Origin: Patescibacteria group bacterium | GTDB taxonomy: Bacteria > Patescibacteriota > Minisyncoccia > UBA6257 > JAAZHW01 | NCBI GenBank assembly: GCA_026415775.1 | Contig: JAOAGL010000001.1 | Location: forward strand, 6,282-70,281 | Reading direction: 5' to 3' | DNA: 64,000 bases | Shown here: piece after piece, positions 1-64,000 of the stretch | Layout of the letters: each line of letters begins with the position of its first letter | How positions within the stretch are numbered: the stretch's first letter is position 1 | The notes under the pieces: model-generated | What the model saw: only the letters and a program-made list of their open reading frames with translations | The model's database searches: none | What the model was told of the DNA's origin: nothing | Program-made: the position numbers and the translations under genes

Positions 1-866
1 CTTTTAATTAAATTGGGCGGTTCGTATTTGCCGTAAAATTGATTACCCAATAAAGCGCTTTGTGACTCACGAGTCAAAAATCCATCATGATTTGGCCCGC
101 CAGTATAAGGCAAACTTAAAATATGAATAGCAAAAACACCAAAATAAGCTACAATAAAAATAGCAAACATTATTAATAATTCTTTAATAAAAAGTCTAAT
201 TTTATGAGGTCTACCGAAAGCTCTATCTAAAAATAAAAGAAAGATACCGACAGCCATAAAAACTAAAGCCGTCCATTTCACTAAAACGCCAGCAGTTAAA
301 AATAAACTGCCTAAAAATAATTCTGGAAAAGAATTTGAATCCAATTTTTTATATTCTCTCAGCCGCAAAATAAAATAGATACCCAAAGCGCCAAAAGCCA
401 AAAGAAAAATATCGGTAAAGATATATCGCGATTGCACCAAAATAGCATTGTCAAAAATAATTAATAACGAAGCTAGAAAGCCTGGCCATTTATTATAAAA
501 TAATCGCTTGCCGATCCCATAAATAGTCAAAACTAAAATTAAACTAAAAAACATTTCTACTCCTCTAAATAACTTATAAAAATCTCCTTTATATTTATTA
601 CCAATCTGGGAAAAATCAGTATTGTTTGTTTCGCTTAAACCAAAAATTTTTCCTGTTGCTGCCAAAATCATTTTTGCCAATGGCGGATGAATATCAAAAT
701 AAAATGTCCCTTTAAAATAATTAGTTGACCACTGCGCAAAATAAACTTCATCAAAAACCACCTCGTCGGGGTATCCAAAATAAGGAATTCTTGTTGTGGC
801 AGTCAAAATAATTAAAATCCCAATCAATACCCATTCTTTCTGAAAAAATTTAATTAAATTCTTCAT
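1..866 (-). CDS. Dolichyl-phosphate-mannose protein mannosyltransferase (PMT/GT39 family); partial, C-terminus beyond the window start
   Basis: Not in the ORF track because it runs off the edge. Minus-strand translation from the ATG at 866 (ATGA overlap with the TatD stop) gives MKNLIKFFQKEWVLIGILIILTATTRIPYFGYPDEVVFDEVYFAQWSTNYFKGTFYFDIHPPLAKMILA... The DEVYF and DIHPPL motifs are hallmarks of PMT/GT39 membrane mannosyltransferases, and the protein is multi-TM hydrophobic. Confidence 0.7.
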   Translation of the reverse strand, partial: MKNLIKFFQKEWVLIGILIILTATTRIPYFGYPDEVVFDEVYFAQWSTNYFKGTFYFDIHPPLAKMILAATGKIFGLSETNNTDFSQIGNKYKGDFYKLFRGVEMFFSLILVLTIYGIGKRLFYNKWPGFLASLLIIFDNAILVQSRYIFTDIFLLAFGALGIYFILRLREYKKLDSNSFPELFLGSLFLTAGVLVKWTALVFMAVGIFLLFLDRAFGRPHKIRLFIKELLIMFAIFIVAYFGVFAIHILSLPYTGGPNHDGFLTRESQSALLGNQFYGKYEPPNLIK

Positions 867-1687
867 AATTGAAATAAATTAAAACAATTTTCCGTGGTAA
901 TTTCAGCAACTTTATTTAAAGATATTTTTTTAATTTTGGCAAGTCTATCCGCTACAAACTCTACAAAAATTGGTTCATTTCTTTTGCCGCGATAAGGAAC
1001 TGGCGCCACATAGGGACAGTCCGTTTCAACTAATAATTTTTCTAAAGGCAAAGAGTTAATAATTTTATCATAAGCATCAGTAAAAGTAATGACACCAGGA
1101 AAAGAAATATAAAATCCTAACTTAATAAATTCTTCAGCTATTTTTAAATCGCCTGAGAAAAAATGAACTACTCCACTATTGCGAGCAGCTTCGTTATAAC
1201 CATATTGTTTTAAAATCTCTAAAGCATCAAAGTAAGCATCTAAATTTTTGTAAGCGCGCAAATGTAAAACCAGAGGTTTTTTAATTTCATTGGCAAATTC
1301 AATCTGTTTTTTAAATTCTTCTTTTTGTCTTTCTTTAGCTTCTAGTGAATGATTATGAAAATAATCTAAACCACACTCTCCCACTCCCACTACTTTTTTA
1401 CTTTTTATTAATGTTAAAAATTTATCTTTATCAAAAAATTCAATTTCTGTTTTTCCTTCGTTTGAATCCTGAGATTCAAAAAGATGAATAGGATGAAGAC
1501 CGATAACAGCGTATAAAAAACCAACTTTTTCAGCTAATTCTACTGCTTTTTGTGAAAATAAAAAATTTGAGCCAATATTAATCGCCCAAATGTTTTTTTG
1601 TTTCATTCTCTCAATTACCGTCCCTCTATCATTATCAAAAGCGGCAAATTGCAAATGTGCATGAGAATCAATTAAATATGGTTTCAT
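863..1687 (-). CDS. tatD: TatD-family metal-dependent hydrolase/DNase
   Basis: 274 aa. N-terminal LIDSHAHLQF and internal GECGLDY and VVHFFSG motifs are typical of TatD. Confidence 0.85.
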   Translation of the reverse strand: MKPYLIDSHAHLQFAAFDNDRGTVIERMKQKNIWAINIGSNFLFSQKAVELAEKVGFLYAVIGLHPIHLFESQDSNEGKTEIEFFDKDKFLTLIKSKKVVGVGECGLDYFHNHSLEAKERQKEEFKKQIEFANEIKKPLVLHLRAYKNLDAYFDALEILKQYGYNEAARNSGVVHFFSGDLKIAEEFIKLGFYISFPGVITFTDAYDKIINSLPLEKLLVETDCPYVAPVPYRGKRNEPIFVEFVADRLAKIKKISLNKVAEITTENCFNLFQL

Positions 1688-1691
1688 TGTT

Positions 1692-3170
1692 TTAATTTAA
1701 ACGCGGAAAAAGTGGCGGAATTCTTTTAACAATAAATTCCTTGCCCAAAAAATTAACTTCGTTGTTTGCTCCTAATGAATTTTTTATTTTAATAGCTGTT
1801 TCGGGAAGATAGGGAGAAATTAAATCTGATAAATTAATCAAAATCATCCACAAGCTGCTCAAAGTTTCATTTTTCTTTTGCTCTTCTTCAATAGCCCAAA
1901 CTCTTGTTTGATTTATAAAAGCATCCGCCTTACTAATTAATTGCAGAAAGGCTTCGGCAGCTTGATTAAATCGAAAATCAAGCATTGCCTCATCATATTT
2001 TTGCCACGCCTCATCAATATCATTTTTCAATAAATTACTTTCTATCTTTATCTTCCCACCTTGTTTTTCAATTAATGCTACAACACGATTTAACAAATTA
2101 CCCAGTCCATTAGCTAGTTCCTTATCATAACGTTCTTTTATATTAGCAATGGTTAAATCGCCATCTTGAGCTAAAGAAAATTCTTTTAATAAATAATAGC
2201 GAATAGTTTCTACTCCAAATTGTTTCGCTAATTCAACTGGATCAATTACATTACCAACCGATTTGGACATTTTTTGGCCCTCAATAGTAATAAAACCATG
2301 AATAATAATTTTATTAGGCAAACGCACTCCTGCTGACAAAAGCATTGCTGGCCAATAAATACAATGGAATTTCGTAATGTCTTTCCCAATAAAATGCCAG
2401 ATTTGGGTAGACTCATCTTCCCACCAAGCGCGATAAAGAGGAGAATTTACTGCATAGCCCAAAGCAGTAATATAATTGCACAAAGCATCAAACCAAACAT
2501 AAATTACTTGGGAGTCATCATTGGGAGTTATAATGCCCCAATTATGCGCTCGCTCTTTTGAGCGTGAAATACTAAAATCTTTTAACCCACCTCCAATAAA
2601 ATTCTCTATTTCTGCCTTGCGCGTTTCCGGAACAATTTCAATTTGATTATCCTGATAAATTTCTTTTAATTTCTGTTGATAACCAGAAAGTTTAAAGAAA
2701 TAATTTTTCTCGGAAATTAATTGAGGAGGTTGTTTATGATTCGGACATAAACCATCAATTAATTCCTCTTCTTTCAAATAATCTTCGCAGCCCGTGCAAT
2801 ATAATCCTTGATATTCGCTTTGATAAATATCTTTCTCTGCTGCTTTCCAAAATCTATTTACCCCTTCAAAATGGCGTTTTTCAGTGGTTCGAATAAAATC
2901 AGAAATGCTTATATTATAAAGTTTCAAAATATCTTTAAATACTTGCGCTTTTTTATCTACTAATTCTTTTGGTGAAATACCTTCTTTTTCGGCAGCCAAA
3001 GCATTTTTTAAACTATTTTCATCAACGCCAGTTAAAAAATAAACTTCGTTTCCTTTAAGTCTCTGATAGCGCACTGCACAATCAGCTTGAATAAATTCTA
3101 AAACATGACCCAAATGCGGATCAGCATTAGAATAAGGAATAGCGGTTGTAATATAAATTTTTTTAAGCAT
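1692..3170 (-). CDS. metG: Methionyl-tRNA synthetase (short form)
   Basis: 492 aa. Class I HIGH motif (PYSNADPHLGHVLE), KMSKS motif (QKMSKSVGN) and CTGCEDY zinc knuckle. Lacks a C-terminal tRNA-binding extension. Confidence 0.9.
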   Translation of the reverse strand: MLKKIYITTAIPYSNADPHLGHVLEFIQADCAVRYQRLKGNEVYFLTGVDENSLKNALAAEKEGISPKELVDKKAQVFKDILKLYNISISDFIRTTEKRHFEGVNRFWKAAEKDIYQSEYQGLYCTGCEDYLKEEELIDGLCPNHKQPPQLISEKNYFFKLSGYQQKLKEIYQDNQIEIVPETRKAEIENFIGGGLKDFSISRSKERAHNWGIITPNDDSQVIYVWFDALCNYITALGYAVNSPLYRAWWEDESTQIWHFIGKDITKFHCIYWPAMLLSAGVRLPNKIIIHGFITIEGQKMSKSVGNVIDPVELAKQFGVETIRYYLLKEFSLAQDGDLTIANIKERYDKELANGLGNLLNRVVALIEKQGGKIKIESNLLKNDIDEAWQKYDEAMLDFRFNQAAEAFLQLISKADAFINQTRVWAIEEEQKKNETLSSLWMILINLSDLISPYLPETAIKIKNSLGANNEVNFLGKEFIVKRIPPLFPRLN

Positions 3171-3216
3171 AATTAATAATATAGATAATAGTTAAACTTT
3201 TTAAATTTTCAAATTT

Positions 3217-3735
3217 ATGATTTTATCAGTTCATTTTATTACCGGCGCCGCCATTACTAAGATTATTCCCAATAAATTAATCGCCTATCCTTTGGCATTT
3301 TTAATTCATTTTCTATTAGATGCCCTGCCTCACACTGATTATTCACTACGCGGAATTTCTTCTGGTTGGAAAAAGAAAAATTTTTATGAAAGCGTTTTTA
3401 GTTTGATACTAGATACCTTATTTGGAATTGCTTTTATTATAATCTGGGCGATGGCTTTTGACAACTTTAATATAACTTCTGCGTTGGTCGGCGGATTTTT
3501 GGGAATTCTTCCGGATTTTTTGAATCTCATCTCTTATTTATTTCACAACAAAAACTTTCTTTTATTTATTAAAGGACATCCTTTAACTGATTTGGAAGAA
3601 TTTAAAACCCAAAGCCAAAATCTTTACTATCGCTTCCATCATTGGATACATAATGGCTCTGAATCATCTAATAGCATTGGCATTGCCACTCAAATAGTCA
3701 TTTTTTTAGCGGCATTAATTATTTTGCTGAAATAA
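3217..3735 (+). CDS. Hypothetical integral membrane protein
   Basis: 172-aa ORF with several hydrophobic segments. No recognisable motif. Confidence 0.4.
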   Translation: MILSVHFITGAAITKIIPNKLIAYPLAFLIHFLLDALPHTDYSLRGISSGWKKKNFYESVFSLILDTLFGIAFIIIWAMAFDNFNITSALVGGFLGILPDFLNLISYLFHNKNFLLFIKGHPLTDLEEFKTQSQNLYYRFHHWIHNGSESSNSIGIATQIVIFLAALIILLK

Positions 3736-3737
3736 AA

Positions 3738-3769
3738 AGCAAGGCCCGATAATCGGGCCTTGCTTTTTC
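3738..3769. terminator. Bidirectional rho-independent terminator between converging genes
   Basis: AGCAAGGCCCG-ATAAT-CGGGCCTTGCT perfect 11-bp stem, followed by TTTTT on the plus strand and AAAAA upstream. Confidence 0.8.
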
Positions 3770-3782
3770 ACATCATAAATTT

Positions 3783-4844
3783 TTATGGCAATGGTAAAGG
3801 GCTATATTGCTTTTTATTATTTAATTCCTTAATTGTTTCCTCAATAACAATAATTGTTGGTAAGGCAATCAAAACACCGACCACCCCACCTAATTTGGCG
3901 CCAATCAATAGTCCTACTATTACAATCACTGGATTAAAACCAATGGTTTTTTTCATTACTAAAGGAATAAGTATATCATTTTCTAGACGCTGAATAAGAA
4001 TAAAAACTAAAGCAGTCCAAAGTGCTAAGGGAACTGATTGAGTTAAGGCAATAAGAGTTGCTACAATGCCTGCTAAAATTGGACCAACAACTGGTACTAA
4101 TTCACACAAAGCAGCAAAGACAGCAAGAATAAAAGCATACTTTACGCCCAAAATCAACATCGCCGCTAAAACCATTATACCGATAAAACCACTTAACAAA
4201 ATCTGGGTACGCAACCATTTACCAAGTCGCAACTTGGAACGATACCAAATTCTTAAAACCGATTCTTCAATGCTTATTGGCAAAACAAATTTAATAAAAT
4301 CCGCCACACCATCCTTTTTAATCAAAAGATAAAAAGAAATTAAGAAAACAGTCACCACCGAAACAATACCACCACCCAAATTAAACAAAATTGCAAAAAA
4401 TTTTCCCGCATCTTCAAACAAAGACCCTTGATAAGTTGTTAGAAAATCCAAAATTTTTTCTCCTAATTGCGAGGTGGTGGCCGAACCTAAGATTTTTTCT
4501 GAAAAACCCGGCAATAAACTGCCAATATTTAAAATCTGTTCATAAACAATCGGGAAAGAAAAATATAAAACAATAGCGAGCAAAATTAAAATGAAAAGAT
4601 AAATAGCCGCCGCACCCAAAAAACGCGGAATTCTTTTCTTTTCTAGCCGATCAACAAGCGGCGAAAAAGCAGCAGCAATAATAATCGCCACAAAAAGCAT
4701 TACAAAAATTGAACGCAAAACATAAACCAGCGCTAAAATAATAATTAGCAAAATCAACCTCCAAAAACTCATCCACGATATCTCAATTTTTTTCACCTCC
4801 TCTGGCATTGATTTTATTATAGAAAATAAAGATAAAACAAGCAA
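3783..4844 (-). CDS. AI-2E family transporter (PerM/UPF0118 permease)
   Basis: 353 aa, 7-8 TM segments. C-terminal ...GVLIALPTIIVIEE... region is characteristic of the AI-2E family. Confidence 0.7.
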   Translation of the reverse strand: MLVLSLFSIIKSMPEEVKKIEISWMSFWRLILLIIILALVYVLRSIFVMLFVAIIIAAAFSPLVDRLEKKRIPRFLGAAAIYLFILILLAIVLYFSFPIVYEQILNIGSLLPGFSEKILGSATTSQLGEKILDFLTTYQGSLFEDAGKFFAILFNLGGGIVSVVTVFLISFYLLIKKDGVADFIKFVLPISIEESVLRIWYRSKLRLGKWLRTQILLSGFIGIMVLAAMLILGVKYAFILAVFAALCELVPVVGPILAGIVATLIALTQSVPLALWTALVFILIQRLENDILIPLVMKKTIGFNPVIVIVGLLIGAKLGGVVGVLIALPTIIVIEETIKELNNKKQYSPLPLP

Positions 4845-4889
4845 GTCAAAAATTTTATTAATTATCTTTTTAATTTATAATTAAAATAT

Positions 4890-5993
4890 ATGCGAGTTTT
4901 AATTTTAATTACCCACGGAAATATCGGCGGTGCAACTAATTTTGTTTACTGGCTCGCTGAAGGATTAAAACAAAAAAGTGTTGAAGTAACAGTCGGTTTT
5001 GGTGAGGGAGATTATTTAAAAAATCTTTTAGAAAAAGCAGGAATTAACTTTGTTAATTTTAAATGGCTAAAAAGAACACACAATCCCATTTATAATTTGT
5101 TTTTTATTAAAGAATTTAAAAAATATCTGGATAATAATCGTTTTGATGTTTGCCATTTCAATAGCACCAATACTCTTTTCGGAGCTATCGCTGCCAAATT
5201 ATCCAAAAACAAAACAAAAAATATATTTACATTTCACGGATTGTCTATATTAGACCCCAATTATAAAAAAAATTATTTTTTAAAAATTATTTATTGGCTT
5301 GTTTTTAAATTTTTACTTTTATTCATTGATACACCAGTTTTTGTTTGTAAAGCTAATTTGGAAACTGCCAAAAAACTTCATTTAGTTAAAAATGGCGCTG
5401 TAATTTACAATGGCATACCAGAACCAAAATTTTTATCACGCGATGAAGCACGAAATTTTTTTGCAAATAATTTATCCATTGAAATAAAAGATAAATTTGT
5501 AATAGGCTCAATTGGTAGATTAGATTATTCGAAAAATTATGAATTTTTGATAAAAAATTTTTCTGAAATCTTAAAAATAAAGCCCAATGCTATTTGTATT
5601 ATCATCGGCGAAGGCCCAGAAAGAAAAAAATATGAAAAATTAATTAAAAAGTTGGGATTAGAAACAAAATTTTTTTTACTTGGCGAAAAACAAAATGCCC
5701 CTCAATACATGAAAGGCTTTGATTTGTTTGTTTTACCATCAAGATATGAAGGATTATCACTTACTTTAATTGAAGCATTATTCGCTCAAATACCCATATT
5801 AGCAAGTGATGTAGGAGGGAATAAAGAAATAGTTGGGAAAGAAAATATTTTCCCTAATGATTTTAATGGTTTTCTCGAAAAAATTTCTTCGTATACATCA
5901 GCAAAAAAAGAAAATATAAACTTTATAATCTCACAAATGATAAAAAATTATAATATTTTTTATTCATCTTCTTCTAGTAATTTTTCCCACTGA
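4890..5993 (+). CDS. Glycosyltransferase family 4
   Basis: 367 aa. N-terminal MRVLILITHGNIGGA and C-terminal EGLSLTLIEAL...ILASDVGGNKEIV match the GT4 E-x7-E motif. Confidence 0.8.
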   Translation: MRVLILITHGNIGGATNFVYWLAEGLKQKSVEVTVGFGEGDYLKNLLEKAGINFVNFKWLKRTHNPIYNLFFIKEFKKYLDNNRFDVCHFNSTNTLFGAIAAKLSKNKTKNIFTFHGLSILDPNYKKNYFLKIIYWLVFKFLLLFIDTPVFVCKANLETAKKLHLVKNGAVIYNGIPEPKFLSRDEARNFFANNLSIEIKDKFVIGSIGRLDYSKNYEFLIKNFSEILKIKPNAICIIIGEGPERKKYEKLIKKLGLETKFFLLGEKQNAPQYMKGFDLFVLPSRYEGLSLTLIEALFAQIPILASDVGGNKEIVGKENIFPNDFNGFLEKISSYTSAKKENINFIISQMIKNYNIFYSSSSSNFSH

Positions 5994-7186
5994 GGAACAA
6001 TCTTTTCTAAATCAAAATCTTTGGCTCTCTCCTCTGCTTTTATTGAATACTTTTTTCTTAAATCATCATTTTCTAAAAATTTTTTTATAGTATTAACCCA
6101 ATATTCAATAGTATCATTATTTTCGTTTGGGACTGGCAATAAAACACCATAATCCGCAAACTCAATTTTATCAGTTTGATAAGAAAAATCTGAGTTGGGA
6201 GCCAAAATCTCTCTAGGACCAGATTTACAATCTGATGAGATAACCGGCGTGCCACAAGCTAGAGCTTCAATTATTACATTTGGGAATCCCTCCCACAAAG
6301 AAGTAAGAATAAAAACATCTGAACGTGCAATAAATTTAAATGGATTTTCTTGAAATCCCAAAAAATAAACATCAAATTTGTCTGACAAAACATCTGAATC
6401 GTCTACAAAAACATTTAAATTCATTGCTTTTGATAAAGAAATAAGATTTTTTTTTAAAGGTCCATCGCCTAAAATTACTAATTTTAAAGATTTATATTCT
6501 TTTTTTAATAATTTAAATATTTCTAATAAAAATTTTTGGTTTTTTTGCTCTGTCAATCTACCACTATTAATTATTGTTTGATTTTTAAAAATTATTCCAT
6601 AATTTCCCATCGATTCATTTCTCTTATTAATTATTTCCTGAATCTGATGAGGATTATATATGACTCTGATATTATCCAAACACAAACCAAGAGCTTCTAA
6701 ACTTTTTTTAATTCCGTTTGAAACAGCAATTATTAAATCGGCACGAGAATAAAAAAATTTAATAAGAGGGTGAATTATTTTTCTAAAACCCGCGTAACCA
6801 TCTATCAAATTTATATGAACCGAAACAATGGATTTGTGTTTAATAAAAAATTTTAAAAAAATATTTACGAAATTAGCCCTTTCTAAAAAAGAAAGAATAG
6901 TAATTTTTTTATTTTTATATTTTTTAATAAAGCGGAGCAATTTCAATATATAAATAGGCATAGACAGGTATTTTAAAAAAGAATTGGTTTTTCTGGTGTA
7001 ATTAGATAAAATTATTATTTTTCCAGGATTAATCTTATAAACTATTTCATTTTCCAATAAAATAATTTTTTCGAAATCTAGCGAATTAGATAAATTTAAA
7101 ACAATCTGCTCCGCTCCGCCACCGCCTAAAGAATTAATTAAGATAAAAGTTGCATTATTTTTCATTATTTTGAGGTATTGCTTCAA
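5960..7186 (-). CDS. Glycosyltransferase family 4
   Basis: 408 aa. EGFPNVIIEALACGTPVISSD GT4 signature. N-terminal SLGGGGAEQIVLNL. Confidence 0.8.
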   Translation of the reverse strand: MKQYLKIMKNNATFILINSLGGGGAEQIVLNLSNSLDFEKIILLENEIVYKINPGKIIILSNYTRKTNSFLKYLSMPIYILKLLRFIKKYKNKKITILSFLERANFVNIFLKFFIKHKSIVSVHINLIDGYAGFRKIIHPLIKFFYSRADLIIAVSNGIKKSLEALGLCLDNIRVIYNPHQIQEIINKRNESMGNYGIIFKNQTIINSGRLTEQKNQKFLLEIFKLLKKEYKSLKLVILGDGPLKKNLISLSKAMNLNVFVDDSDVLSDKFDVYFLGFQENPFKFIARSDVFILTSLWEGFPNVIIEALACGTPVISSDCKSGPREILAPNSDFSYQTDKIEFADYGVLLPVPNENNDTIEYWVNTIKKFLENDDLRKKYSIKAEERAKDFDLEKIVPQWEKLLEEDE

Positions 7187-8102
7187 AATAAATATGATTG
7201 CCCCTTACAAATAAATTAACTATAAATGCAATAGGAAAAAAAATTATTTGTCTAAAAAATTTTATTATTTTCATTAAATTTAAATTTTTAGTTGAAGACG
7301 TATATTTTCTTATTTTGATTTTTAAACGATTACCCTTTTGTCCAGTAATTAAAGTTTCTATATTTATAATAATTTCTTCTAAAATTTTGTCCATTATTAA
7401 TTTTAATTGAAAACCATTAATGTTTAAAATTTTTTCTAAAGAATCTTTAGAAAATCGCAAAAAATGATGGGGGGGCAAATCTGTTTTATCAATTTTTCCT
7501 CTATAAAAATATATGAATGTACCATCTCTATTAGGCACTGAACCAACAACTAATCCGTCAGGTTTTAAAAGATTTTTAATAATCAACAAAAAATCTTTGG
7601 GGCTATCCTGATGTTCTAAAACATCAAACATAGTAATAATATCAAATTTTACATTTGGAATAAATTTATAAAAATCAGCCAGTGATAATGCATATACATT
7701 TTTTAAACCTAATCTCCTTGCCGCTTCAATACTTTTTTTATCCAGATCTATACCCCACACATCTAATCCTCTTTTGCAAAGCTCTAACAAAAATGTTCCA
7801 TCTCCACATCCAATATCTAGAACCGTTAATTTTTTTCTATTGCCAAAGAATTGGATTCGATATCTTTTTAATTTTTTTAAAAAAATCTTTTGACAAGGTT
7901 GTAAAATTCCTAAACCATAATGAAAAAACTTATAAGTTATATCTCCTTCTTGTATATAAAATTCTGGCATCATCTTTAGTGGCTCCCAAAATTGACACGC
8001 ACAAAATTTACATTCATATAATACGTAATTTTTATTATTAAAATTCGATGTGTAATTTTCTTTTTTTATTAGATTATTATTATTACATATGGGGCAATTC
8101 AT
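7155..8102 (-). CDS. Class I SAM-dependent methyltransferase with N-terminal zinc ribbon
   Basis: 315 aa. CPICN...CKFCACQF (4 Cys) followed by motif I VLDIGCGDGTFL and motif II-like FDIITMFDVLEH. Confidence 0.75.
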   Translation of the reverse strand: MNCPICNNNNLIKKENYTSNFNNKNYVLYECKFCACQFWEPLKMMPEFYIQEGDITYKFFHYGLGILQPCQKIFLKKLKRYRIQFFGNRKKLTVLDIGCGDGTFLLELCKRGLDVWGIDLDKKSIEAARRLGLKNVYALSLADFYKFIPNVKFDIITMFDVLEHQDSPKDFLLIIKNLLKPDGLVVGSVPNRDGTFIYFYRGKIDKTDLPPHHFLRFSKDSLEKILNINGFQLKLIMDKILEEIIINIETLITGQKGNRLKIKIRKYTSSTKNLNLMKIIKFFRQIIFFPIAFIVNLFVRGNHIYFEAIPQNNEK

Positions 8103-8106
8103 AGAA

Positions 8107-8904
8107 TTAATTTATTAATTTTTTTAATAAACACAAAATCCGATAAATGATTAATTTTATAAAATAAATAATCAGAACAAAAGGACAACACATTAATAAG
8201 TCCTTATAAAAATTTTTTAAAAATTCTTTATGAACTTGATATATTCTTTCAAAATTATTCTTTTTAATTGATAATCTATCATCTCTCTTATTATTATATA
8301 TCCTCAAAACATGTTTAACAAAATATCCGCAAGAATTTTTTTTCAACAATTTTATCCAGGCTATTGATTCACCGCCCCTAATATTAATAGGAAACATTAT
8401 TGGCAAAAACAAATCTTTTTTTACCACCGTCAAAGCTTCACCCTTTATTTTCCCACATAAAAAATCTTTATAGGAAACCGGCCCCTCATAATCGGCTATA
8501 TTTATTGGAATATTTCCAACTAAATCTCTACAATTAAACAAAAAAATAGAAACATTGGGAAATTTATTTATATACTGATTAATAATTTTTAAGGCATCTG
8601 CCATTAATGAATCATCCGAATCTAAAAAAACCAACCACTCTCCAGAAGCTCGAAGAATACCAAAATTTCTTGCTATATTTGGACCTACATTTTTCAAAAA
8701 TGAAAAATATTTTATACGATTATCAATTGCAATATATTCCTCTACAATTTTTTTTGTATTATCATTTGAAGCATCATCAATAATTAACATTTCCCAATTT
8801 ATAAACGTTTGCGAAATAATACTTTCAATAGCATTTTTAATTATATCTGCTCTATTAAACGTGGGAGTAATAATACTAAACCGAGGAGTCATGGTAAAAA
8901 TCAA
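8107..8904 (-). CDS. Glycosyltransferase family 2
   Basis: 265 aa. FSIITPTFNRADIIKNAIESIISQTF...LIIDDASNDNT and FLDSDD are classic GT2 (DXD) motifs. Confidence 0.85.
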   Translation of the reverse strand: MIFTMTPRFSIITPTFNRADIIKNAIESIISQTFINWEMLIIDDASNDNTKKIVEEYIAIDNRIKYFSFLKNVGPNIARNFGILRASGEWLVFLDSDDSLMADALKIINQYINKFPNVSIFLFNCRDLVGNIPINIADYEGPVSYKDFLCGKIKGEALTVVKKDLFLPIMFPINIRGGESIAWIKLLKKNSCGYFVKHVLRIYNNKRDDRLSIKKNNFERIYQVHKEFLKNFYKDLLMCCPFVLIIYFIKLIIYRILCLLKKLIN

Positions 8905-10564
8905 AAAATTGTTTAGTTAGATTATTAAGACCAAAACCAAAACCTTTTTTGGGGGCATATAAAATTTCTTTTGGCAATAACCATTCAAATGCTTCTCTTA
9001 ATATTAGTTTATTATAAATTTTTCCGTATTTCCTTCTAATTTTTTTATGAGGATCTATTTTAAAAGCCATTTCTATAACTCTATAATCTAGAAATGGAGA
9101 TCGAGTTTCAATTCCAAACATCATAGCGGGCAAATCTCCTATAATAGTAATAGAATGACTATTTTCAGTAATTAATGCTAACCAATGGGATATATCTATA
9201 TAATTGTTTGTTTCCACTTTATTGGCCCAGTAATCTATCAATTCATTAAAATTATAATCATATTCAAATTTTTTTCTTGATTCTTCTAAATATAAAAAAC
9301 CTTTGCGTTTTTTATTTTCTATTTGAGCCAATTTAAATAAAATTTTTAGTTGTTTGTTAAAAAAGGAGATTTTTTCTAAAACTTTCAAAATCTTTTTAGG
9401 AAAAATCTCTATCATTTTTACAAAATCTGAAAAAATAAGTTGTTTATATGCATTATCATATCCATAAAAAATTTCATCAGCCCCATTGCCTGTCATTACC
9501 ACTTTAATATCATTTTTTTTAATATCACTAAAAAGTTTTGCTGCATGAACCAACGGAAATAGCTTAATGTTTTCACCATAAATTTCGGTCATTTTGTTAT
9601 AAAATTTTCTTTCTATTTCTTCTTCATAATAACAAATATGTAAAGGGATCTTAAATAAATTAGCTACCTTTTTTGCACGATTCAATTCTTCTGCATCTGC
9701 CATTAAACTAAACGCAGAGGGTTTCAAGCCGTGTTTGCACATTAATCCCGCAACAATAGAACTATCCACACCTCCGCTTAACAAAACAGCAACATCAACA
9801 TCTGCCCTTTCCCTTATTCTAACAGCATCATCAATAACTGCACACAAATCTTCTTTAGTAATCTTAGGATCATAATAAAAAGAAGGCGACCAATAGCACC
9901 ATTTTTTTATAATCTTTTTATTTTTTACTATGATTGCATGGGCGGGTTCTAATCTTTTTATTTCTTTATATTTTGTAAAAGGTTCGGGGATGTGTAAAAA
10001 ATTTCTTAGATGACTGTACGCTATACCTATTTTATCTTCCTCTGAAGAAAATATACCTATACTAAACAACGCACCCAATTCTGAAGCGAAATAAAAGCCG
10101 GATGAATTTTCACTAAAAATAAACGGTTTCTCTCCTATCCTATCACGAGCACAAAATAATATTTTTTCTTTCTTATCATATATAGCAAACGCGAATGCTC
10201 CATTTAATTTTTCTAAACATTTTTCTTTATAAAATATATAAGAAATTAGGAGTACTTCTGTATCACTATTTGTTTTGAAAGAATAATGAAATTTATTTTT
10301 GATTTCATTTTTTAACTCAAGATAATTATATATTTCCCCATTAAAAACAATGGCGTATCTGCCACATTGGGAAATAAATGGTTGATTAGCGTTAGCGCTT
10401 AAATCAATGATTGCCAAACGATTATGCCCTAATGTGATATCATCAATAGTTATTTTAGAAATATTATCAGAACCACGATGAATCTGTTTTTCAAGAATTT
10501 TCTCTACATACCTCTCTTGTAATTTGATTGGATTTGTTGACCAAACACCTGCTATTCCGCACAT
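8876..10564 (-). CDS. asnB: Asparagine synthase (glutamine-hydrolysing) / AsnB-family amidotransferase
   Basis: 562 aa. N-terminal nucleophile MCGIAG, and the PP-loop VAVLLSGGVDSS. Sits within the glycan gene cluster. Confidence 0.8.
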   Translation of the reverse strand: MCGIAGVWSTNPIKLQERYVEKILEKQIHRGSDNISKITIDDITLGHNRLAIIDLSANANQPFISQCGRYAIVFNGEIYNYLELKNEIKNKFHYSFKTNSDTEVLLISYIFYKEKCLEKLNGAFAFAIYDKKEKILFCARDRIGEKPFIFSENSSGFYFASELGALFSIGIFSSEEDKIGIAYSHLRNFLHIPEPFTKYKEIKRLEPAHAIIVKNKKIIKKWCYWSPSFYYDPKITKEDLCAVIDDAVRIRERADVDVAVLLSGGVDSSIVAGLMCKHGLKPSAFSLMADAEELNRAKKVANLFKIPLHICYYEEEIERKFYNKMTEIYGENIKLFPLVHAAKLFSDIKKNDIKVVMTGNGADEIFYGYDNAYKQLIFSDFVKMIEIFPKKILKVLEKISFFNKQLKILFKLAQIENKKRKGFLYLEESRKKFEYDYNFNELIDYWANKVETNNYIDISHWLALITENSHSITIIGDLPAMMFGIETRSPFLDYRVIEMAFKIDPHKKIRRKYGKIYNKLILREAFEWLLPKEILYAPKKGFGFGLNNLTKQFFDFYHDSSV

Positions 10565-10610
10565 ATAATATTAAATTTATTCGCTCTCAAATTTTTGAAA
10601 ATATTATTTA

Positions 10611-11219
10611 TTAAAATTTAGTTAATTCTGCTATAATACCCCTACAATATTCTTTTTTGATACATTCAAATAATCTTTGAATTTTATAAGCTAGCGATTG
10701 ATTATTATTTTCAAAATAAAAAAATAAATATCCTTCAACTTTATCTCCACAATAATTATTCAATAGATTTTGAAGTGTGACTATATCGAATAATAACACG
10801 TGATTTTTATCGTTTTTAACAAATTTACCAAAAATTGCATCTTTTAAAAAAATTGGGGCATAAGCATTAGGAGTGGTAATAATGATCTTTCCTCCGCTTT
10901 TTAAATGGATGAGGGTATTACAAATTAATTTACCAATATTCCAAACATGTTCAATAAGCTCCCCTATAATTATTATGTCAAAAAATTCAAAAAATTCATC
11001 TGTATAAAAATCTTCGGCGTTAGCTTTGATATAATTTAGTAAATTAGCATCAAAAATATCTAAACCATAGGTCACTTGGGCAACTTTTGATATTTTATTA
11101 TGAAAAGTTGCCTTTCTATCCGCTCCCAAGCAGCCTAAATGCAAAACTCTTTTATTTTTGCATAATTCAATTATATATTCTTCTCTTTCTACTTTTTTAT
11201 TTAGAAAATTGATTGCCAT
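10611..11219 (-). CDS. Class I SAM-dependent methyltransferase
   Basis: 202 aa. RVLHLGCLG motif I-like, IIIGELIEHV and LKSGGKIIITTPN methyltransferase core. Confidence 0.55.
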   Translation of the reverse strand: MAINFLNKKVEREEYIIELCKNKRVLHLGCLGADRKATFHNKISKVAQVTYGLDIFDANLLNYIKANAEDFYTDEFFEFFDIIIIGELIEHVWNIGKLICNTLIHLKSGGKIIITTPNAYAPIFLKDAIFGKFVKNDKNHVLLFDIVTLQNLLNNYCGDKVEGYLFFYFENNNQSLAYKIQRLFECIKKEYCRGIIAELTKF

Positions 11220-11220
11220 A

Positions 11221-12375
11221 TTATACCCCCATTATTTCTTTAAATCTTTGGTGCCATAAATTAGAAGAAAATTTTTTCTCAAATAATTCAATGCTATTTC
11301 TCTGCCATATTTTATATATACCCAAAGAATCATTTATAGCATTTTTAAGATCATTATATAAATTTTCATAAAATTCTTTATTGGCTAAATATCTTTCAAA
11401 AAAGTCCCTATTATTCATTTTTACACAATTAACTATCTGCTGATTGTTAATAATCTCGGGCGTCAAAATAGGATGTTTTAGTAATTTCCCATTATAATCA
11501 TTTATTACCATTTCGGGTACGGCATAATTATTTACTGCTATAATTCCCATCCCAAATGAAAGTGCTTCTAACAAAACAACACCAAACGATTCATAAAAAG
11601 AAGGGAGTATTAATATATCCATCTTAGGATAAATTTCACAAAATAATTTTTCGCGCGACTGAGTAGGTAAAAATATTATTCTTTTATCAAGCCTGTATTT
11701 ATTTTTAATTACTTCATCGATATCTGAAATTAAAGTCAATCTAATACTATCATTCTTAATATCATGAAAGGCTTCTAAGAGTTCTATTACTCCTTTAAGT
11801 CGATAATTTAAACCTACAAAAATAAAGTTTATAATGGAGTCATTTCTAGTATTTCGTTGGTAATTTGACTCCATATAAGGATATAAAATTGAGATTTTCC
11901 CTAATAAGTTATTGTCAAATTCTTCTAGTAGATGATTTTTGCATGCTTCTGATAAGCAAACTATTTTATAAGCTTTATCAATTAATTTTTTTAGCTTGTT
12001 TTTGTTTTTATAAAAATTCCAATAAGAATAATAGGTTAAAACGTAAGGATTATCTAATTCTATAATAAAATTTTTATTACTGCATCGAGGAAATGCGCCC
12101 CACATATAAACTAAATCGGCATTATACGAGGAACTCCTATCCACATTTTGTTTATGAATTAATATATTACTTAAGTAATATATTATCTGCGATTTTAAAT
12201 AAACAACTATCCGAGATAATTTGCTATTTTTTTTATTACTATTTTTACTATTTTTTGCACAAGGCAATAAATTGTTGACACGATTTAACACATTGCAATC
12301 TTGTTGTGCTGCTTTAATAGTATCTATCATTCTGGGCCGAGCATTATTTCTTAAGTTAAAATAGATTTTTTTCAT
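11221..12375 (-). CDS. Glycosyltransferase family 4
   Basis: 384 aa. ILILPSFYESFGVVLLEALSFGMGIIAVNN is a GT4 signature. Confidence 0.75.
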   Translation of the reverse strand: MKKIYFNLRNNARPRMIDTIKAAQQDCNVLNRVNNLLPCAKNSKNSNKKNSKLSRIVVYLKSQIIYYLSNILIHKQNVDRSSSYNADLVYMWGAFPRCSNKNFIIELDNPYVLTYYSYWNFYKNKNKLKKLIDKAYKIVCLSEACKNHLLEEFDNNLLGKISILYPYMESNYQRNTRNDSIINFIFVGLNYRLKGVIELLEAFHDIKNDSIRLTLISDIDEVIKNKYRLDKRIIFLPTQSREKLFCEIYPKMDILILPSFYESFGVVLLEALSFGMGIIAVNNYAVPEMVINDYNGKLLKHPILTPEIINNQQIVNCVKMNNRDFFERYLANKEFYENLYNDLKNAINDSLGIYKIWQRNSIELFEKKFSSNLWHQRFKEIMGV

Positions 12376-12449
12376 TATGATGTTTTTAAAAATAATTTTA
12401 ATAAGATTATATAATAAAGGAATTTTTACTATTTTATACTTTCATATAT

Positions 12450-13694
12450 CTATTGCTTCTTGCTCAATAATATAATTAACAACCCAGCATTAACTGCTTG
12501 TGCTATAATACTCGTCAATGCGGCGGCGAACATGCCGAAGCGAGGAATTAAAATGAGATTAAGAACTAAATTAAGTATAGCACAAAAAGCGGTTAAAGCA
12601 AAATTAAGCCATTGTTTATTGTAAGCAATATAAAGATAGCTTAAATAAACTGAAGGAAAAGTGAAAACTACTATCCACCCCAAAAATTGCGCTAAACCAA
12701 TTGAGGGCTGATATTGTTTTCCAACGAAAAATGGAAGAATTGGCGAAAAAATAAAAATTAGTAAAGCAATTAAAAATCCCAGACCAGTTAATCCAATTAA
12801 AGCCTTTTTTGTTATTTTTTTGATTTTTTCTTTGTCATTGATATTAGCAGCAAGATAAGGGAAAAGGGCGGTTATTATCAAAAATGGAAGAACATTAATC
12901 AAAAGAATACCCTTGGCAATCAAAGAATAATAACCAACTTCCTCTACTCCTCGCATCTTACCCAAAATAATTTGATCAGTGGAAAAGAAAATAAAATTAA
13001 GCAAGCCAAAAAGAGCAATTGGGAAACCATTAATTAATAATTTTTTTAATAATTCTTTATCAAATGTCGGTTTAAAATATGATTTGAAGTTTTTAATCAC
13101 CAATAAAGCGGTTGCAAAACTAAGCAAAACGCCAATTAAATAACCAATACTTAAAGAAATAACATTGCGATTAATTAAAATTAAAAAGATGCTAAAAGCC
13201 ATCACAAAAAATCCTTCAGCAAAAACAATTAAAAATTCTTTTTCCATCTTTTGAATGGCGCGCAAAAAAGCCACAAAAGTTTCTTTTATGTTAGAGACAA
13301 AAAGATAAAGCGAAAGCACTATAAAATTGAGACGAAAAGCGGGATTTTCGAATACAAAAAGACCAATTAAAGCCGCAATTAGACATATGCTTACGGTAAT
13401 AATCCGAAACATAAAAGCGGCTTTTGTATAGCATTCTTTTTCTTCTATCTGCTGATAATCGCGAATTAGTAAAGTATTAACACCCCAATCAGCAAAAAGA
13501 AAAAAGAGGGTGGCAATTGATAAAATATAATTAAAAGTGCCAAAACCATTTGGTCCCAAAACACGAGCAGAAACTAAAACCAGAATCAATTTAAAAAAAC
13601 GGCTCAGCGCTTGGCTCAATAAAAGCCAAAAACTATTTTTGAAAAAAGTTTGTTTGGGTGAAAGATTATTAAAAAGTAAGTTTTCTAAATCCAT
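12450..13694 (-). CDS. Oligosaccharide/polysaccharide flippase (Wzx-like, MOP superfamily)
   Basis: 414 aa with about 12 predicted TM helices. Adjacent to the glycosyltransferases. Composition is typical of Wzx flippases. Confidence 0.65.
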   Translation of the reverse strand: MDLENLLFNNLSPKQTFFKNSFWLLLSQALSRFFKLILVLVSARVLGPNGFGTFNYILSIATLFFLFADWGVNTLLIRDYQQIEEKECYTKAAFMFRIITVSICLIAALIGLFVFENPAFRLNFIVLSLYLFVSNIKETFVAFLRAIQKMEKEFLIVFAEGFFVMAFSIFLILINRNVISLSIGYLIGVLLSFATALLVIKNFKSYFKPTFDKELLKKLLINGFPIALFGLLNFIFFSTDQIILGKMRGVEEVGYYSLIAKGILLINVLPFLIITALFPYLAANINDKEKIKKITKKALIGLTGLGFLIALLIFIFSPILPFFVGKQYQPSIGLAQFLGWIVVFTFPSVYLSYLYIAYNKQWLNFALTAFCAILNLVLNLILIPRFGMFAAALTSIIAQAVNAGLLIILLSKKQ

Positions 13695-13697
13695 AAA

Positions 13698-14276
13698 TTA
13701 AGAGTTTTTCGCTTTTTCTACCCTCTCCACATATTCGCCTGATTCTGTATTTACCCGAATAATATCGCCTTCATTAATAAATAATGGTGCGGCAATCTTG
13801 GCTCCTGTTTCAATGGTTACAATTTTAGTTCCCCCTTGAGCTGTATCACCTTTAATTCCTGGCGGTGCTTCCACAACCTTAAAATCCATTTTAATCGGCA
13901 ATTCAATATTTATAATTTTTCCATTAAACTTAAAAGCTTCTATTGGTACGCCAGCTTTCAAAAAATTTTTATTTTCTCCCAAAACCGCTTCATCTAATTG
14001 AAATCTTTTAGAGCGGTCGCCTGCTTCACAGAACCAATATTCACCTCGATGATGATATAAAAATTCTACAGTTAAACGCTCCAATTCTGCCTCTTCAAAT
14101 TCTTCTGAATGCTGAATGTTTCTATCAATTACTTTGCCGTTAATTAAATTTTTAAGCCGTGTTTGAAGCACGGGTTTTCTTTGTTGCATCTTCAAAAAAT
14201 TAGCGCTCAAAACCTCATACGGCTCATCATCAATGATAATAATTGTTTTTGGTTTTAAATCATTAATTCCTAACAT
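13698..14276 (-). CDS. efp: Elongation factor P
   Basis: 192 aa. KGDTAQGGTKIVTIETGAKI... OB-fold signature of EF-P. Confidence 0.85.
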   Translation of the reverse strand: MLGINDLKPKTIIIIDDEPYEVLSANFLKMQQRKPVLQTRLKNLINGKVIDRNIQHSEEFEEAELERLTVEFLYHHRGEYWFCEAGDRSKRFQLDEAVLGENKNFLKAGVPIEAFKFNGKIINIELPIKMDFKVVEAPPGIKGDTAQGGTKIVTIETGAKIAAPLFINEGDIIRVNTESGEYVERVEKAKNS

Positions 14277-14320
14277 AATGAATTATCTTAAAAAAATATT
14301 CAGTTGCTGTCAATAAAAAT

Positions 14321-14551
14321 TTAAATGTTTGTTATGTCGAAAATTTTTTGCTTGCTTTTTGCTCCTTTGATTAAATTAATACGGGAAGGTGCGATATTTA
14401 AAAATTCTGCTAATATTGTAATAACCGCCTCATTAGCTTTGTTTTCTTTAGCTGGCGCTGTAGTAAAAATTTCAAATTGATTATCAGCGATTTTTTTAAT
14501 TTTATTTATGGAAGCATTGGGTTTAACTTTAACGCTAATTTTCATAAACAA
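14321..14551 (-). CDS. DUF167/YggU-family small protein
   Basis: 76 aa. ISVKVKPNAS...IKGAKSKQKIF pattern matches the YggU family. Confidence 0.55.
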   Translation of the reverse strand: MFMKISVKVKPNASINKIKKIADNQFEIFTTAPAKENKANEAVITILAEFLNIAPSRINLIKGAKSKQKIFDITNI

Positions 14552-14552
14552 A

Positions 14553-16214
14553 CTATTTTTCGTCTTCTTTTCTTTCCTCTTTCTGACTCAATTTAGAAAG
14601 AGATTCACGTAAAGCTTTTTTCAATTCATCAACATTTACTTGTGCTTTTGGTTTTTCAGTTCCTTTTTTTTCTATTAATTTTTTGCCACTGCTTTCGAAA
14701 ATATTCTTAACGATTTTGGTTTCTAAACGAAGGGGTTTTGTTGGTGGGATAATTTCGCCTTTTTCTACACCCTCTAAACAAACTTTGCAGAAAACTGGTC
14801 TTTTGCCATCAGGTTGAAAAGGCACTTCTGTCTGCGCGCCACACACCCAACAAAAATCCATATAAGTTTTTTTCTTTTTTTCTTTTTTAACTTCTACAAC
14901 TTCCTGATTATTTTCCTCAGCGCCTTCCAACCATTCAGCGCTAATCTGCCTTTCAACTTCAATTCGTGGTTGACAATAAATCTTTCTTGTATTTTCAATA
15001 ATTTGTTGCTTAAAACTAATTTCGGGTTTTATTCGCGGCGGCAAAGTAACTGCCGAAAAAGCTTTTGATGTTATTCCATCAATCATCAATTTGAGATAAA
15101 TATTATATTTAGGCAAATTTACCAAGTCCGTTGCAGTGAATTCAGGCGCAAATTCTTTTTCTAACCATTCTGCATCTTCAGCGCCAACTCGAAAAACAAC
15201 AAAAGTACCCACATTACCAAAAATGGCTTCTTTAACGGATTCGGGCAATTGCCCAATATACTGATGAGAAATAATCAAAGATAAATGATACTTGCGAGCT
15301 TCAGATAAAATATTAGTGAAAGATTCTGTAGCAAAAGTCTGAAATTCATCAACATACAAAAAGAAATCTGGACGTTCTTCTGGTGGCACATCGGCACGAC
15401 TCATAGCCGCTTGTTGAATGCGCGTCACCATCATTGCGCCTAACAAAGCTGAATTGACTTCTCCAATGCGACCCTTGGATAAATTCACAATCAAAATTTT
15501 TCCCTCATCCATTATTTTCCTGATATTAAAAGATGATTTCGGCTGGCCAACGATATTTCTTACCAGGGGATTAGTAAGAAATTGGCCGACTTTATTTTGA
15601 ATAGGAGCAATTGCTTCTACTTGAAATTTTTCATGATAACGCGCGAATTCATTAACCCAGAAATTTTTCACCACTGGATCTTTCAAACCGGAAACAATAT
15701 AATCGCGATATTTTTTATCAGTTAATAAACGCATTATGCCCAAAAGCGTTGAATTGGGATATTCAAGAAGTGCCATCAAACAATTATTTAAGATATACTC
15801 CATTCTGGCGCTCCAAACATCTGGCCAGATTTTTTTAAAAATCTCCAAAATCCCGCTCGCTACCAAATGCCTCTGTTCCTCGCCTACTGATTCCAAAGGA
15901 TTAAAAGCAATGGGATAATCAGTATCGTGCGGGCAAAAATAAATAACATCTTCAAGGCGCTTCTCTGGTATATGCTCAAGTAATTCTTCGGCTGATTCGC
16001 CATGAGGATCAATAAAGGCCAAACCAAAGCCTGATTCAATATCGGAAATAGCCATATTAGTCAGCATAACCGTTTTACCCATACCTGTCTTACCAATCGC
16101 ATACATATGCTTTCGGCGGTCATCTAACTTAATACCAAATTTCACTTTTTGGTTTCGAAAATTCGTTTCAGCAAAAAAATTGATATTTTCCTCACTATAT
16201 TTTGCCTTTGCCAT
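14553..16214 (-). CDS. P-loop ATPase of the TraG/VirD4/TraD-like (DUF87/TraM-recognition) family, with C-terminal zinc ribbon
   Basis: 553 aa. Walker A GKTGMGKT, Walker B FLYVDEFQ, ARKYHLSLIISHQ (TraG-D_C-like), and C-terminal CWVCG...CKVC. Confidence 0.5.
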   Translation of the reverse strand: MAKAKYSEENINFFAETNFRNQKVKFGIKLDDRRKHMYAIGKTGMGKTVMLTNMAISDIESGFGLAFIDPHGESAEELLEHIPEKRLEDVIYFCPHDTDYPIAFNPLESVGEEQRHLVASGILEIFKKIWPDVWSARMEYILNNCLMALLEYPNSTLLGIMRLLTDKKYRDYIVSGLKDPVVKNFWVNEFARYHEKFQVEAIAPIQNKVGQFLTNPLVRNIVGQPKSSFNIRKIMDEGKILIVNLSKGRIGEVNSALLGAMMVTRIQQAAMSRADVPPEERPDFFLYVDEFQTFATESFTNILSEARKYHLSLIISHQYIGQLPESVKEAIFGNVGTFVVFRVGAEDAEWLEKEFAPEFTATDLVNLPKYNIYLKLMIDGITSKAFSAVTLPPRIKPEISFKQQIIENTRKIYCQPRIEVERQISAEWLEGAEENNQEVVEVKKEKKKKTYMDFCWVCGAQTEVPFQPDGKRPVFCKVCLEGVEKGEIIPPTKPLRLETKIVKNIFESSGKKLIEKKGTEKPKAQVNVDELKKALRESLSKLSQKEERKEDEK

Positions 16215-16282
16215 ATTTCTTTTTTATTGTACTTTAAAATAATGAAAAAGACAAATAGAATTTAAAATTATAAAAAAATGAA

Positions 16283-16310
16283 AAAGGGCCCAAAGGCCCC
16301 TTATTTTAAA
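16283..16310 (-). terminator. Rho-independent terminator downstream of the Cys-rich peptide gene
   Basis: On the minus strand, GGGCC-TTTG-GGCCC hairpin followed by TTTTTCATTTTTT. Confidence 0.7.
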
Positions 16311-16314
16311 ATAA

Positions 16315-16491
16315 TTAATAACTATTTGGTGGGTATTCTCCGCAGCTATCGGTATCACCACAGCATCCATCTTGATTGTCAGGAATGTCTTCTTCGCAGG
16401 AACTACCTACTTCATAATTTGATTTTATAAAAACAATTTTATCAATTGCATAGGATTCTAATTCTTCAAGGGTAATTATGTTCTCAGGCAT
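16315..16491 (-). CDS. Small Cys/Asp-rich peptide (candidate RiPP precursor)
   Basis: ORF-track 64 aa. The likely start is the second Met, because AGGAGGTG sits 6 nt upstream of ATGCCTGAG, giving MPENIITLEELESYAIDKIVFIKSNYEVGSS-CEEDIPDNQDGCCGDTDSCGEYPPNSY. The leader-like N-terminal half is followed by an acidic C-terminal segment with 4 Cys. Confidence 0.55.
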   Translation of the reverse strand: MPENIITLEELESYAIDKIVFIKSNYEVGSSCEEDIPDNQDGCCGDTDSCGEYPPNSY

Positions 16492-16625
16492 TTTCTCACC
16501 TCCTTTCATTTAAATTAACATGCTACTATTATAGTAATTATTTAAAAAAATAAGTCAATAATCAATAAAAAAACATTTGCTCTTTGCATTTATCTTAAGG
16601 TAAAATAAAGATATATAAGAAATAT

Positions 16626-17747
16626 ATGAGAAAAAATAACAAAAAAGAGGGGTTTTATCTCAAATTTATCATTAATAAATGGGCTAATTTCTTCTTTTTT
16701 ATTGATAATTTAGCTTTCCCCATTGATACAATGCATAAAGAGTATAACTCGCAGTGGTTAAATGAGTATGAATTAACAACAAAAGAAAAGACTGCTTTAG
16801 AAAAATATCGTCAATTTAAATACTTACTCTTTCGACAAGGCGGACGAAAATTATTTGATGATATAACAGCCATTTTCTATCAAAACACCAACTCAATAAC
16901 AAAAAGAAAAAAAGAATTATCAAGTTTTTTAAATAAAAAACAAATCAATGATTTAGAAAAAATCTTTTTTGTTTTTAAAAAACGTTTTAATAAAATATGG
17001 AGAAAGAATTTGCCTATTTTAAGTAATAATTTACAAAACATCCAAATTCATTATCAAAAAAAAGAAAAAGATTTTTTATTGGCTTTTGAACTCATTAAAA
17101 ACTTTTACCAAAATTCATCAGATAAATATTCGACTGAAATTTTTCTAATAATACGTCCTTTTGAGGGTTTTGTAGGTGGACGTGTTATTAGCAAATCACC
17201 CCACTCAAAAATATTAATCGAAAGCGGCAAAATTGGTAAAAAAAACAAAAAAATAATATGGAATCATTTCTGGTTACTATTATTGCATGAATTATGCCAT
17301 CTTTTTTTCGAAACAGAAATTTTTCAACAAAAATTAAATGATTTTCTAAAAAACAAGGAGGAGTTGAAACAATTTTTAGTTACTTATCCATCAACAAAAA
17401 CCGCCTATTGGGCAACACGACGTGTAATGCGCGAAATGATTATTAATAGCGTAGTCTTAAGCAGCAAAATAAAAAGAATTTTTGATAAAAATTATAGATT
17501 TAATAAAAAATTGGTTCTTTTGCGTATAAAAAATTGGTTAGAAAAAACCTCTTCAAATCCTAATGATTGGGGGGATATAATTCTTAAAGAAGGTGGGGTT
17601 TTTAAAGATTATATAATTATCAAAATAGATAAATATATAAATAAATATCTAGGAATAAAAGAATTGGACAATAAATTGTTAAATAAATTATATGAGATTC
17701 TCTATTATTTTCCTAAAAACTTATTGGAAGAGCTTTCCAAAAAATAA
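16626..17747 (+). CDS. Hypothetical protein with HExxH zinc-metallopeptidase-like motif
   Basis: 373 aa. LLLHELCHLFFE (HExxH...E). Otherwise no family recognised. Diverges from the peptide gene. Confidence 0.45.
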   Translation: MRKNNKKEGFYLKFIINKWANFFFFIDNLAFPIDTMHKEYNSQWLNEYELTTKEKTALEKYRQFKYLLFRQGGRKLFDDITAIFYQNTNSITKRKKELSSFLNKKQINDLEKIFFVFKKRFNKIWRKNLPILSNNLQNIQIHYQKKEKDFLLAFELIKNFYQNSSDKYSTEIFLIIRPFEGFVGGRVISKSPHSKILIESGKIGKKNKKIIWNHFWLLLLHELCHLFFETEIFQQKLNDFLKNKEELKQFLVTYPSTKTAYWATRRVMREMIINSVVLSSKIKRIFDKNYRFNKKLVLLRIKNWLEKTSSNPNDWGDIILKEGGVFKDYIIIKIDKYINKYLGIKELDNKLLNKLYEILYYFPKNLLEELSKK

Positions 17748-17756
17748 AAAGAGGAG

Positions 17757-19037
17757 TTAAAAATACTCCTCTTTTTTATTTAGCAAAAATTTTAGCATTT
17801 CTTTAGTGGCAATTTGAATATCCTCACATCTATAACTGGGTTTTCTCCAAAAATTATAGCCATATAACAATGCCTTATTAGCCGGGCAATCTCCTGCGCA
17901 ACTATATCGAGCAAAACAATTTTTACATTGAGGTATACTATCTATTGTCAATTTTTTCAAAAAATTATATTTTTTACTATCAAATATAAATGATTTCTTG
18001 TCGAAATTAAAATCACCAAAATGAAAAACATCGCCCATACTCCCATTTTCAATCATTCTATGACAAGCAAAAATTCGATTATCATAAGTAACCATAAAAT
18101 TTTTCCCTGCCACACCACAAAAAGAATATCTTCTGTCTTTGTCCAATTTTAAAACCGAAGTTCGTATTCTTGAATTAAATTTTCTACCAATTTCTACACT
18201 TTCCAAAAATTTTGTAAAAAAATCTCTTGGATTAGGTGAACTAGCAAAAAGACACTTTGAATCATTTACTGAAAAAACTGGCTCATACAATTGAAAACAT
18301 CCAGGAAAATTATTAGCTAAAAAAGAAACGATATCCGGCAAGTATCTTACACTAAAAGCTGAAATAGTAATACGAAAACTTAATTTTTTAAAATCTTCTT
18401 CATAAATTCTTTTAGCATTCTCAAAAATTATATTAAAAGTTTTACCTCTCTGTTTATTGTGTATCCAAGCCGGACCATCTAAAGAAATTAGGATTTTATC
18501 TATATTTTTACAAAGCCATTCTGCTTTCTTCTTATCAAAAAATCCATTCGTTGTCATATTTATAATACCTCGAGTATTATTCTTTAAAATTTGGTCTCTT
18601 GCGTAAGTGGTTATTCTAACTAGAGTTTCCCACGCCAATGTTGGTTCTCCACCGAATAAATCAATTCTGACTTTAGAATATTTTTTTGATTGGGCATTTC
18701 TCAAAATATAATTTATAGCAGCATAAGCAGTTTCCAACGGAATTACTGCAGAATTTTTTTTATCAAATCCACCGTAATTCCCAAAACAATAAGTACAATT
18801 TAAATTGCAAGCATTTGTTAAGAGTAAAACTGCATTTGTAAAACAATAATCTGAATTTTCAAAATCAAAATGATTCCTCGCCTTGTCTTCAATAGCAACA
18901 AAATCAGGTATTTCCCTTGCTGATTTCGAATTAGCTACATAAAAAATTTCTGACAATTCAGGGATATAAATAATTATTTTTTCTCCATCGGGAATTTTAA
19001 AAACCCTTACAATTTCTTTATTGTCTTTATTATTCAT
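17757..19037 (-). CDS. Radical SAM / SPASM-domain peptide-modifying enzyme (anSME-like maturase)
   Basis: 426 aa. CNLNCTYCF (CxxxCxxC) at about residue 77, GGEPTL, and C-terminal CKNCFARYSCAGDCPANK SPASM auxiliary-cluster motif. A 70-aa N-terminal extension could be an RRE-like domain. Confidence 0.75.
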   Translation of the reverse strand: MNNKDNKEIVRVFKIPDGEKIIIYIPELSEIFYVANSKSAREIPDFVAIEDKARNHFDFENSDYCFTNAVLLLTNACNLNCTYCFGNYGGFDKKNSAVIPLETAYAAINYILRNAQSKKYSKVRIDLFGGEPTLAWETLVRITTYARDQILKNNTRGIINMTTNGFFDKKKAEWLCKNIDKILISLDGPAWIHNKQRGKTFNIIFENAKRIYEEDFKKLSFRITISAFSVRYLPDIVSFLANNFPGCFQLYEPVFSVNDSKCLFASSPNPRDFFTKFLESVEIGRKFNSRIRTSVLKLDKDRRYSFCGVAGKNFMVTYDNRIFACHRMIENGSMGDVFHFGDFNFDKKSFIFDSKKYNFLKKLTIDSIPQCKNCFARYSCAGDCPANKALLYGYNFWRKPSYRCEDIQIATKEMLKFLLNKKEEYF

Positions 19038-19159
19038 AATTACCTCCTTTTTTTGATTTTTTAATTTTCTAAATATAGAATAGAATATATTTTTAATTTG
19101 TCAACTTATGAAATTATACCTTGTTTAATCTGATTTTTTATAGTAAAATCCATTATTGT

Positions 19160-21370
19160 ATGCAGGAAATGGATAAAATTTATAATCATTTAGCAGTGGA
19201 GAAAAAAATTTATGAGAGCTGGGAAAAATCCGGCTATTTTAATCCAAATAAATTACCAACCAAAAGCAATAAAACTTTTACTATTATTATGCCACCGCCT
19301 AATGCTAATGGCGCGCTTCATTTAGGACATGCCTTAACAACAACCCTGGAAGATATAATGATTCGCTATAAAAGGATGCGCGGATTTAAAACACTCTGGC
19401 TACCTGGTGCTGACCATGCAGGTTTTGAAACGCAAGTAGTTTTTGAAAAGAAACTTGAAAAAGAAGGCTCCAGTCGCTTTGAAATTTTAAAACAAGAAGG
19501 TGGACGCGAAAAATTATATCAGATGATTTGGGATTTTACGCAAAGTAATAAAGTTAATATGGAAAATCAATTGCGACAATTAGGAGCTTCCTGTGATTGG
19601 TCTCGCGAAAAATTTACACTTGACCCATCAATTATTAAAGTAGTTTATGAAACATTTAAAAAACTTTATGAGGATGGCTTAATTTATAAAGCAAATCGCA
19701 TCATTAATTGGTGTCCGAAACATCAAACAGCCCTTTCTGATTTAGAAATAGCCTGGGAAGAAAGAAAGGATAAACTTTACTATGTAAAATATTTCCTCGA
19801 AGATGACCCCTCGGAATTTCTAATTGTTGCAACAACACGACCAGAAACTATTCCCGCTGATATGGCTATTGCTGTACATCCGCATGATAAGAGATATAAA
19901 AATTGGATTGGGAAAAAACTAATAAATCCTCTAATTAAAAACCGAGGAAAATATGGTGATAGCATTGAAATTATTGCCGATGAACTAGTTGATAAAGATT
20001 TTGGCACTGGTGCCTTAAAAATTACACCAGCTCATGACCCTGTTGATTTTGAAATAGGCCTTAAACACAACCTGCCCCTTGATTACCAAATTATTGATTG
20101 GGATGGAAAGATGAATAATCTGGCTAATGAACTTAATGGTCTAAAACCAGAGCCAGCGAGAGAATTATCAATTAAAATTCTTGAAGAAAATAGCGCGTTA
20201 GAAAAAATTGAAGAATATTCCCACAAAGTCCCTCTTTGTTATAAATGCAAATCAGTTATTGAGCCATTACCACGCAAGCAATGGTTTTTGAGAATGACCA
20301 CCCCACCTAAAAGCGGCAAAAAATCTTTGCGCGATTTAGCTGTAGAAGCCGTCAAAAGTGGAAAAATAAAATTTGTCACTAAACGCTTTGAAAAAATTTT
20401 TTATCATTGGATGAAAAATATTAAAGATTGGAATATCTCTCGCCAAATCGTTTGGGGTATTCCTATTCCTGTTTGGTACTGTAATGATTGTGGTACTGAA
20501 ATTGTTCATATTGAGAAAAAACCTATTGTTCAATGTCCAAAATGTCATAGTAAAAATTTAACAAAAGAAAGTGATGTTTTTGATACGTGGTTCTCCTCGG
20601 GTCAATGGCCATTCGCTACTTTAGGTTATCCAAACAATTCGGATTTTAAAAAATTCTATCCAACCGACGTAATGGAGACAGGATGGGATATTCTTTTCTT
20701 CTGGGTAGCAAGAATGATTATGTTTGGTTTATACAGAACTGGGAAACCACCTTTTAATTATGTCTATCTTCATGGATTAATTCGCGATAAAGAACGCCAA
20801 AAAATGTCAAAATCAAAGGGCAATGTTATTGATCCTTTGGGCGTTGTTGATTTATATGGCGTTGATGCTTTAAGAATGGCTTTGGTTGTTGGCACGGCGC
20901 CTGGTAATGACCCGATTATTTCTGAAGAAAAAATCCGCGGTTATCGTAATTTTTCCAATAAAATTTGGAATGCTTCGCGATTTGTTTTAATGAATCTTTC
21001 TGATTACAATCCGAAGAGAAAAATTAGTTTAAGTACAAAAGATAAAAAAATATTAACGCAATTAGAAAAATTTGTTTTGGAAATAACAAAAGATATGGAA
21101 AACTTTCGTTTTCATCGCGCCTCAGAAAAACTCTATCAATATTTCTGGCATACTTTTGCTGATAAAATTATTGAACAAAGCAAGCCGCGACTTCAAAACC
21201 CAAAAGAACGCCCTCAAACGCAATATCTTCTTTTAACCATTCTCTCAACGCTTCTAAAAATGCTTCATCCTTTTATGCCTTTTATCACTGAAGCCGTTTA
21301 TCAACAGCTGCCAAATAAAAATAAAAAGTTTATAATGATTGAAGAGTGGCCCTCGAAAATAAAATCTTAA
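19160..21370 (+). CDS. valS: Valyl-tRNA synthetase (short form, no C-terminal coiled coil)
   Basis: HIGH motif PPPNANGALHLGHA, KMSKS motif QKMSKSKGNVIDP, editing-domain region, and WCPKHQTALSDLEI typical of ValRS. The ORF track starts at 19121; the probable start is 19160 (MQEMDK) or 19169 (MDK), the latter with AGGAAAT spacing. Confidence 0.8.
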   Translation: MQEMDKIYNHLAVEKKIYESWEKSGYFNPNKLPTKSNKTFTIIMPPPNANGALHLGHALTTTLEDIMIRYKRMRGFKTLWLPGADHAGFETQVVFEKKLEKEGSSRFEILKQEGGREKLYQMIWDFTQSNKVNMENQLRQLGASCDWSREKFTLDPSIIKVVYETFKKLYEDGLIYKANRIINWCPKHQTALSDLEIAWEERKDKLYYVKYFLEDDPSEFLIVATTRPETIPADMAIAVHPHDKRYKNWIGKKLINPLIKNRGKYGDSIEIIADELVDKDFGTGALKITPAHDPVDFEIGLKHNLPLDYQIIDWDGKMNNLANELNGLKPEPARELSIKILEENSALEKIEEYSHKVPLCYKCKSVIEPLPRKQWFLRMTTPPKSGKKSLRDLAVEAVKSGKIKFVTKRFEKIFYHWMKNIKDWNISRQIVWGIPIPVWYCNDCGTEIVHIEKKPIVQCPKCHSKNLTKESDVFDTWFSSGQWPFATLGYPNNSDFKKFYPTDVMETGWDILFFWVARMIMFGLYRTGKPPFNYVYLHGLIRDKERQKMSKSKGNVIDPLGVVDLYGVDALRMALVVGTAPGNDPIISEEKIRGYRNFSNKIWNASRFVLMNLSDYNPKRKISLSTKDKKILTQLEKFVLEITKDMENFRFHRASEKLYQYFWHTFADKIIEQSKPRLQNPKERPQTQYLLLTILSTLLKMLHPFMPFITEAVYQQLPNKNKKFIMIEEWPSKIKS

Positions 21371-21371
21371 T

Positions 21372-22139
21372 ATGCCCACTATCTTACATATTATTTTTCT
21401 TGTCAGTTTAGCTCTTTTGCCCAGCCTTATTTGGTTGGGTTATTATTTAAAAAGAGATGATCGCCCCGAACCGCGATATCGCCTAATAATAACTTTCTGC
21501 TGCGGAGTTTTGATAACTTTTTTTGCTGCTTTTGCTGAAGGACTCTTAGCTAAAACCTCTTCTTTTTTAAATAGCATTAACCTCTCAACAATTATTTTCT
21601 TTTTTGCTTTTCCATTTATTGAAGAGATTAGTAAATTTTTGGCTACTGTAATTAGTAATTTTAAAAATCGTTTTTTTGGCGACGAATATACCGATCCGAT
21701 GGTTTATAGCATTACTGCGGCTTTGGGTTTCGCAGCCGCTGAAAATCTAAAAGTATGCCTATCTATCCTTGAAGAAAATGCTGTTGCCTTAAAAATGCCT
21801 CTGTTGGCTAATTTAACCATTCCATCATTAATTTTGAATACGCTTGTTATTACTATTTTTATTCGTTTTCTTTCGGCTGTTTTCCTTCACGCCAATGCTT
21901 CTTCAATTTATGGATATTTTTGGGGCATTGGTTTAATTCTAAAAAAAGACAAAAAAATGAAATTTTTAATGCTTACTTTTGGAATTATAATGGCCACTCT
22001 TTTGCATTCTTTTTATAATTATCTTATAATGAAAACGGGTGAGAATTTATATTTTGCTTTAATAGTCATTCTACTTTTAATTGTTACTAATTACATAATG
22101 AGTCGCGCTTTTAAACAATTAAAATCTTATCAACAATAA
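21372..22139 (+). CDS. PrsW-family intramembrane protease-like membrane protein
   Basis: 255 aa, multi-TM. FIEEISKF (EExxK) and GFAAAENL motifs resemble PrsW. Confidence 0.5.
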   Translation: MPTILHIIFLVSLALLPSLIWLGYYLKRDDRPEPRYRLIITFCCGVLITFFAAFAEGLLAKTSSFLNSINLSTIIFFFAFPFIEEISKFLATVISNFKNRFFGDEYTDPMVYSITAALGFAAAENLKVCLSILEENAVALKMPLLANLTIPSLILNTLVITIFIRFLSAVFLHANASSIYGYFWGIGLILKKDKKMKFLMLTFGIIMATLLHSFYNYLIMKTGENLYFALIVILLLIVTNYIMSRAFKQLKSYQQ

Positions 22140-22140
22140 T

Positions 22141-22572
22141 ATGGCATTTAGATTTTTTAAAACCAAAGGTGAAGAGGAAGAAAAAAACATTACAATTAAA
22201 AATCATCTACGCCCCACCGAAGAAGAGGATGTTTTGGAGGGCGAAGGTCAATTAATGGTTGATGTTTATCAGACACCAACAGAAATTGTTATAAAATCGG
22301 CTGTGGCAGGAGTTAAACCAGAAGATATTGATATTTCCATCGTTAACGATATGATTACCATCAAAGGAAAGAGAGAGTTAGACGAGACAGTGAGGAGTGA
22401 TGATTATTTTTATCAGGAATGCTATTGGGGTTCATTCAGCCGTTCAATCATTTTGCCCATTGAAATTGATGCGGATCGGGTCAATGCAAATTTAAAAAAC
22501 GGGATTTTAACTATTCGCCTGCCAAAAATTGATAAAAATAAAGTTAAAAAGGTAAAAATTAAATCTGAATAA
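22141..22572 (+). CDS. Hsp20/alpha-crystallin small heat-shock protein
   Basis: 143 aa. Alpha-crystallin domain with ...GILTIRLPK C-terminal signature. Confidence 0.85.
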   Translation: MAFRFFKTKGEEEEKNITIKNHLRPTEEEDVLEGEGQLMVDVYQTPTEIVIKSAVAGVKPEDIDISIVNDMITIKGKRELDETVRSDDYFYQECYWGSFSRSIILPIEIDADRVNANLKNGILTIRLPKIDKNKVKKVKIKSE

Positions 22573-22573
22573 A

Positions 22574-22603
22574 AAATCTCCCCCAAAGGGGGAGATTTTT
22601 TAT
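22574..22603. terminator. Bidirectional rho-independent terminator
   Basis: ATCTCCCCC-AAA-GGGGGAGAT hairpin flanked by A-run and T-run. Confidence 0.85.
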
Positions 22604-22613
22604 TAAATTAAAT

Positions 22614-23135
22614 CTATTTTAGAAATTTTATTCTTGGTGAAATTTTTTCAACAAACCAAGCTGAAAAAACTCCAACAATTATTCCACCAACAATATCTAA
22701 AGGATAATGAACGCCTACATAAATGCGGGCAATGCCCATTAAAACACCCAAAACAATAAAGACTAGGCCTATTTTTTTATTAACCGAGGCCACAAAATAA
22801 ATTAAAGGAAAAATAAAAGTGATATGACCAGAAGGAAAAGAACCACTGATATCATGAGAAACTAGATTGTTCACCTGATGAGTCAAAAATGGTCTCGGGC
22901 GATAATAGAAAAATCTAATTATTTCTGTAATAATAGCGCGGGAGAAAATAATAGCAATAATTGGCTTAATAAATTCTTTCCATTGTTTTTGATAAATAAA
23001 AAATAAGTAAATTAAACCGAAAGCGGTCATAAAATAAATTAGATATTCTGCCAAAAAAATCATTAACTTATCAAACCATAAACATTGATTAGCCAAATTA
23101 TTTATTTTTTGAAAAATTAAATAATCAAAATTCAT
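22614..23135 (-). CDS. PAP2-family phosphatase (likely undecaprenyl-diphosphate/lipid phosphatase)
   Basis: 173 aa membrane protein with SGSFPSGH and ...RIYVGVHYPLD PAP2 motifs. Confidence 0.75.
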   Translation of the reverse strand: MNFDYLIFQKINNLANQCLWFDKLMIFLAEYLIYFMTAFGLIYLFFIYQKQWKEFIKPIIAIIFSRAIITEIIRFFYYRPRPFLTHQVNNLVSHDISGSFPSGHITFIFPLIYFVASVNKKIGLVFIVLGVLMGIARIYVGVHYPLDIVGGIIVGVFSAWFVEKISPRIKFLK

Positions 23136-24490
23136 AATTCAATTTGATAATGCGTTTTAACAAAATCGACCATTTTTAAAATATCCGATTTAACATCATC
23201 GGATTTTAAAGCAATAAAAACTATTGGTCGTTTCTCACCATTAAATTGTAATTCAAAAACCGCCATCATTGTTTCTTTGCTGGCTTCAGTTTTCCCCATT
23301 TTACCGCCAACAAAATCATTATTATCAGCAAATAAATTTAAATTTTTCAATTCATAGATAGGTTGGCCGTAATAGGTATTATCAAAAATTCCTTTGGTCA
23401 TTTTTAAAATAAAACTGCGGTTAAAGTAAAGATAGCGGGCTAATTGATAGAGGTCGGTCGGAGTTGAAACATTCTCACTCGCAGCGCCATTTGGATCAAC
23501 AAAACGCGTATTAATCATTCCGATACTTCTCGCAATATTATTCATCCAATCAATCACCTTGTCTGCGCCTAAATATTGAGAAAGCGTTATACCCGCTTCA
23601 TTGGATGATTCAACTAAAAGCAAGGCCAATAAATCAAAAACGGAAATTTTTTGCCCAACTTTTAATCTTGGAATAGAAGTAAAAACTATCGCTTCTTTGG
23701 GTACAATAATATTGTATTCCAAAAAAGTATGGTCTAAAACCGTTAAGGCTGTAATTAATTTGGTAATCGAAGCAATAGGAAATTGTTGATTTTTATTTTT
23801 TTCTAAAAAAACAAAATTATTTTTTAAATCAACCGCCAAATAAGCTTCAGCAGATAATTCAGGAATTGAATAACGGTAACTGGAATTTTCAGCTAATAAA
23901 TCTTTTTTAAATACCAAAACGGGCATATCAACCTCAGTTAAATCATAAATTTTTTTCGCATCTTCATCAAATAAACGAATACAGCCGCCAGAATAAGAAC
24001 TATCAACCTTTCTCCCATTTGGATAATAAGGCCAACCGTGAATTAAAAAATTCCCCTCAAAAACTAAGGCATAATTCATATAAACATTGGCTAATTTAGA
24101 ATAAGCCTTGTTAAACTTTGCTTCAATTTTGTAAAACCCCACCGGTGTTTCAAACCAAGAACCCACTCGTCCTTTAGCAATAATTGGAACATTTTCTATT
24201 GCCTCGCCATTTTTATAAACTGTTATTTTCATTTCGTCTAAATCAGCTAAAAGAAAATCCATTTTTTGATTCATCATTTTTGTTAAAACATTATGAAAAA
24301 AATTGACATCGCCCAGTTCTGGCCAAATGCCATATTGAAATTCAATATCTTTATTTTCTCCATTGTTCAGTTGAATATGATATTGTTTTATTTCCTTTCT
24401 AGGAAAATAATAAAAAAGTCCAATGATACTGGCGCCCACAATTAAAATCCCCAAAATTAATCCTAAAGAAATTTTTTTTGTTTGATTCAT
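23132..24490 (-). CDS. Fusion protein: L,D-transpeptidase (YkuD) domain plus serine-type D-Ala-D-Ala carboxypeptidase (S11)
   Basis: 452 aa. N-terminal TM, then HGWPYY...SGGCIRL (L,D-transpeptidase catalytic His/Cys), then SITKL (SxxK), ESSNEAG (SxN) and GGKMGKT (KTG-like) PBP motifs. Confidence 0.7.
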   Translation of the reverse strand: MNQTKKISLGLILGILIVGASIIGLFYYFPRKEIKQYHIQLNNGENKDIEFQYGIWPELGDVNFFHNVLTKMMNQKMDFLLADLDEMKITVYKNGEAIENVPIIAKGRVGSWFETPVGFYKIEAKFNKAYSKLANVYMNYALVFEGNFLIHGWPYYPNGRKVDSSYSGGCIRLFDEDAKKIYDLTEVDMPVLVFKKDLLAENSSYRYSIPELSAEAYLAVDLKNNFVFLEKNKNQQFPIASITKLITALTVLDHTFLEYNIIVPKEAIVFTSIPRLKVGQKISVFDLLALLLVESSNEAGITLSQYLGADKVIDWMNNIARSIGMINTRFVDPNGAASENVSTPTDLYQLARYLYFNRSFILKMTKGIFDNTYYGQPIYELKNLNLFADNNDFVGGKMGKTEASKETMMAVFELQFNGEKRPIVFIALKSDDVKSDILKMVDFVKTHYQIEL

Positions 24491-25116
24491 AAAACAATAA
24501 CTTTTCGACCATCAATTTTTATTCGGCCCTCAGCAAATGCTTTTATACCTTCGCATAAAATTTCCTCCTCTTTTTGATGAATTTTTTCTTCTAAACTTTC
24601 AATAGTGTCGTCATTTTTAACTTCAACGGCGCGTTGAAAAATAATTGGCCCCGTATCAACACCCTCATCAACAAAATGCAAAGTACATCCTGTTATTTTC
24701 ACTCCATAATCCAAAGCTTGCTTAGGAGCATCCAACCCCGGAAAAGAAGGACACAAAGAAGGATGGATATTTATTACAGCATTGGGGAAATTTTTAAGAA
24801 ATGCTTGCGAAACCACCAAATCCCATCCTGCCATCACCACTAAATTAATATTCCTTTCTTTTAAAATTTTTGCTAATTCTTCATCAAATAATTGTCTATC
24901 TTTACCTTGCAATTTCCAATCGCTCAAACGAAAATAAAAAGCTTCAATGCCTTGCGTTTTTGCCCATTCAATACCCGGAGATTCTTTTTTATGCGAAATA
25001 ACAACTGCTAATTCGATTAGAGGATGATTTTTGCAACATTCATAAATGGCTTTCAAGCGCCCCCCTCTTCCTATTAATGCCGCAACGCGGCAATGATTTC
25101 TTTGAGAAATAGACAT
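24487..25116 (-). CDS. purN: Phosphoribosylglycinamide formyltransferase
   Basis: 209 aa. INIHPSLCPSFPG and formyl-transferase fold motifs. 4-bp overlap with the upstream gene. Confidence 0.8.
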   Translation of the reverse strand: MSISQRNHCRVAALIGRGGRLKAIYECCKNHPLIELAVVISHKKESPGIEWAKTQGIEAFYFRLSDWKLQGKDRQLFDEELAKILKERNINLVVMAGWDLVVSQAFLKNFPNAVINIHPSLCPSFPGLDAPKQALDYGVKITGCTLHFVDEGVDTGPIIFQRAVEVKNDDTIESLEEKIHQKEEEILCEGIKAFAEGRIKIDGRKVIVL

Positions 25117-25124
25117 AAAAAAAT

Positions 25125-25694
25125 TTATTTTTTATCGTCGGTCTCTTCTTTCCCAGTTTCTGTTTTGCGCTGTTCCACTAATTGTCTAAAATAATCGGCT
25201 AGCAATGCTGATTCTGTTTTTCTAAAAGCTATTTCAGCGCCAATTTGCATCATTTCTTCATTTTTTGTTTCCGAACTACTAAATCCAATGATTTTGATTT
25301 GACTAGTTAAATCTCTTATTTGCTGAACAACAATTGGACCGCTATTTAATTCTTCTTCGTCTAAGTCTAAATAACCGTCAACCAAAATAATGCCTGGCAA
25401 ATTTTCTTTATTTTCTATTCGCTTTTTTAATTCATCAAGCGCTTCTTTGGCGGTATCAAAATGCCTGAATTGATATCCCAATCCTCGTGTTTTAACTTCG
25501 AATAATCTTAAACACGCCTCAACAACATTTTTATCATCATCAATAATCCAAACTTCATGATTATTTAACTCCATTAAATCTGGTTTATGCGCGTTGTTTG
25601 TCTTTTCGTTTTTATTTAATGGCACATCTGCTTCGTTTGGCAATTTATTAATTTTTGATTTCAAAAATTCAAATTTATTAACTAGATTAAACAT
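25125..25694 (-). CDS. Stand-alone response-regulator receiver (REC) domain protein
   Basis: 189 aa. VWIIDDD acidic pocket, ILVDGYL phospho-acceptor region, IIGFSS. No output domain. Confidence 0.5.
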   Translation of the reverse strand: MFNLVNKFEFLKSKINKLPNEADVPLNKNEKTNNAHKPDLMELNNHEVWIIDDDKNVVEACLRLFEVKTRGLGYQFRHFDTAKEALDELKKRIENKENLPGIILVDGYLDLDEEELNSGPIVVQQIRDLTSQIKIIGFSSSETKNEEMMQIGAEIAFRKTESALLADYFRQLVEQRKTETGKEETDDKK

Positions 25695-25733
25695 ATGAAA
25701 TTATTATATCAAATAATCCAAAATCTAAAAGAG

Positions 25734-25822
25734 CGGTGGGGGCGAGACTCGAACTCGCATGTCCGCTCATCACGGACCCCGCTTTTCGAGAGCGGTGCCT
25801 TACCAATTCGGCGCACCCCACC
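25734..25822 (-). tRNA. tRNA-Ser (anticodon CGA)
   Basis: Minus-strand sequence GGTGGGG..CCGCT-CTCGAAA-AGCGG with long variable arm GTCCG-TGATGAG-CGGAC, T-loop TTCGAGT, acceptor CCCCACC and discriminator G. Confidence 0.85.
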
Positions 25823-25835
25823 AATTTTTAAAATT

Positions 25836-27284
25836 CTATTCTAATTCAAAGGTTTGTCCATAATCCGGCACTTCAGTAACAATGCCAAAATTATCTCTGC
25901 TTTTTTGAGCTAATTCTTTTGCGGCGTCTTCTTCACCATGAACAATAAATAACTTCTTGATACGAAATCTTAATTCTTTTATCCAATCTAAAAGCATTCT
26001 TTGATCAGCATGGGCTGAATAACCCGTAATTTGCGCTACTTTGCAATTAACATTAATTAATTCATTGTGAATTTCAACCTGCTTTGCGCCTTCAAGAATT
26101 TTTCTTCCCAAAGAATTTTTAGCCTGATAAGAAACAATTAAAATGATGCTATGCGGATCGGCCAAATATCTTTTCTCGTGATGCAAAATGCGACCGCCCT
26201 CTGACGAACCAGAACCAGCTAAAATAACCTTAGGAGGAGGAACAGCATTAATGGCTTTGGATTCTTCTGTTGTTAAAGTAAAAGTTAAACCTGGAAATTC
26301 AAATAATCCCCTACCATTTCCCACAAATTTAAATGCCTCAATTTTAATATAATCCAAGTATTTCTGGTAAATTTCAGTTAATTTACTTGCCAAAGGACTA
26401 TCCATAAAAATCGGCACCAAAGGAATTCGATGATGAACTACTAATTCATTTAATTCAACTAAAATCTCTTGGGTGCGTTCTAATGCTAAAACCGGAATCA
26501 TTAATACTCCTCTATTGCGAATTACCTCTTCAATGGCATCTTCTAATAAATCTTTCCGAATTTCCGCATCTTCATGAAATCGATTCCCATATGTTGATTC
26601 AACAACACAATAATCGGCTTCTTCGCTAATAATATCAGTATCGGGCAATAAGATATTAAATGAATTACCCAAATCACCCGAAAATAGAATTTTAACTTCT
26701 TTATCAGATTTTTTAACTTTCAACAAAACTATAGCAGAACCCAAAATATGACCAGCATTATAAAAGATAAAAGAAATTCTGGGGGAAATTTTTACTTCTT
26801 GATAGTAATTTTGCGGACTAAATAATTTCAGAGTTTCCTTCATTTCTGTTTCGGTATAAAGTAATGGTAACCCCTGTTTTTCAGCTGCCTCCTTCATTAA
26901 ATTAAAAGCATCCTCCCATAAAACAGCGCAACAATCAATTGTTGGCGGCGTGGCATATATTTTCCCGCGAAAGCCATTTTTATACAAAACAGGCGCTAGA
27001 CCGCTATGATCAATGTGGGCATGGGTTAAAATAATTGTTTTTAATTCTTTTGGGTCGAAGGGGGTTGGTTCATAATTTCTTTCATTTCTTACATCACGAT
27101 AAATTCCGCAGTCAATCAAAACTTTTTCATTTTTATACTCTACCAAAAAACGACTTCCTTCAACTTCTTTCGCCGCGCCATAAAAAGAAATTTTTATTTT
27201 GTCATTATTTTTTTTGTGGTTATTTTTAGAAATAACTTTGCGGTTTTTATTCTTTTTTGTATTATTATTTTTTTTCTTCGGCAC
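25836..27284 (-). CDS. MBL-fold metallo-hydrolase of the beta-CASP family (RNase J/CPSF-like ribonuclease)
   Basis: 482 aa. ILTHAHIDHSG (HxHxDH) and beta-CASP region. Lys/Asn-rich N-terminal tail. Confidence 0.7.
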   Translation of the reverse strand: MPKKKNNNTKKNKNRKVISKNNHKKNNDKIKISFYGAAKEVEGSRFLVEYKNEKVLIDCGIYRDVRNERNYEPTPFDPKELKTIILTHAHIDHSGLAPVLYKNGFRGKIYATPPTIDCCAVLWEDAFNLMKEAAEKQGLPLLYTETEMKETLKLFSPQNYYQEVKISPRISFIFYNAGHILGSAIVLLKVKKSDKEVKILFSGDLGNSFNILLPDTDIISEEADYCVVESTYGNRFHEDAEIRKDLLEDAIEEVIRNRGVLMIPVLALERTQEILVELNELVVHHRIPLVPIFMDSPLASKLTEIYQKYLDYIKIEAFKFVGNGRGLFEFPGLTFTLTTEESKAINAVPPPKVILAGSGSSEGGRILHHEKRYLADPHSIILIVSYQAKNSLGRKILEGAKQVEIHNELINVNCKVAQITGYSAHADQRMLLDWIKELRFRIKKLFIVHGEEDAAKELAQKSRDNFGIVTEVPDYGQTFELE

Positions 27285-27765
27285 TTTTTTGAAAATTTTT
27301 TATTAGTTCGACAGCATGAAGAAAAAGTTTTCGTGTATTAGGAAAAGTGGTTGTTTTTAAAGCTTCTTCAGTCGTTAACCATTTACCTTCAATATGTTCT
27401 GGTGATAATCGAATATTTTTTTCCTGTGTTTCTCCTAATAAAAAAATAACTTTTTTATAAATCCATTCTTTTCTGCCTGTATATTTGGCATTATTAAACC
27501 AATAGGTGATAGATTTTTGAAAATTTGGGTAAATTTTAAAATTTCTAATCCCTGTTTCTTCAAAAACCTCCCTTCTTATAGTTTCCTCTATTTTTTCATT
27601 TTTTTCAATATGCCCTTTCACAAAATCCCAATGTCCTGCTGGATAATGAAGCATTAACCACAAAATTTGTCCGTTCTCTTCTCTAAACAAAAAAATGCCA
27701 ACAGAAATTTCAAATTTTACTTTTTTCTTTTTTGGTTTTTTAAAATTTTTAACAATTCTGGCCAT
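27265..27765 (-). CDS. NUDIX hydrolase
   Basis: 166 aa. Nudix box GHWDFVKGHIEKNEKIEETIRREVFEETGI. Confidence 0.85.
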   Translation of the reverse strand: MARIVKNFKKPKKKKVKFEISVGIFLFREENGQILWLMLHYPAGHWDFVKGHIEKNEKIEETIRREVFEETGIRNFKIYPNFQKSITYWFNNAKYTGRKEWIYKKVIFLLGETQEKNIRLSPEHIEGKWLTTEEALKTTTFPNTRKLFLHAVELIKNFQKSAEEKK

Positions 27766-29471
27766 GGTCGTGTATTAATAATATCATCTTTAGTTGCCCA
27801 ACCTCGTCGCGCTTGGGCAATGCCGAATTTTAAATAACCAAGATGAGTAATAGAGTGAGCATCTGAATCAATTGATAATTTCACCCCCTTTTCAATGGCT
27901 TTTTTAATGTGTTCGTCTTTAAAGTCTAAACGGTCGGGGGAAGCGTTAATTTCGATACATTCTCCTCGTCTCGCGGCCTCCTCAATAATTCTATCAATAT
28001 CTATCTCATAAGCTGGTCTTCTTAAAAGTACTCGACCAGTCGGATGAAAAATAATATCAACCAATGGATTTTTAATTGCCTTGCAAATTCGTTCGGTCAT
28101 TTCTTTTTTGTTCATATTAAAATGAGAATGAACGGCAGCAGCGACAATGTCTAATTTTGCTAAAACTTCTTCTTTGATATCCAAAGAGCCGTCTTTTAAA
28201 ATATTTACTTCGGCGCTCTTTAAAATTTTAAATTTAATCCCTTCCTTTTCTAATTTTCGATTTAAGCTATCAATTTCCTTCATCTGTTTTAATAATTTTT
28301 GCTCATCGCAACCCCCTGTCATAGCCAAACTTTTAGTGTGATCAGTAATAGCAATATATTCTAATCCTAATTTAATCGCCTCCTCAACATATTCTCCAAT
28401 AGAATTTGCGCCGTCGCTCCAATTTGTTTGAATTTGTAAATCACCCCTGAGGTCATCGTAATTGATTAATTTTGGCAATTGATGTTTTTGAGCTAATTCT
28501 ATTTCTCCCCAATCCTCCCGCATTTCTGGTTCAATATAATCTAATCCAAGTTTTTCATAAATTTCTTCTTCTGTTTTACCAGCAATTTTAATTTCTTTGT
28601 TTTTATTAATTTTAAATAAACCGTATTCATTTAACTTATACCCCTTTTTTAGGGCAATTTCTCGTAAACGAATGCCGTGGTTTTTTGAACCAGTAAAATA
28701 ATTAAGTGCTGCTCCAAAAGATTCCTCAGGAACAACACGCAAATCAACATCTAAGCCATTATTCAAACGAATAGCGGATTTGGTTTCTCCATGCGCCACT
28801 ACCTGAAAAACATCTTTTAAATTGACAAAATAATCCATTACTATTTTAGGATTATCTGAAACCACTAGAATATCTAAATCTCCTATTGTCTCTTTCATTC
28901 TTCTTACCGAGCCAGCTGCTATAATTTTTTTCACTCCTTTTACTTTTTTTAATTGCGCAATAATTGATTCTATCTGTGGGTAAATAAAGCCGAGAATGAA
29001 TCGATTACCGCCCTGTTTCAAAAATTCAATGCTTTTCAAAATATTCTGCTCTGTTTTTTCACCAAAACCTTCAATATTTCTAATTTTTCCTTCCCGAGCT
29101 GCCTTTTCTAAATCAGTAATATTTTTAATTTTTAGTTTTTCATAAAGTTTTTTAAGTGACCTCGGCCCGATCCCTTCCACTCTTGATAAATTTTCCAAAT
29201 CGAGCGGATACTTTTTCTTTAAATTTTCATAATATTTTAATTTCCCGGTCTTCAACAATTCCTTGATTTTTTCAGCAATAGAAACACCAACCCCTGGAAT
29301 TTCTTCAATTCCTTTTACTCCTTGTTTCTGGTAAATCTCTTTCAACGGCTTATCTAATGCCTCAATACTCGATGCAGCTTTTTCATAGGCGCGAGGTTTG
29401 AAAGCTTCACCTTCCATCTCTAACAAAAAGGAGATTTCTGATAAAATTTTAGCAATCTCCCAATTTTCCAT
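27717..29471 (-). CDS. polX: DNA polymerase X family with C-terminal PHP domain
   Basis: 584 aa. N-terminal pol-beta-like HhH (WEIAKILSEISFLLEMEG...RAYEKAA), nucleotidyltransferase GDLD region, and C-terminal PHP (AITDHT...). Confidence 0.8.
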   Translation of the reverse strand: MENWEIAKILSEISFLLEMEGEAFKPRAYEKAASSIEALDKPLKEIYQKQGVKGIEEIPGVGVSIAEKIKELLKTGKLKYYENLKKKYPLDLENLSRVEGIGPRSLKKLYEKLKIKNITDLEKAAREGKIRNIEGFGEKTEQNILKSIEFLKQGGNRFILGFIYPQIESIIAQLKKVKGVKKIIAAGSVRRMKETIGDLDILVVSDNPKIVMDYFVNLKDVFQVVAHGETKSAIRLNNGLDVDLRVVPEESFGAALNYFTGSKNHGIRLREIALKKGYKLNEYGLFKINKNKEIKIAGKTEEEIYEKLGLDYIEPEMREDWGEIELAQKHQLPKLINYDDLRGDLQIQTNWSDGANSIGEYVEEAIKLGLEYIAITDHTKSLAMTGGCDEQKLLKQMKEIDSLNRKLEKEGIKFKILKSAEVNILKDGSLDIKEEVLAKLDIVAAAVHSHFNMNKKEMTERICKAIKNPLVDIIFHPTGRVLLRRPAYEIDIDRIIEEAARRGECIEINASPDRLDFKDEHIKKAIEKGVKLSIDSDAHSITHLGYLKFGIAQARRGWATKDDIINTRPWPELLKILKNQKRKK

Positions 29472-29495
29472 TAATTTTATTATAACCTGCTTTAA

Positions 29496-30533
29496 CTAAA
29501 TAATAAACATCGCATCACCAAAGCTGAAAAATCTGTATTTTTTCTTAACAGCTTCTTGATAAGCTTTAAAAATCAAATCCTTGCCAGCAAAAGCTGAAAC
29601 AAGCATTAATAAAGTAGATTTAGGCAAGTGAAAATTAGTGATTAAAGCGTCAATGAATTTAAATTGATAACCAGGATAAATAAAAATATCAACAAATTTT
29701 TGACCAAATCGAAGATACCCTTTTTTATCAGCAAAACCTTCTAATGCTCTTGTGGTGGTTGTCCCAACCGCAATAATTCTTTTATAGCTCTTCTTTGCCT
29801 GATTTAAAAACGCCGCTGTTTTTTTATCAATCTCCGCCCACTCCGAATGCATTTTATGTTTTTCAATTTCATCCACTTTAACTGGTTGAAAAGTCCCCAA
29901 CCCAACATGCAAAGTAATATATTTAAAAACAACTCCTTTTGCTTTCAATTTTTTTATTAATCGTGGCGTAAAATGAAATCCTGCTGTTGGCGCTGCCACT
30001 GACCCTAAATTTTTAGCATAAACCGTTTGATATTCTTTTAGATTGGACATCCTTTTGATGTAAGGAGGCGTTGGCGCTTGGCCGATTTGATAAATAATTT
30101 TTTTTAATTTTTCACCATGACAATTGAACTCGATGACACGTTCATAATTAACTGATTTTTTTACCACAGCTGTTAAACCTTTTTCAAAAATAATTTTTTG
30201 CCCTTCTGATAAACCAGGTTTACCAATCACTACCCATTTTTTTATCCATTGATAATGGGTTAATTTTTTTGTCTCGGGCCGCAAAAGTAAAATTTCCACC
30301 CTCCCGCCAGTTTCTGGTTTTTTACCTATCAATCGCGCAGGTATCACTTTGCTATTATTTAAAACCAAAACATCGCCTTTCTGTAAAAATTTTTCTATTT
30401 CATAAAAATAATGATGACTGATTTTTTTCTCTTTTCGATTAACAACCATCAACCGCGAATGGTCTCTCGGAGAAATCGGCTTCTGGGCAATATATTCTTT
30501 TGGCAAATAATAGTTAAACTCTTCGAGCTTCAT
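29496..30533 (-). CDS. queA: S-adenosylmethionine:tRNA ribosyltransferase-isomerase
   Basis: 345 aa. N-terminal FNYYLPKEYIAQKPISPRDHSRLMVV is the QueA signature. Confidence 0.85.
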   Translation of the reverse strand: MKLEEFNYYLPKEYIAQKPISPRDHSRLMVVNRKEKKISHHYFYEIEKFLQKGDVLVLNNSKVIPARLIGKKPETGGRVEILLLRPETKKLTHYQWIKKWVVIGKPGLSEGQKIIFEKGLTAVVKKSVNYERVIEFNCHGEKLKKIIYQIGQAPTPPYIKRMSNLKEYQTVYAKNLGSVAAPTAGFHFTPRLIKKLKAKGVVFKYITLHVGLGTFQPVKVDEIEKHKMHSEWAEIDKKTAAFLNQAKKSYKRIIAVGTTTTRALEGFADKKGYLRFGQKFVDIFIYPGYQFKFIDALITNFHLPKSTLLMLVSAFAGKDLIFKAYQEAVKKKYRFFSFGDAMFII

Positions 30534-30535
30534 AG

Positions 30536-31213
30536 TTAATAATTAAAATCTTTAATTTTGAATGGCGAAAAGTGAGTACCAATGTCAAATGTGTCAACTT
30601 TCTCTTTTTTCTTTAAGAAGTTAGCAGCAAGATAAGTGAGCGGCGTAAACAAAATTTCTACGCTGACTTTAAAAATATAATTGGAAATAATAATTGTTAA
30701 CAATAAACCCAAAGGAATTTTACCAAAAAACGCAATTAAACAAAAAATTAGTGAATCTAAAAATTCGGCCACTAAAGTTGAACTAATCGTTCGGCTCCAC
30801 AAATATCGCCCTTTAGTAAAAATTTTCATTTTGGCTAAAATAAATGAATTCACAAACTCCCCAATCCAATAAGCAACAATACTTGCTAAAACAATTCGCG
30901 GCACCCAACCTAAAATTGCTTCATAAGCTTTTTGGTTTTCCCATCCTTCAGCTGGTGGCAACTTCGCCACAATCATAAAAATCAAGGCCATCAAAATATT
31001 AGTGCCAAAACCCAACCAAATCACTCGCCTCATTCTTTTATAACCATAAACCTCCGTAAAAATATCGCCCAAAATATAAGCCAAAGGAAAAAGAATTGTT
31101 CCGCCATCAAAAGTAAAAGGACCAAATCTTAAAATTTTAGCTGAAACAACATTGGAAACCAAAAGCACTAAAATAAATAAAACCAATAAAAAATCAAAAT
31201 ATTTAAAATTCAT
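30536..31213 (-). CDS. Queuosine-precursor transporter (YhhQ/DUF165 family)
   Basis: 225-aa membrane protein. ...VSAKILRFGPFTFDGGTILFPLAYILGDIFTEVYGY... matches YhhQ-type transporters. Immediately downstream of queA. Confidence 0.65.
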   Translation of the reverse strand: MNFKYFDFLLVLFILVLLVSNVVSAKILRFGPFTFDGGTILFPLAYILGDIFTEVYGYKRMRRVIWLGFGTNILMALIFMIVAKLPPAEGWENQKAYEAILGWVPRIVLASIVAYWIGEFVNSFILAKMKIFTKGRYLWSRTISSTLVAEFLDSLIFCLIAFFGKIPLGLLLTIIISNYIFKVSVEILFTPLTYLAANFLKKKEKVDTFDIGTHFSPFKIKDFNY

Positions 31214-31219
31214 GCGTTA

Positions 31220-32701
31220 TTATTGGAAAATTAATTGATCTCCAACAATAATTTCCACATCGCTATCAATTAAAATACCACATTCTTTCCCTTCTAAAAC
31301 TTCTTTAACATCTAATTTATTGCATTGAACATTTAAAATTTTTCCGCGGCCAATAATTTCTTCTCCTCGCTGAATTTTCACCTGCGCACCCTTTACAATT
31401 CTTCCTTCAATAACCTTACCGCCAACAACCTGCTCGGTTCGTTTTTTACTGAAACAAGCTAGAATTTCCAATTTTCCCTTTATTGGCGGCTCTTGCGGTT
31501 TAAACATTGCTTCAATTTCTTCTTTCAAAAACTTCTCCATTTCATAAATCACATCAAAAAGATAAACACGCAGATTTTTAGCTTGAATAATTGTTTGTAA
31601 ATCTTTCGGTATTTTTACTCGAAATCCCAAAATAATTGCCGGCGCCGTTTCGGCCAATGAAACATCAGAAACAAAAATATCACCAATTGATTCGCTAATA
31701 ATTTTCAAACTTGTATTTTCTGGCAAAGTGAGATTATTCAAAATGTTTTTCATCGCCTCAAGCGAACCAACAACATCAGCTTTTAAAATAATATTTAAAA
31801 CATTTTCACTGGCATCCAATTTTTGAATTTCAACTCTTTTATTCTCGCGCATTTTTTTCAATTCTTCCTCGCTTTTCTCGCCAACAAAAAACTCCTCACC
31901 AACCTGCGGCATATCTTTAAAACCAATAATTAACACTGGTTTTGAAGGACCAGCTTCTTTAATTTGTTTGCCGTTGCAATCTTCCATTAAACGCACTTTG
32001 CCAAGAACTGTTTCTGTATAAATAGAATCACCTACTTTCAAAACGCCGTTTTTTATTAAAACCGAAGCAATAATACCCCGTTTATTATCAAATTTCGTTT
32101 CCAAAATAACTCCACTGGCAGGAATATTTAATTCTGCTTTCAAATCCTCCATATCTGCCACCAATAAAATTAGCTCAAGCAATTCATTGATATTGGTACC
32201 GTTTTTCGCCGAAATATTAACAATTGGCACATTGCCTCCCCAACCCTCAACAAAAACTCCTAATTCTGCTAATTGGGTTTTAACTTTGTCGGGATTGGCT
32301 TCGGCTCTATCAATTTTATTCAAAGCCACAATAAAAGGAATTTTTGCTTGCTGGATATGGTTTAAAGCTTCAATTGTCTGCGGTTTTACTCCTTCATCAG
32401 CCGCAATAATTAAAATAGCAATATCACAAACTTGCGCCCCGCGCGCTCGAATAGCCGAAAACGCTTCATGACCAGGCGTATCAATAAAAGTAATTTGTCG
32501 ATTATTGTATTCGGGGTTATCGCTTTTAACAATAATATCATAAGCGCCAATATGCTGAGTGATGCCACCTGCTTCTTTGGCAGTAATATTAGTTTTGCGA
32601 ATAGTATCTAAAAGAGTTGTTTTTCCATGGTCAATATGACCCATCACTACTACAATGGGCGGTCGTTTAACCATATTCACTTGATTTGTTTTCTCAGCCA
32701 T
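31220..32701 (-). CDS. infB: Translation initiation factor IF-2 (short form)
   Basis: 493 aa. G-domain RPPIVVVMGHIDHGKTTLLD, DTPGHEAF, NKID. Lacks the long N-terminal domain. Confidence 0.85.
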   Translation of the reverse strand: MAEKTNQVNMVKRPPIVVVMGHIDHGKTTLLDTIRKTNITAKEAGGITQHIGAYDIIVKSDNPEYNNRQITFIDTPGHEAFSAIRARGAQVCDIAILIIAADEGVKPQTIEALNHIQQAKIPFIVALNKIDRAEANPDKVKTQLAELGVFVEGWGGNVPIVNISAKNGTNINELLELILLVADMEDLKAELNIPASGVILETKFDNKRGIIASVLIKNGVLKVGDSIYTETVLGKVRLMEDCNGKQIKEAGPSKPVLIIGFKDMPQVGEEFFVGEKSEEELKKMRENKRVEIQKLDASENVLNIILKADVVGSLEAMKNILNNLTLPENTSLKIISESIGDIFVSDVSLAETAPAIILGFRVKIPKDLQTIIQAKNLRVYLFDVIYEMEKFLKEEIEAMFKPQEPPIKGKLEILACFSKKRTEQVVGGKVIEGRIVKGAQVKIQRGEEIIGRGKILNVQCNKLDVKEVLEGKECGILIDSDVEIIVGDQLIFQ

Positions 32702-32781
32702 AAAATTTTTCTTAAAGTGTTTTTATCTTATCACAAAATTTCTTTTTCGTCTACTATTTATTTTTAATTTCAAAAAACAAA

Positions 32782-32806
32782 AAAGGGGTTCATTTTTGAA
32801 CCCCTT
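32782..32806. terminator. Bidirectional rho-independent terminator
   Basis: AGGGGTTCA-TTTT-TGAACCCCT hairpin flanked by A-run and T-run. Confidence 0.8.
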
Positions 32807-32816
32807 ATAAAAATTT

Positions 32817-33221
32817 TTAACGCCTTTCCACCCAAAACCTTCCACCATCCTCGCGGATGATGAAGGTGTAAGAATACGAATAATAGTTCGATCTTGCCCA
32901 CACCTTATCGGCGTAGGCGAAACCCCTTCTATCAACAATCTGCAGGGAAACTTCCTCCCCATAAAGGGAGGTGTTCCACAGACGAGCTAACCACTTCCCA
33001 TAGGGAGCCGCCACCCCCCTCTCCACCCCATCTATTAAAATATAAAAATAATAGGGGGTGGTGTTAAGAACAGTAACCCTTGTAGTATTAATAGGAAGAT
33101 TAGTGTCAACTGCAACAGTCAAACCGAGGGGAGTGCAGCTAGACAACAAAAGCAGAGTAAGCAACAACAGCACCAGCGAAAGAAAAATTTCTTTTGTTTG
33201 CTTCTTAATTAAATTCTTCAT
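32817..33221 (-). CDS. Predicted lipoprotein, hypothetical (GC-rich gene)
   Basis: 134 aa. Signal peptide with lipobox LLSSC. Arg/Tyr-rich body. Local GC is clearly above the window background. Confidence 0.5.
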   Translation of the reverse strand: MKNLIKKQTKEIFLSLVLLLLTLLLLSSCTPLGLTVAVDTNLPINTTRVTVLNTTPYYFYILIDGVERGVAAPYGKWLARLWNTSLYGEEVSLQIVDRRGFAYADKVWARSNYYSYSYTFIIREDGGRFWVERR

Positions 33222-33246
33222 TTTTGCCTCCTTTTTATAATTTTTA

Positions 33247-33762
33247 TTATTTTAATATCTCCCCTTTCCAAAAGTGCCTCTGCCAACCATGGGTTGGCGG
33301 GACACTTATATCTAATTTTCTGGCTAGTGCTATGACTGCATGATCTAGTGACAGCAATTTAACTTTTTGCTCACCACCATTCTGAAGAGCAAGAGCCGTT
33401 GCAACAACTCTAATGTCTATTATTGATATATCCTTCAACCTCATCCTTTCAGCCTCCGCTATTAATCTGGGGACTATCCTTTTTCTATACGACCCGGCTA
33501 CTTTCCATTCGCCGGATCTAATTTTTTCCTCCACCTGTGGCCATCGCTTTAAGGATAATGCAATGGTTTTTTCCAGCTTCTTCACCCGTCCATTCTGCGG
33601 CTTAGTTCTAAGCCGCTTTAAAACATCAAGATCTGCTCGATATTTTAATTCCTCTACAACTGCTCGAGGAACAATGATTTGAACACCCTTCTCGCGCCCA
33701 AGTACCTCTACAAAACCATAACTTCGCAGTAAAATATTGCTATCTACCACAATCATTAGCAT
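33247..33762 (-). CDS. PIN-domain-like nuclease, hypothetical (GC-rich gene)
   Basis: 171 aa. N-terminal MIVVDSNILL (PIN Asp1), later acidic positions VVEELK, IDIRVV and SLDHAV. Confidence 0.45.
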   Translation of the reverse strand: MLMIVVDSNILLRSYGFVEVLGREKGVQIIVPRAVVEELKYRADLDVLKRLRTKPQNGRVKKLEKTIALSLKRWPQVEEKIRSGEWKVAGSYRKRIVPRLIAEAERMRLKDISIIDIRVVATALALQNGGEQKVKLLSLDHAVIALARKLDISVPPTHGWQRHFWKGEILK

Positions 33763-33838
33763 TTTTTACCTCCTTATTTTTATTTTTTAAAGAACTTTTT
33801 TCAAAACCGCCTAAATTATATACCTTTTTTATTTTTTG

Positions 33839-34549
33839 TCAAATATCAATTTTTTCTCCTATTTCTTTCAAAAACCGCTCCAAATCCTCAGGCAAATCAG
33901 CCTCTAATCGCAAAGTGGTGCCGTTTGGCGAAGGAAATTCCAATAAATACGCATGCAGAAACAGCCGAACCGCTATTTTTTCTTTCTTCCGACCATAAAT
34001 TTTATCACCTACAATAGGATGACCAATACTTGCTAAATGCACTCTAATTTGATGTGTACGGCCAGTTTTGGGGGAAACCCTCAAAAGCGTCAACTTTTCT
34101 TTTTGCCACTCAAAAACTTTAATCACTTCATACTCAGTAATCGCCTCTTTTAATTCTTTCATTTTTTGAGCAGCAGTTGAGCGTTTGATAGAGGAAGCAA
34201 TAATACCAATTGGCTTATCAATGACACCTTTTTTATTTTTTATCTCACCATAAACCAAAGCTAGATATCCTTTTTTTATTTTCCGCTCCTGAAAAAGTTT
34301 TTTAAAATAATCAAACGCTTTTTGATTTTTGGCAATTAATAAAAGACCAGAAGTTTCTTTGTCTAAACGATGAACAATGCCTGGTCGATTTTTATCTTCA
34401 CCAACGCCAACAATATAAGGATAGCGTTTAATTAGCCAATCCACCAAACTTTTTTCGCCATATTTTGTCGAATGAACCAGCACTCCTACTGGCTTATTAA
34501 TCACCACAAAATCTTCATTTTCAAAAACAATAGAAATTTCTAACATCAT
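33839..34549 (-). CDS. RluA-family pseudouridine synthase
   Basis: 236 aa. HRLDKETSGLLLIAKN catalytic motif. Confidence 0.85.
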   Translation of the reverse strand: MMLEISIVFENEDFVVINKPVGVLVHSTKYGEKSLVDWLIKRYPYIVGVGEDKNRPGIVHRLDKETSGLLLIAKNQKAFDYFKKLFQERKIKKGYLALVYGEIKNKKGVIDKPIGIIASSIKRSTAAQKMKELKEAITEYEVIKVFEWQKEKLTLLRVSPKTGRTHQIRVHLASIGHPIVGDKIYGRKKEKIAVRLFLHAYLLEFPSPNGTTLRLEADLPEDLERFLKEIGEKIDI

Positions 34550-34624
34550 TTTTATCCTATCATTTCTAAAGTTTTTTTCAAATAAAAAAGCGCCTTTCTA
34601 ATAGGCGCCTTCTTTAAATTAAAA

Positions 34625-35167
34625 TTATAAACCGCCGAAAATTTTGACAAAAAAATAACCATTAAATAACACTAAAAGATTATACAAGATATGCGAAAAG
34701 ATAACCGCTAAGGAAGCTTCAAAATATCTTTGCTGATAACCGCCGGCTTTCAAAAATAAATAAGACCATAATAAACCAAGAATGCCTTGAATAAAAATAT
34801 TGAAACGTGTGGTATGAGACAAGGCAAATCCTAAAGACAAAAATAAAATAGAAATTATCAACAAAACATTAGCGAATTTCCGATTTTTCAGACCTAACAA
34901 TAGAAAACTTATCAATGTCAAAGGTAAAATCCGCCAAACCACTTCCTCGCCCGCCGAATAAATAATTATGTTTCTTAAATTAACACCCATCCCCTTCCCA
35001 AAAGAATGCCAGAATTTCAAAAAATAAACCTGCGGGAAAAATAAATCATCAAGCGCTAAGGAAATAAAACAACAGAAAAAAAGCGTATAGTTAAAACCCA
35101 AAAGAGAAACAATCAGTGTCCATAAAATTTTTTCCTTGTTGTTTAATTGTCTTTTAAACAAGTCCAT
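34625..35167 (-). CDS. CPBP-family (CAAX protease-like) intramembrane metalloprotease
   Basis: 180-aa membrane protein. EEVVWRILPL (EExxxR) and FALSH motifs. Confidence 0.55.
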   Translation of the reverse strand: MDLFKRQLNNKEKILWTLIVSLLGFNYTLFFCCFISLALDDLFFPQVYFLKFWHSFGKGMGVNLRNIIIYSAGEEVVWRILPLTLISFLLLGLKNRKFANVLLIISILFLSLGFALSHTTRFNIFIQGILGLLWSYLFLKAGGYQQRYFEASLAVIFSHILYNLLVLFNGYFFVKIFGGL

Positions 35168-35265
35168 TCTTCGCCTCCTTATTAAAATTTTAAAAAACTA
35201 ATAAAAGCTTAGCATTTTTTGAAAAATTTTTCAAAAATAAAAAGCCGCTCGGCGGCTTTCAATAG

Positions 35266-35337
35266 TGCGCCCTGGAGGGATCGAACCTCCGGCCTTTTCG
35301 ATGTCAACGAAACGCTCTACCACTGAGCTAAGGGCGC
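35266..35337 (-). tRNA. tRNA-Val (anticodon GAC)
   Basis: GCGCCCT-TA-GCTC-AGTGGTAGAGC..TTTCG-TTGACAT-CGAAA..GGAGG-TTCGATC-CCTCC-AGGGCGC-A. A terminator hairpin AAAGCCGCCGAGCGGCTTT plus T-run lies downstream at 35241-35260. Confidence 0.85.
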
Positions 35338-35402
35338 AAACAATTAAATATCTATTATTAGAATAATCAAAAACTCAATTAAAGTCAACGATTAGGTTTT
35401 CC

Positions 35403-35663
35403 CTATTTTTCTTTTTCACCTTTGATTATTTGAAAAAGGGGGTGTGGTAAAATTTTGTTAACTCGCAATAATTCTTTATATTTTTCTTTATCTCGCTTTT
35501 TTAATTTTTTTAATAAATGATTAAATTCAAATTTTAATTGCCTCTCAGTTATTTTTATTTTTCTTTTTACTCTCGGAATTGGCCAAATTTTTGTTTGGTT
35601 AAATTTAAAACTGCGTTTCTTTGCTTCCAAATAAACAAAAAATACAAATAAAACCTGATGCAA
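35403..35663 (-). CDS. Hypothetical small basic protein
   Basis: 86-aa Lys/Arg-rich ORF between two tRNA genes. No motif recognised. Confidence 0.3.
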   Translation of the reverse strand: MHQVLFVFFVYLEAKKRSFKFNQTKIWPIPRVKRKIKITERQLKFEFNHLLKKLKKRDKEKYKELLRVNKILPHPLFQIIKGEKEK

Positions 35664-35852
35664 TTTTGGGGATTATAACAATTTTTAAATCTGATTAACT
35701 GTGGATGGTTTTGATAGCCTTTTGTTTTATTCTCCAAAACCTTTTTCGCTAATAAACCCTCGCGTCATAAAGCAATTAACCTTTGGTATCTAAATATTTT
35801 GGATGAATAGACCATAAACGCATAAATTCAAATTTATTTAAATAAAAATTAG

Positions 35853-35924
35853 TGGACCGGATGGGAGTTGAACCCACGACCTTCCCGATGCGAACGGGAT
35901 GCTCTACCACTGAGCTACCGGCCC
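35853..35924 (-). tRNA. tRNA-Ala (anticodon CGC)
   Basis: GGGCCGG..TCCCG-TTCGCAT-CGGGA.., G3:U70 identity pair, T-loop GGTTCAACTCC. Confidence 0.85.
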
Positions 35925-36050
35925 TTTTTTCTTATAAATTAATCTTAATGATTTTTGTTAATTTTTCAATTTTTTCTCTATTTGACAAGAAATAAAAAAG
36001 TTTTAAGATTAAAACGGTTTCTTAAAAAATTTTAAAAGGAGGATAAAAAA

Positions 36051-37052
36051 ATGAATAAAAAGAAGGATGAAAAAATTTTTCCAATATTAGACCCTATTCA
36101 CACCACCCAACCCGATACCCTTGATGGAATTATTTTTGATGATTCCCCAGAAATTGACAGAAGCGAATTTCCCTTGGTTCTCATTGATACTGACACAATT
36201 ATTATCCCCGTTACTACTTTTAAAGGATACGGAGAAATTGGCTCTAATGTACTAATCTCCAACTCTTTTCTTTCCAAAACCACCATTAAAAATGGTAGCA
36301 AAATTATTGATAGCCGAATTTTCACTGGTATTATACATAATGAAACTGTAATTATTAATTCAACCATTGAAGGTTCGGTTTTTAATGAGAAATGCTACGC
36401 TAACAACTGCACCATAATCGAAAGCGTTTTAGGAAAAGAGGTGATTATCTGCGGCAGTTCCAATATCAATCGCTCTAGGATATATGACGAAGTAGTCTTA
36501 AGTCCACAAGTTATTGTTGATAATGGCAAAGTAGAAAAATTTTGTTATTTAGAAAGTGGAGTCAAGCTTATTGGTCAAAAAGGCCGATACGGAGATGCGG
36601 TTGTTATTCTCAAGCCAAAAGTTTATGTTGGAGCCAACTCCTTAATTATCGGCCCAGCACTGATTGACCATAATTGCTATATTGACAGCGATGTTGTTAT
36701 AGAACCAAGTAATTTAATTGGAATTTTTATTCCCCCTTTTTCATATATCAGAAGAAGCGACAACAAAAAAGGGTACGAAGTTTTAGAAAAGAGATCTTTT
36801 TATTTAATTGACGGTCTTTGGTATGTGGCAAAAGACACTCCAATTGAAATATCATTAATCAGAGAAGTAAAAAATAAACTGGAATTTATCGAAAAAAAAT
36901 TAAAAGAAAAAAAAGAGGACATAAAAGAAGTGCTAACAAATAAAAATACAAAAGCGGGAAATCAACCACCCATCCAATTGCTTTTATATAATGATGGTCT
37001 AAAGAAATTTAAAGAATTTTTAAATAGAATGATGGAATCCCTCGTCAATTGA
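36051..37052 (+). CDS. Hypothetical protein with left-handed beta-helix (hexapeptide-repeat)-like region
   Basis: 333 aa. Repetitive [IVL]-x-x-x-x-[IV] hexapeptide-like stretches (…SKIIDSRIFTGIIHNETVIINSTIEGSVFN…). Terminator hairpin CCCTCGTCAATTGACGGGGG plus T-run at 37044-37072. Confidence 0.35.
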   Translation: MNKKKDEKIFPILDPIHTTQPDTLDGIIFDDSPEIDRSEFPLVLIDTDTIIIPVTTFKGYGEIGSNVLISNSFLSKTTIKNGSKIIDSRIFTGIIHNETVIINSTIEGSVFNEKCYANNCTIIESVLGKEVIICGSSNINRSRIYDEVVLSPQVIVDNGKVEKFCYLESGVKLIGQKGRYGDAVVILKPKVYVGANSLIIGPALIDHNCYIDSDVVIEPSNLIGIFIPPFSYIRRSDNKKGYEVLEKRSFYLIDGLWYVAKDTPIEISLIREVKNKLEFIEKKLKEKKEDIKEVLTNKNTKAGNQPPIQLLLYNDGLKKFKEFLNRMMESLVN

Positions 37053-37101
37053 CGGGGGATTTTTTTGACTTATTCTTGAAAAATTTCTAAAATAAAAAAG
37101 T

Positions 37102-38364
37102 ATGAAAGAAAACGTTTTTAATGAATTGGAATGGCGCGGCCTAATTAATCAAACAACCGATGCCAATCAATTAAAAGAACGCTTGAAAAAACCCATTGTT
37201 TTATATTGCGGTTTTGATGTAACAGCCGATAGTTTACATATTGGCCATCTTTTGCCGTTAATAACCCTCAAGCGTTTTGCCGAGTATAATCATCAAATTA
37301 TCGCTGTTTTGGGCTCAGCAACCAGTTTAATCGGCGACCCGAGCGGTAAAAAATCCGAACGCAAGCTTCAACCTGAAGAAATTGTTCAACAATGGAATCA
37401 TGGCATAAAAAAACAATTAAATAATTTATTGAAAGAAGAAATTCAAACACACAAAGCTATTATTGTTGAAAATAGTGAATGGCTTAAAAAGTTGGGTCTT
37501 TTATCATTCATTCGCGATATTGGCAAACATTTCAGTTTGGGCTATATGCTGGCAAAAGAATCAGTAAAAAACCGTCTTGAAGTTGGAATTTCTTTTACTG
37601 AATTTAGTTATATGTTGCTTCAAGCTTATGATTTTTGGTGGTTGTATAAAAAATATAATTGCGAACTTCAAATTGGAGGTAGCGACCAGTGGGGTAATAT
37701 TACTACTGGTATTGATTTAATTCAAAAATTAGAAAATAAAAATGTTTATGGGTTAACACTTCCTCTTCTTCTTAAATCTGACGGGACTAAATTTGGAAAA
37801 ACTGAGGGTGGCGCTGTTTGGCTTGATGCTTCAAAAACTTCCGTCTACCAATTTTATCAATTTCTTATTAATACAGATGATCGCGACGTTATAAAATTAT
37901 TAAAATTTTTAACTTTTTTAACTGCTGAGCAAATCAAAGAATTAGAAAAGTCGGTAAAAAATCAACCAGAAAAACGCCTTGCCCAAAAAACATTAGCGCA
38001 AGAATTAACAAAATTAGTTCATGGCGAAAAAGCGTTACAACGAGCAGAAAAAATTTCTGAAGCCTTGTTTTATAATAATCTTAAAAATTTATCAGCTGAA
38101 GAGTTGAAAGAGGGTCTTAATGATGTTCCAACGGCTAAAATTGAAAATAAGCAAAAATTAAACCTCGTTGATTTTTTGGTTGAAACCAAAGTTTGTTCTT
38201 CCAAACGACAAGCCCGCGAAGATATTATTAATGGCGCAATTACTTTAAATGGTGAGGTTGTTAGAGACATTAATTTAACCCTCTCCCCTCAAAATTCGCT
38301 TGTTGAAAATATCTTTGTTGTTCGCCGCGGCAAAAAAAATTATCATCTTATTTTTTGGCAATAA
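37102..38364 (+). CDS. tyrS: Tyrosyl-tRNA synthetase with C-terminal S4 domain
   Basis: 420 aa. HIGH motif LYCGFDVTADSLHIGHLLPL, KMSKS-equivalent KFGKTEGG, and C-terminal S4-like domain. Confidence 0.9.
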   Translation: MKENVFNELEWRGLINQTTDANQLKERLKKPIVLYCGFDVTADSLHIGHLLPLITLKRFAEYNHQIIAVLGSATSLIGDPSGKKSERKLQPEEIVQQWNHGIKKQLNNLLKEEIQTHKAIIVENSEWLKKLGLLSFIRDIGKHFSLGYMLAKESVKNRLEVGISFTEFSYMLLQAYDFWWLYKKYNCELQIGGSDQWGNITTGIDLIQKLENKNVYGLTLPLLLKSDGTKFGKTEGGAVWLDASKTSVYQFYQFLINTDDRDVIKLLKFLTFLTAEQIKELEKSVKNQPEKRLAQKTLAQELTKLVHGEKALQRAEKISEALFYNNLKNLSAEELKEGLNDVPTAKIENKQKLNLVDFLVETKVCSSKRQAREDIINGAITLNGEVVRDINLTLSPQNSLVENIFVVRRGKKNYHLIFWQ

Positions 38365-38409
38365 TTAAAAATTGACTTTCTCTTTTTCTCTATTAATATC
38401 AATTTTGAT

Positions 38410-38889
38410 ATGGCTGAGATGTTGTTTAATTCGTCAGATAATCGGAAAATTGGTCTCAAAAAATTAATTGGGGAAATTTTTGCTTTTATCCAAGAAAAAC
38501 CTCAAGCCGCTTACAAATTAGTTATTGGCACTGATTCATTAAACGCGGCTGACCACTCGGATTTCGTCACGGCAATTATTATTTTACGCATTGGCAATGG
38601 CGGACGTTATTTCTGGCGGAGAATTAAAGATAAAAATTTTAAGAGCTTGCGCGAGAGAATTTACAAAGAAGTCTATTTATCTCTAGAAATTGGCCAACAA
38701 TTACTCAAATTGCTAGAGAAAAATCAATTTTACACTTTTGATTTGGAAATTCATGTTGATGTTGGACAGAATGGCGAAACTCGTAATTTAATTAACGAGG
38801 TTACTGGTTTGGTAAGAGGTTGCGGTTTTGTGGTAAAAACTAAACCCGAAAGTTTTGCCGCTTCAAGCGTGGCAGATCATTGTATTTAA
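38410..38889 (+). CDS. YkuK/DUF458-like RNase H-fold protein
   Basis: 159 aa. LVIGTDSLNAADHSDFVTAIIILRIGNGGRYFWRR pattern resembles the YkuK family. Confidence 0.45.
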   Translation: MAEMLFNSSDNRKIGLKKLIGEIFAFIQEKPQAAYKLVIGTDSLNAADHSDFVTAIIILRIGNGGRYFWRRIKDKNFKSLRERIYKEVYLSLEIGQQLLKLLEKNQFYTFDLEIHVDVGQNGETRNLINEVTGLVRGCGFVVKTKPESFAASSVADHCI

Positions 38890-47255: not shown

Positions 47256-49769
47256 TTAAAAAAGTTTATCCCATTGCTCTTGTTCAACTAAATTAATAAA
47301 TTCCCTTACATCAGTCGCGTAGCGCGAATCAACTTTGAGAACTTGCTGGGCGTATTCAATAGCTTTTTCTTTGTTATGTAGTTGAGCATAAGCAGCAGCT
47401 AATTTGATAAGAATTTCCAGGCGATTTTTTTGATATTGATTGGCTTTTTCTAAATAATTTATTACTTTATTGATGTGATCGGCGTCTTTTGGTGGATTGC
47501 TAATTTCTATAAAAACAGCTAAATCAATTAAACTTTTTACTTTGTTTAACAAAATCCCTTTTTGAAAGGCATTTAATTTTTCATTTTGGAGCAATTTTTC
47601 GGTTTTGCTAATTTCTTCATCAATTAAACCAATCATTTTTCCTCTGGTTTGGAATAAAGTTATTTGCGAGACAACATTCATTATAAAATCAGAAGATTTT
47701 TCTAGATAAAATTCATAACCATTATCAAAAGCAGTATTTATATATTCAAACACTTCTTCTTCATTTTTCCCATCTTGAATGGCTAAAATTGCTTTTAACC
47801 ACCATGCTGGCGCGTATTTCGGAGTTTTTTCCAAAAGCTCCGCTAGCTCTTTTTGCGTTTTCTCTTTTGATGGTTGACTTAAAACATATTGCATCAAAAA
47901 ATCACTTCTTTTAGAATAATTTTTCTTTAAAAATCCAAAATATTCGTCCATTTCACTATAATACTTTTGCCTTTCTTCATCAGATAAATTAGGTTGCTTG
48001 GGCATTTGTGAGGCAATGTAAGATAAATAAACATAAAAATCTACCATTGGCTCGCGTTTATAACCAGACAATAATTGTTCTTTAATTTTTTCATAAAAAT
48101 TAACCACTTGATTTTTATCGGCTTTAATCTGGCCAGAACTACTATATGTTAAATAGGAAAAGAAGTAATCAGCCCATGGTTTTTTAATTTCGGTATTGAT
48201 AAAAGTATTGAGCTTTACCGCTTTTTCAAAAGTTTGGAATCTCCCTGCTAAATCCTGCGGATTAACCCGATTAGCTTCATAAACCAATTGGGCAGCTTTA
48301 TAAGGTTTATAATCAACATGGTAAAAAATAAAAGCGGCAATTAATAAAATTATTCCAATAATTAATAAATCCAAAACATCAAAAGCTTTTTTTGGAATAA
48401 ATATTTTTTGCTCTATTTTCTTCTCTGATGAAACTTTTTTAATCTTTATATCTTCCGTCGATAAATTAACAAAAGCTAAAAAGAAAAAGAAAAAGATAGA
48501 ATTGGCCGGCGTATCAAAAACAAAAAAATTATGAACATTATAAGCTATAAAAAGCGAGAAAATAAGAATCCAGCTAATCTTATCTTTAAAGGTTTCTGAT
48601 AATTTAATCTTTTTGAAAATTAAATAGCCAACCACCGCCAACAAAAACACATAAGCCAAAAATCCAACAATCCCATTCATTACTAAAACATCAAAAAATT
48701 TATTATGCGCCCTATCAAAACGCTCATGGCTTAAAGCGTAATCATTAGCATCGTAATGACTATCAAAAACAGCGTAATACATATCCTGTCCATAACCAAA
48801 AATCGGTCTTTCTTTCCACCAATTAAAACTACGCTGCCAATTTAAAATACGAGCGCGAGTGGAAGCATCTGATAAAGAAATACTAGCTAAACGTCCAATA
48901 AAAGGAATTTTTTCGCTGATAACGCTTTTTTGAATTTGCGGTTGAAAAACAAAAAATAAAATACCTAAAATAACAATGGCGCCAGAAACAAGAGCGCTAA
49001 TTTTTTTATATTGTTTATTGGGAATAGTAAAAATACTCAAAATCAAACCAACGAATAAACCAAAAACTAAGCCTAAAATTGAGCCGCGCGTCTGCGCCCA
49101 AAGAAAAACAAAAAAGGAAACTGCGCCCATTATTATTACCAGATTTTTTTGCTGTTTTAATTCGGCTTTGTGAGCAAAATTAAGATAATACCAGACAATC
49201 AAAAACAAATGCACCAACAAAAAACCAGCAAAAAAAGTTGGATTGCCAAAAACGCCGCCCGGTCGCGTTAAATTTTCACCGGTTGGGATAGCAACAATTC
49301 TGAAAACTTCCAAAATAGGAAAAATAGCACCGAAAAAACTAATACAAATTGAAGTAAAAACTAATTTGCGAATTGCTTCTTTATCATTGAAAAAAATTGA
49401 AGAAATAGCTAAAAAGAAACCATAAAAATGAAGTAATGAAATAAAACCTTCCATTCGCTCAGCATTGCCCCAAAAACTGCGATAAGGTACAAGGCTAAAA
49501 ATGCAGCTAATTAAAATAGCGAAATAAAAAACCGAAACAGCGATTGTTAATAAATTAAAGCGCGGTCGATATTTTTGAAAATTAATCAACATCAAAATTG
49601 CCCAAACAACTAAAAGCAAAAGTGTTGAAATTTGAAAAGGAAACATTTTGCCCAGAATAAACGGCCGCAAAATATTGGGCAAAAAAATCAAAGCAGAAAA
49701 CAAAGCAGCGGCCACCAAAAAGAATGCAACTTTTTTTAAATTATTTTCCAAAGAAATTAATTGACTCAT
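47256..49769 (-). CDS. O-antigen ligase (Wzy_C)-like polytopic membrane protein with C-terminal TPR-like domain
   Basis: 837 aa. About 12 TM helices in the N-terminal two-thirds. C-terminal soluble region has TPR-like heptads (…LHNKEKAIEYAQQVLKVDSRY…). Confidence 0.6.
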   Translation of the reverse strand: MSQLISLENNLKKVAFFLVAAALFSALIFLPNILRPFILGKMFPFQISTLLLLVVWAILMLINFQKYRPRFNLLTIAVSVFYFAILISCIFSLVPYRSFWGNAERMEGFISLLHFYGFFLAISSIFFNDKEAIRKLVFTSICISFFGAIFPILEVFRIVAIPTGENLTRPGGVFGNPTFFAGFLLVHLFLIVWYYLNFAHKAELKQQKNLVIIMGAVSFFVFLWAQTRGSILGLVFGLFVGLILSIFTIPNKQYKKISALVSGAIVILGILFFVFQPQIQKSVISEKIPFIGRLASISLSDASTRARILNWQRSFNWWKERPIFGYGQDMYYAVFDSHYDANDYALSHERFDRAHNKFFDVLVMNGIVGFLAYVFLLAVVGYLIFKKIKLSETFKDKISWILIFSLFIAYNVHNFFVFDTPANSIFFFFFLAFVNLSTEDIKIKKVSSEKKIEQKIFIPKKAFDVLDLLIIGIILLIAAFIFYHVDYKPYKAAQLVYEANRVNPQDLAGRFQTFEKAVKLNTFINTEIKKPWADYFFSYLTYSSSGQIKADKNQVVNFYEKIKEQLLSGYKREPMVDFYVYLSYIASQMPKQPNLSDEERQKYYSEMDEYFGFLKKNYSKRSDFLMQYVLSQPSKEKTQKELAELLEKTPKYAPAWWLKAILAIQDGKNEEEVFEYINTAFDNGYEFYLEKSSDFIMNVVSQITLFQTRGKMIGLIDEEISKTEKLLQNEKLNAFQKGILLNKVKSLIDLAVFIEISNPPKDADHINKVINYLEKANQYQKNRLEILIKLAAAYAQLHNKEKAIEYAQQVLKVDSRYATDVREFINLVEQEQWDKLF

Positions 49770-49884
49770 TTTTTATTTATAACAATTAAAAGCGACAAGT
49801 ATATCTATTATTATAGATGATAATTTATTTTTTCCAAATTAAAAAAGCCCTTCTGGGGCTTTTATACTTTTATAGCAGAAAATT

Positions 49885-50706
49885 CTACAATCCTAATTCT
49901 TTTTTCAACTCATCAATAATCACCAAAGCATCCACACAACGATTGTTATTTAACAATTCATCAGCTTGTTTTAATTGAGAAATGATTCCTTCTTTGTCAT
50001 TATTGTCTAAACTTAAATAATCAACTATTTCTTTAAGCTGTGCCAAATCATTTTCTAAATAAACAGGGCAACGATTAATTTTATCCTCTGCTTCGGATTT
50101 TAAAGCAAAAACTTGATTTTCAACTTTTTCCAATTGATTTTGTATTTTTTCTACCTCGGTTGCCACCTCTTTTTTATTAACAGCCACTTGTTTCAAAGTT
50201 TCTTTTGCTTTATTTGTTTCTTTTTGTAATTGCTCAGATAGAGCCGCTAATTGCTGAGGATGTGAAATTTGTTTTAACTGTTGAGTTATATCTTCTAAAT
50301 TTTGCGTTAGGGTTTCAAAAGCCAATTGGTTATAATAATCGCCTACTTTTTTATTCAAATCATTCACCATCATCTGGGTGATGGCCATTTTTAAATCCAA
50401 TTTATATTGAGACGGCGCCAAAGCAATTATAGCTTTGTTCATTAAAATTTTAGCGCCATAAAGAGGGCTATCAATGGATGCTGTTTGGGCTAAATTAACC
50501 GCGCCACTCAATAAAAGCATTACAGCGCAAAAAACCGCTGCTAATTTATATCCCAAAGAAAAAACAAAAATAGGCGCTTTGGCGCTTTTTTGTTCTATTC
50601 TATCAATCTGAGCTATTAAAACTCTTTTACTGGAAACAAGCCATTCTTTATCTGGCTTTACCATTTTTAATTGTCTAATCCGCGCGATAATATCAGCTTT
50701 TTTCAT
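49885..50706 (-). CDS. Hypothetical single-pass membrane coiled-coil protein (DUF5667-like)
   Basis: 273 aa. N-terminal cytoplasmic segment, one TM, and a Gln/Glu/Lys-rich coiled-coil body. Bidirectional terminator GCCCC-AGAA-GGGC at 49846-49870. Confidence 0.4.
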   Translation of the reverse strand: MKKADIIARIRQLKMVKPDKEWLVSSKRVLIAQIDRIEQKSAKAPIFVFSLGYKLAAVFCAVMLLLSGAVNLAQTASIDSPLYGAKILMNKAIIALAPSQYKLDLKMAITQMMVNDLNKKVGDYYNQLAFETLTQNLEDITQQLKQISHPQQLAALSEQLQKETNKAKETLKQVAVNKKEVATEVEKIQNQLEKVENQVFALKSEAEDKINRCPVYLENDLAQLKEIVDYLSLDNNDKEGIISQLKQADELLNNNRCVDALVIIDELKKELGL

Positions 50707-50756
50707 ATTTGCCTCTCTATAATATATAACGAAAAAAGCGGCAAAATATTACTACA

Positions 50757-52430
50757 TCAATATCCAAACCATTCACGATTGGCCACTACCCGTGTTAATG
50801 GCCCAAAATAACCCGTTGGCGGCAAGCCGTATTTTTGCTGATATTTTTGGATAGCGGCTTTTGTTAAATCCAAAAAGTTCCCCGTGATTAATCCGCCACC
50901 ATAAATACTCGGCTCTTTCTCTGACAACATCTTTTGCAAACATTTCACATCATTATCATTCTTTAAACCATAATACAAATCTCTCTGAAAACGCGAGCAG
51001 GAAATAGTTGTTTGATTTGTGGCATTTAATTGAGCAACAAGCATTGCTAATTGAGCTTTAAGTTGAGCAATGCGTTGATTAAGCATTTCAATTAAAGTGG
51101 AGTTATTAGAAACACTGCTTGAAACTTGCGCGTCATATTTAAATAAAGCGCTACCCGCTGAATTATTAGTAATAAGAGGCAAAAGATAAAGCGCGTTAAT
51201 ATTAACACCGAAATCAGAAATAGAAATCGTCCCTTTATTGTTGTCTTTATTAGAAACTGTTTCTATTTTTTTATTATTCGCTTTATCAACGCTGATATAA
51301 GTTAAAACAAACTGCGTATCCTGCGGAAATTCATAATAAACTTTTAAATCGCCTCGACCGCCGCTGATTTTAATCCAAGTGCCAGCGTATAAATTTAGAT
51401 AGCTATTGGCGGTTAAAGAAGCAGTACCATATTCAGGCAAATAAGTGGTATAAGGGTAGATGCGGAAATTGCTCAAATTAGGATTATCAAAGCAATAAAG
51501 CTTACCCAAAGAACAATCATTAAAAAGCATCGCAATTAACCAATTGCGAAAAAGAGTATTAAAATCTTCTGAATAACCATTTTTTGCCAAAGCGTAATTA
51601 ACCGAAGCAATGCCAGTTAAATTAGAACGCAGCGAATCAACCAAAATTTTAATGCCATATTTCTCAACAATATATTCAGCCAAAAGATGAACAGCCGCAT
51701 AATCACTATTTGTCCCTTTGAATTCCAACAACGAAAAATTGGGATTTTGACGCAAAGCATTCAGACGTTTTTCTAAAATACTGCCAGCTAAATTATTGTT
51801 ATAACCTAAAAAAGTGGAAAAATAATCTGAGCGCGCTTCTGCCAGCCAACGCTCATCTTCGGAATTAACAAAAATGCCTTTTTGATTAAACGAAATGAGA
51901 TGTAAAACTTCATGAGCAAGATAATAGCCGATTTGCTGAGGAGGTGTATCTAAAAAAATCGCGGTATTTAAATAAACCATCTCGTGCTGATTGGAAAAAT
52001 TATTGGCTGAAGCGGGCAATGAATCAACAAAGCGAGCATAACCAAGAAAATTTTCTTTTAAGGGATGAATTAAAATATAAATGCGGGTGTCATTATCATA
52101 ACCAGGGATAGCCTCGGAGCCAAAGGTTGCTGTAATTTTCGGATAATCATAGTTTTCAAAATAACTGGCTAAAGAGAAAATTTTGGCATTGATATTATTT
52201 TGGTCAGTAAACGTAAGGCTTTGCCACCAATTGGTATCAATGTAGAAATTGAGTTTATTAGTTTGATAAATGAGAATAGCGTTTATTTGATTGCGAGAAT
52301 AATAATCATAATCGCTTTCAACATAAAAAACGCTCTGCGAATTAATTGATTGAGCAGAAACAAAAAGCGGCGCAAACAAAATTAGCATTGAAATAAAAAT
52401 AAATTTCCAATTTTTGGTCTTTTTCGCCAT
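50757..52430 (-). CDS. Secreted HExxH metalloprotease-like protein with C-terminal coiled coil and peptidoglycan-binding domain
   Basis: Likely start MAKKTKNWKFIF... (signal peptide), so the ORF-track start at 52520 is probably too far upstream. YLAHEVLHL HExxH motif. C-terminal LNQRIAQLKAQLAMLVAQL and PG_binding_1-like ...KYQQKYGLPPTGYFGPLTR. Confidence 0.55.
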   Translation of the reverse strand: MAKKTKNWKFIFISMLILFAPLFVSAQSINSQSVFYVESDYDYYSRNQINAILIYQTNKLNFYIDTNWWQSLTFTDQNNINAKIFSLASYFENYDYPKITATFGSEAIPGYDNDTRIYILIHPLKENFLGYARFVDSLPASANNFSNQHEMVYLNTAIFLDTPPQQIGYYLAHEVLHLISFNQKGIFVNSEDERWLAEARSDYFSTFLGYNNNLAGSILEKRLNALRQNPNFSLLEFKGTNSDYAAVHLLAEYIVEKYGIKILVDSLRSNLTGIASVNYALAKNGYSEDFNTLFRNWLIAMLFNDCSLGKLYCFDNPNLSNFRIYPYTTYLPEYGTASLTANSYLNLYAGTWIKISGGRGDLKVYYEFPQDTQFVLTYISVDKANNKKIETVSNKDNNKGTISISDFGVNINALYLLPLITNNSAGSALFKYDAQVSSSVSNNSTLIEMLNQRIAQLKAQLAMLVAQLNATNQTTISCSRFQRDLYYGLKNDNDVKCLQKMLSEKEPSIYGGGLITGNFLDLTKAAIQKYQQKYGLPPTGYFGPLTRVVANREWFGY

Positions 52431-52516
52431 TTTCTTGATTATAAAATAAAAGAGGTGGTGTTTCAATGATTTGAAAAAGAAAAGCGGCTGCGTTGTTCCA
52501 ACGCAGCCGCTTGAGT

Positions 52517-53350
52517 TCAATTTTCCTCCCTAAAGTCCCGCAGGGACATGCCCCGCGGGTTTCTTTCTACATCATCCTCTGCGCGGAGAGGAAGCTTTTT
52601 TCCTCTCCTTTTTTCTACTTTTTTTTCTACATCGACCTTGACCTTCTTCTGCTCCCGGTCTGATGGTACTTCAACGGGAACGGGATCAGGAAGAAATGGC
52701 TGAGAGTGAGGGGAAGGCTGCTGGGGCTGTGGAGGGTTCATCCTCGGCCGAGGAGTACTCGACCGAAGAACATTCTCCAATCCCTTTTCCCACTGGGGAT
52801 TGGAGATGCGATCGGGCTCGAAAAGCTCGACCGCCACTTCTAGAAGTTCCTCCGTGACCTCGCCGCGGAGAAACTCCCGGAGTCCCTCCTTGTCCCGCAC
52901 AAAGTGCGGGACATCAATCGCTACCCGCTCCTTTTGCAGGAGCTGGTAACGAGCCCCCTGGCGGACTACTGCAAGGTAATCCGCCACTAGTTTTCGGCCA
53001 TGGAACCGCACCACGGTTCCATTCCGAAAAACTATGAGCCATTTCTCCAACTTTTGATTAAAGCGGGGAGTGACTCTTTTGCCTTCCCCTACCAGCACCA
53101 CCCAGCCACGAGGGCCAGGAACGGCCAGCGAGAGCTGAAACCAGTGAGGCTGCCCTAGTTGGGGCAGTATCACCCACGGTTTCACCTCCCCTGTGGAGAG
53201 GATTTCGCACGGGATTTTCACCCGTGCATCCTCACCAAGGTAGACGCCCTGCAGGGCGCCTCCCTTGATTCTCTGCCGAATTTCTCGGCAGAATTCCTGC
53301 CCGAGCCGCTCCCAGACGGCCCAACATCTTAAAAATTTTAAGCCTATCAT
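52517..53350 (-). CDS. Hypothetical protein, GC-rich (about 50% GC) gene, Pro/Arg-rich C-terminus
   Basis: 277 aa. Composition (R, G, P, V rich) and codon usage are unlike neighbouring genes. No recognised domain. Own terminator GCGGCTGCGTT-GTTCCAA-CGCAGCCGC at about 52470-52505. Confidence 0.5.
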   Translation of the reverse strand: MIGLKFLRCWAVWERLGQEFCREIRQRIKGGALQGVYLGEDARVKIPCEILSTGEVKPWVILPQLGQPHWFQLSLAVPGPRGWVVLVGEGKRVTPRFNQKLEKWLIVFRNGTVVRFHGRKLVADYLAVVRQGARYQLLQKERVAIDVPHFVRDKEGLREFLRGEVTEELLEVAVELFEPDRISNPQWEKGLENVLRSSTPRPRMNPPQPQQPSPHSQPFLPDPVPVEVPSDREQKKVKVDVEKKVEKRRGKKLPLRAEDDVERNPRGMSLRDFREEN

Positions 53351-53427
53351 TTTAAACCTCCTTTTAAATTTTCAAACAAGGTGTGGCCCGGGCCGACAGC
53401 CCTGACGGTTCACCTTGCGCTGATTTA

Positions 53428-53456
53428 AGAATATCATAAAAACTCAAAAAAGTCAA
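53428..53456 (-). promoter_or_regulatory. Sigma70-type promoter (TTGACT-N17-TGaTATTCT) for the 277-aa GC-rich gene
   Basis: Minus-strand reading ATATTGACTTTTTTGAGTTTTTATGATATTCT. Member of the repeated promoter module. Confidence 0.55.
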
Positions 53457-53476
53457 TATAAATAAAAAGGAGGGAC

Positions 53477-54091
53477 TTAGTCCCTCCAACGATCGGGTGA
53501 GGAGGATGTTAAATCCTCCTTCACCCACACTGAGTTCCTTTCCAGAATGGAAAGGAACTCTTCGTACGTCCGCGGTCTTTTCAAACCGCGGACGTAAACA
53601 ATCACCTCCCGCGGAGCGCGGGAGGGATTGTGGTCCCAGGAGGTTAAATACCTTAACCTCCCGGCACCATCTCTCTTGATGCCATTAATGGCATCAAGAG
53701 AGACCCCCAGCCTCTGGAGGACCTTCTCCAGGTCCTCCATAGACCGGAAGCACCACATTGCCCTAAAGGGCAACTGGTGCTCCCGGCAATATCGCCGGGG
53801 GAAATCTCTGTCTTCCTCCACAGGAGGAAGACAGAGGACTTTGTGTGGGGAAATCCGGTAAACTCTACCGGATTTCACCTTCCATAACCCTCCTCCGCGG
53901 GAGGAGGAAATAATCCTTCCTCCCGTACCCACTTCCAGGATCCACCCGGAAGTGGGGTCCTGGGGATCCGGGACCAGAATCATTCTGGCTCCAGAATCCC
54001 CCTTCCGAATTACTTGCGGCCCAGCCGCAAGCAATTCGGAGGAAACCAGAATTTCAAAAAAATTTGCCATTTTTTCCTCCTTTTCCCCCAC
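53477..54091 (-). CDS. Hypothetical protein, GC-rich gene
   Basis: 204 aa, Arg/Gly/Ser-rich. Preceded by RBS AAGGAGGAAAAAATG and a structured GC-rich 5' leader. No recognised domain. Confidence 0.5.
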   Translation of the reverse strand: MGEKEEKMANFFEILVSSELLAAGPQVIRKGDSGARMILVPDPQDPTSGWILEVGTGGRIISSSRGGGLWKVKSGRVYRISPHKVLCLPPVEEDRDFPRRYCREHQLPFRAMWCFRSMEDLEKVLQRLGVSLDAINGIKRDGAGRLRYLTSWDHNPSRAPREVIVYVRGLKRPRTYEEFLSILERNSVWVKEDLTSSSPDRWRD

Positions 54092-54173
54092 CTGCCTTAC
54101 GGTCAGGTGCCCACCTTTTTCTAAACAAAAAAAGGTGGGGTTTTAAGGGTTATTTTTTTAAATGGCTACATAT

Positions 54174-54202
54174 ATTATATCATAAAAAATTCAAAAAGTC
54201 AA
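54174..54202 (-). promoter_or_regulatory. Near-consensus sigma70 promoter (TTGACT-N17-TGATATAAT) for the 204-aa GC-rich gene
   Basis: Minus-strand reading TTGACTTTTTGAATTTTTTATGATATAAT. Perfect extended -10. Confidence 0.65.
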
Positions 54203-54238
54203 TAGAGTGCCAATTCAAACTAAAAAAGAAAAGCGGGT

Positions 54239-54445
54239 CTAAAAACCCGCTTTTTTCCTAAATTTTTCTCTTTCTTTCTCCTTTCTGTCCTCTAGGACAG
54301 AAAGGAGAAGTATCAGCAACACAGAAGCCAACATTAACCCCCCTGTTAGCGCCGTCCACCCTATCTTCTCCTGCCCCCACGGCCGAAAGCCGAAGAGGAG
54401 GAGATTTTCAATAATTAACAAAAACAATAAAAAATATTTCATCAC
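54239..54445 (-). CDS. Small hydrophobic membrane peptide (hypothetical)
   Basis: 68 aa with two hydrophobic segments. Shares an operon with the lytic transglycosylase. Terminator hairpin GCGGGTTTTTAGACCCGC at 54225-54256. Confidence 0.35.
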   Translation of the reverse strand: MMKYFLLFLLIIENLLLFGFRPWGQEKIGWTALTGGLMLASVLLILLLSVLEDRKEKEREKFRKKAGF

Positions 54446-54457
54446 AACCTCCTTTTT

Positions 54458-55234
54458 TTATTTTAGAAAGTTTGAATACGTAATTATAGCAAGAACATAT
54501 GCTAAATCGTGATTGTAACTTAAAATAGCCTCCTTCTGCCTATAAAAATCACCTCTCTTCCAACCATGAGCACGCAGATAACGAGCAACGCTCATAACCG
54601 CGTCATCAACCTTATTCAAATCAACTCTACCATCGCCATCTCCATCAACCCCATACTGCAGGTAAGAAGATGGAAGAAATTGAGGCAGGCCGAACGCGCC
54701 CATATAAGATCCACTATAGTTATATGGATCTTCATGATTTTTTCTAGCTATCAAAAACAGATTAAGCATCTCTTTTTCCGCAAAATCCGCTCGAAAATCC
54801 AAAATAAGCATTGAATAAAAGGTTGATATCAGACGACGTCTACCAACAAAACTGCCAAAATTCGTTTCCAACCGAAGAATAGCCACAATCACTTCTTTGG
54901 ACACTTGAAATTCTTTTTCGGATCTTTCCAAAACTGATTTGTTTTCTGTAAGAAATTCCCGACCGCGAGCAATGGAATTCAGTGAAAACAAACCAAATGC
55001 CGCTTCAAAATAATCTACCTTCTTCTTTTTGAGTTCCCCAATATCATTATAAAATTCCAACCGCGGATCGGAAAAAATTTTCTCCAGCTCAGAACGCGCA
55101 AATCTCTCTTTCTCTAATTTTTTTACTGCTCTTTCTAAAGCTGGCGGGAATTCTTTTTCTTCTCCCAGAAGAATTATGGCCAACAGTGCCAAAAATAATA
55201 AAAGCAACAGTGCTTTCTTTCCTTCATCTTTCAT
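54458..55234 (-). CDS. Lytic murein transglycosylase (MltB/SLT family 3-like)
   Basis: 258 aa. Signal/TM then ...YMGAFGLPQFLPSSYLQYGVDGDGDGRVDL... (GxxQFxP and EF-hand-like Asp loop typical of MltB-type enzymes). Confidence 0.7.
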   Translation of the reverse strand: MKDEGKKALLLLLFLALLAIILLGEEKEFPPALERAVKKLEKERFARSELEKIFSDPRLEFYNDIGELKKKKVDYFEAAFGLFSLNSIARGREFLTENKSVLERSEKEFQVSKEVIVAILRLETNFGSFVGRRRLISTFYSMLILDFRADFAEKEMLNLFLIARKNHEDPYNYSGSYMGAFGLPQFLPSSYLQYGVDGDGDGRVDLNKVDDAVMSVARYLRAHGWKRGDFYRQKEAILSYNHDLAYVLAIITYSNFLK

Positions 55235-55254
55235 TGCCTTCCTCCTTTTTTAAT

Positions 55255-55557
55255 TTAATTAAAGTATTTCGTTAGCAAAATTTTTCTAAATCCATTTTTC
55301 CACATAACCTCCATAGCCTGCAACTTTCCTCCTCCAAAAAGCACTCTAATCCCAAAAAATTTTGGTTCGCCATCCTTAAATCTAGTTAGTCCAATAACAT
55401 GACCCTCCTTTAATTTTGTAAAATCTACTTTGCTTAACCATTCGGAAACTTTATTGGCATCTTCTTCGGAAATTTCTTTTTGCACAAAAAGCAGGTCCAA
55501 AATCTTTATTGCTTCTTTTTCAATTTCTTCAATAAAATCATCAGTCAGTTCTTTCAT
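55255..55557 (-). CDS. Hypothetical small protein
   Basis: 100-aa acidic N-terminus. No motif recognised. Preceded by a promoter-module copy. Confidence 0.4.
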   Translation of the reverse strand: MKELTDDFIEEIEKEAIKILDLLFVQKEISEEDANKVSEWLSKVDFTKLKEGHVIGLTRFKDGEPKFFGIRVLFGGGKLQAMEVMWKNGFRKILLTKYFN

Positions 55558-55623
55558 TTTCTCCTCCTTTTTATACCCGAACCTTAAATGGGTTGGGCAT
55601 TTAATTATTAAAAAGCTGCCTAT

Positions 55624-55652
55624 ATTTCAGCATAAAAATTTTAAAAAGTCAA
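55624..55652 (-). promoter_or_regulatory. Sigma70-type promoter (TTGACT-N17-TGAAAT), member of the repeated module
   Basis: Minus-strand reading ATTGACTTTTTAAAATTTTTATGCTGAAATATA. Confidence 0.5.
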
Positions 55653-55660
55653 TGGTTTGA

Positions 55661-55701
55661 ATAAAAAATAAAAGCCCCAGCTCTTCGAGAAGAGCTGGGG
55701 C
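55661..55701 (-). terminator. Rho-independent terminator
   Basis: Minus strand: GCCCCAGCTCTTC-TCGA-AGAGCTGGGGC followed by TTTTATTTTTT. Confidence 0.8.
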
Positions 55702-55832
55702 CGTTCCGTACCTTTTTTTACGCCCCCGGAATTTTGGGGCAACCTCCTACTGATAGGAGGGTTGTTAAAAAATAACTAGTCCGGTGCCAATGGCCTTTTG
55801 GCCATCATTCTCACCTCCTTTTTTAAAATATC
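55702..55832 (-). ncRNA. Candidate small RNA / structured leader with a 10-codon ORF
   Basis: Lies between a perfect TTGACT-N17-TATAAT promoter (55839-55867) and the terminator at 55661-55701. Contains AGGAGGTG then ATGATGGCCAAAAGGCCATTGGCACCGGACTAG (MMAKRPLAPD), itself a palindrome (ATGGCC-AAAA-GGCCAT), plus further hairpins (CCTCCT-ATCAGT-AGGAGG; CCCC..GGGG). Confidence 0.4.
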
Positions 55833-55838
55833 TAAACT

Positions 55839-55867
55839 AATTATATCATAAATTATTTTTTAAGTCA
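55839..55867 (-). promoter_or_regulatory. Consensus-like sigma70 promoter (TTGACT-N17-TGATATAAT) driving the candidate sRNA
   Basis: Minus-strand reading TTGACTTAAAAAATAATTTATGATATAAT. Confidence 0.6.
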
Positions 55868-56023
55868 AGGGTGGAAAATTCAACGAATTTCCCCTGCTTT
55901 GGGAATCTTTGTTTTTTTATTAGTTAATAATCGCCAGAAATTATAAATAAAAAACTGCTCCCGCCGAAAGGCGGGAGCAGCCAAAGCTGGGATTAACCCA
56001 GCCAACCCCTCAAGGAAAGGGTG

Positions 56024-64000: not shown

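Follow-up and report, generated by a model that had tools for sequence, protein, structure and literature searches.

The closest described counterparts of the locus studied here are rSAM/SPASM systems, namely PapA/PapB (freyrasin, Paenibacillus, NF047865), CteB/SCIFF (TIGR03974; PDB 5WGG/5WHY), in which CteB is thioether-forming, QhpD/QhpC (quinohemoprotein amine dehydrogenase maturation, TIGR03906) and anSME (TIGR03942; PDB 4K36-39). The chains of anSME are ~370 aa long, with their CxxxCxxC motif near residue 15. Regarding the chemistry, PapB joins Cys to the Asp C-beta or the Glu C-gamma and tolerates any spacing of n = 0-6 in Cys-Xn-Asp/Glu motifs (PMC9413430), and QhpD makes thioethers from Cys-S to Asp C-beta and Glu C-gamma (PMC10114670).

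In the window, i.e., the whole stretch of 64,000 nucleotides that was analysed, which belongs to a tiny-genome Patescibacteria (CPR) bacterium, we found a three-gene set encoding a small Cys/Asp-rich peptide, an rSAM/SPASM enzyme and an HExxH protein. The ORF listing recovered all three ORFs at the coordinates given in the preliminary description of this DNA, which had also placed the RBS, the terminator and the two Cys motifs (CxxxCxxC and 7-Cys SPASM) correctly. The genes and their flanking signals are arranged as follows.

16283-16302, minus strand: intrinsic terminator hairpin with T-run, downstream of the peptide gene
16315-16491, minus strand: gene of the precursor peptide, 58 aa when read from the second Met, MPENIITLEELESYAIDKIVFIKSNYEVGSSCEEDIPDNQDGCCGDTDSCGEYPPNSY
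16315-16509, minus strand: alternative peptide start, 64-aa ORF of the ORF listing
16497-16503, minus strand: peptide RBS GGAGGTG, read from the sequence, 5 nt upstream of the 58-aa start
16626-17747, plus strand: HExxH protein ('family A'), 373 aa, pointing away from the peptide gene and towards the rSAM gene
17746-17776, no strand assigned: bidirectional hairpin with a 12-bp stem (inverted repeat I23), extending over the 3' ends of two convergent genes (HExxH and rSAM)
17757-19037, minus strand: radical SAM/SPASM peptide maturase, 426 aa, PF04055 and TIGR04085
19042-19047, minus strand: rSAM RBS GGAGGT, 4 nt upstream of the rSAM start
19104-19077, minus strand: best promoter-like site of the region, TTGACA-16-TATTCT, with 10/12 consensus matches and without statistical support

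Each of the three genes is a transcription unit of its own, the strand changing from one gene to the next, and there is no operon; no exporter/transporter or immunity gene was found in the cassette. The stop codons of the HExxH and rSAM genes are 9 nt apart. Terminator-like sites were more numerous than expected (5 found versus 1.1). As regards the promoter proposed earlier for the peptide gene, sigma-70-like matches showed no enrichment in the AT-rich sequence (23, versus 19.7 +/- 4.5 in shuffles). Note that the GC-rich stem of the peptide-gene terminator is reported on the plus strand as well.

The peptide and its pairing with the enzyme

Translation of the peptide likely starts at the second Met (16491), yielding 58 aa (MPENII...), as suggested by the RBS and by the gene call of the closest homologue, which begins at the equivalent Met. 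Two regions may be distinguished within the product.

16405-16491, minus strand: leader region, ~residues 1-29, with the conserved h-x-L-x-E-L-E-x-h-A followed by the hydrophobic IVFI
16318-16404, minus strand: core region, ~residues 30-58, with 4 Cys and 8 Asp/Glu

All peptides of alignment A4 share Leu11, and their consensus reads MxLxELExLAI. The core Cys are C32, C43, C44 and C50, each having an acidic residue 1-3 positions downstream; Lys and Arg are absent from the core, and its motif DGCCGDTDSCGEY recurs in relatives. Judged by codon comparison, the core is under purifying selection: in the last 18 codons, 7 of the changes that separate it from the closest relative (the L001 homologue) are synonymous and 1 is non-synonymous. 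Searches of Pfam and NCBIfam at E <= 0.1 gave no match for the window peptide, in agreement with the earlier call that it fits no described family. In addition, eight of its relatives gave no significant NCBIfam match, and among the nine family peptides searched against NCBIfam at E <= 1, two had only non-significant matches far below cut-off.

The conservation and co-localisation of the small ORF, which had been proposed earlier as a test, were found wherever the DNA of a related locus could be read: in 14/14 such loci the rSAM gene has a small ORF no more than ~2 kb away, and in one related locus without DNA a 48-aa gene is called upstream. The paired ORFs display an L-x-E-L-E-x-L-A leader and a Cys/Asp-rich tail (L001, L002/3, L004, L005, L006 with two pairs, L085, L086, L166, L169, L170, L171 and L172), while L007 differs, with a Cys-rich repeat peptide. 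The DSCG(E/D) motif is kept down to 29% rSAM identity.

The maturase, its N-terminal domain and the likely chemistry

The 426-aa enzyme matches PF04055 (52.7 bits, cut-off 29.5) and the SPASM model TIGR04085 (41.8 bits, cut-off 27), and its score with the Pfam SPASM model PF13186 is 15.6, below the 21.5 cut-off. On its domain matches and conserved cysteines, it is a member of the radical SAM/SPASM peptide-maturase superfamily, and its seven SPASM Cys would be enough for two auxiliary [4Fe-4S] clusters. Its parts are the following.

18843-19037, minus strand: N-terminal domain, ~65 aa, candidate leader-binding module, conserved across the family, no canonical RRE detected
18786-18809, minus strand: CxxxCxxC, ligands of the SAM-binding [4Fe-4S] cluster (C77, C81 and C84), invariant in alignment A1 (10 relatives)
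17826-18119, minus strand: SPASM domain (C307, C325, C371, C374, C380, C384 and C404), the Cys invariant across the 10 relatives of A1

The best NCBIfam family of the enzyme is PapB (138.9 bits versus a 340-bit cut-off); nif11 scores 114 bits, SCIFF 109.8 (cut-off 425), QhpD 81 (cut-off 453) and anSME 53.4 (cut-off 349.45), and the sactipeptide, cyclophane and ether-forming SPASM models reach 45-65 bits. Since all these values are below every NCBIfam equivalog cut-off, the reaction cannot be transferred by homology. Across the clade, the PapB model ranks first in 10/10 members (best E 1.8e-43), followed by the nif11, SCIFF and QhpD models, the QhpD model being matched by 10/10 (best E 1.7e-30). 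Among solved structures, the closest is CteB, by sequence profile (E 8.8e-34) as well as by Foldseek (E 2e-19, TM 0.70-0.73), and anSME, which shares the rSAM/SPASM fold, forms the second-best group. The non-RiPP sulfatase-maturase clade, which the preliminary description had considered as an alternative placement, does not include this enzyme, given PapB as top model and CteB as closest structure. Sulfatase-maturase identity was rejected on the anSME and PapB scores given above and on the neighbourhood gene tables examined for related loci, in which no sulfatase gene is called.

Compared with the described systems, the enzyme shares with PapB the full 7-Cys SPASM, and hhalign against a PapB homologue from P. 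ottowii (so called from its NCBIfam match, and with a peptide bearing CX3D motifs) gave a probability of 99.7%, the catalytic and SPASM domains being 26% identical. The peptides are alike as well: in both systems an N-terminal leader precedes a core rich in Cys and Asp, in which Cys comes before Asp, as is seen in the PapA-like peptide beside PapB in L027. However, PapA/PapB neighbours ABC-transporter genes, whereas the partner here is an HExxH protein and the host is a CPR bacterium. CteB/SCIFF offers the same SPASM enzyme class and a short Cys-rich peptide, but the window peptide matches no SCIFF or other NCBIfam precursor model. As for QhpD, its substrate is an enzyme subunit, in contrast to the stand-alone peptides of 40-80 aa found here, and neither dehydrogenase subunits nor a QhpE-type protease were called or seen in the examined loci.

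The N-terminal extension, previously suggested to be an RRE-like domain, is indeed real, ~65 aa long and conserved, and agrees in part with the expectation of a leader-binding domain. The enzyme has no PqqD/RRE (PF05402) match in Pfam at E <= 0.1. The domain occurs in all family loci, with K14, P26, L28 and P44 invariant (A1), and its AF2 model (pLDDT ~90 for residues 11-50) predicts that residues 8-49 form five short beta-strands and a single short helix, with no winged helix. It is absent from PapB, whose N-terminus of ~93 aa cannot be aligned to it, and anSME has no N-terminal domain (alignment starting at chain residue 14). CteB carries a full RRE of ~90 residues before its rSAM core (alignment starting at chain residue 91), compared to ~65 residues with a single helix here. 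When the domain was aligned by hhalign with the N-termini of 116 other rSAM/SPASM enzymes, the result was not significant (probability 3.8%, E 0.011, 34 columns).

The spacing of Cys and acidic residues gives a lead on the chemistry. An Asp or Glu follows 1-4 residues downstream of 68/76 core Cys, the nearest one being at offset 1, 2, 3 or 4 for 21, 18, 25 and 4 of the 76, respectively, and Cys and Asp counts are similar in the cores. As a point against a PapB-like reaction, the dominant spacing is 1-3 residues, and the natural CX3D spacing of PapA (offset 4) is found only for the 4 Cys of the last class. From the family ranking and the general pairing of Cys with a nearby acid, we infer Cys-to-Asp/Glu thioether chemistry. 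The enzyme may instead modify the peptide otherwise, through alpha-carbon sactionine formation, Cys oxidation, epimerisation, or C-C/C-O links at the C-terminal Tyr/Pro, with the acids serving for solubility or metal binding. Such a reaction would be compatible with family scores far below the equivalog cut-offs and with the 45-65 bits of the sactipeptide, cyclophane and ether-forming models, and the bond made by a SPASM enzyme is, according to a review, not yet predictable from sequence (PMC10114670). Nevertheless, we regard it as unlikely, as PapB tops every clade member and QhpD, the other Cys-Asp/Glu thioether enzyme, is matched by all ten, and as the only feature conserved across all cores is Cys paired with a nearby Asp or Glu, Tyr and Pro being variable.

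The HExxH protein

The 373-aa protein is predicted to be a cytoplasmic zincin-like metalloprotein. The HELCH...E metallopeptidase-like motif reported earlier was located at two sites.

17286-17300, plus strand: HELCH motif, residues 221-225 (H221, E222 and H225), putative metal-binding/catalytic helix
17433-17435, plus strand: E270 codon, candidate third metal ligand (gluzincin-like), a Glu 45 residues after H225 whose equivalent aligns in family B

H221, E222 and H225 are invariant in a 9-sequence alignment (A2); in a 43-sequence alignment (A3), conservation is complete for H225 and E270 and reaches at least 90% for H221/E222. An HExxH protein of ~340-395 aa lies tail-to-tail with the rSAM gene in 10/15 loci, the window included, and belongs either to family A (window, L001, L166, L169, L171, L087 and L005) or to family B (L002/3, L085 and L170), two barely related families (hhalign probability 24%) with a common HExxH...(~44 aa)...E core. 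Neither family is matched by a Pfam or NCBIfam model, nine HExxH members searched against NCBIfam at E <= 10 gave no match, and the SprT-like Pfam matches of 7/43 family members are not significant. The PDB profile search returned only proteases, Wss1 (E 0.0018) and proabylysin, and Foldseek found nothing significant (best E 0.31). The likeness to minigluzincin, WLM-SprT-type and M1-type zincins lies in the HExxH helix after a beta-sheet with a conserved GG strand and in the downstream Glu, but the protein differs by large helical domains (residues 18-161 and 280-371) that have no counterpart in them. In M1 peptidases, the Glu is 18 residues after the HExxH motif, compared to 45 residues here. 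From the motif and its protease matches, we infer a peptidase role.

The distribution of the protein extends beyond the cassette. Family A is large (525 representative clusters, 320 of them at E <= 1e-10), far above the size of the rSAM clade; at least two of its members, those in L165 and L168, have no rSAM gene or Cys-rich peptide nearby, and the rSAM-peptide loci L004, L086, L172 and L007 are without any HExxH partner. The absence from these four loci marks the partner as facultative, and its function may be a broader one. The protein could then be a general housekeeping CPR metalloprotein whose adjacency reflects inherited synteny with no functional link, the cassette being reduced to peptide and rSAM enzyme and the leader being cut by an unlinked protease or never. 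Besides the distribution just described, this is consistent with the convergent orientation of the HExxH and rSAM genes, which are not co-transcribed. However, the two families hold the same tail-to-tail spot beside rSAM genes only 40-50% identical, in neighbourhoods otherwise unrelated, and in L167 a family-A member sits beside a Cys/Asp-rich peptide even with no rSAM gene on the short contig, so that we find simple inherited synteny an improbable explanation.

Enzymes of the alpha-KG HExxH beta-hydroxylase group (ChlH, BpmH and PflC/PosC type; IPR026337/TIGR04267) are zincin-like in fold, were first mis-annotated as metallopeptidases, hydroxylate Asp, and are fused to or located beside rSAM RiPP maturases (PMC12636437). 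In an Asp-rich core such as the present one, the HExxH protein might thus be an alpha-KG/Fe(II)-dependent tailoring oxygenase hydroxylating Asp beta-carbons, with the peptide-rSAM pair unchanged. The nine HExxH members found no match at E <= 10 in NCBIfam, which we take to include TIGR04267, and thus none to the alpha-KG-HExxH model; protease structures score higher, and the invariant Glu 45 residues past the motif fits a gluzincin metal site. Furthermore, most Patescibacteria live by anaerobic fermentation and lack a TCA cycle, and a likely anaerobic host is a poor setting for O2/alpha-KG chemistry. In view of all these points, we regard a tailoring oxygenase as quite unlikely here.

Proposed pathway

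The RiPP reading advanced in the preliminary description gains support from the rSAM family ranking, the recurrent peptide pairing and the purifying selection on the core, and none of the three refuting outcomes named there clearly occurred. Alternatively, the small ORF might encode a free-standing metal-binding peptide rich in Cys and Asp (metallothionein- or chaperone-like), with the rSAM enzyme acting on another substrate. In favour of this, the core is rich in Cys and carboxylates and has no basic residues, a composition typical of metal chelators. We nevertheless find it very improbable, because the strict co-localisation with one rSAM clade in 14 loci with readable DNA, the leader-like conserved N-terminus and the co-conserved enzyme N-domain point to an enzyme-substrate pair, and because no alternative substrate gene is conserved in the rSAM neighbourhoods.

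With the peptide taken as the enzyme's substrate, the pathway would begin with a 58-aa precursor made of a leader of ~29 residues and a Cys/Asp/Glu-rich core of ~29 residues, the leader being recognised by the rSAM/SPASM enzyme, probably via its conserved short N-terminal beta-rich domain. Comparative evidence supports these precursor and recognition steps. Reductive SAM cleavage may then lead to abstraction of a hydrogen from the Asp beta-carbon (or the Glu gamma-carbon) a few residues downstream of each Cys, and that carbon would bond to the sulfur of the Cys, which an auxiliary cluster keeps in place. As many as four small thioether rings would form in this way, each with a mass change of -2 Da, as with PapB and QhpD. 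Finally, the HExxH protein, as a putative cytoplasmic gluzincin-like metallopeptidase, would remove the leader or trim the product.

Altogether, the whole reading, in which a three-gene RiPP cassette combines Cys-to-Asp/Glu thioether chemistry with an HExxH processing peptidase, is one that we hold with moderate confidence. On sequence grounds, the locus appears to represent a family, or a variant, of thioether-type rSAM RiPP systems that has not been described before.

Layout of the cassette and conservation of its peptide

ORF listing recovered the peptide, HExxH and radical-SAM (rSAM) genes where the preliminary description had placed them, in a window of 32.9% GC whose proteins are identical to NCBI entries labelled 'Patescibacteria group bacterium' MAG (locus tags N2692_00135 and N2692_00140).

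Features of the cassette in the window (coordinates, strand or position, description)
16315..16509, minus strand: peptide ORF, 64 aa from the first start
16626..17747, plus strand: HExxH protein ORF, 373 aa
17757..19037, minus strand: rSAM enzyme ORF, 426 aa
16302..16283, 3' of the peptide gene: terminator hairpin with T-run
17746-17776, overlapping both 3' ends where the 373-aa and rSAM genes converge: 12-bp hairpin

The peptide most likely starts at the second Met, at 16491, giving 58 aa (MPENII...), since a GGAGGTG Shine-Dalgarno sequence lies 5 nt upstream and the called start of the closest homologue is the equivalent Met. The stop codons of the convergent HExxH and rSAM genes are 9 nt apart, and the three cassette genes lie on alternating strands and therefore form separate transcription units. 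Terminator-like sites are enriched (5 versus 1.1 expected), and promoter-like sites show no enrichment (23 found versus 19.7 +/- 4.5) in a scan that is uninformative in 33% GC DNA. The repeat scan of the locus returned AT-rich noise only, the Rfam scan returned nothing in the locus and four tRNAs elsewhere in the window, and the rSAM gene, the HExxH gene and the Cys/Asp peptide each occur only once in the window. Directly downstream of the peptide terminator, a 553-aa VirD4/TraG/TrwB-like coupling-protein ATPase (14553-16214, minus strand) ends in a CxxC-x17-CxxC treble-clef zinc finger (PF23477, 39 bits; TIGR04272, 41 bits); its gene is not kept beside the cassette in the other loci.

A word-index protein search with the window peptide retrieved only the peptide itself, and its homologues were recovered only via the genomic context of rSAM homologues. 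Among these related loci, the small ORF proposed as precursor in the preliminary description is indeed conserved and co-localised with the rSAM gene, being found within about 2 kb of it in L001 (the closest relative), L002/L003, L004, L166, L169, L170, L171, L085 and L086, where the rSAM enzymes are about 40-51% identical. The more distant loci L005 (Berkelbacteria), L006 (with two rSAM-peptide pairs) and L172 likewise have it near their rSAM genes, and in one more rSAM locus, known from its gene table alone, a called gene of 48 aa precedes the rSAM gene by 70 nt. The peptide ORFs share an N-terminal M-x-L-x-E-L-E-x-L-A-I motif, followed by a hydrophobic stretch and a Cys/Asp-rich tail, and their alignment (A4) displays an invariant Leu and a common leader consensus. 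Over their 18 C-terminal codons, the window peptide (DGCCGDTDSCGEYPPNSY) and the L001 peptide (DGCCGDTDSCGEYPPNTY) have seven synonymous differences and one non-synonymous difference, showing that a translated product is under purifying selection, and a DSCG(D/E) motif recurs in the L166, L085 and L172 peptides. The preliminary description had not recognised the peptide as any described family, and the window peptide has no match in Pfam or NCBIfam at E <= 0.1; when nine family peptides (window included) were searched against NCBIfam at E <= 1, seven had no match and two gave non-significant ones, far below cut-off.

The window core holds four Cys, eight acidic residues and no basic residue, and Cys and Asp numbers are similar across 12 peptides. 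In these 12 peptides, an Asp or Glu lies 1-4 residues downstream for 68 of the 76 core Cys, the nearest acid being at offset 1, 2, 3 or 4 in 21, 18, 25 and 4 cases, respectively. A Cys with a nearby downstream carboxylate residue is the only feature common to all cores. A role of the C-terminal Tyr like that in PQQ or mycofactocin was set aside, since the Tyr/Pro tail is not conserved across the family.

Several loci depart from the simple layout. In L172, an uncalled 39-aa ORF (189-308, plus strand; MEMGEENCIDVEEIAEQADISVSLSAPKSVCVCDSCGDY) lies upstream of a 29%-identical rSAM gene; gene callers therefore miss such precursors, and the DSCG(D/E)Y motif extends to distant relatives. In L001, the called rSAM ORF (P0002) opens (4990-5060) with a copy of the peptide RBS region and of the first ~17 leader codons (MPSAIELKKLESLAMGE, versus MPPTIKLEKLESLAMGE in the peptide), fused in frame to the enzyme, and the full peptide gene (8281-8517, minus strand) lies 1.9 kb away, past the HExxH gene; this copy either was left as a scar by a rearrangement or is a natural fusion of leader and enzyme. 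The Patescibacteria MAG locus L006 carries two tandem rSAM-peptide pairs (1435-2853 and 3959-5478), for which both rSAM ORFs, as listed, open with the same MRNNFPKEGKMF, so that the 5' region looks duplicated; its peptides differ, one having a 16-Cys C-x-C-D-S repeat core and the other a short C/P/D-rich core. In L007, a Desulfobulbaceae MAG, the rSAM gene is followed by a 124-aa protein (2736-3110, plus strand) with about 20 Cys in C-x-C-(D/N/H)-x-V-type repeats, a much longer and possibly different class of substrate.

The rSAM enzyme and its proposed reaction

The window enzyme scores above cut-off with both the Pfam Radical_SAM model (52.7 bits, cut-off 29.5) and the NCBIfam SPASM model TIGR04085 (41.8 bits, cut-off 27). 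In ten aligned clade members, the CxxxCxxC cysteines (C77, C81, C84) are invariant, as are seven SPASM Cys (C307, C325, C371, C374, C380, C384, C404), which would be enough for two auxiliary clusters. For the window enzyme (138.9 bits) and all nine relatives, the top NCBIfam model is the PapB-family ranthipeptide maturase (best E within the clade 1.8e-43), with nif11-type, SCIFF (ScfB) and QhpD models as runners-up; every score is far below its family cut-off, and the enzyme therefore falls in no named equivalog. SCIFF, CcpM, CefB, CXXX-repeat and other named precursor/maturase families were rejected on the same below-cut-off scores and on the peptides having no significant NCBIfam match. Sulfatase maturase identity was also rejected, with only 53 bits for the anaerobic sulfatase maturase (anSME) model and no sulfatase neighbours in the gene tables of the loci, which leaves standing the peptide-maturase assignment of the preliminary description. 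Among solved structures, the thioether synthase CteB is the best match (sequence profile E 8.8e-34 versus 5WGG), anSME being second, and Foldseek of the AF2 model (pLDDT 84) against CteB gave E 2e-19 and TM 0.70-0.73. When the profile of the enzyme was compared with that of a Paenibacillus ottowii PapB homologue (L027), the probability was 99.7% at 26% identity, with alignment only from residue 61 onwards.

The first ~65 residues of the enzyme are predicted by AF2 to form a module of five short strands and one short helix (pLDDT about 90), with K14, P26, L28 and P44 invariant in the clade alignment. This domain is present in every family locus, down to 29% rSAM identity, and absent from PapB; the L007 rSAM relative carries it as well. 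The extension, for which an RRE-like role had been suggested beforehand, is a conserved domain in which no canonical RRE was detected: there is no PqqD/RRE Pfam match, the N-domains are unaligned in the full-enzyme hhalign with PapB, and comparison of the N-domain profile with 116 N-termini of other rSAM/SPASM relatives gave only a non-significant 34-column alignment (probability 3.8%). The domain may be an RRE in truncated form or of another kind altogether.

As judged from sequence, peptide and rSAM/SPASM enzyme are conserved as a pair, the enzyme is closest to thioether-forming maturases, and the two are very probably substrate and enzyme. Within Cys-X3-Asp/Glu motifs, PapB joins the sulfur of Cys to the C-beta of Asp or the C-gamma of Glu; it tolerates spacings of n = 0-6, and each link lowers the mass by 2 Da (PMC9413430). 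QhpD makes bonds of the same types (PMC10114670). The bond that we slightly favour here is a beta/gamma thioether to Asp/Glu, and a different bond is a rival reading, given that sequence cannot yet predict bond type (PMC10114670). In the thioether scheme, the leader would be bound via the rSAM N-domain and the enzyme would close as many as four small thioether rings between Cys and Asp/Glu of the window peptide, the candidate pairs being C32 with E33-D35, C43/C44 with D46/D48, and C50 with E52; the HExxH protein would then cut off the leader as a Zn-dependent peptidase. No conserved transporter or immunity gene occurs in the loci. That the peptide is a stand-alone metal binder is unlikely in view of its strict pairing with the rSAM gene and its conserved leader.

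The HExxH protein, a facultative partner

The 373-aa protein has no match in Pfam or NCBIfam, and a word-index search returned eight relatives, all without a Pfam domain. An exhaustive profile search found 525 representative clusters (50% identity) at E <= 1e-3 for this family (family A), which is therefore large and unannotated. Across 43 diverse members, W125, H225 and E270 are invariant and H221, E222 and G184 are at least 90% conserved; the HExxH motif with a Glu 45 residues later, after a GG-containing strand, is a gluzincin-like pattern at the level of motif. The AF2 model (pLDDT 89.8) predicts a long helical N-terminal region, a three-stranded sheet (168-200), the HExxH helix (208-228) and a helical C-terminal region. 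Foldseek of this model against the PDB found nothing significant; the 43-sequence profile against the PDB gave the protease Wss1 (E 0.0018) and proabylysin (E 0.33), and weak SprT-like Pfam matches occur in 7 of the 43 members.

A role as leader or processing peptidase is a tentative assignment, to which we give slightly less than even confidence. The protein could instead be an alpha-KG/Fe hydroxylase, like ChlH, BpmH and PflC; these enzymes, whose fold recalls that of zincins, hydroxylate Asp, occur alongside rSAM maturases and were formerly annotated in error as peptidases (PMC12636437). However, no NCBIfam model of such a family matched, for which alpha-KG-HExxH membership was rejected, and peptidase structures score better. 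In addition, the Patescibacteria host of the cassette is probably anaerobic, which also speaks against such a hydroxylase.

Family A lies tail-to-tail with the rSAM gene in the window, L001, L166, L169, L171, L087 and L005, and the family-A gene downstream of the L006 rSAM-peptide pairs looks fragmented. A second family (family B, members 39-48% identical to one another) takes the equivalent place in L002/L003, L085 and L170, tail-to-tail in L002/L003 and L170; alignment between the two families is confined to a core of strand-HExxH-(~44 aa)-Glu (probability 24% and E 8.5e-4 in hhalign). The HExxH gene might be a housekeeping neighbour, a reading supported by the family size and by the members without rSAM, but two divergent families in the same position, within otherwise unrelated neighbourhoods, argue against it. 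The association is frequent and positionally conserved but facultative, since no HExxH partner occurs in L004, L086, L172 or L007 and neither an rSAM gene nor a Cys-rich peptide lies near the family-A members of L165 and L168.

Where the rSAM and HExxH genes adjoin, they converge in every case, and their 3' ends either overlap or are separated by 8-15 nt (window, L001, L002, L005, L166, L169, L170); the overlap is 9 nt in L005 and 4 nt in L170, and the gap is 52 nt in L171. In the window, a single hairpin spans both 3' ends. A conserved tail-to-tail arrangement, in place of an operon, is unusual for functional partners. In L085, the rSAM and family-B genes are separated by an ORF for an M16 (pitrilysin-like) peptidase (1964-3205, plus strand), and an M16 gene 34% identical to it lies near the family-A member of L168 (7082-8353, minus strand); M16 peptidases, which call to mind PqqF/G of PQQ maturation, may recur as another protease partner. 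The 4.9-kb contig L167 (1911-4793), which has no rSAM gene, encodes a family-A protein (P0106) flanked by two small HExxH ORFs (one of 211 aa, the other of 208 aa and with a faint Peptidase_MA_2 match), and a 58-aa Cys/Asp/Glu-rich peptide (MSTQDLSELGIL...CDCVQCDCPHDCTDCIQECLDCTEEC...). Such extra small HExxH ORFs (L001, L167) were set aside, as they are not recurrent.

Relation to known systems and meaning for Patescibacteria

In its mode of working, the cassette would resemble PapA/PapB and the wider ranthipeptide/SCIFF group, and it is not categorically new. Tests of membership in named families (HMM cut-offs, CX3D spacing, precursor models) were all negative. The cassette differs in its N-terminal domain, which is short and has no detectable canonical RRE, in its Cys-to-acid spacings, which are shorter than in the PapA-like peptide of L027, and in its recurrent HExxH partner, whereas the L027 PapB homologue is trailed by ABC-transporter genes. 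Taxonomically labelled loci are mostly Patescibacteria (window, L005, L006), the second-tier locus L007 being from Desulfobulbaceae. In the literature on ranthipeptides, RiPPs or SPASM proteins in Patescibacteria or the Candidate Phyla Radiation (CPR), we found no description of this family, the papers giving generic antiSMASH-type 'ranthipeptide' cluster counts in surveys also mentioning Patescibacteria or being irrelevant. It is possible, although we consider it rather improbable, that the cassette represents an undescribed RiPP family, so far mostly in Patescibacteria/CPR assemblies, which would combine thioether rings of very small size (Cys-X0-2-Asp/Glu), a shortened, non-canonical domain for leader binding and, as the dedicated partner for processing or tailoring, a new zincin-like family with two divergent forms. 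The HExxH partner could even catalyse new chemistry, neither plain leader cleavage nor known alpha-KG hydroxylation.

The rSAM clade adds a putative thioether-type SPASM group with shorter Cys-to-acid spacings and no detectable canonical RRE, two features that bear on how SPASM enzymes recognise their substrates and on what sets the bond made. The peptide is a defined candidate substrate and offers a first experimental handle on an HExxH family of at least 525 clusters. PapB-type enzymes are already in use for peptide stapling, and relatives preferring tighter rings could widen this toolbox. The cassette should be of interest to RiPP and CPR specialists. CPR bacteria have very small genomes, are in many cases attached to hosts and are generally thought to be poor in secondary metabolism. 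Because their genomes are minimal and many of them are host-attached, a modified peptide conserved in them could serve in signalling or in interaction with a host rather than as an antibiotic, and the maintenance of a modified-peptide cassette across divergent CPR lineages suggests that its product matters to the CPR lifestyle.

Follow-up and report, generated by a model that had tools for sequence, protein, structure and literature searches.

The window analysed here is a 64-kb stretch from a 492 kb contig of a Patescibacteria MAG of ~33% GC, and its proteins carry the NCBI locus tags N2692_00220 onwards. We studied two ORFs on the minus strand that are separated by 25 nt and lie between rluA, an RluA-family pseudouridine synthase gene (33839-34549), on one side and infB (31220-32701) on the other. 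The span and the protein lengths given for the pair in an earlier note on this DNA (32817-33762; 171 and 134 aa) match ours exactly (33247-33762, 171 aa; 32817-33221, 134 aa). In the direction of transcription, the features of the locus are:

33815-33842, minus strand: sigma-70 promoter, TTGACA-N16-TATAAT, matching the consensus at 12 of 12 positions; its -35 box overlaps the rluA stop codon
33769-33775, minus strand: ribosome-binding site AAGGAGG, read from the sequence, ending 6 nt before the PIN start codon
33247-33762, minus strand: gene for a PIN_4-class PIN-domain protein of 171 aa (NCBI MCX8015733.1, which starts at an ATG 6 nt downstream)
33227-33234, minus strand: ribosome-binding site of the lipoprotein gene, sequence AAAGGAGG, within the 25-nt intergenic gap
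32817-33221, minus strand: gene for a small lipoprotein (134 aa) whose mature part, ~105 aa, is a possibly PEGA-like all-beta domain
33135-33146, minus strand: lipobox L26-S27-S28-C29, where the signal peptide (residues 1-28) ends; read from the translation
32773-32806, minus strand: intrinsic terminator with a 10-bp stem (AAGGGGTTCA/TGAACCCCTT), a 4-nt loop and a T tract (hairpin 32806-32783)

The promoter is the sole perfect sigma-70 consensus in the 64 kb window, where 0.06 are expected by chance, and both of its hexamers are invariant across six lineages (alignment A4). The same alignment retains the GGAGG core of the PIN ribosome-binding site, and the ribosome-binding sites of both genes are of the AGGAGG type. 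The terminator is located downstream of the lipoprotein gene, and five lineages have a hairpin at this position whose stem sequences differ yet still pair (alignment A5), a pattern which reads as preservation of the terminator through compensatory changes. No terminator was predicted in the 25-nt gap between the PIN and lipoprotein genes, and none was found between rluA and the PIN gene. The earlier description of the pair as bounded by strong terminators is therefore right for its 3' side, where one strong terminator follows the lipoprotein gene, and wrong for its upstream edge, which is a promoter. The two genes appear to form a self-contained bicistronic unit with a predicted transcript of ~1.03 kb; the shared promoter and terminator support the proposal that they belong to one transcription unit and are probably co-transcribed.

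The base composition of the pair is atypical for the window. Positions 32817-33762 have a GC content of 0.423 compared to 0.329 for the whole window; a GC content of at least 0.423 was reached in 4.5% of 946-nt segments, all of them inside an island at 52-54.7 kb or a gene at 56-57.8 kb. Against the background of the 49 other genes in the window (GC: 0.321, sd 0.040; GC3: 0.251, sd 0.049), both the PIN gene (GC: 0.42, z = 2.5; GC3: 0.37, z = 2.3) and the lipoprotein gene (GC: 0.44, z = 3.0; GC3: 0.50, z = 5.0) are outliers, in agreement with the earlier recognition of a GC-rich patch. The lipoprotein had also been called rich in arginine and tyrosine, and it is (Arg: 7.5% vs 3.5% background; Tyr: 7.5% vs 3.9%).

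To place the 171-aa protein we combined a profile search with structure modelling. The sequence matches PF13638 (PIN_4) with 36.2 bits, above the cut-off of 21.9, over profile positions 1-127 of 132, and an AlphaFold2 model (pLDDT 88, pTM 0.85) predicts a three-layer alpha/beta/alpha PIN fold. Residues D7, E37/E38, D116 and D140 do not vary among 7 homologues, nor does a C-terminal tail with the sequence VPPxHGWxxHFWKxE. The protein is a cytoplasmic PIN_4-class domain with a fold nearest to those of SMG6 and Nob1 and with four catalytic acidic residues, and we infer that it acts as a Mg2+/Mn2+-dependent endoribonuclease on single-stranded cellular RNA, in processing or decay. The earlier assignment as a PIN nuclease agrees with the profile match, the predicted fold and the acidic residues. 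PF13638 sits in the VapC-like supergroup and includes the eukaryotic proteins SMG5/6 and Swt1 as well as bacterial members that are PhoH2 fusions or, in some cases, toxin-antitoxin toxins (PMC5499597).

The PIN protein shares with SMG6/EST1A and the PIN_4.COG1875 group (PF13638) the same four-acidic site (D, E, D, D) and a helical insertion between core strands. Unlike SMG6, it is a stand-alone bacterial protein of 171 aa, and their identity is only 15-19%; it also lacks a fused PhoH ATPase and partners in nonsense-mediated decay, and its conserved tail is unique to it. A JGI label names the protein Nob1, 'rRNA maturation endonuclease' (PIN_6, COG1439). Membership of that family finds no support, as there was no PIN_6 Pfam match and no zinc ribbon, cysteine being absent from the protein altogether. 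Searches of NCBIfam, PADLOC and PHROGs returned no match for the PIN protein or the lipoprotein, the PDB yielded no sequence matches beyond marginal ones (MJ1533 PIN domain, E = 0.1-0.8), and we found no literature on the combination of PIN protein, lipoprotein and Patescibacteria.

The N-terminus of the 134-aa protein consists of a lysine-rich n-region and a leucine-rich h-region followed by L-S-S-C29, and this signal peptide with its lipobox satisfies the pattern [LVI][ASTVI][GAS]C. Residues S28 and C29 are invariant among close relatives and C29 in 14 family members (alignment A6), which upholds the lipobox (LSSC, residues 26-29) proposed in the earlier note. The protein is probably exported and lipid-anchored on the outer face of the membrane. 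No family was found for it in Pfam (E <= 10) or NCBIfam, and a HMMER profile search of 1.84 billion representative proteins produced only 16 matches. Most of these are 115-184 aa long, with a signal peptide ending in Cys in 9 of the 9 sequences that were read. The family itself is made up of proteins of 115-146 aa, each with a signal peptide and the invariant Cys. At least 4 of the 16 are long multi-PEGA proteins that are matched repeatedly around the motif TTRVTVLNTTPYYFYILIDGVERGVAAPYGK, with profile scores that are sums of many stretches of 6-12 bits each. The 355-aa repetitive protein P0022 has neither feature and looks spurious.

A comparison of the lipoprotein family with PEGA repeats by hhalign gave a probability of 42% (P = 2.6e-4) over 25 columns, and the structure model of the lipoprotein is beta-rich and poor (pLDDT 59). 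Its mature domain may be PEGA-like: the family profile matches multi-PEGA proteins over TTxVxVxNxTPxxxxIxxDGxxxGxxxP, a resemblance to PEGA (PF08308), and the all-beta prediction is shared with PEGA and with small transthyretin-like lipoproteins such as TssJ and IglE. In contrast to all of these, the C-terminal half of the protein, YYxYSYTFxIRExxGRLWVERR, is without a known counterpart. We conclude that the lipoprotein represents an unannotated small-lipoprotein family and that the PIN_4 class gains a new member in the PIN protein.

Homologues of the PIN protein are rare (8 clusters among 5.8 billion proteins, with one GTDB species representative), and 24 of the 25 related loci that could be read keep the order rluA-PIN-lipoprotein, with PIN identity as low as ~30%. 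In the main clade infB comes next, and the pair sits between rluA and infB in 19 loci. The order rluA-PIN-lipoprotein-infB-(Vut_1)-queA was found in L001, L004, L006 and L009, and every contig of sufficient length shares the order Rce1-like, rluA, PIN, lipoprotein, infB, (Vut_1), queA, PolX, NUDIX, RNase J; in L005 only rluA-PIN is visible, and the contig stops at the PIN gene. The neighbourhood of the operon is rich in RNA and translation genes. A GTDB match, L012, was discarded as spurious because it is a GntR regulator hit through the short pattern EKIRSGEW. As the housekeeping neighbours are 70-89% identical among relatives, these genomes are at family-level divergence, and PIN protein identity across them is 46-72%.

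A metagenome scan with the lipoprotein profile added 21 loci, 15 of which contain rluA-PIN-lipoprotein-infB or as much of this order as the contig holds. The most divergent of the 15, L026 and L027, have a PIN identity of 30-34%, PIN_4 scores of 46 and 41 bits, and intact active-site acidic residues. In L028-L031 the pair again comes after rluA, with a lipoprotein of 34-35% identity and, upstream of it, a PIN-like ORF (~20% identity); the PIN_4 matches of these ORFs are sub-threshold, E37/E38 are lost, and D7 is also lost in L031. In L013, the only locus that lacks the PIN gene, the loss is clean and the lipoprotein gene now stands directly under the operon's promoter. The PIN protein can therefore be dispensed with, and the two genes need not occur together. 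From the gene order in these loci, the pair is evidently a clade-specific operon that has been inherited vertically in a Patescibacteria (Minisyncoccia-type) lineage.

Because the pairing outlasts the catalytic site in distant relatives, a functional link between the PIN protein and the lipoprotein may exist. One form of this idea is that the two proteins form a functionally coupled envelope module, serving cell-surface, pilus or host-contact biology, in which the nuclease fold is partly a scaffold. In support of such a module, the pairing persists to ~20% PIN and 34% lipoprotein identity despite the loss of E37/E38 (and of D7 in L031), the next gene in the distant loci is type IV pilin-like with an N_methyl motif, and the PIN protein ends in an invariant tail of aromatic and basic residues that might bind a partner or the membrane. 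However, the predicted topology places the two proteins on opposite sides of the membrane, the lineage without a PIN protein retains the lipoprotein, and operon inheritance alone can explain the co-occurrence. On balance we regard a coupled envelope module as unlikely.

Vertical inheritance of the operon also bears on the proposal in the earlier note that the pair was acquired from a high-GC source similar to that of the 52.5-54.1 kb island. Part of the resemblance to the island stands, as the amino-acid bias of both proteins correlates with that of the island (PIN: r = 0.67-0.71; lipoprotein: r = 0.33-0.57). However, the shared bias is a generic GC signature (R, V, W, G up; N, K, I, F down), and the island is far more extreme (GC: 0.54-0.55; GC3: 0.59-0.60). 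Among the hallmarks of a genomic island, the pair has atypical composition; patchy presence, mobility genes at the borders and drift toward host composition were not observed.

We then compared GC3 across lineages. Both genes exceed their flanks in 11 of 11 lineages (mean: +0.114 for PIN, +0.153 for lipoprotein; minimum: +0.065), and the GC3 of each gene tracks the flank GC3 of its own genome (r = 0.70 for PIN, 0.42 for lipoprotein). At conserved residues the fraction of identical codons is 0.45 (PIN) and 0.43 (lipoprotein) vs 0.39 and 0.38 by chance, and since these fractions are close to chance expectation, synonymous sites are near saturation. The GC3 offset has been kept despite this near-saturation and is therefore maintained; a foreign signature would have ameliorated. 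Together with the synteny in 24 of 25 loci, an outcome which the earlier note had itself named as counting against acquisition, these data lead us to reject its proposal of uptake from a high-GC source. An older event, in which the clade ancestor acquired the pair from a GC-richer donor, possibly the source of the island, and amelioration is unfinished, would fit the compositional outlier status of both genes, the correlation of amino-acid bias with the island (r up to 0.71), the rarity of the family and the fact that the unit carries its own promoter and terminator. We consider it distinctly unlikely, as the pair is found at the same junction in all sampled lineages but one, to ~30% PIN identity, neutral amelioration should have erased a GC3 offset that instead follows own-genome GC3 in 11 of 11 lineages, the borders carry no mobility genes, searches for relatives in plasmids and phages found none, and the island is much GC-richer (0.55) and structurally different.

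Genes for toxin-antitoxin and defence systems tend to be mobile and to occur patchily, and a VapBC pair has a small adjacent antitoxin gene that usually lies upstream, overlaps the toxin gene and encodes a DNA-binding protein. No antitoxin ORF of at least 20 aa was found in the 76-nt gap upstream of the PIN gene, which holds only the promoter and the ribosome-binding site. With no antitoxin ORF, no PF01850 match (E <= 10) and no PADLOC match (E <= 1), we rejected a type II VapBC system; unlike VapC toxins (PF01850), this PIN gene stays at one syntenic position, with a gene for an exported lipoprotein next downstream. The earlier note had found a PIN nuclease without an antitoxin unusual. The absence is real, down to ORFs of 20 aa upstream, and it is less surprising than claimed because the protein belongs to PIN_4 (SMG6/Nob1-like) rather than to VapC, sits at a fixed chromosomal locus and has no PADLOC, plasmid or phage relatives among those sought. 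A non-canonical toxin-antitoxin or defence module, in which a growth-arresting RNase toxin would be neutralised by its own C-terminal tail, by structured mRNA or by the partner gene, is very unlikely: although PIN_4 proteins of bacteria have been reported as toxin-antitoxin toxins or PhoH2 fusions (PMC5499597), and the PIN protein diverges faster than its neighbours (46-72% vs 71-89% identity), is lost in one lineage and has a degenerate active site in the most distant ones, there is no small cytoplasmic ORF upstream or downstream, the partner carries a signal peptide and lipobox and so is exported, PADLOC and the PF01850 VapC family give no match, and the pair is at a single fixed locus beside housekeeping genes in every lineage.

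The transcript of the vertically inherited operon is unusually structured. We calculated a folding energy of -306 kcal/mol for the operon RNA vs -259 +/- 6 for dinucleotide shuffles (z = -7.6), compared to z = -0.3 by dinucleotide shuffle for an infB control of equal length. With a null model of synonymous codon permutation, which keeps the protein and its codon usage, the genes in the window gave z = -6.3 (PIN) and -4.2 (lipoprotein), and z = -3.3 (PIN) and -3.9 (lipoprotein) when the permutation was restricted to 20-codon blocks. Among 53 genes in the window, only two island ORFs rank below the PIN gene in this respect, and the lipoprotein gene ranks fifth, just behind the gene at ~56.0-57.9 kb. 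Across lineages and controls, the folding z-scores were:

PIN gene, 14 lineages: z from -1.1 to -10.6, median -3.55
lipoprotein gene, 14 lineages: z from +0.1 to -8.7, median -3.45
rluA at the same loci (control), n = 13: z from -0.06 to -3.8, median -1.47
background genes of the window (control), n = 49: z from -5.25 to +1.9, median -0.58

Folding of the PIN and lipoprotein genes differs from the controls with Mann-Whitney p values of 0.002 to 1e-6, calculated over lineages that are not phylogenetically independent, and the signal is weak or absent in L004 (PIN, -1.1), L019 (lipoprotein, -0.7) and L025 (lipoprotein, +0.1). Folding is usually stronger for the sense than for the antisense strand. 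We do not attribute the folding z-scores to a GC3 artefact, as the two are uncorrelated among background genes (rho = -0.13, p = 0.37).

The structure of the operon mRNA is made up of ~25 short local hairpins. Its helices are well kept in close relatives (fraction paired: 0.83 to 0.62), and in the distant subclade they decay to about the control level (0.45-0.53 vs 0.38-0.46 for slid controls). A clade-wide conserved RNA structure was rejected (RNAalifold consensus: just -5.5 kcal/mol), as was an embedded non-coding RNA, for which no Rfam family was found at E <= 1 except terminator look-alikes. Nucleotide-level constraint on synonymous sites was likewise rejected, since codon identity at conserved residues is below that of the flanks and near chance. 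The operon also lacks the perfect-palindrome density of the island, as it contains only 2 hairpins with stems >= 8 bp, one of which is the terminator. Excess folding without conserved hairpins suggests that the GC excess results from selection for transcript structure. As the helices are not kept in the distant subclade, this reading rests on repeated z-scores and not on covariation.

We propose that the locus is a vertically inherited two-gene operon whose GC excess arose through selection for a stable, highly structured transcript, and we consider this explanation probable. The ~1.03 kb transcript would run from the consensus sigma-70 promoter to the single intrinsic terminator, with a strong ribosome-binding site ahead of each gene. 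The PIN protein would cut cellular RNA in the cytoplasm while the lipoprotein would sit on the cell surface, and the two may share nothing but the transcript. Part of the GC excess comes from amino acids (more R, V, W, T, Y and G; fewer K, N, I and F), and part from G/C-ending synonymous codons, placed so that they give local mRNA hairpins. Individual hairpins would turn over between lineages while the overall structure of the transcript stays, and we propose that G/C-ending codons persist because of selection for this overall structure or for stability. If true, the operon would be a clean natural example of synonymous-codon selection for transcript structure.

More doubtful is the specific idea that hairpin density itself is selected, for self-immunity or mRNA stability, and raises GC, possibly by one hairpin-favouring process that includes the island. 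In the case of self-immunity, folding into short helices would protect the transcript from its own product, a single-strand-specific PIN endonuclease; alternatively, extreme mRNA stability might serve an abundant surface lipoprotein. A single undescribed process or requirement that favours hairpins may act on selected transcripts of this lineage, with the island as an extreme case. E. coli lpp, the gene for the small Braun lipoprotein, has a strong promoter and an mRNA that is very stable and rich in hairpins, and it may serve as an analogy for transcript-structure selection on a lipoprotein operon. Unlike in lpp, to which there is no homology and which belongs to another type of envelope, the mRNA structure at our locus also spans an upstream PIN gene.

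Taken as a probable case of selection on transcript structure, the locus is an ordinary conserved operon with one odd property, a conserved GC3 excess that is coupled to excess mRNA structure. It follows that a locally GC-rich stretch of an AT-rich Patescibacteria genome does not have to be foreign DNA, as here it is a conserved, gene-specific equilibrium. The analysis also defines a clade-restricted operon of a probable PIN_4 RNase and an unannotated small-lipoprotein family, which offers experimenters two proteins to test in a group where few genes have been characterised. The points worth attention are the coupling of GC3 to mRNA structure and a far stranger hairpin array 20 kb away: the 52.5-54.1 kb island contains, at 53.4-54.1 kb, ~20 different perfect hairpins arranged head-to-tail through its ORFs.

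A hairpin array in the core of the GC-rich island (~52.5-54.1 kb) is far stranger than the GC-rich patch holding the PIN and lipoprotein genes. On both strands of window positions 53420-54130, we observed ~20 different perfect hairpins strung head-to-tail (perfect stems of 8-15 bp, loops of 3-8 nt; island GC 55%). The 53-54 kb bin holds 12 perfect hairpins, compared with 0-3 per kb across most of the window, and the bins on either side of it (52-53 and 54-55 kb) hold 4 per kb. The 711-nt core has a minimum free energy of -421.7 kcal/mol, with dinucleotide-shuffle z-scores of -24 for the minus strand and -17 for the plus strand, and searches of Rfam, Pfam, PHROGs and plasmid and viral sequences gave no match to it. 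The hairpin string traverses an open reading frame, which is listed here with the other two GC-elevated genes of this part of the window:

53477-54091, minus strand: island-core open reading frame, 204 aa
52517-53350, minus strand: second island open reading frame, 277 aa, GC 0.55, hypothetical protein N2692_00320
56024-57886, minus strand: third GC-elevated gene, GC 0.43, product of 620 aa

When mRNA folding was scored against synonymous-codon-permuted versions (median z of -0.58 for 49 window genes), the island-core frame gave a z of -12.9 and the second island frame a z of -7.5. The protein encoded by this second frame forms a singleton cluster. ARAGORN called a tRNA-Leu(caa) within the same frame (52879-52967), a call that had no support from the Rfam tRNA model and is probably a hairpin artefact. 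Excess mRNA structure was also found in the third gene (z of -5.25), whose secreted product is rich in Thr and Ala and carries a PG_binding_1 domain.

For the PIN-lipoprotein operon, the promoter (33815-33842) is the only exact match to TTGACA-N16-18-TATAAT in the 64 kb window, which hints that transcription of the operon is unusually strong. In one related lineage (L013, 3074-4402), the PIN gene is wholly absent, and the conserved promoter lies directly ahead of the lipoprotein gene, which it would then drive. The GC3 of this lipoprotein gene is 0.30 versus 0.22-0.23 in its flanks, a much smaller excess, and its mRNA structure is weak (z of -1.3). The alignment of the PIN gene is split in L018 (3385-3890), with query residues 2-40 matched separately from 43-170; the break points to a frameshift, a pseudogene or a misassembly of that contig.

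In the most divergent loci (L028-L031; for example, L031 1260-1946 and L029 1435-3606), infB does not come after the pair, and its place is taken by a gene for a large type IV pilin-like protein that has an N_methyl motif; in L031, an IS200-type Y1 transposase lies between rluA and the PIN-like gene. Aligning the terminator region of the operon across lineages (alignment A5) revealed additional sequence, inserted after the lipoprotein terminator and ahead of the infB promoter, in two lineages (L006, ~9020-9130; L009, ~1345-1420). With copies of the palindrome TGTTATGCTATAGCATAACA inside it in both, this insert looks like a small MITE.

Follow-up and report, generated by a model that had tools for sequence, protein, structure and literature searches.

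Four copies of a probable extended -10 promoter module, and hairpin-rich genes behind two of them, in a Patescibacteria genome

Why four consecutive minus-strand transcription units should be headed by nearly the same 29 bases is the question raised by a variable region with a cell-surface (PG_binding) gene on either side, in a hot-spring genome of Minisyncoccia-related Patescibacteria. The window referred to here is the whole 64-kb stretch of DNA that was analysed. The four copies of the module, c1 to c4, span 2.4 kb:

53428-53456, minus strand: putative promoter c1, TTGACT-17-TATTCT, TG present
54174-54202, minus strand: putative promoter c2, TTGACT-17-TATAAT, TG present
55624-55652, minus strand: putative promoter c3, TTGACT-17-TGAAAT, TGC before the -10
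55840-55868, minus strand: putative promoter c4, -35 TTGACT at 55863-55868, spacer ending in TGA, -10 TATAAT at 55840-55845

In all four copies the -35 hexamer is TTGACT, which matches TTGACA at five of six positions, the spacer between the hexamers is 17 nt, and a TG lies one base 5' of the -10 (-15/-14), as ATGA or ATGC. The genome has about 30% GC, and the spacer of the module is almost wholly A/T. The -10 hexamer agrees with TATAAT at all six positions in c2 and c4, and at four of six in c1 (A2 and T6 present) and c3 (A2 absent), as the initial annotation had described with its two perfect and two weaker hexamers; its coordinates hold for c1 to c3 and were one base low for c4. The four-copy module was borne out as well, since the pattern TTGACTT-N9-TTTATG-N-T has four exact matches in the window, all on the minus strand, against 0.17 expected from dinucleotide-preserving shuffles (n=100), none of which reached four. 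With one mismatch allowed, the 64-kb window gave no match beyond these four. Each copy omitted from a leave-one-out PWM scored 18.6-30.7 bits and ranked right after the three training copies; the best of the remaining positions, out of about 128,000, reached 10-14 bits. The spacers share 13-14 of 17 bases among c1 to c3 and 9-11 of 17 where c4 is compared, and random composition gives about 5 of 17. An independent consensus scan recovered c4, c2 and c1 with their TG, and skipped c3 because its -10 has no A at position 2. A genome-wide motif scan had been suggested; run over the 64-kb window, it returned the four copies only, all of them intergenic and upstream of a gene or small RNA.

Each of the four modules has the orientation of the genes that follow it and lies 12-85 nt 3' of an intrinsic terminator. 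From the module it is 66-103 nt to a GGAGG RBS and ATG, unless it opens the small RNA. Every copy stands in front of a separate transcription unit, in agreement with the proposed placement ahead of a gene start or candidate sRNA. Extended -10 promoters of the sigma-70/sigma-A type (TGn, or the TRTG '-16 region') are known from E. coli and low-GC Gram-positive bacteria, and the modules resemble them in the -35 TTGACt, the 17-nt A/T-rich spacer, the TG, the TAtaaT hexamer (exact in c2 and c4, four of six in c1 and c3) and the distance of 20-100 nt to the RBS. They differ from them in nothing essential; at -11, the second base of its -10, c3 has no A, and the host belongs to the Patescibacteria. 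The modules are very probably housekeeping promoters of this kind, each starting one short terminator-bounded unit, and their architecture would be a -35 TTGACT, a 17-nt T-rich spacer, TRTGn and a -10 hexamer. That RNA polymerase starts at the modules, and how strong each promoter is, are predictions from the sequence. The strength of c1 and c3 is uncertain because c1 carries TATTCT (4/6), and c3 carries TGAAAT, a presumably weak -10 hexamer for want of the near-invariant A2.

The two units furthest upstream are those that c4 and c3 would drive:

55664-55833, minus strand: small transcription unit of about 170 nt behind c4, both ends predicted
54229-55557, minus strand: operon behind c3, with its start codon 66 nt past the -10 hexamer
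55255-55557, minus strand: 100-aa ORF of the c3 operon
54458-55234, minus strand: SLT_2 / MltB-like lytic transglycosylase of the c3 operon
54239-54445, minus strand: 68-aa membrane peptide of the c3 operon
54229-54254, minus strand: terminator of the c3 operon, overlapping the 3' end of the 68-aa ORF

Besides an RBS and the 10-codon ORF MMAKRPLAPD* (55776-55808), the c4 unit contains the hairpin CAAC(C)CUCC-UAUCAGUA-GGAGGUUG; its intrinsic terminator is at 55673-55702, and c3 lies 20 nt past this terminator. The body of the unit is conserved in four related loci (L006, L003, L004 and L007), with compensatory changes in both hairpin and terminator. L006 has the ORF as MVRRPLAPD* and L003 as MVAIRSLAPD*; where the LAPD codons vary, they do so at synonymous third positions. 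The product of c4 appears to be a small RNA or a leader carrying the 10-codon ORF.

The genes behind c2 and c1 are of another kind:

53469-54166, minus strand: 197-aa cassette, putatively c2-driven, with a 5' UTR holding two hairpins, an RBS, the ORF and a terminator
53477-54070, minus strand: 197-aa ORF, terminator at 53469-53487
52482-53350, minus strand: 277-aa gene, putatively c1-driven, ORF at 52517-53350, terminator at 52482-52512
53377-53417, minus strand: 5'-UTR stem-loop of the 277-aa gene, CAAGGUGAACC..GGGCUgUCGGCCCGGGCCACACCUUG

Both genes have 53-55% GC in a genome of about 30% GC, and their mRNAs are chains of stable hairpins. The RNA of the 197-aa cassette folds into about 16 near-perfect hairpins in a row, with an MFE of -440 kcal/mol versus -257 +/- 8 in shuffles (z = -23), and 60% of the ORF lies within hairpins of >=9 bp, as compared to <=5% in synonymous-codon shuffles. 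Remote homologues of 133-214 aa share a MAxF N-terminus with this ORF, which confirms its start codon; the gene itself looks orphan-like. The 277-aa protein belongs to a conserved family, with 12 homologues and a conserved domain; the AF2 model of its N-domain (pLDDT > 90) had no neighbour in the PDB. Its 5'-UTR stem-loop is found in eight of nine loci, with compensatory changes in both stems in L008 and L009. Within the coding region of this family the local mRNA structure comprises 257 pairs with 94% of cells paired, and 36 pairs have changed on both sides versus 3-16 in slid controls, so the hairpins have been maintained by compensatory changes, which in part are amino-acid-changing substitutions. 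The mismatches in the stems, 14 G.U versus 1 A.C, argue for selection on the sense RNA and speak against a DNA-level origin of the hairpins. The region 52520-54090 was also considered as one large non-coding RNA with spurious ORFs, which was rejected since both ORFs have homologues. The profile match between the 197-aa ORF and the 277-aa gene is weak (40 columns, hhalign probability 2.8%, E 0.016 in one comparison), and a diverged duplication of the 277-aa gene is unproven as the source of the 197-aa ORF. A scan of species-representative genomes located the family in one genome only, the Minisyncoccia MAG Kamch4336. Rfam at the gathering score matched four tRNAs and nothing else in the whole 64-kb window, and at E <= 1 over 52400-56050 it gave nothing credible for the small RNA, the 5' UTR element of the 277-aa gene or the hairpin-rich transcripts.

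The modules themselves recur at matching positions in as many as eight related Minisyncoccia loci, and they change more slowly than synonymous sites nearby. They are 89-97% identical to their counterparts in L006 and L001, whereas the neighbouring SLT gene reaches 68% identity at its third codon positions. In the footprint over nine loci the -35 and T-tract, the TG and the -10 are invariant, whereas the upstream flanks cannot be aligned. For c1, TTGACTTTTT and TTTT.TG.TAT are invariant in all nine loci, down to a protein identity of about 35-47%, and the upstream flank is not conserved. Between c4 and L006 34 of 35 bases are identical and the neighbouring CDS 75-88% identical, and c3 is kept in L001, L006, L003 and L007 as TG(A/G)AAT. 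Differences specific to single copies are also retained in the relatives, namely ATGCTGAAAT or GGAAT in c3, ATGATATTCT in c1 and the A-rich spacer of c4. Because c1, c3 and c4 are positional orthologues with their own diagnostic differences, these three are old, and purifying selection would hold the similarity among the modules.

The core of the module (-35, T-rich spacer and TTTATGnT) is also widespread in low-GC metagenome contigs: at least 120 unrelated ones carry it, and TATAAT nearly always comes next; at the unconstrained -10 positions A2 was present in 109 of 122 core-bearing contigs, T6 in 113/122 and the exact TATAAT in 49/122. An RBS and ORF followed within 300 nt in 79 of the 122. 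Since the core precedes TATAAT in so many unrelated contigs, the extra conserved bases would be generic, that is, the extended -10 and T-rich spacer of low-GC promoters. The likeness beyond the hexamers would then be the look of a strong low-GC promoter, whose -35 is followed by a T and a T-tract and which carries TTTATGnT.

Only c1 and c2 have a more recent history. The 197-aa cassette is missing from all related loci, and c2 aligns with the single promoter of L001 through ATGATAT and diverges after it, the upstream half of c2 being the ancestral promoter of the 277-aa gene. The pair arose by a lineage-specific insertion of the 197-aa cassette, which split and duplicated this ancestral promoter, yielding c2 and c1. 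In L004, a relative, a cassette has been deleted between two modules. As direct repeats of about 30 nt, the modules would also act as recombination substrates. Both junctions, that of the 197-aa insertion and that of the L004 deletion, lie inside the module (13-30 nt), as happens when gene order is remodelled by RecA-dependent or slipped-strand deletion and duplication at short direct repeats; unlike in those cases, the repeats at this locus are predicted promoters, and every surviving cassette would therefore keep an intact hybrid promoter after rearrangement.

Against this background the similarity of the modules can be read in several ways. The initial annotation suggested the recent duplication of a promoter cassette, and c1 and c2 are truly the halves of one duplicated promoter. 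Extended to all four modules, recent local copying is unlikely, even though they cluster within 2.4 kb and c1 to c3 have so much of their spacers in common. The copy-specific differences of c1, c3 and c4 persist in relatives whose proteins are just 35-78% identical to those of the window, so any common origin of the modules predates these lineages, and since unrelated organisms carry the core too, convergence on a strong-promoter sequence suffices for the similarity. A shared regulator-binding context had been offered as well. It would make the conserved spacer an operator for one common transcription factor, or else a site for an alternative sigma factor, and the four units a regulon; the spacers are indeed better conserved between orthologues than synonymous sites, and the units adjoin, two of them driving the unusual hairpin-rich genes. 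But the spacer shows no symmetry, either dyad or direct-repeat, c4 departs from the other copies at 6-8 of its 17 spacer bases, and the hexamers match the housekeeping consensus and not an ECF or sigma-54 pattern. The unrelated TATAAT contigs have the same conserved bases, a T-tract behind the -35 and TTTATG ahead of the -10, so a shared regulator is not required and a regulon is quite improbable. We take these bases to correspond to the TRTG '-16' element of low-GC sigma-A promoters.

Could the module be primarily a recombination or integration site, by a logic like that of an integron attachment site, with promoter activity secondary? The cassette content between the two PG_binding genes varies among the relatives, both junctions examined sit inside modules, and the locus resembles integron cassette arrays in its short, variable, same-strand cassettes parted by a repeated element. 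Unlike those arrays, it has neither an integrase among the scanned neighbours nor an attC-type imperfect palindrome, and promoter and terminator come with every single cassette, where an integron relies on one Pc promoter. There is no recombinase or integrase among the five neighbouring proteins scanned, the module has no hairpin or inverted repeats, its four copies are all clustered, and just two events were observed, with junctions that ordinary homologous or slipped recombination gives in direct repeats of 13-30 nt. We regard a dedicated integration site as very unlikely. Lastly, the low GC content and the A/T spacer would favour chance pattern matches in an A/T-rich genome, to which we give practically no credence, as the shuffles, the leave-one-out PWM and the nine-locus footprint refute it and the modules are intergenic, on the strand of the downstream genes and conserved at orthologous positions.

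Besides the deviating -10 hexamers of c1 and c3, two further points speak against the preferred reading as housekeeping extended -10 promoters. The spacers are kept at 15-17 of 17 positions between orthologues, which is above the need of sigma contacts alone, and the window has no fifth full module, which is odd for the housekeeping consensus of this organism. The module was also said to define the organism's strong-promoter consensus, a claim not borne out in that form, given the missing fifth copy in 64 kb; nor is its core organism-specific. Most genes of the window may lie in long operons or behind weaker promoters. Looser elements do precede two other genes, as had been stated: TTGACT-16-TACTAT at 16531-16558, 5' of the RBS and ATG of the Cys-rich peptide gene, and TTGACT-17-TATTCT at 35360-35388, 22 nt upstream of tRNA-Val. 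Next to the locus there is a further promoter of different sequence:

52438-52466, minus strand: putative fifth promoter, TTGAAA-17-TATAAT, 4 nt 5' of the ATG (52433) of a 558-aa PG_binding gene

As it ends 4 nt ahead of this ATG, the mRNA of the 558-aa gene, from its predicted start, is probably leaderless.

The sequence features, positions, conservation and recombination junctions of the modules are direct observations. It is a tentative idea that the modules mark a few autonomous, highly expressed cassettes, that the 197-aa and 277-aa transcripts are dual-function RNAs, and that the promoters double as recombination points. Selection on the RNA may maintain these chains of stable, sequence-unique hairpins in a hot-spring Minisyncoccia lineage even where amino acids change as a result, and the transcript could be an mRNA resistant to RNase and heat, could act as scaffold or decoy towards a dsRNA-binding factor, or could give rise to small hairpin RNAs. 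Known mRNA stabilising stem-loops (5' stabilisers, REP/BIME and 3' terminator hairpins) are likewise stable, GC-rich and under RNA-level selection, which for the present hairpins is seen in the stem mismatches and the covariation, but they are untranslated and few per transcript; in the 197-aa cassette about 16 hairpins follow one another within the ORF and take up 60% of its length. A literature search on hairpin-rich coding regions in thermophiles returned nothing relevant.

Our literature search found no promoter mapping for Patescibacteria, and the four cases described here, supported by comparative genomics, indicate that this group uses the standard -35 / TRTGn / -10 architecture, which may be of use in annotating transcription units and in designing expression tools for its uncultivated members. 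The locus is also a clean case of repeated promoters as break-and-join points, where cassettes move and each would keep a working promoter. The hairpin-rich mRNAs are more interesting than the promoters themselves, and coding mRNAs that consist of conserved hairpins in tandem, within an otherwise AT-rich thermophile genome, are the more significant lead; if explained, they could show how such organisms protect or reuse their transcripts.

The TTGACT promoter module is present in four minus-strand copies (c1 to c4) in the window:

53428-53456, minus strand: c1, TTGACT-TTTTTGAGTTTTTATGA-TATTCT
54174-54202, minus strand: c2, TTGACT-TTTTGAATTTTTTATGA-TATAAT
55624-55652, minus strand: c3, TTGACT-TTTTAAAATTTTTATGC-TGAAAT
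55840-55868, minus strand: c4, TTGACT-TAAAAAATAATTTATGA-TATAAT

The initial annotation had placed c1, c2 and c3 correctly and c4 one base too low. The pattern TTGACTT-N9-TTTATG-N-T matched the window exactly at these four sites and at no more when one mismatch was allowed, against 0.17 matches expected by chance; four matches were never reached in 100 dinucleotide-preserving shuffles. In a leave-one-out analysis with a position weight matrix (PWM), only the three training copies, of about 128,000 positions scored, ranked above each omitted copy, which had 18.6-30.7 bits versus 10-14 bits for the next best site. The four-copy repeat is therefore genuine, far in excess of what chance would give. 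When the matrix was trained on all four, the copies scored at least 35 bits and the best other site in the window 9.4 bits, and the module was found within the 64 kb only in one 2.4-kb cluster. The looser elements also reported elsewhere do exist: TTGACT-16-TACTAT is found near 16.5 kb and, near 35.4 kb, TTGACT-17-TATTCT, which ends 22 nt 5' of tRNA-Val.

The two ORFs adjoining the modules are identical to the NCBI proteins N2692_00320 and N2692_00325, encoded on a 492-kb contig of a Patescibacteria MAG, and GC content, about 30% in the window, rises to as much as 53% at 52.5-54.1 kb. Read on the minus strand, the locus is a series of self-contained units:

Unit 1, minus strand: PG_binding 620-aa gene and terminator
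Unit 2, minus strand: c4, a predicted transcript of about 170 nt and terminator
Unit 3, minus strand: c3, a 100-aa ORF, an SLT_2 / MltB-like lytic transglycosylase (SLT) gene, a 68-aa membrane peptide and terminator
Unit 4, minus strand: c2, the 197-aa ORF and terminator
Unit 5, minus strand: c1, a structured 5' UTR, the 277-aa ORF and terminator
Unit 6, minus strand: fifth promoter and PG_binding 558-aa gene
52438-52466, minus strand: fifth promoter, of different sequence (TTGAAA-17-TATAAT), from the consensus scan
55953-55982, 55673-55702, 54229-54254, 53469-53487 and 52482-52512: intrinsic terminators of the minus-strand units

The independent consensus scan also recovered c4, c2 and c1, each with the TG. 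Every copy lies 12-85 nt from the preceding terminator, and the distance from the -10 to a GGAGG RBS and ATG is 66 nt for c3, 77 nt for c1 and 103 nt for c2. Only 4 nt separate the -10 of the fifth promoter from the ATG start codon of the 558-aa PG_binding gene and no RBS is present (52433-52466, minus strand), so the mRNA of this gene is probably leaderless. The 620-aa PG_binding gene is preceded by a gap of some 230 nt (57887-58120, minus strand) with several stem-loops and no clear module-type promoter. The gene of the 68-aa membrane peptide, which has a weak, sub-threshold Pfam match to a phage holin family, carries a perfect 16-bp hairpin (54275-54310), and the related locus L007 seems by eye to have this hairpin too, with a compensatory change.

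The gene order is the same across the Minisyncoccia-type loci that carry homologues of the 277-aa protein (handles beginning with L). An orthologue of c1 was found in eight of eight related loci, and in the nine-sequence alignment TTGACTTTTT, TTTT.TG.TAT and the GGAGG RBS are invariant and the region 5' of the -35 is unalignable. The c3 copy with its peculiar TG(A/G)AAT -10 is retained in L001, L006, L003 and L007, and c4 is retained in L006. Compared with L006 and L001, identity is 89-97% in the 35-nt modules and 75-88% in the adjacent coding sequence; at third codon positions the SLT gene is 68% identical. Purifying selection thus acts on the modules, their spacers among them. The four modules are predicted sigma-70-type extended -10 promoters, and we infer that transcription initiates there.

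The similarity of the whole module had been attributed to recent duplication or to a shared regulator-binding context, and the module had been taken to define the strong-promoter consensus of this organism. Public metagenome contigs were scanned with the core common to c1-c3, TTGACTTTTT-N4-TTTTTATG-N-T, which leaves five -10 positions unconstrained. At least 120 contigs contain the core (median GC among the matches listed, 0.37), and contig names indicate varied sources, e.g., one groundwater and one human gut. Among the matches listed, the -10 after the core had A2 in 109/122 and T6 in 113/122 and was exactly TATAAT in 49/122, and an RBS-ORF began within 300 nt past the core in 79/122, most commonly at 19-60 nt. 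These biases point to a generic strong low-GC promoter composed of a -35, a T-rich spacer and a TRTGn extended -10 as the source of the whole-module similarity. The TRTGn extended -10 is known in Escherichia coli and in Bacillus sigma-A promoters. With so widespread a core, neither a shared regulator nor recent copying is needed and the consensus is not specific to this organism. Recent duplication applies only to the c1/c2 pair and is unsupported as a general explanation of all four copies. The upstream flank, -35 and spacer of c2 match base for base the lone promoter of the 287-aa gene of L001, the alignment holding to ATGATAT and diverging beyond, and c1 aligns with that same promoter from TATTGAC on, through the -10 and 5' UTR. 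The upstream flank of c1 is the terminator of the 197-aa ORF, which is absent from every related locus compared. An ancestral promoter was thus interrupted by a promoter-ORF-terminator cassette of about 745 bp, and a module remained on either side. The converse is seen in L004, where the sole promoter is the c3 upstream flank of L003 fused to the spacer, -10 and UTR of L003 c1, the product of a deletion from one module to another whose crossover lies within CTATTGACTTTTT. Between the PG_binding genes, the small RNA, a 99-aa gene, the SLT gene and a 65-81-aa peptide gene are each present or absent among relatives. Ordinary recombination between short direct repeats explains this cassette variation, and no recombinase was found among five proteins scanned.

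Two of the transcribed regions contain small conserved elements:

55664-55833, minus strand: small unit (RBS, 10-codon ORF, hairpin, terminator), the predicted c4 transcript
55776-55808, minus strand: 10-codon ORF MMAKRPLAPD*, with RBS
53377-53417, minus strand: 5'-UTR stem-loop (41 nt) of the 277-aa gene, in eight of nine loci

The counterparts of the 10-codon ORF are MVRRPLAPD* in L006 and MVAIRSLAPD* in L003; the reading frame and the C-terminal LAPD thus persist in all three diverged versions, and inside the LAPD codons variation is confined to synonymous third positions. The ORF is followed by a CCUCC/GGAGG hairpin and a terminator, both of which covary. Rfam has no match to the unit, a candidate leader-peptide element or small (dual-function) RNA. 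The 5' UTR stem-loop likewise has no Rfam match; it has changed in a compensatory way in L008 and L009 and is a possible leader that mediates autoregulation or senses a ligand.

The predicted c2 transcript (707 nt) has a GC content of 54% versus about 30% in the genome and a minimum free energy of -440 kcal/mol versus -257 +/- 8 for shuffles (z = -23). The 197-aa ORF (53477-54070, minus strand) is 60% covered by about 16 consecutive, near-perfect hairpins, each unique in sequence and with a stem of 8-19 bp, versus at most 9% in dinucleotide shuffles and 5% in synonymous-codon shuffles; the hairpins are found in each of the three phases of the reading frame, and a perfect 34-nt palindrome (53670-53703) lies inside the transcript (53469-54166, minus strand). 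Exhaustive HMMER searches found only remote homologues, small proteins of 133-214 aa (E down to 2e-15), whose shared MAxF N-terminus argues that the ORF is a real coding gene. The homologue genes in other CPR contigs, one of which is from a groundwater metagenome, have a hairpin cover of 0-10%. The public annotation begins at Met30 (168 aa); the MAxFxDL N-termini of homologues and a GGAGG RBS support the ATG at 54070 as the true start (197 aa). Residues ~13-94 match many repeated stretches in giant proteins (P0014, P0019, P0024, P0026), up to 25 in one 3325-aa protein. A scan of two of the matching giants showed Big_9 / CshA-type Ig-like repeats, so that the N-terminal domain may be Ig-like, or sequence composition may account for the matches.

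The 277-aa gene (52517-53350, minus strand), also found in the Minisyncoccia MAG isolate Kamch4336 and in more JGI and Logan metagenome contigs, has a hairpin cover of 17%, its close orthologues 20-28% and shuffles about 1%; neighbouring window genes are at background. The family hairpins lie at conserved alignment positions, and family GC is 51-57% in loci of ~36-40% GC (the window, L001, L003, L004, L006 and L007). Hairpins are few or absent in the three most divergent homologues retrieved, whose GC is 0.37-0.44. In a six-sequence alignment, the local-hairpin structure has 257 pairs with 94% of cells paired, and both sides changed in 36 pairs versus 3-16 in slid controls, a result matched by none of 500 shuffles. 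Some compensatory changes alter amino acids, e.g., CGT..GCG to CAT..ATG. Stem mismatches were G:T in 14 cases versus A:C in one, a bias pointing to the sense RNA rather than DNA as the target of selection. The protein model has a confident, mostly beta-strand N-terminal domain followed by a disordered P/Q/K-rich tail, and domain and structure searches gave no family or fold match. ARAGORN reported a tRNA-Leu(CAA) within the coding region (52879-52967, minus strand); Rfam's tRNA model reported none there at gathering score, and the tandem hairpins most likely gave rise to a spurious call. The simplest idea is that the hairpin-rich c1 and c2 mRNAs are protected against heat or RNases, and they may have a second, RNA-level function.

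The hairpin-chain mRNAs merit separate follow-up, and the promoters themselves are of low to moderate interest, the extended -10 promoter being a kind of element already known. What is new is the documentation of such promoters in a Patescibacteria lineage and the evidence for repeated promoter modules as junctions of cassette gain and loss.

Follow-up and report, generated by a model that had tools for sequence, protein, structure and literature searches.

A candidate small RNA gene in the hypervariable spacer of a patescibacterial cell-envelope gene island

Does a compact promoter-to-terminator unit with a frame of ten codons specify an RNA, a peptide, or a leader for the genes behind it? 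The question is raised by a locus in the metagenome-assembled, AT-rich (33% GC) genome of a Patescibacteria group bacterium, of which a stretch of 64,000 nt (contig JAOAGL010000001.1, hereafter the window) was analysed. A first-pass annotation, made from the letters alone, had described a promoter, a Shine-Dalgarno (SD) sequence, a 10-codon ORF, three GC-rich hairpins and an intrinsic terminator at this place, and all of these are present on the minus strand (Table 1). The unit thus has its own promoter and its own terminator and holds no long ORF, the combination by which an independent sRNA gene is recognised.

The -35 hexamer of the promoter (P1) is separated from its extended -10 by a spacer of 17 nt. 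We infer that transcription begins near 55833, and the predicted transcript, running to about 55664, has a length of about 170 nt instead of the 150 nt or so proposed earlier. The full SD 10-mer AAGGAGGTGA occurs only twice on the minus strand of the window, and here it stands 5 and 8 nt from two consecutive ATGs. The ORF reads ATG ATG GCC AAA AGG CCA TTG GCA CCG GAC TAG, and the frame remains open through the terminator after this single TAG. Read-through was rejected since TAG is a normal stop in this genome (9 of 55 genes). No ORF overlapping the unit is longer than 33 codons, and the one of that length begins with a codon that is not conserved. The transcribed part has 45% GC and the hairpin regions 54-57%, and no gap between ORFs of at least 80 codons inside the window is larger than the one that contains the unit (466 nt, 55558-56023).

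Table 1. Positions of the features of the unit and its boundaries in the window (L015 is the homologous locus described in the text).
Feature	Position	Strand	Basis or remark
Own terminator of the 620-aa gene	55982-55953	-	
P1 -35 hexamer TTGACT	55863..55868	-	sequence match
P1 extended -10 TGaTATAAT	55840..55848	-	score 11/12, with TG extension
Shine-Dalgarno AAGGAGGTGA	55811..55820	-	within a ~15-nt stretch without counterpart in L015
10-codon ORF MMAKRPLAPD + TAG (ATGATGGCCAAAAGGCCATTGGCACCGGACTAG)	55776..55808	-	left edge of the conserved block
Hairpin H1, ATGGCC-AAAA-GGCCAT	55790..55805	-	folding; covers the second ATG
Linker TGGCACCGGACTAGTTATTTTTTAA, conserved	55765..55789	-	predicted mostly single-stranded; candidate seed region
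Hairpin H2, CAACCCTCCT-ATCAGT-AGGAGGTTG	55740..55764	-	folding; anti-SD-like arm pairs with SD-like arm
Hairpin H3, GCCCC-AAAATTCCG-GGGGC	55722..55740	-	folding
A-rich linker GTAAAAAAAGGTACGGAAC, conserved	55703..55721	-	comparison with L015
Intrinsic terminator H4	55662..55702	-	13-bp stem 55702-55673, then U-tract
P2, TTGACT-17-TGcTGAAAT	55624..55652	-	right boundary, outside the unit

How far these elements exceed chance was estimated from shuffled sequences. Promoter matches of at least 11/12 number 5 in the window against 4.9 expected, so a near-consensus match of the P1 type is, in so AT-rich a sequence, not by itself beyond chance. TG-extended sites of P1 quality number 2 against 0.28 expected, and 9 of 300 shuffles reach 2. 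Folding of the unit gives a z-score of -4.8, which weakens to only -2.1 once the terminator is removed, and the complementary strand folds just as well. P1 also has a 13-mer, TTTATGATATAAT, in common with the promoter P3 (54202) of a neighbouring gene, and P1, P2, P3 and P4 (near 53455) form one family of island promoters, TTGACTTTTT..AA..TTTTTATGaTATAAT. Most island genes carry a terminator as well, and the design of P1 is that of the promoters of the neighbouring real genes. The similar promoters at 55868, 55652, 54202 and ~53455 (minus strand) mark four consecutive transcription units within about 2.4 kb, and the best two copies of the family sit at units specific to the window, namely the present one and an orphan 197-aa gene (197/204-aa ORF), for which a homologue search matched only its own NCBI entry. 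P1 also resembles sequences that precede the SLT gene in relatives, a likeness due to promoter and SD signals common to both.

The unit lies downstream of a gene for a 620-aa peptidoglycan-binding protein (56024-57886, minus strand) that has its own terminator. On the other side the -35 hexamer of P2 begins at 55652, 20 nt past the H4 stem, and P2 is the predicted promoter of an operon consisting of a 100-aa ORF (no known family), an SLT_2 lytic transglycosylase and a 68-aa holin-like membrane protein. Beyond the holin-like gene are two ORFs of about 55% GC without family (52517-54091, minus strand), each behind an AT-rich promoter of native type, and then a second peptidoglycan-binding protein gene. 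One of the two is the 197/204-aa ORF mentioned above. The other, the 277-aa ORF, is kept in relatives (identities of 75% in L001, 59% in L015 and 53% in L014; the L001 gene has 57% GC) and has no Pfam or PHROG match. Here and below, L numbers denote related loci that were found via homologues of the neighbouring proteins (n = 15). P2 belongs to promoter repeat family D5 and is nearly identical in L001, L002, L003 and L015; of the five genomes in which it is conserved, three are without the unit. The new promoter that had been reported immediately after the terminator is there, with the qualification that its -10 (TGcTGAAAT in the window; hexamers TGAAAT and TGGAAT) is imperfect. Since the usual A at position 2 is missing, P2 may be weak. 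Together with its 5'UTR (55545-55655, minus strand; L001 4900-5000), P2 is almost 100% identical in L001, L002 and L003, while the 100-aa protein is only 79-83% identical in these loci; conservation is thus higher in this non-coding stretch than in the coding region behind it. A hairpin in this 5'UTR, GCCCAACC/GGTTCGGGT, has two substitutions with pairing kept.

The spacer after the 620-aa gene is hypervariable. It is reached by 13 of the 15 loci, which give nine different sequence versions, and the unit is missing from eight of these, including that of the closest relative, L001, whose 620-aa protein is 96% identical to that of the window. The flanks of the L001 and L002 spacers (P2 and its 5'UTR on one side, the upstream terminator on the other) are nearly identical to those of the window; between them stand some 155 nt of other sequence that include a 34-bp palindrome, CTTAACAATTTTGACGATCGTCAAGATTGTTAAG (4795-4830). 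Similarity between the variable segments of L001 and of the window was not significant (z = 1.4-1.7), and a suggestive global alignment with L001 was dropped for this reason, along with the idea of a TTATTTTTTA direct repeat on either side of an insertion. In L006 the spacer is short. Inverted 14-mers, GACATCGCAAGTCG, form arrays in L007 (4960-5150), L008, L014 (4730-5140) and L016 (4970-5020), GC-rich REP-like repeats, TCAGGATGACAGAATG..., are found in L012 and L013, and other GC-rich hairpins in L009-L011. The gene that directly follows the spacer in L009 and L010 is the second peptidoglycan-binding gene, which shows that the whole cassette (100-aa to 277-aa gene) is absent; the L011 spacer is identical to theirs, and its contig ends inside the following gene. 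The comparison shows the spacer to be a hotspot for the insertion of unrelated small elements or their exchange between lineages. The 620-aa surface-protein gene itself (~2800-4670 in L001 and L002) is 96% identical to that of the window in L001 and 61% in L002, which suggests allelic replacement by recombination; the 99-aa and 287-aa genes are identical between L001 and L002.

The ninth spacer version carries a clear copy of the unit at the same position. This locus, L015 (Logan SRR29396569), has a 620-aa homologue 80% identical to that of the window, and blastn aligns 142 nt of the two units with an identity of 79.6% (E = 1e-27); the match runs from precisely the ATG of the ORF (window 55808 = L015 2239) as far as the terminator. 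When the two were aligned by hand, 91 of the 105 positions in the block that extends from the ATG up to H4 proved identical (87%), whereas fourfold-degenerate sites in the adjacent 620-aa gene are identical at 162 of 251 (65%; Fisher p = 2e-5) and those in two other genes common to both loci at 46-55%. The spacer just upstream of the ATG does not align. With identity so far above that of neutral sites and a flanking spacer that cannot be aligned, the block appears to be under purifying selection. The conservation that the first-pass annotation had asked for is thus found in one relative, in the same place and above the neutral level, and the other eight spacer versions are without the unit. 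Behind the L015 unit stands a P2-like promoter, and the holin-like gene comes straight after it, the 100-aa and SLT genes both being absent.

The best conserved parts of the block are the two linkers and hairpin H2. CATTGGC-CCGGACTAGTTATTTTTT, to the end of the T-run, is identical at 25 of 26 nt, and H2 at 24 of 25, its whole loop included; eight pairs are unchanged, the closing pair is lost, and the CCUCCU/AGGAGG pairing is invariant. In the A-rich linker GCGTAAAAAAAGGT is identical throughout (14/14), the whole segment matching in 16 of 20 columns. H3 appears in L015 as ACCAC...GGTGG, with one compensatory change (C-G to A-U), three pairs unchanged and the terminal pair lost. The terminator of L015 has an 11-bp stem in the homologous place (2347-2374) and keeps its U-tract; its sequence differs from that of H4, with three to four compensatory pair changes and one G-U to G-C. 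A terminator that is functional in both genomes would mean that transcription enters it in both. Compensatory changes are thus seen in H3 (one pair) and H4 (3-4 pairs), H2 being invariant; they come from two sequences only, too few for a statistical covariation test, and amount to an anecdotal 4-5 pairs, most of them in the terminator.

The L015 ORF, ATG GTC GCA ATA AGA TCA TTG GCG CCG GAC TAG (MVAIRSLAPD*), matches that of the window at 26 of 33 nt, with length and stop kept; three codon changes are synonymous and three non-synonymous, and 4 of the 7 nucleotide differences fall at third positions. H1 is formed there by AUGGUC-GCAAUAA-GAUCAU, its 3' arm in the same position and its 5' arm shifted by 3 nt onto the only ATG. 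No SD precedes this ATG; AAAAAGGAGGTGAGA falls in a 15-nt alignment gap, and the predicted leader is only ~9 nt. A promoter-like site, TTGACC-16-AATTAT (9/12), ends ~9-15 nt before the ATG-led block, and MAFFT places its TTGACC (2196-2201) opposite the -35 of P1. The surrounding sequence is not significantly similar, and homology of this site with P1 is not demonstrable. With a promoter-like site and a terminator in two genomes, and a conserved promoter after the terminator, the earlier view that the unit is independent holds.

Searches beyond these two loci gave little. At the gathering thresholds of Rfam 15 only tRNAs pass in the window and no family falls on the unit, so the covariance-model search that had been recommended assigns it to none. 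Below threshold the unit matches PyrG_leader (25.9 bits, threshold 65), in an alignment that rests mainly on the terminator hairpin, and PyrR (23.7 bits, threshold 54). No family falls on the L015 copy either, at gathering or at permissive thresholds, where matches are again all below threshold. A pattern search, blastn and a covariance model of the unit (R1) found no second copy in the 64-kb window or at the 15 other loci, and R1 finds only the window and L015 copies, its weak matches looking like other hairpins or terminators. A REP- or MITE-like element was rejected because the 64-kb window and the 15 other loci contain no dispersed copies; single-copy in the window and absent from other loci, the unit does not behave as a repeat family. 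The pattern CCTCCT..AGGAGGTTGCCCC..GGGGG has no match in genome_contigs or metagenome_contigs, a zero that excludes only near-identical copies since L015 itself would not match it. Genome scans with the 100-aa neighbour protein and with the conserved 5'UTR returned nothing, the collections apparently being without this lineage. Scans of viral collections gave one chance match, in a GC-rich phage, and blastn against a phage collection matched only the AT-rich promoter part. A phage origin was not upheld, as PHROGs matches near the unit are limited to the peptidoglycan-binding domain, with no Q-like or other phage genes. An RNAduplex scan of the window for targets gave no convincing partner, and a small literature search turned up no paper on regulatory RNAs of this kind in Patescibacteria.

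The arrangement of SD, short ORF, hairpins, terminator and operon, with the unit directly upstream of the P2-driven operon in both genomes, recalls the trp, his and pyrBI attenuators and would suit a cis-acting leader, in which translation of the ORF sets read-through of H4 into the 100-aa/SLT/holin-like operon and so adds to the output of a possibly weak P2. A possible pairing for such a switch exists: if the 3' arm of the terminator is left out, the end of the ORF (GGCRCCGGAC) pairs in both sequences with ACGGCC at the base of the 5' arm. A ribosome translating the ORF would keep these two segments apart and thereby promote termination. The antiterminator, however, has 4-6 bp closing a loop of ~75 nt against 11-13 bp in the terminator, is paired in a different register in each genome and is not backed by covariation. 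P2 moreover lies between terminator and operon and is kept in relatives without the unit, which makes the operon independent of P1; the L015 ORF has no SD, neither MMAKRPLAPD nor MVAIRSLAPD has a regulatory codon or amino-acid run, and the operon downstream differs, with the holin-like gene alone in L015. The intervening promoter, the missing codon runs, the weak antiterminator and the copy without SD also set the unit apart from the known attenuators. Control of read-through is for these reasons unlikely, and we think no better of the ribosome-blocking scheme. Two further systems bear comparison. In phage lambda a short '6S' transcript from pR'-tR' lies upstream of the lysis genes and is extended through Q antitermination. 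The present unit is similar in that a strong promoter would yield a short terminated transcript (~170-190 nt), with genes for a lytic transglycosylase and a holin-like protein directly behind it; it differs in that Q-like and phage genes are not found nearby, the downstream operon has its own promoter, and relatives that retain the operon are without the unit. As in erm and cat translation attenuation, an AGGAGG lies buried in a hairpin (H2) behind a short ORF, but UUG stands at zero spacing after this AGGAGG, and UUA in L015, so that no start codon is conserved; there is no resistance gene, and the terminator comes next.

A gene for a 10-residue peptide (consensus M-x-A-x-R-x-L-A-P-D), its mRNA merely stabilised and terminated by the hairpins, would account for the perfect 10-nt SD in the window and for the ATG, length, frame and TAG kept in L015, as well as for the synonymous and third-position changes listed above. 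It accounts less well for an L015 copy with no SD and a leader of ~9 nt, for a start codon that lies inside H1 in both genomes, and for a linker, H2 and A-rich linker that are the best conserved parts and all outside the ORF; ten codons are also too few for a test of coding selection. The peptide is hydrophilic, and to our knowledge it resembles no known toxin or leader peptide. A type I toxin-antitoxin pair, which takes a hydrophobic toxin of ~20-60 aa and an overlapping antisense RNA, was rejected, since the peptide has 10 hydrophilic residues and no antisense promoter of comparable quality was found. A peptide gene is, in sum, improbable. It is also unlikely that the transcript has no function, the unit being the shell of a lost cassette gene, reduced to promoter, RBS, start codon and terminator, or a set of DNA-level protein-binding sites or palindromic elements. 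Such an origin would be in keeping with a hypervariable spacer in which relatives have unrelated palindromes, inverted 14-mer arrays and REP-like repeats, with a promoter, SD and terminator layout seen at every island gene, with the patchy distribution and the frame left open after one TAG, and with complementary arms, which DNA palindromes would also have. Against it stand the identity of 87% versus 65% beside a spacer that cannot be aligned, a terminator stem and U-tract that survive 3-4 double changes, as expected only if transcription enters, and the single copy absent from the other 15 loci. A pseudogene was set aside because no frame of the unit resembles the island proteins and none has any protein similarity.

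We tentatively favour an accessory sRNA gene whose product is a structured RNA of ~150-170 nt, made from its own sigma-70-type promoter and ended by an intrinsic terminator likewise its own. The unit would probably represent an undescribed, patchily distributed family with two known members, kept by selection in some lineages. Among the three readings first offered (sRNA, tiny peptide gene, attenuator remnant), conservation in L015 and the changes in H3 and H4 speak for the first; the other two are weaker. An RNA is preferred to the peptide because the best conserved parts are outside the ORF and one copy has no ribosome-binding site. From 5' to 3' this RNA would consist of the ORF-start hairpin, a linker that is GC-rich and then U-rich and single-stranded, the CCUCCU/AGGAGG hairpin, a second GC hairpin, the A-rich linker and the terminator. 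The RNA itself would be the functional product, a riboregulator acting on a target through either or both of two elements, the unpaired conserved linkers and the SD/anti-SD-like hairpin. The ORF would not be the conserved product; it may be translated in the window strain, with its perfect SD, and probably is not in L015. The gene would then sit in a recombination-prone spacer of a cell-envelope island, where only some lineages have it. Counted against an RNA gene are its absence from eight of nine spacer versions, the lack of an Rfam match and of a convincing target in the window, promoters that are not demonstrably homologous between the two copies, and an opposite strand whose fold is as good. 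The H4 pairs, the bulk of the covariation, tell nothing beyond termination, and the SD, ATG and retained 10-codon frame of the window fit a coding or leader role equally.

Dual-function sRNAs with a short ORF occur in low-GC bacteria, such as SR1 of Bacillus subtilis and RNAIII of Staphylococcus aureus. The unit is like these in having its own promoter and intrinsic terminator, a length of ~150-200 nt, GC hairpins between conserved unpaired stretches, a terminal short ORF and a lineage-restricted distribution. It is unlike them in the lack of Rfam similarity, an ORF of only 10 codons, a C-rich motif placed in a stem rather than a loop, and a host among the Patescibacteria. It offers a candidate small RNA in bacteria with very small genomes, beside a variable cell-envelope island and with evidence of selection; with two known members the practical importance of the family is limited. 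A bolder reading, which we consider very improbable, is that the unit is the first riboregulator class specific to Patescibacteria, with a ligand- or ribosome-sensing fold that gates read-through into the cell-wall-cleaving operon. That fold, just as conjectural, would be built from the invariant SD/anti-SD hairpin and the conserved junction sequences and have a closing helix in which the ORF end and U-tract pair with the A-tract and terminator base around H2 and H3. If true, these minimal episymbionts would control the remodelling of their envelope, or attack on the host, by means of an RNA switch.

Two repeats elsewhere in the window were also recorded. Within the ORF at 41166-44489 (minus strand; 1107 aa), a 102-nt unit is present in 6.9 tandem copies of 87% identity (43476-44174), which corresponds to about seven 34-residue protein repeats. 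One end of a tRNA gene (44520-44592) occurs a second time ~139 nt away as a 35-nt direct repeat (44572-44606 and 44711-44745, 91% identical), a possible scar of an integration or excision event.
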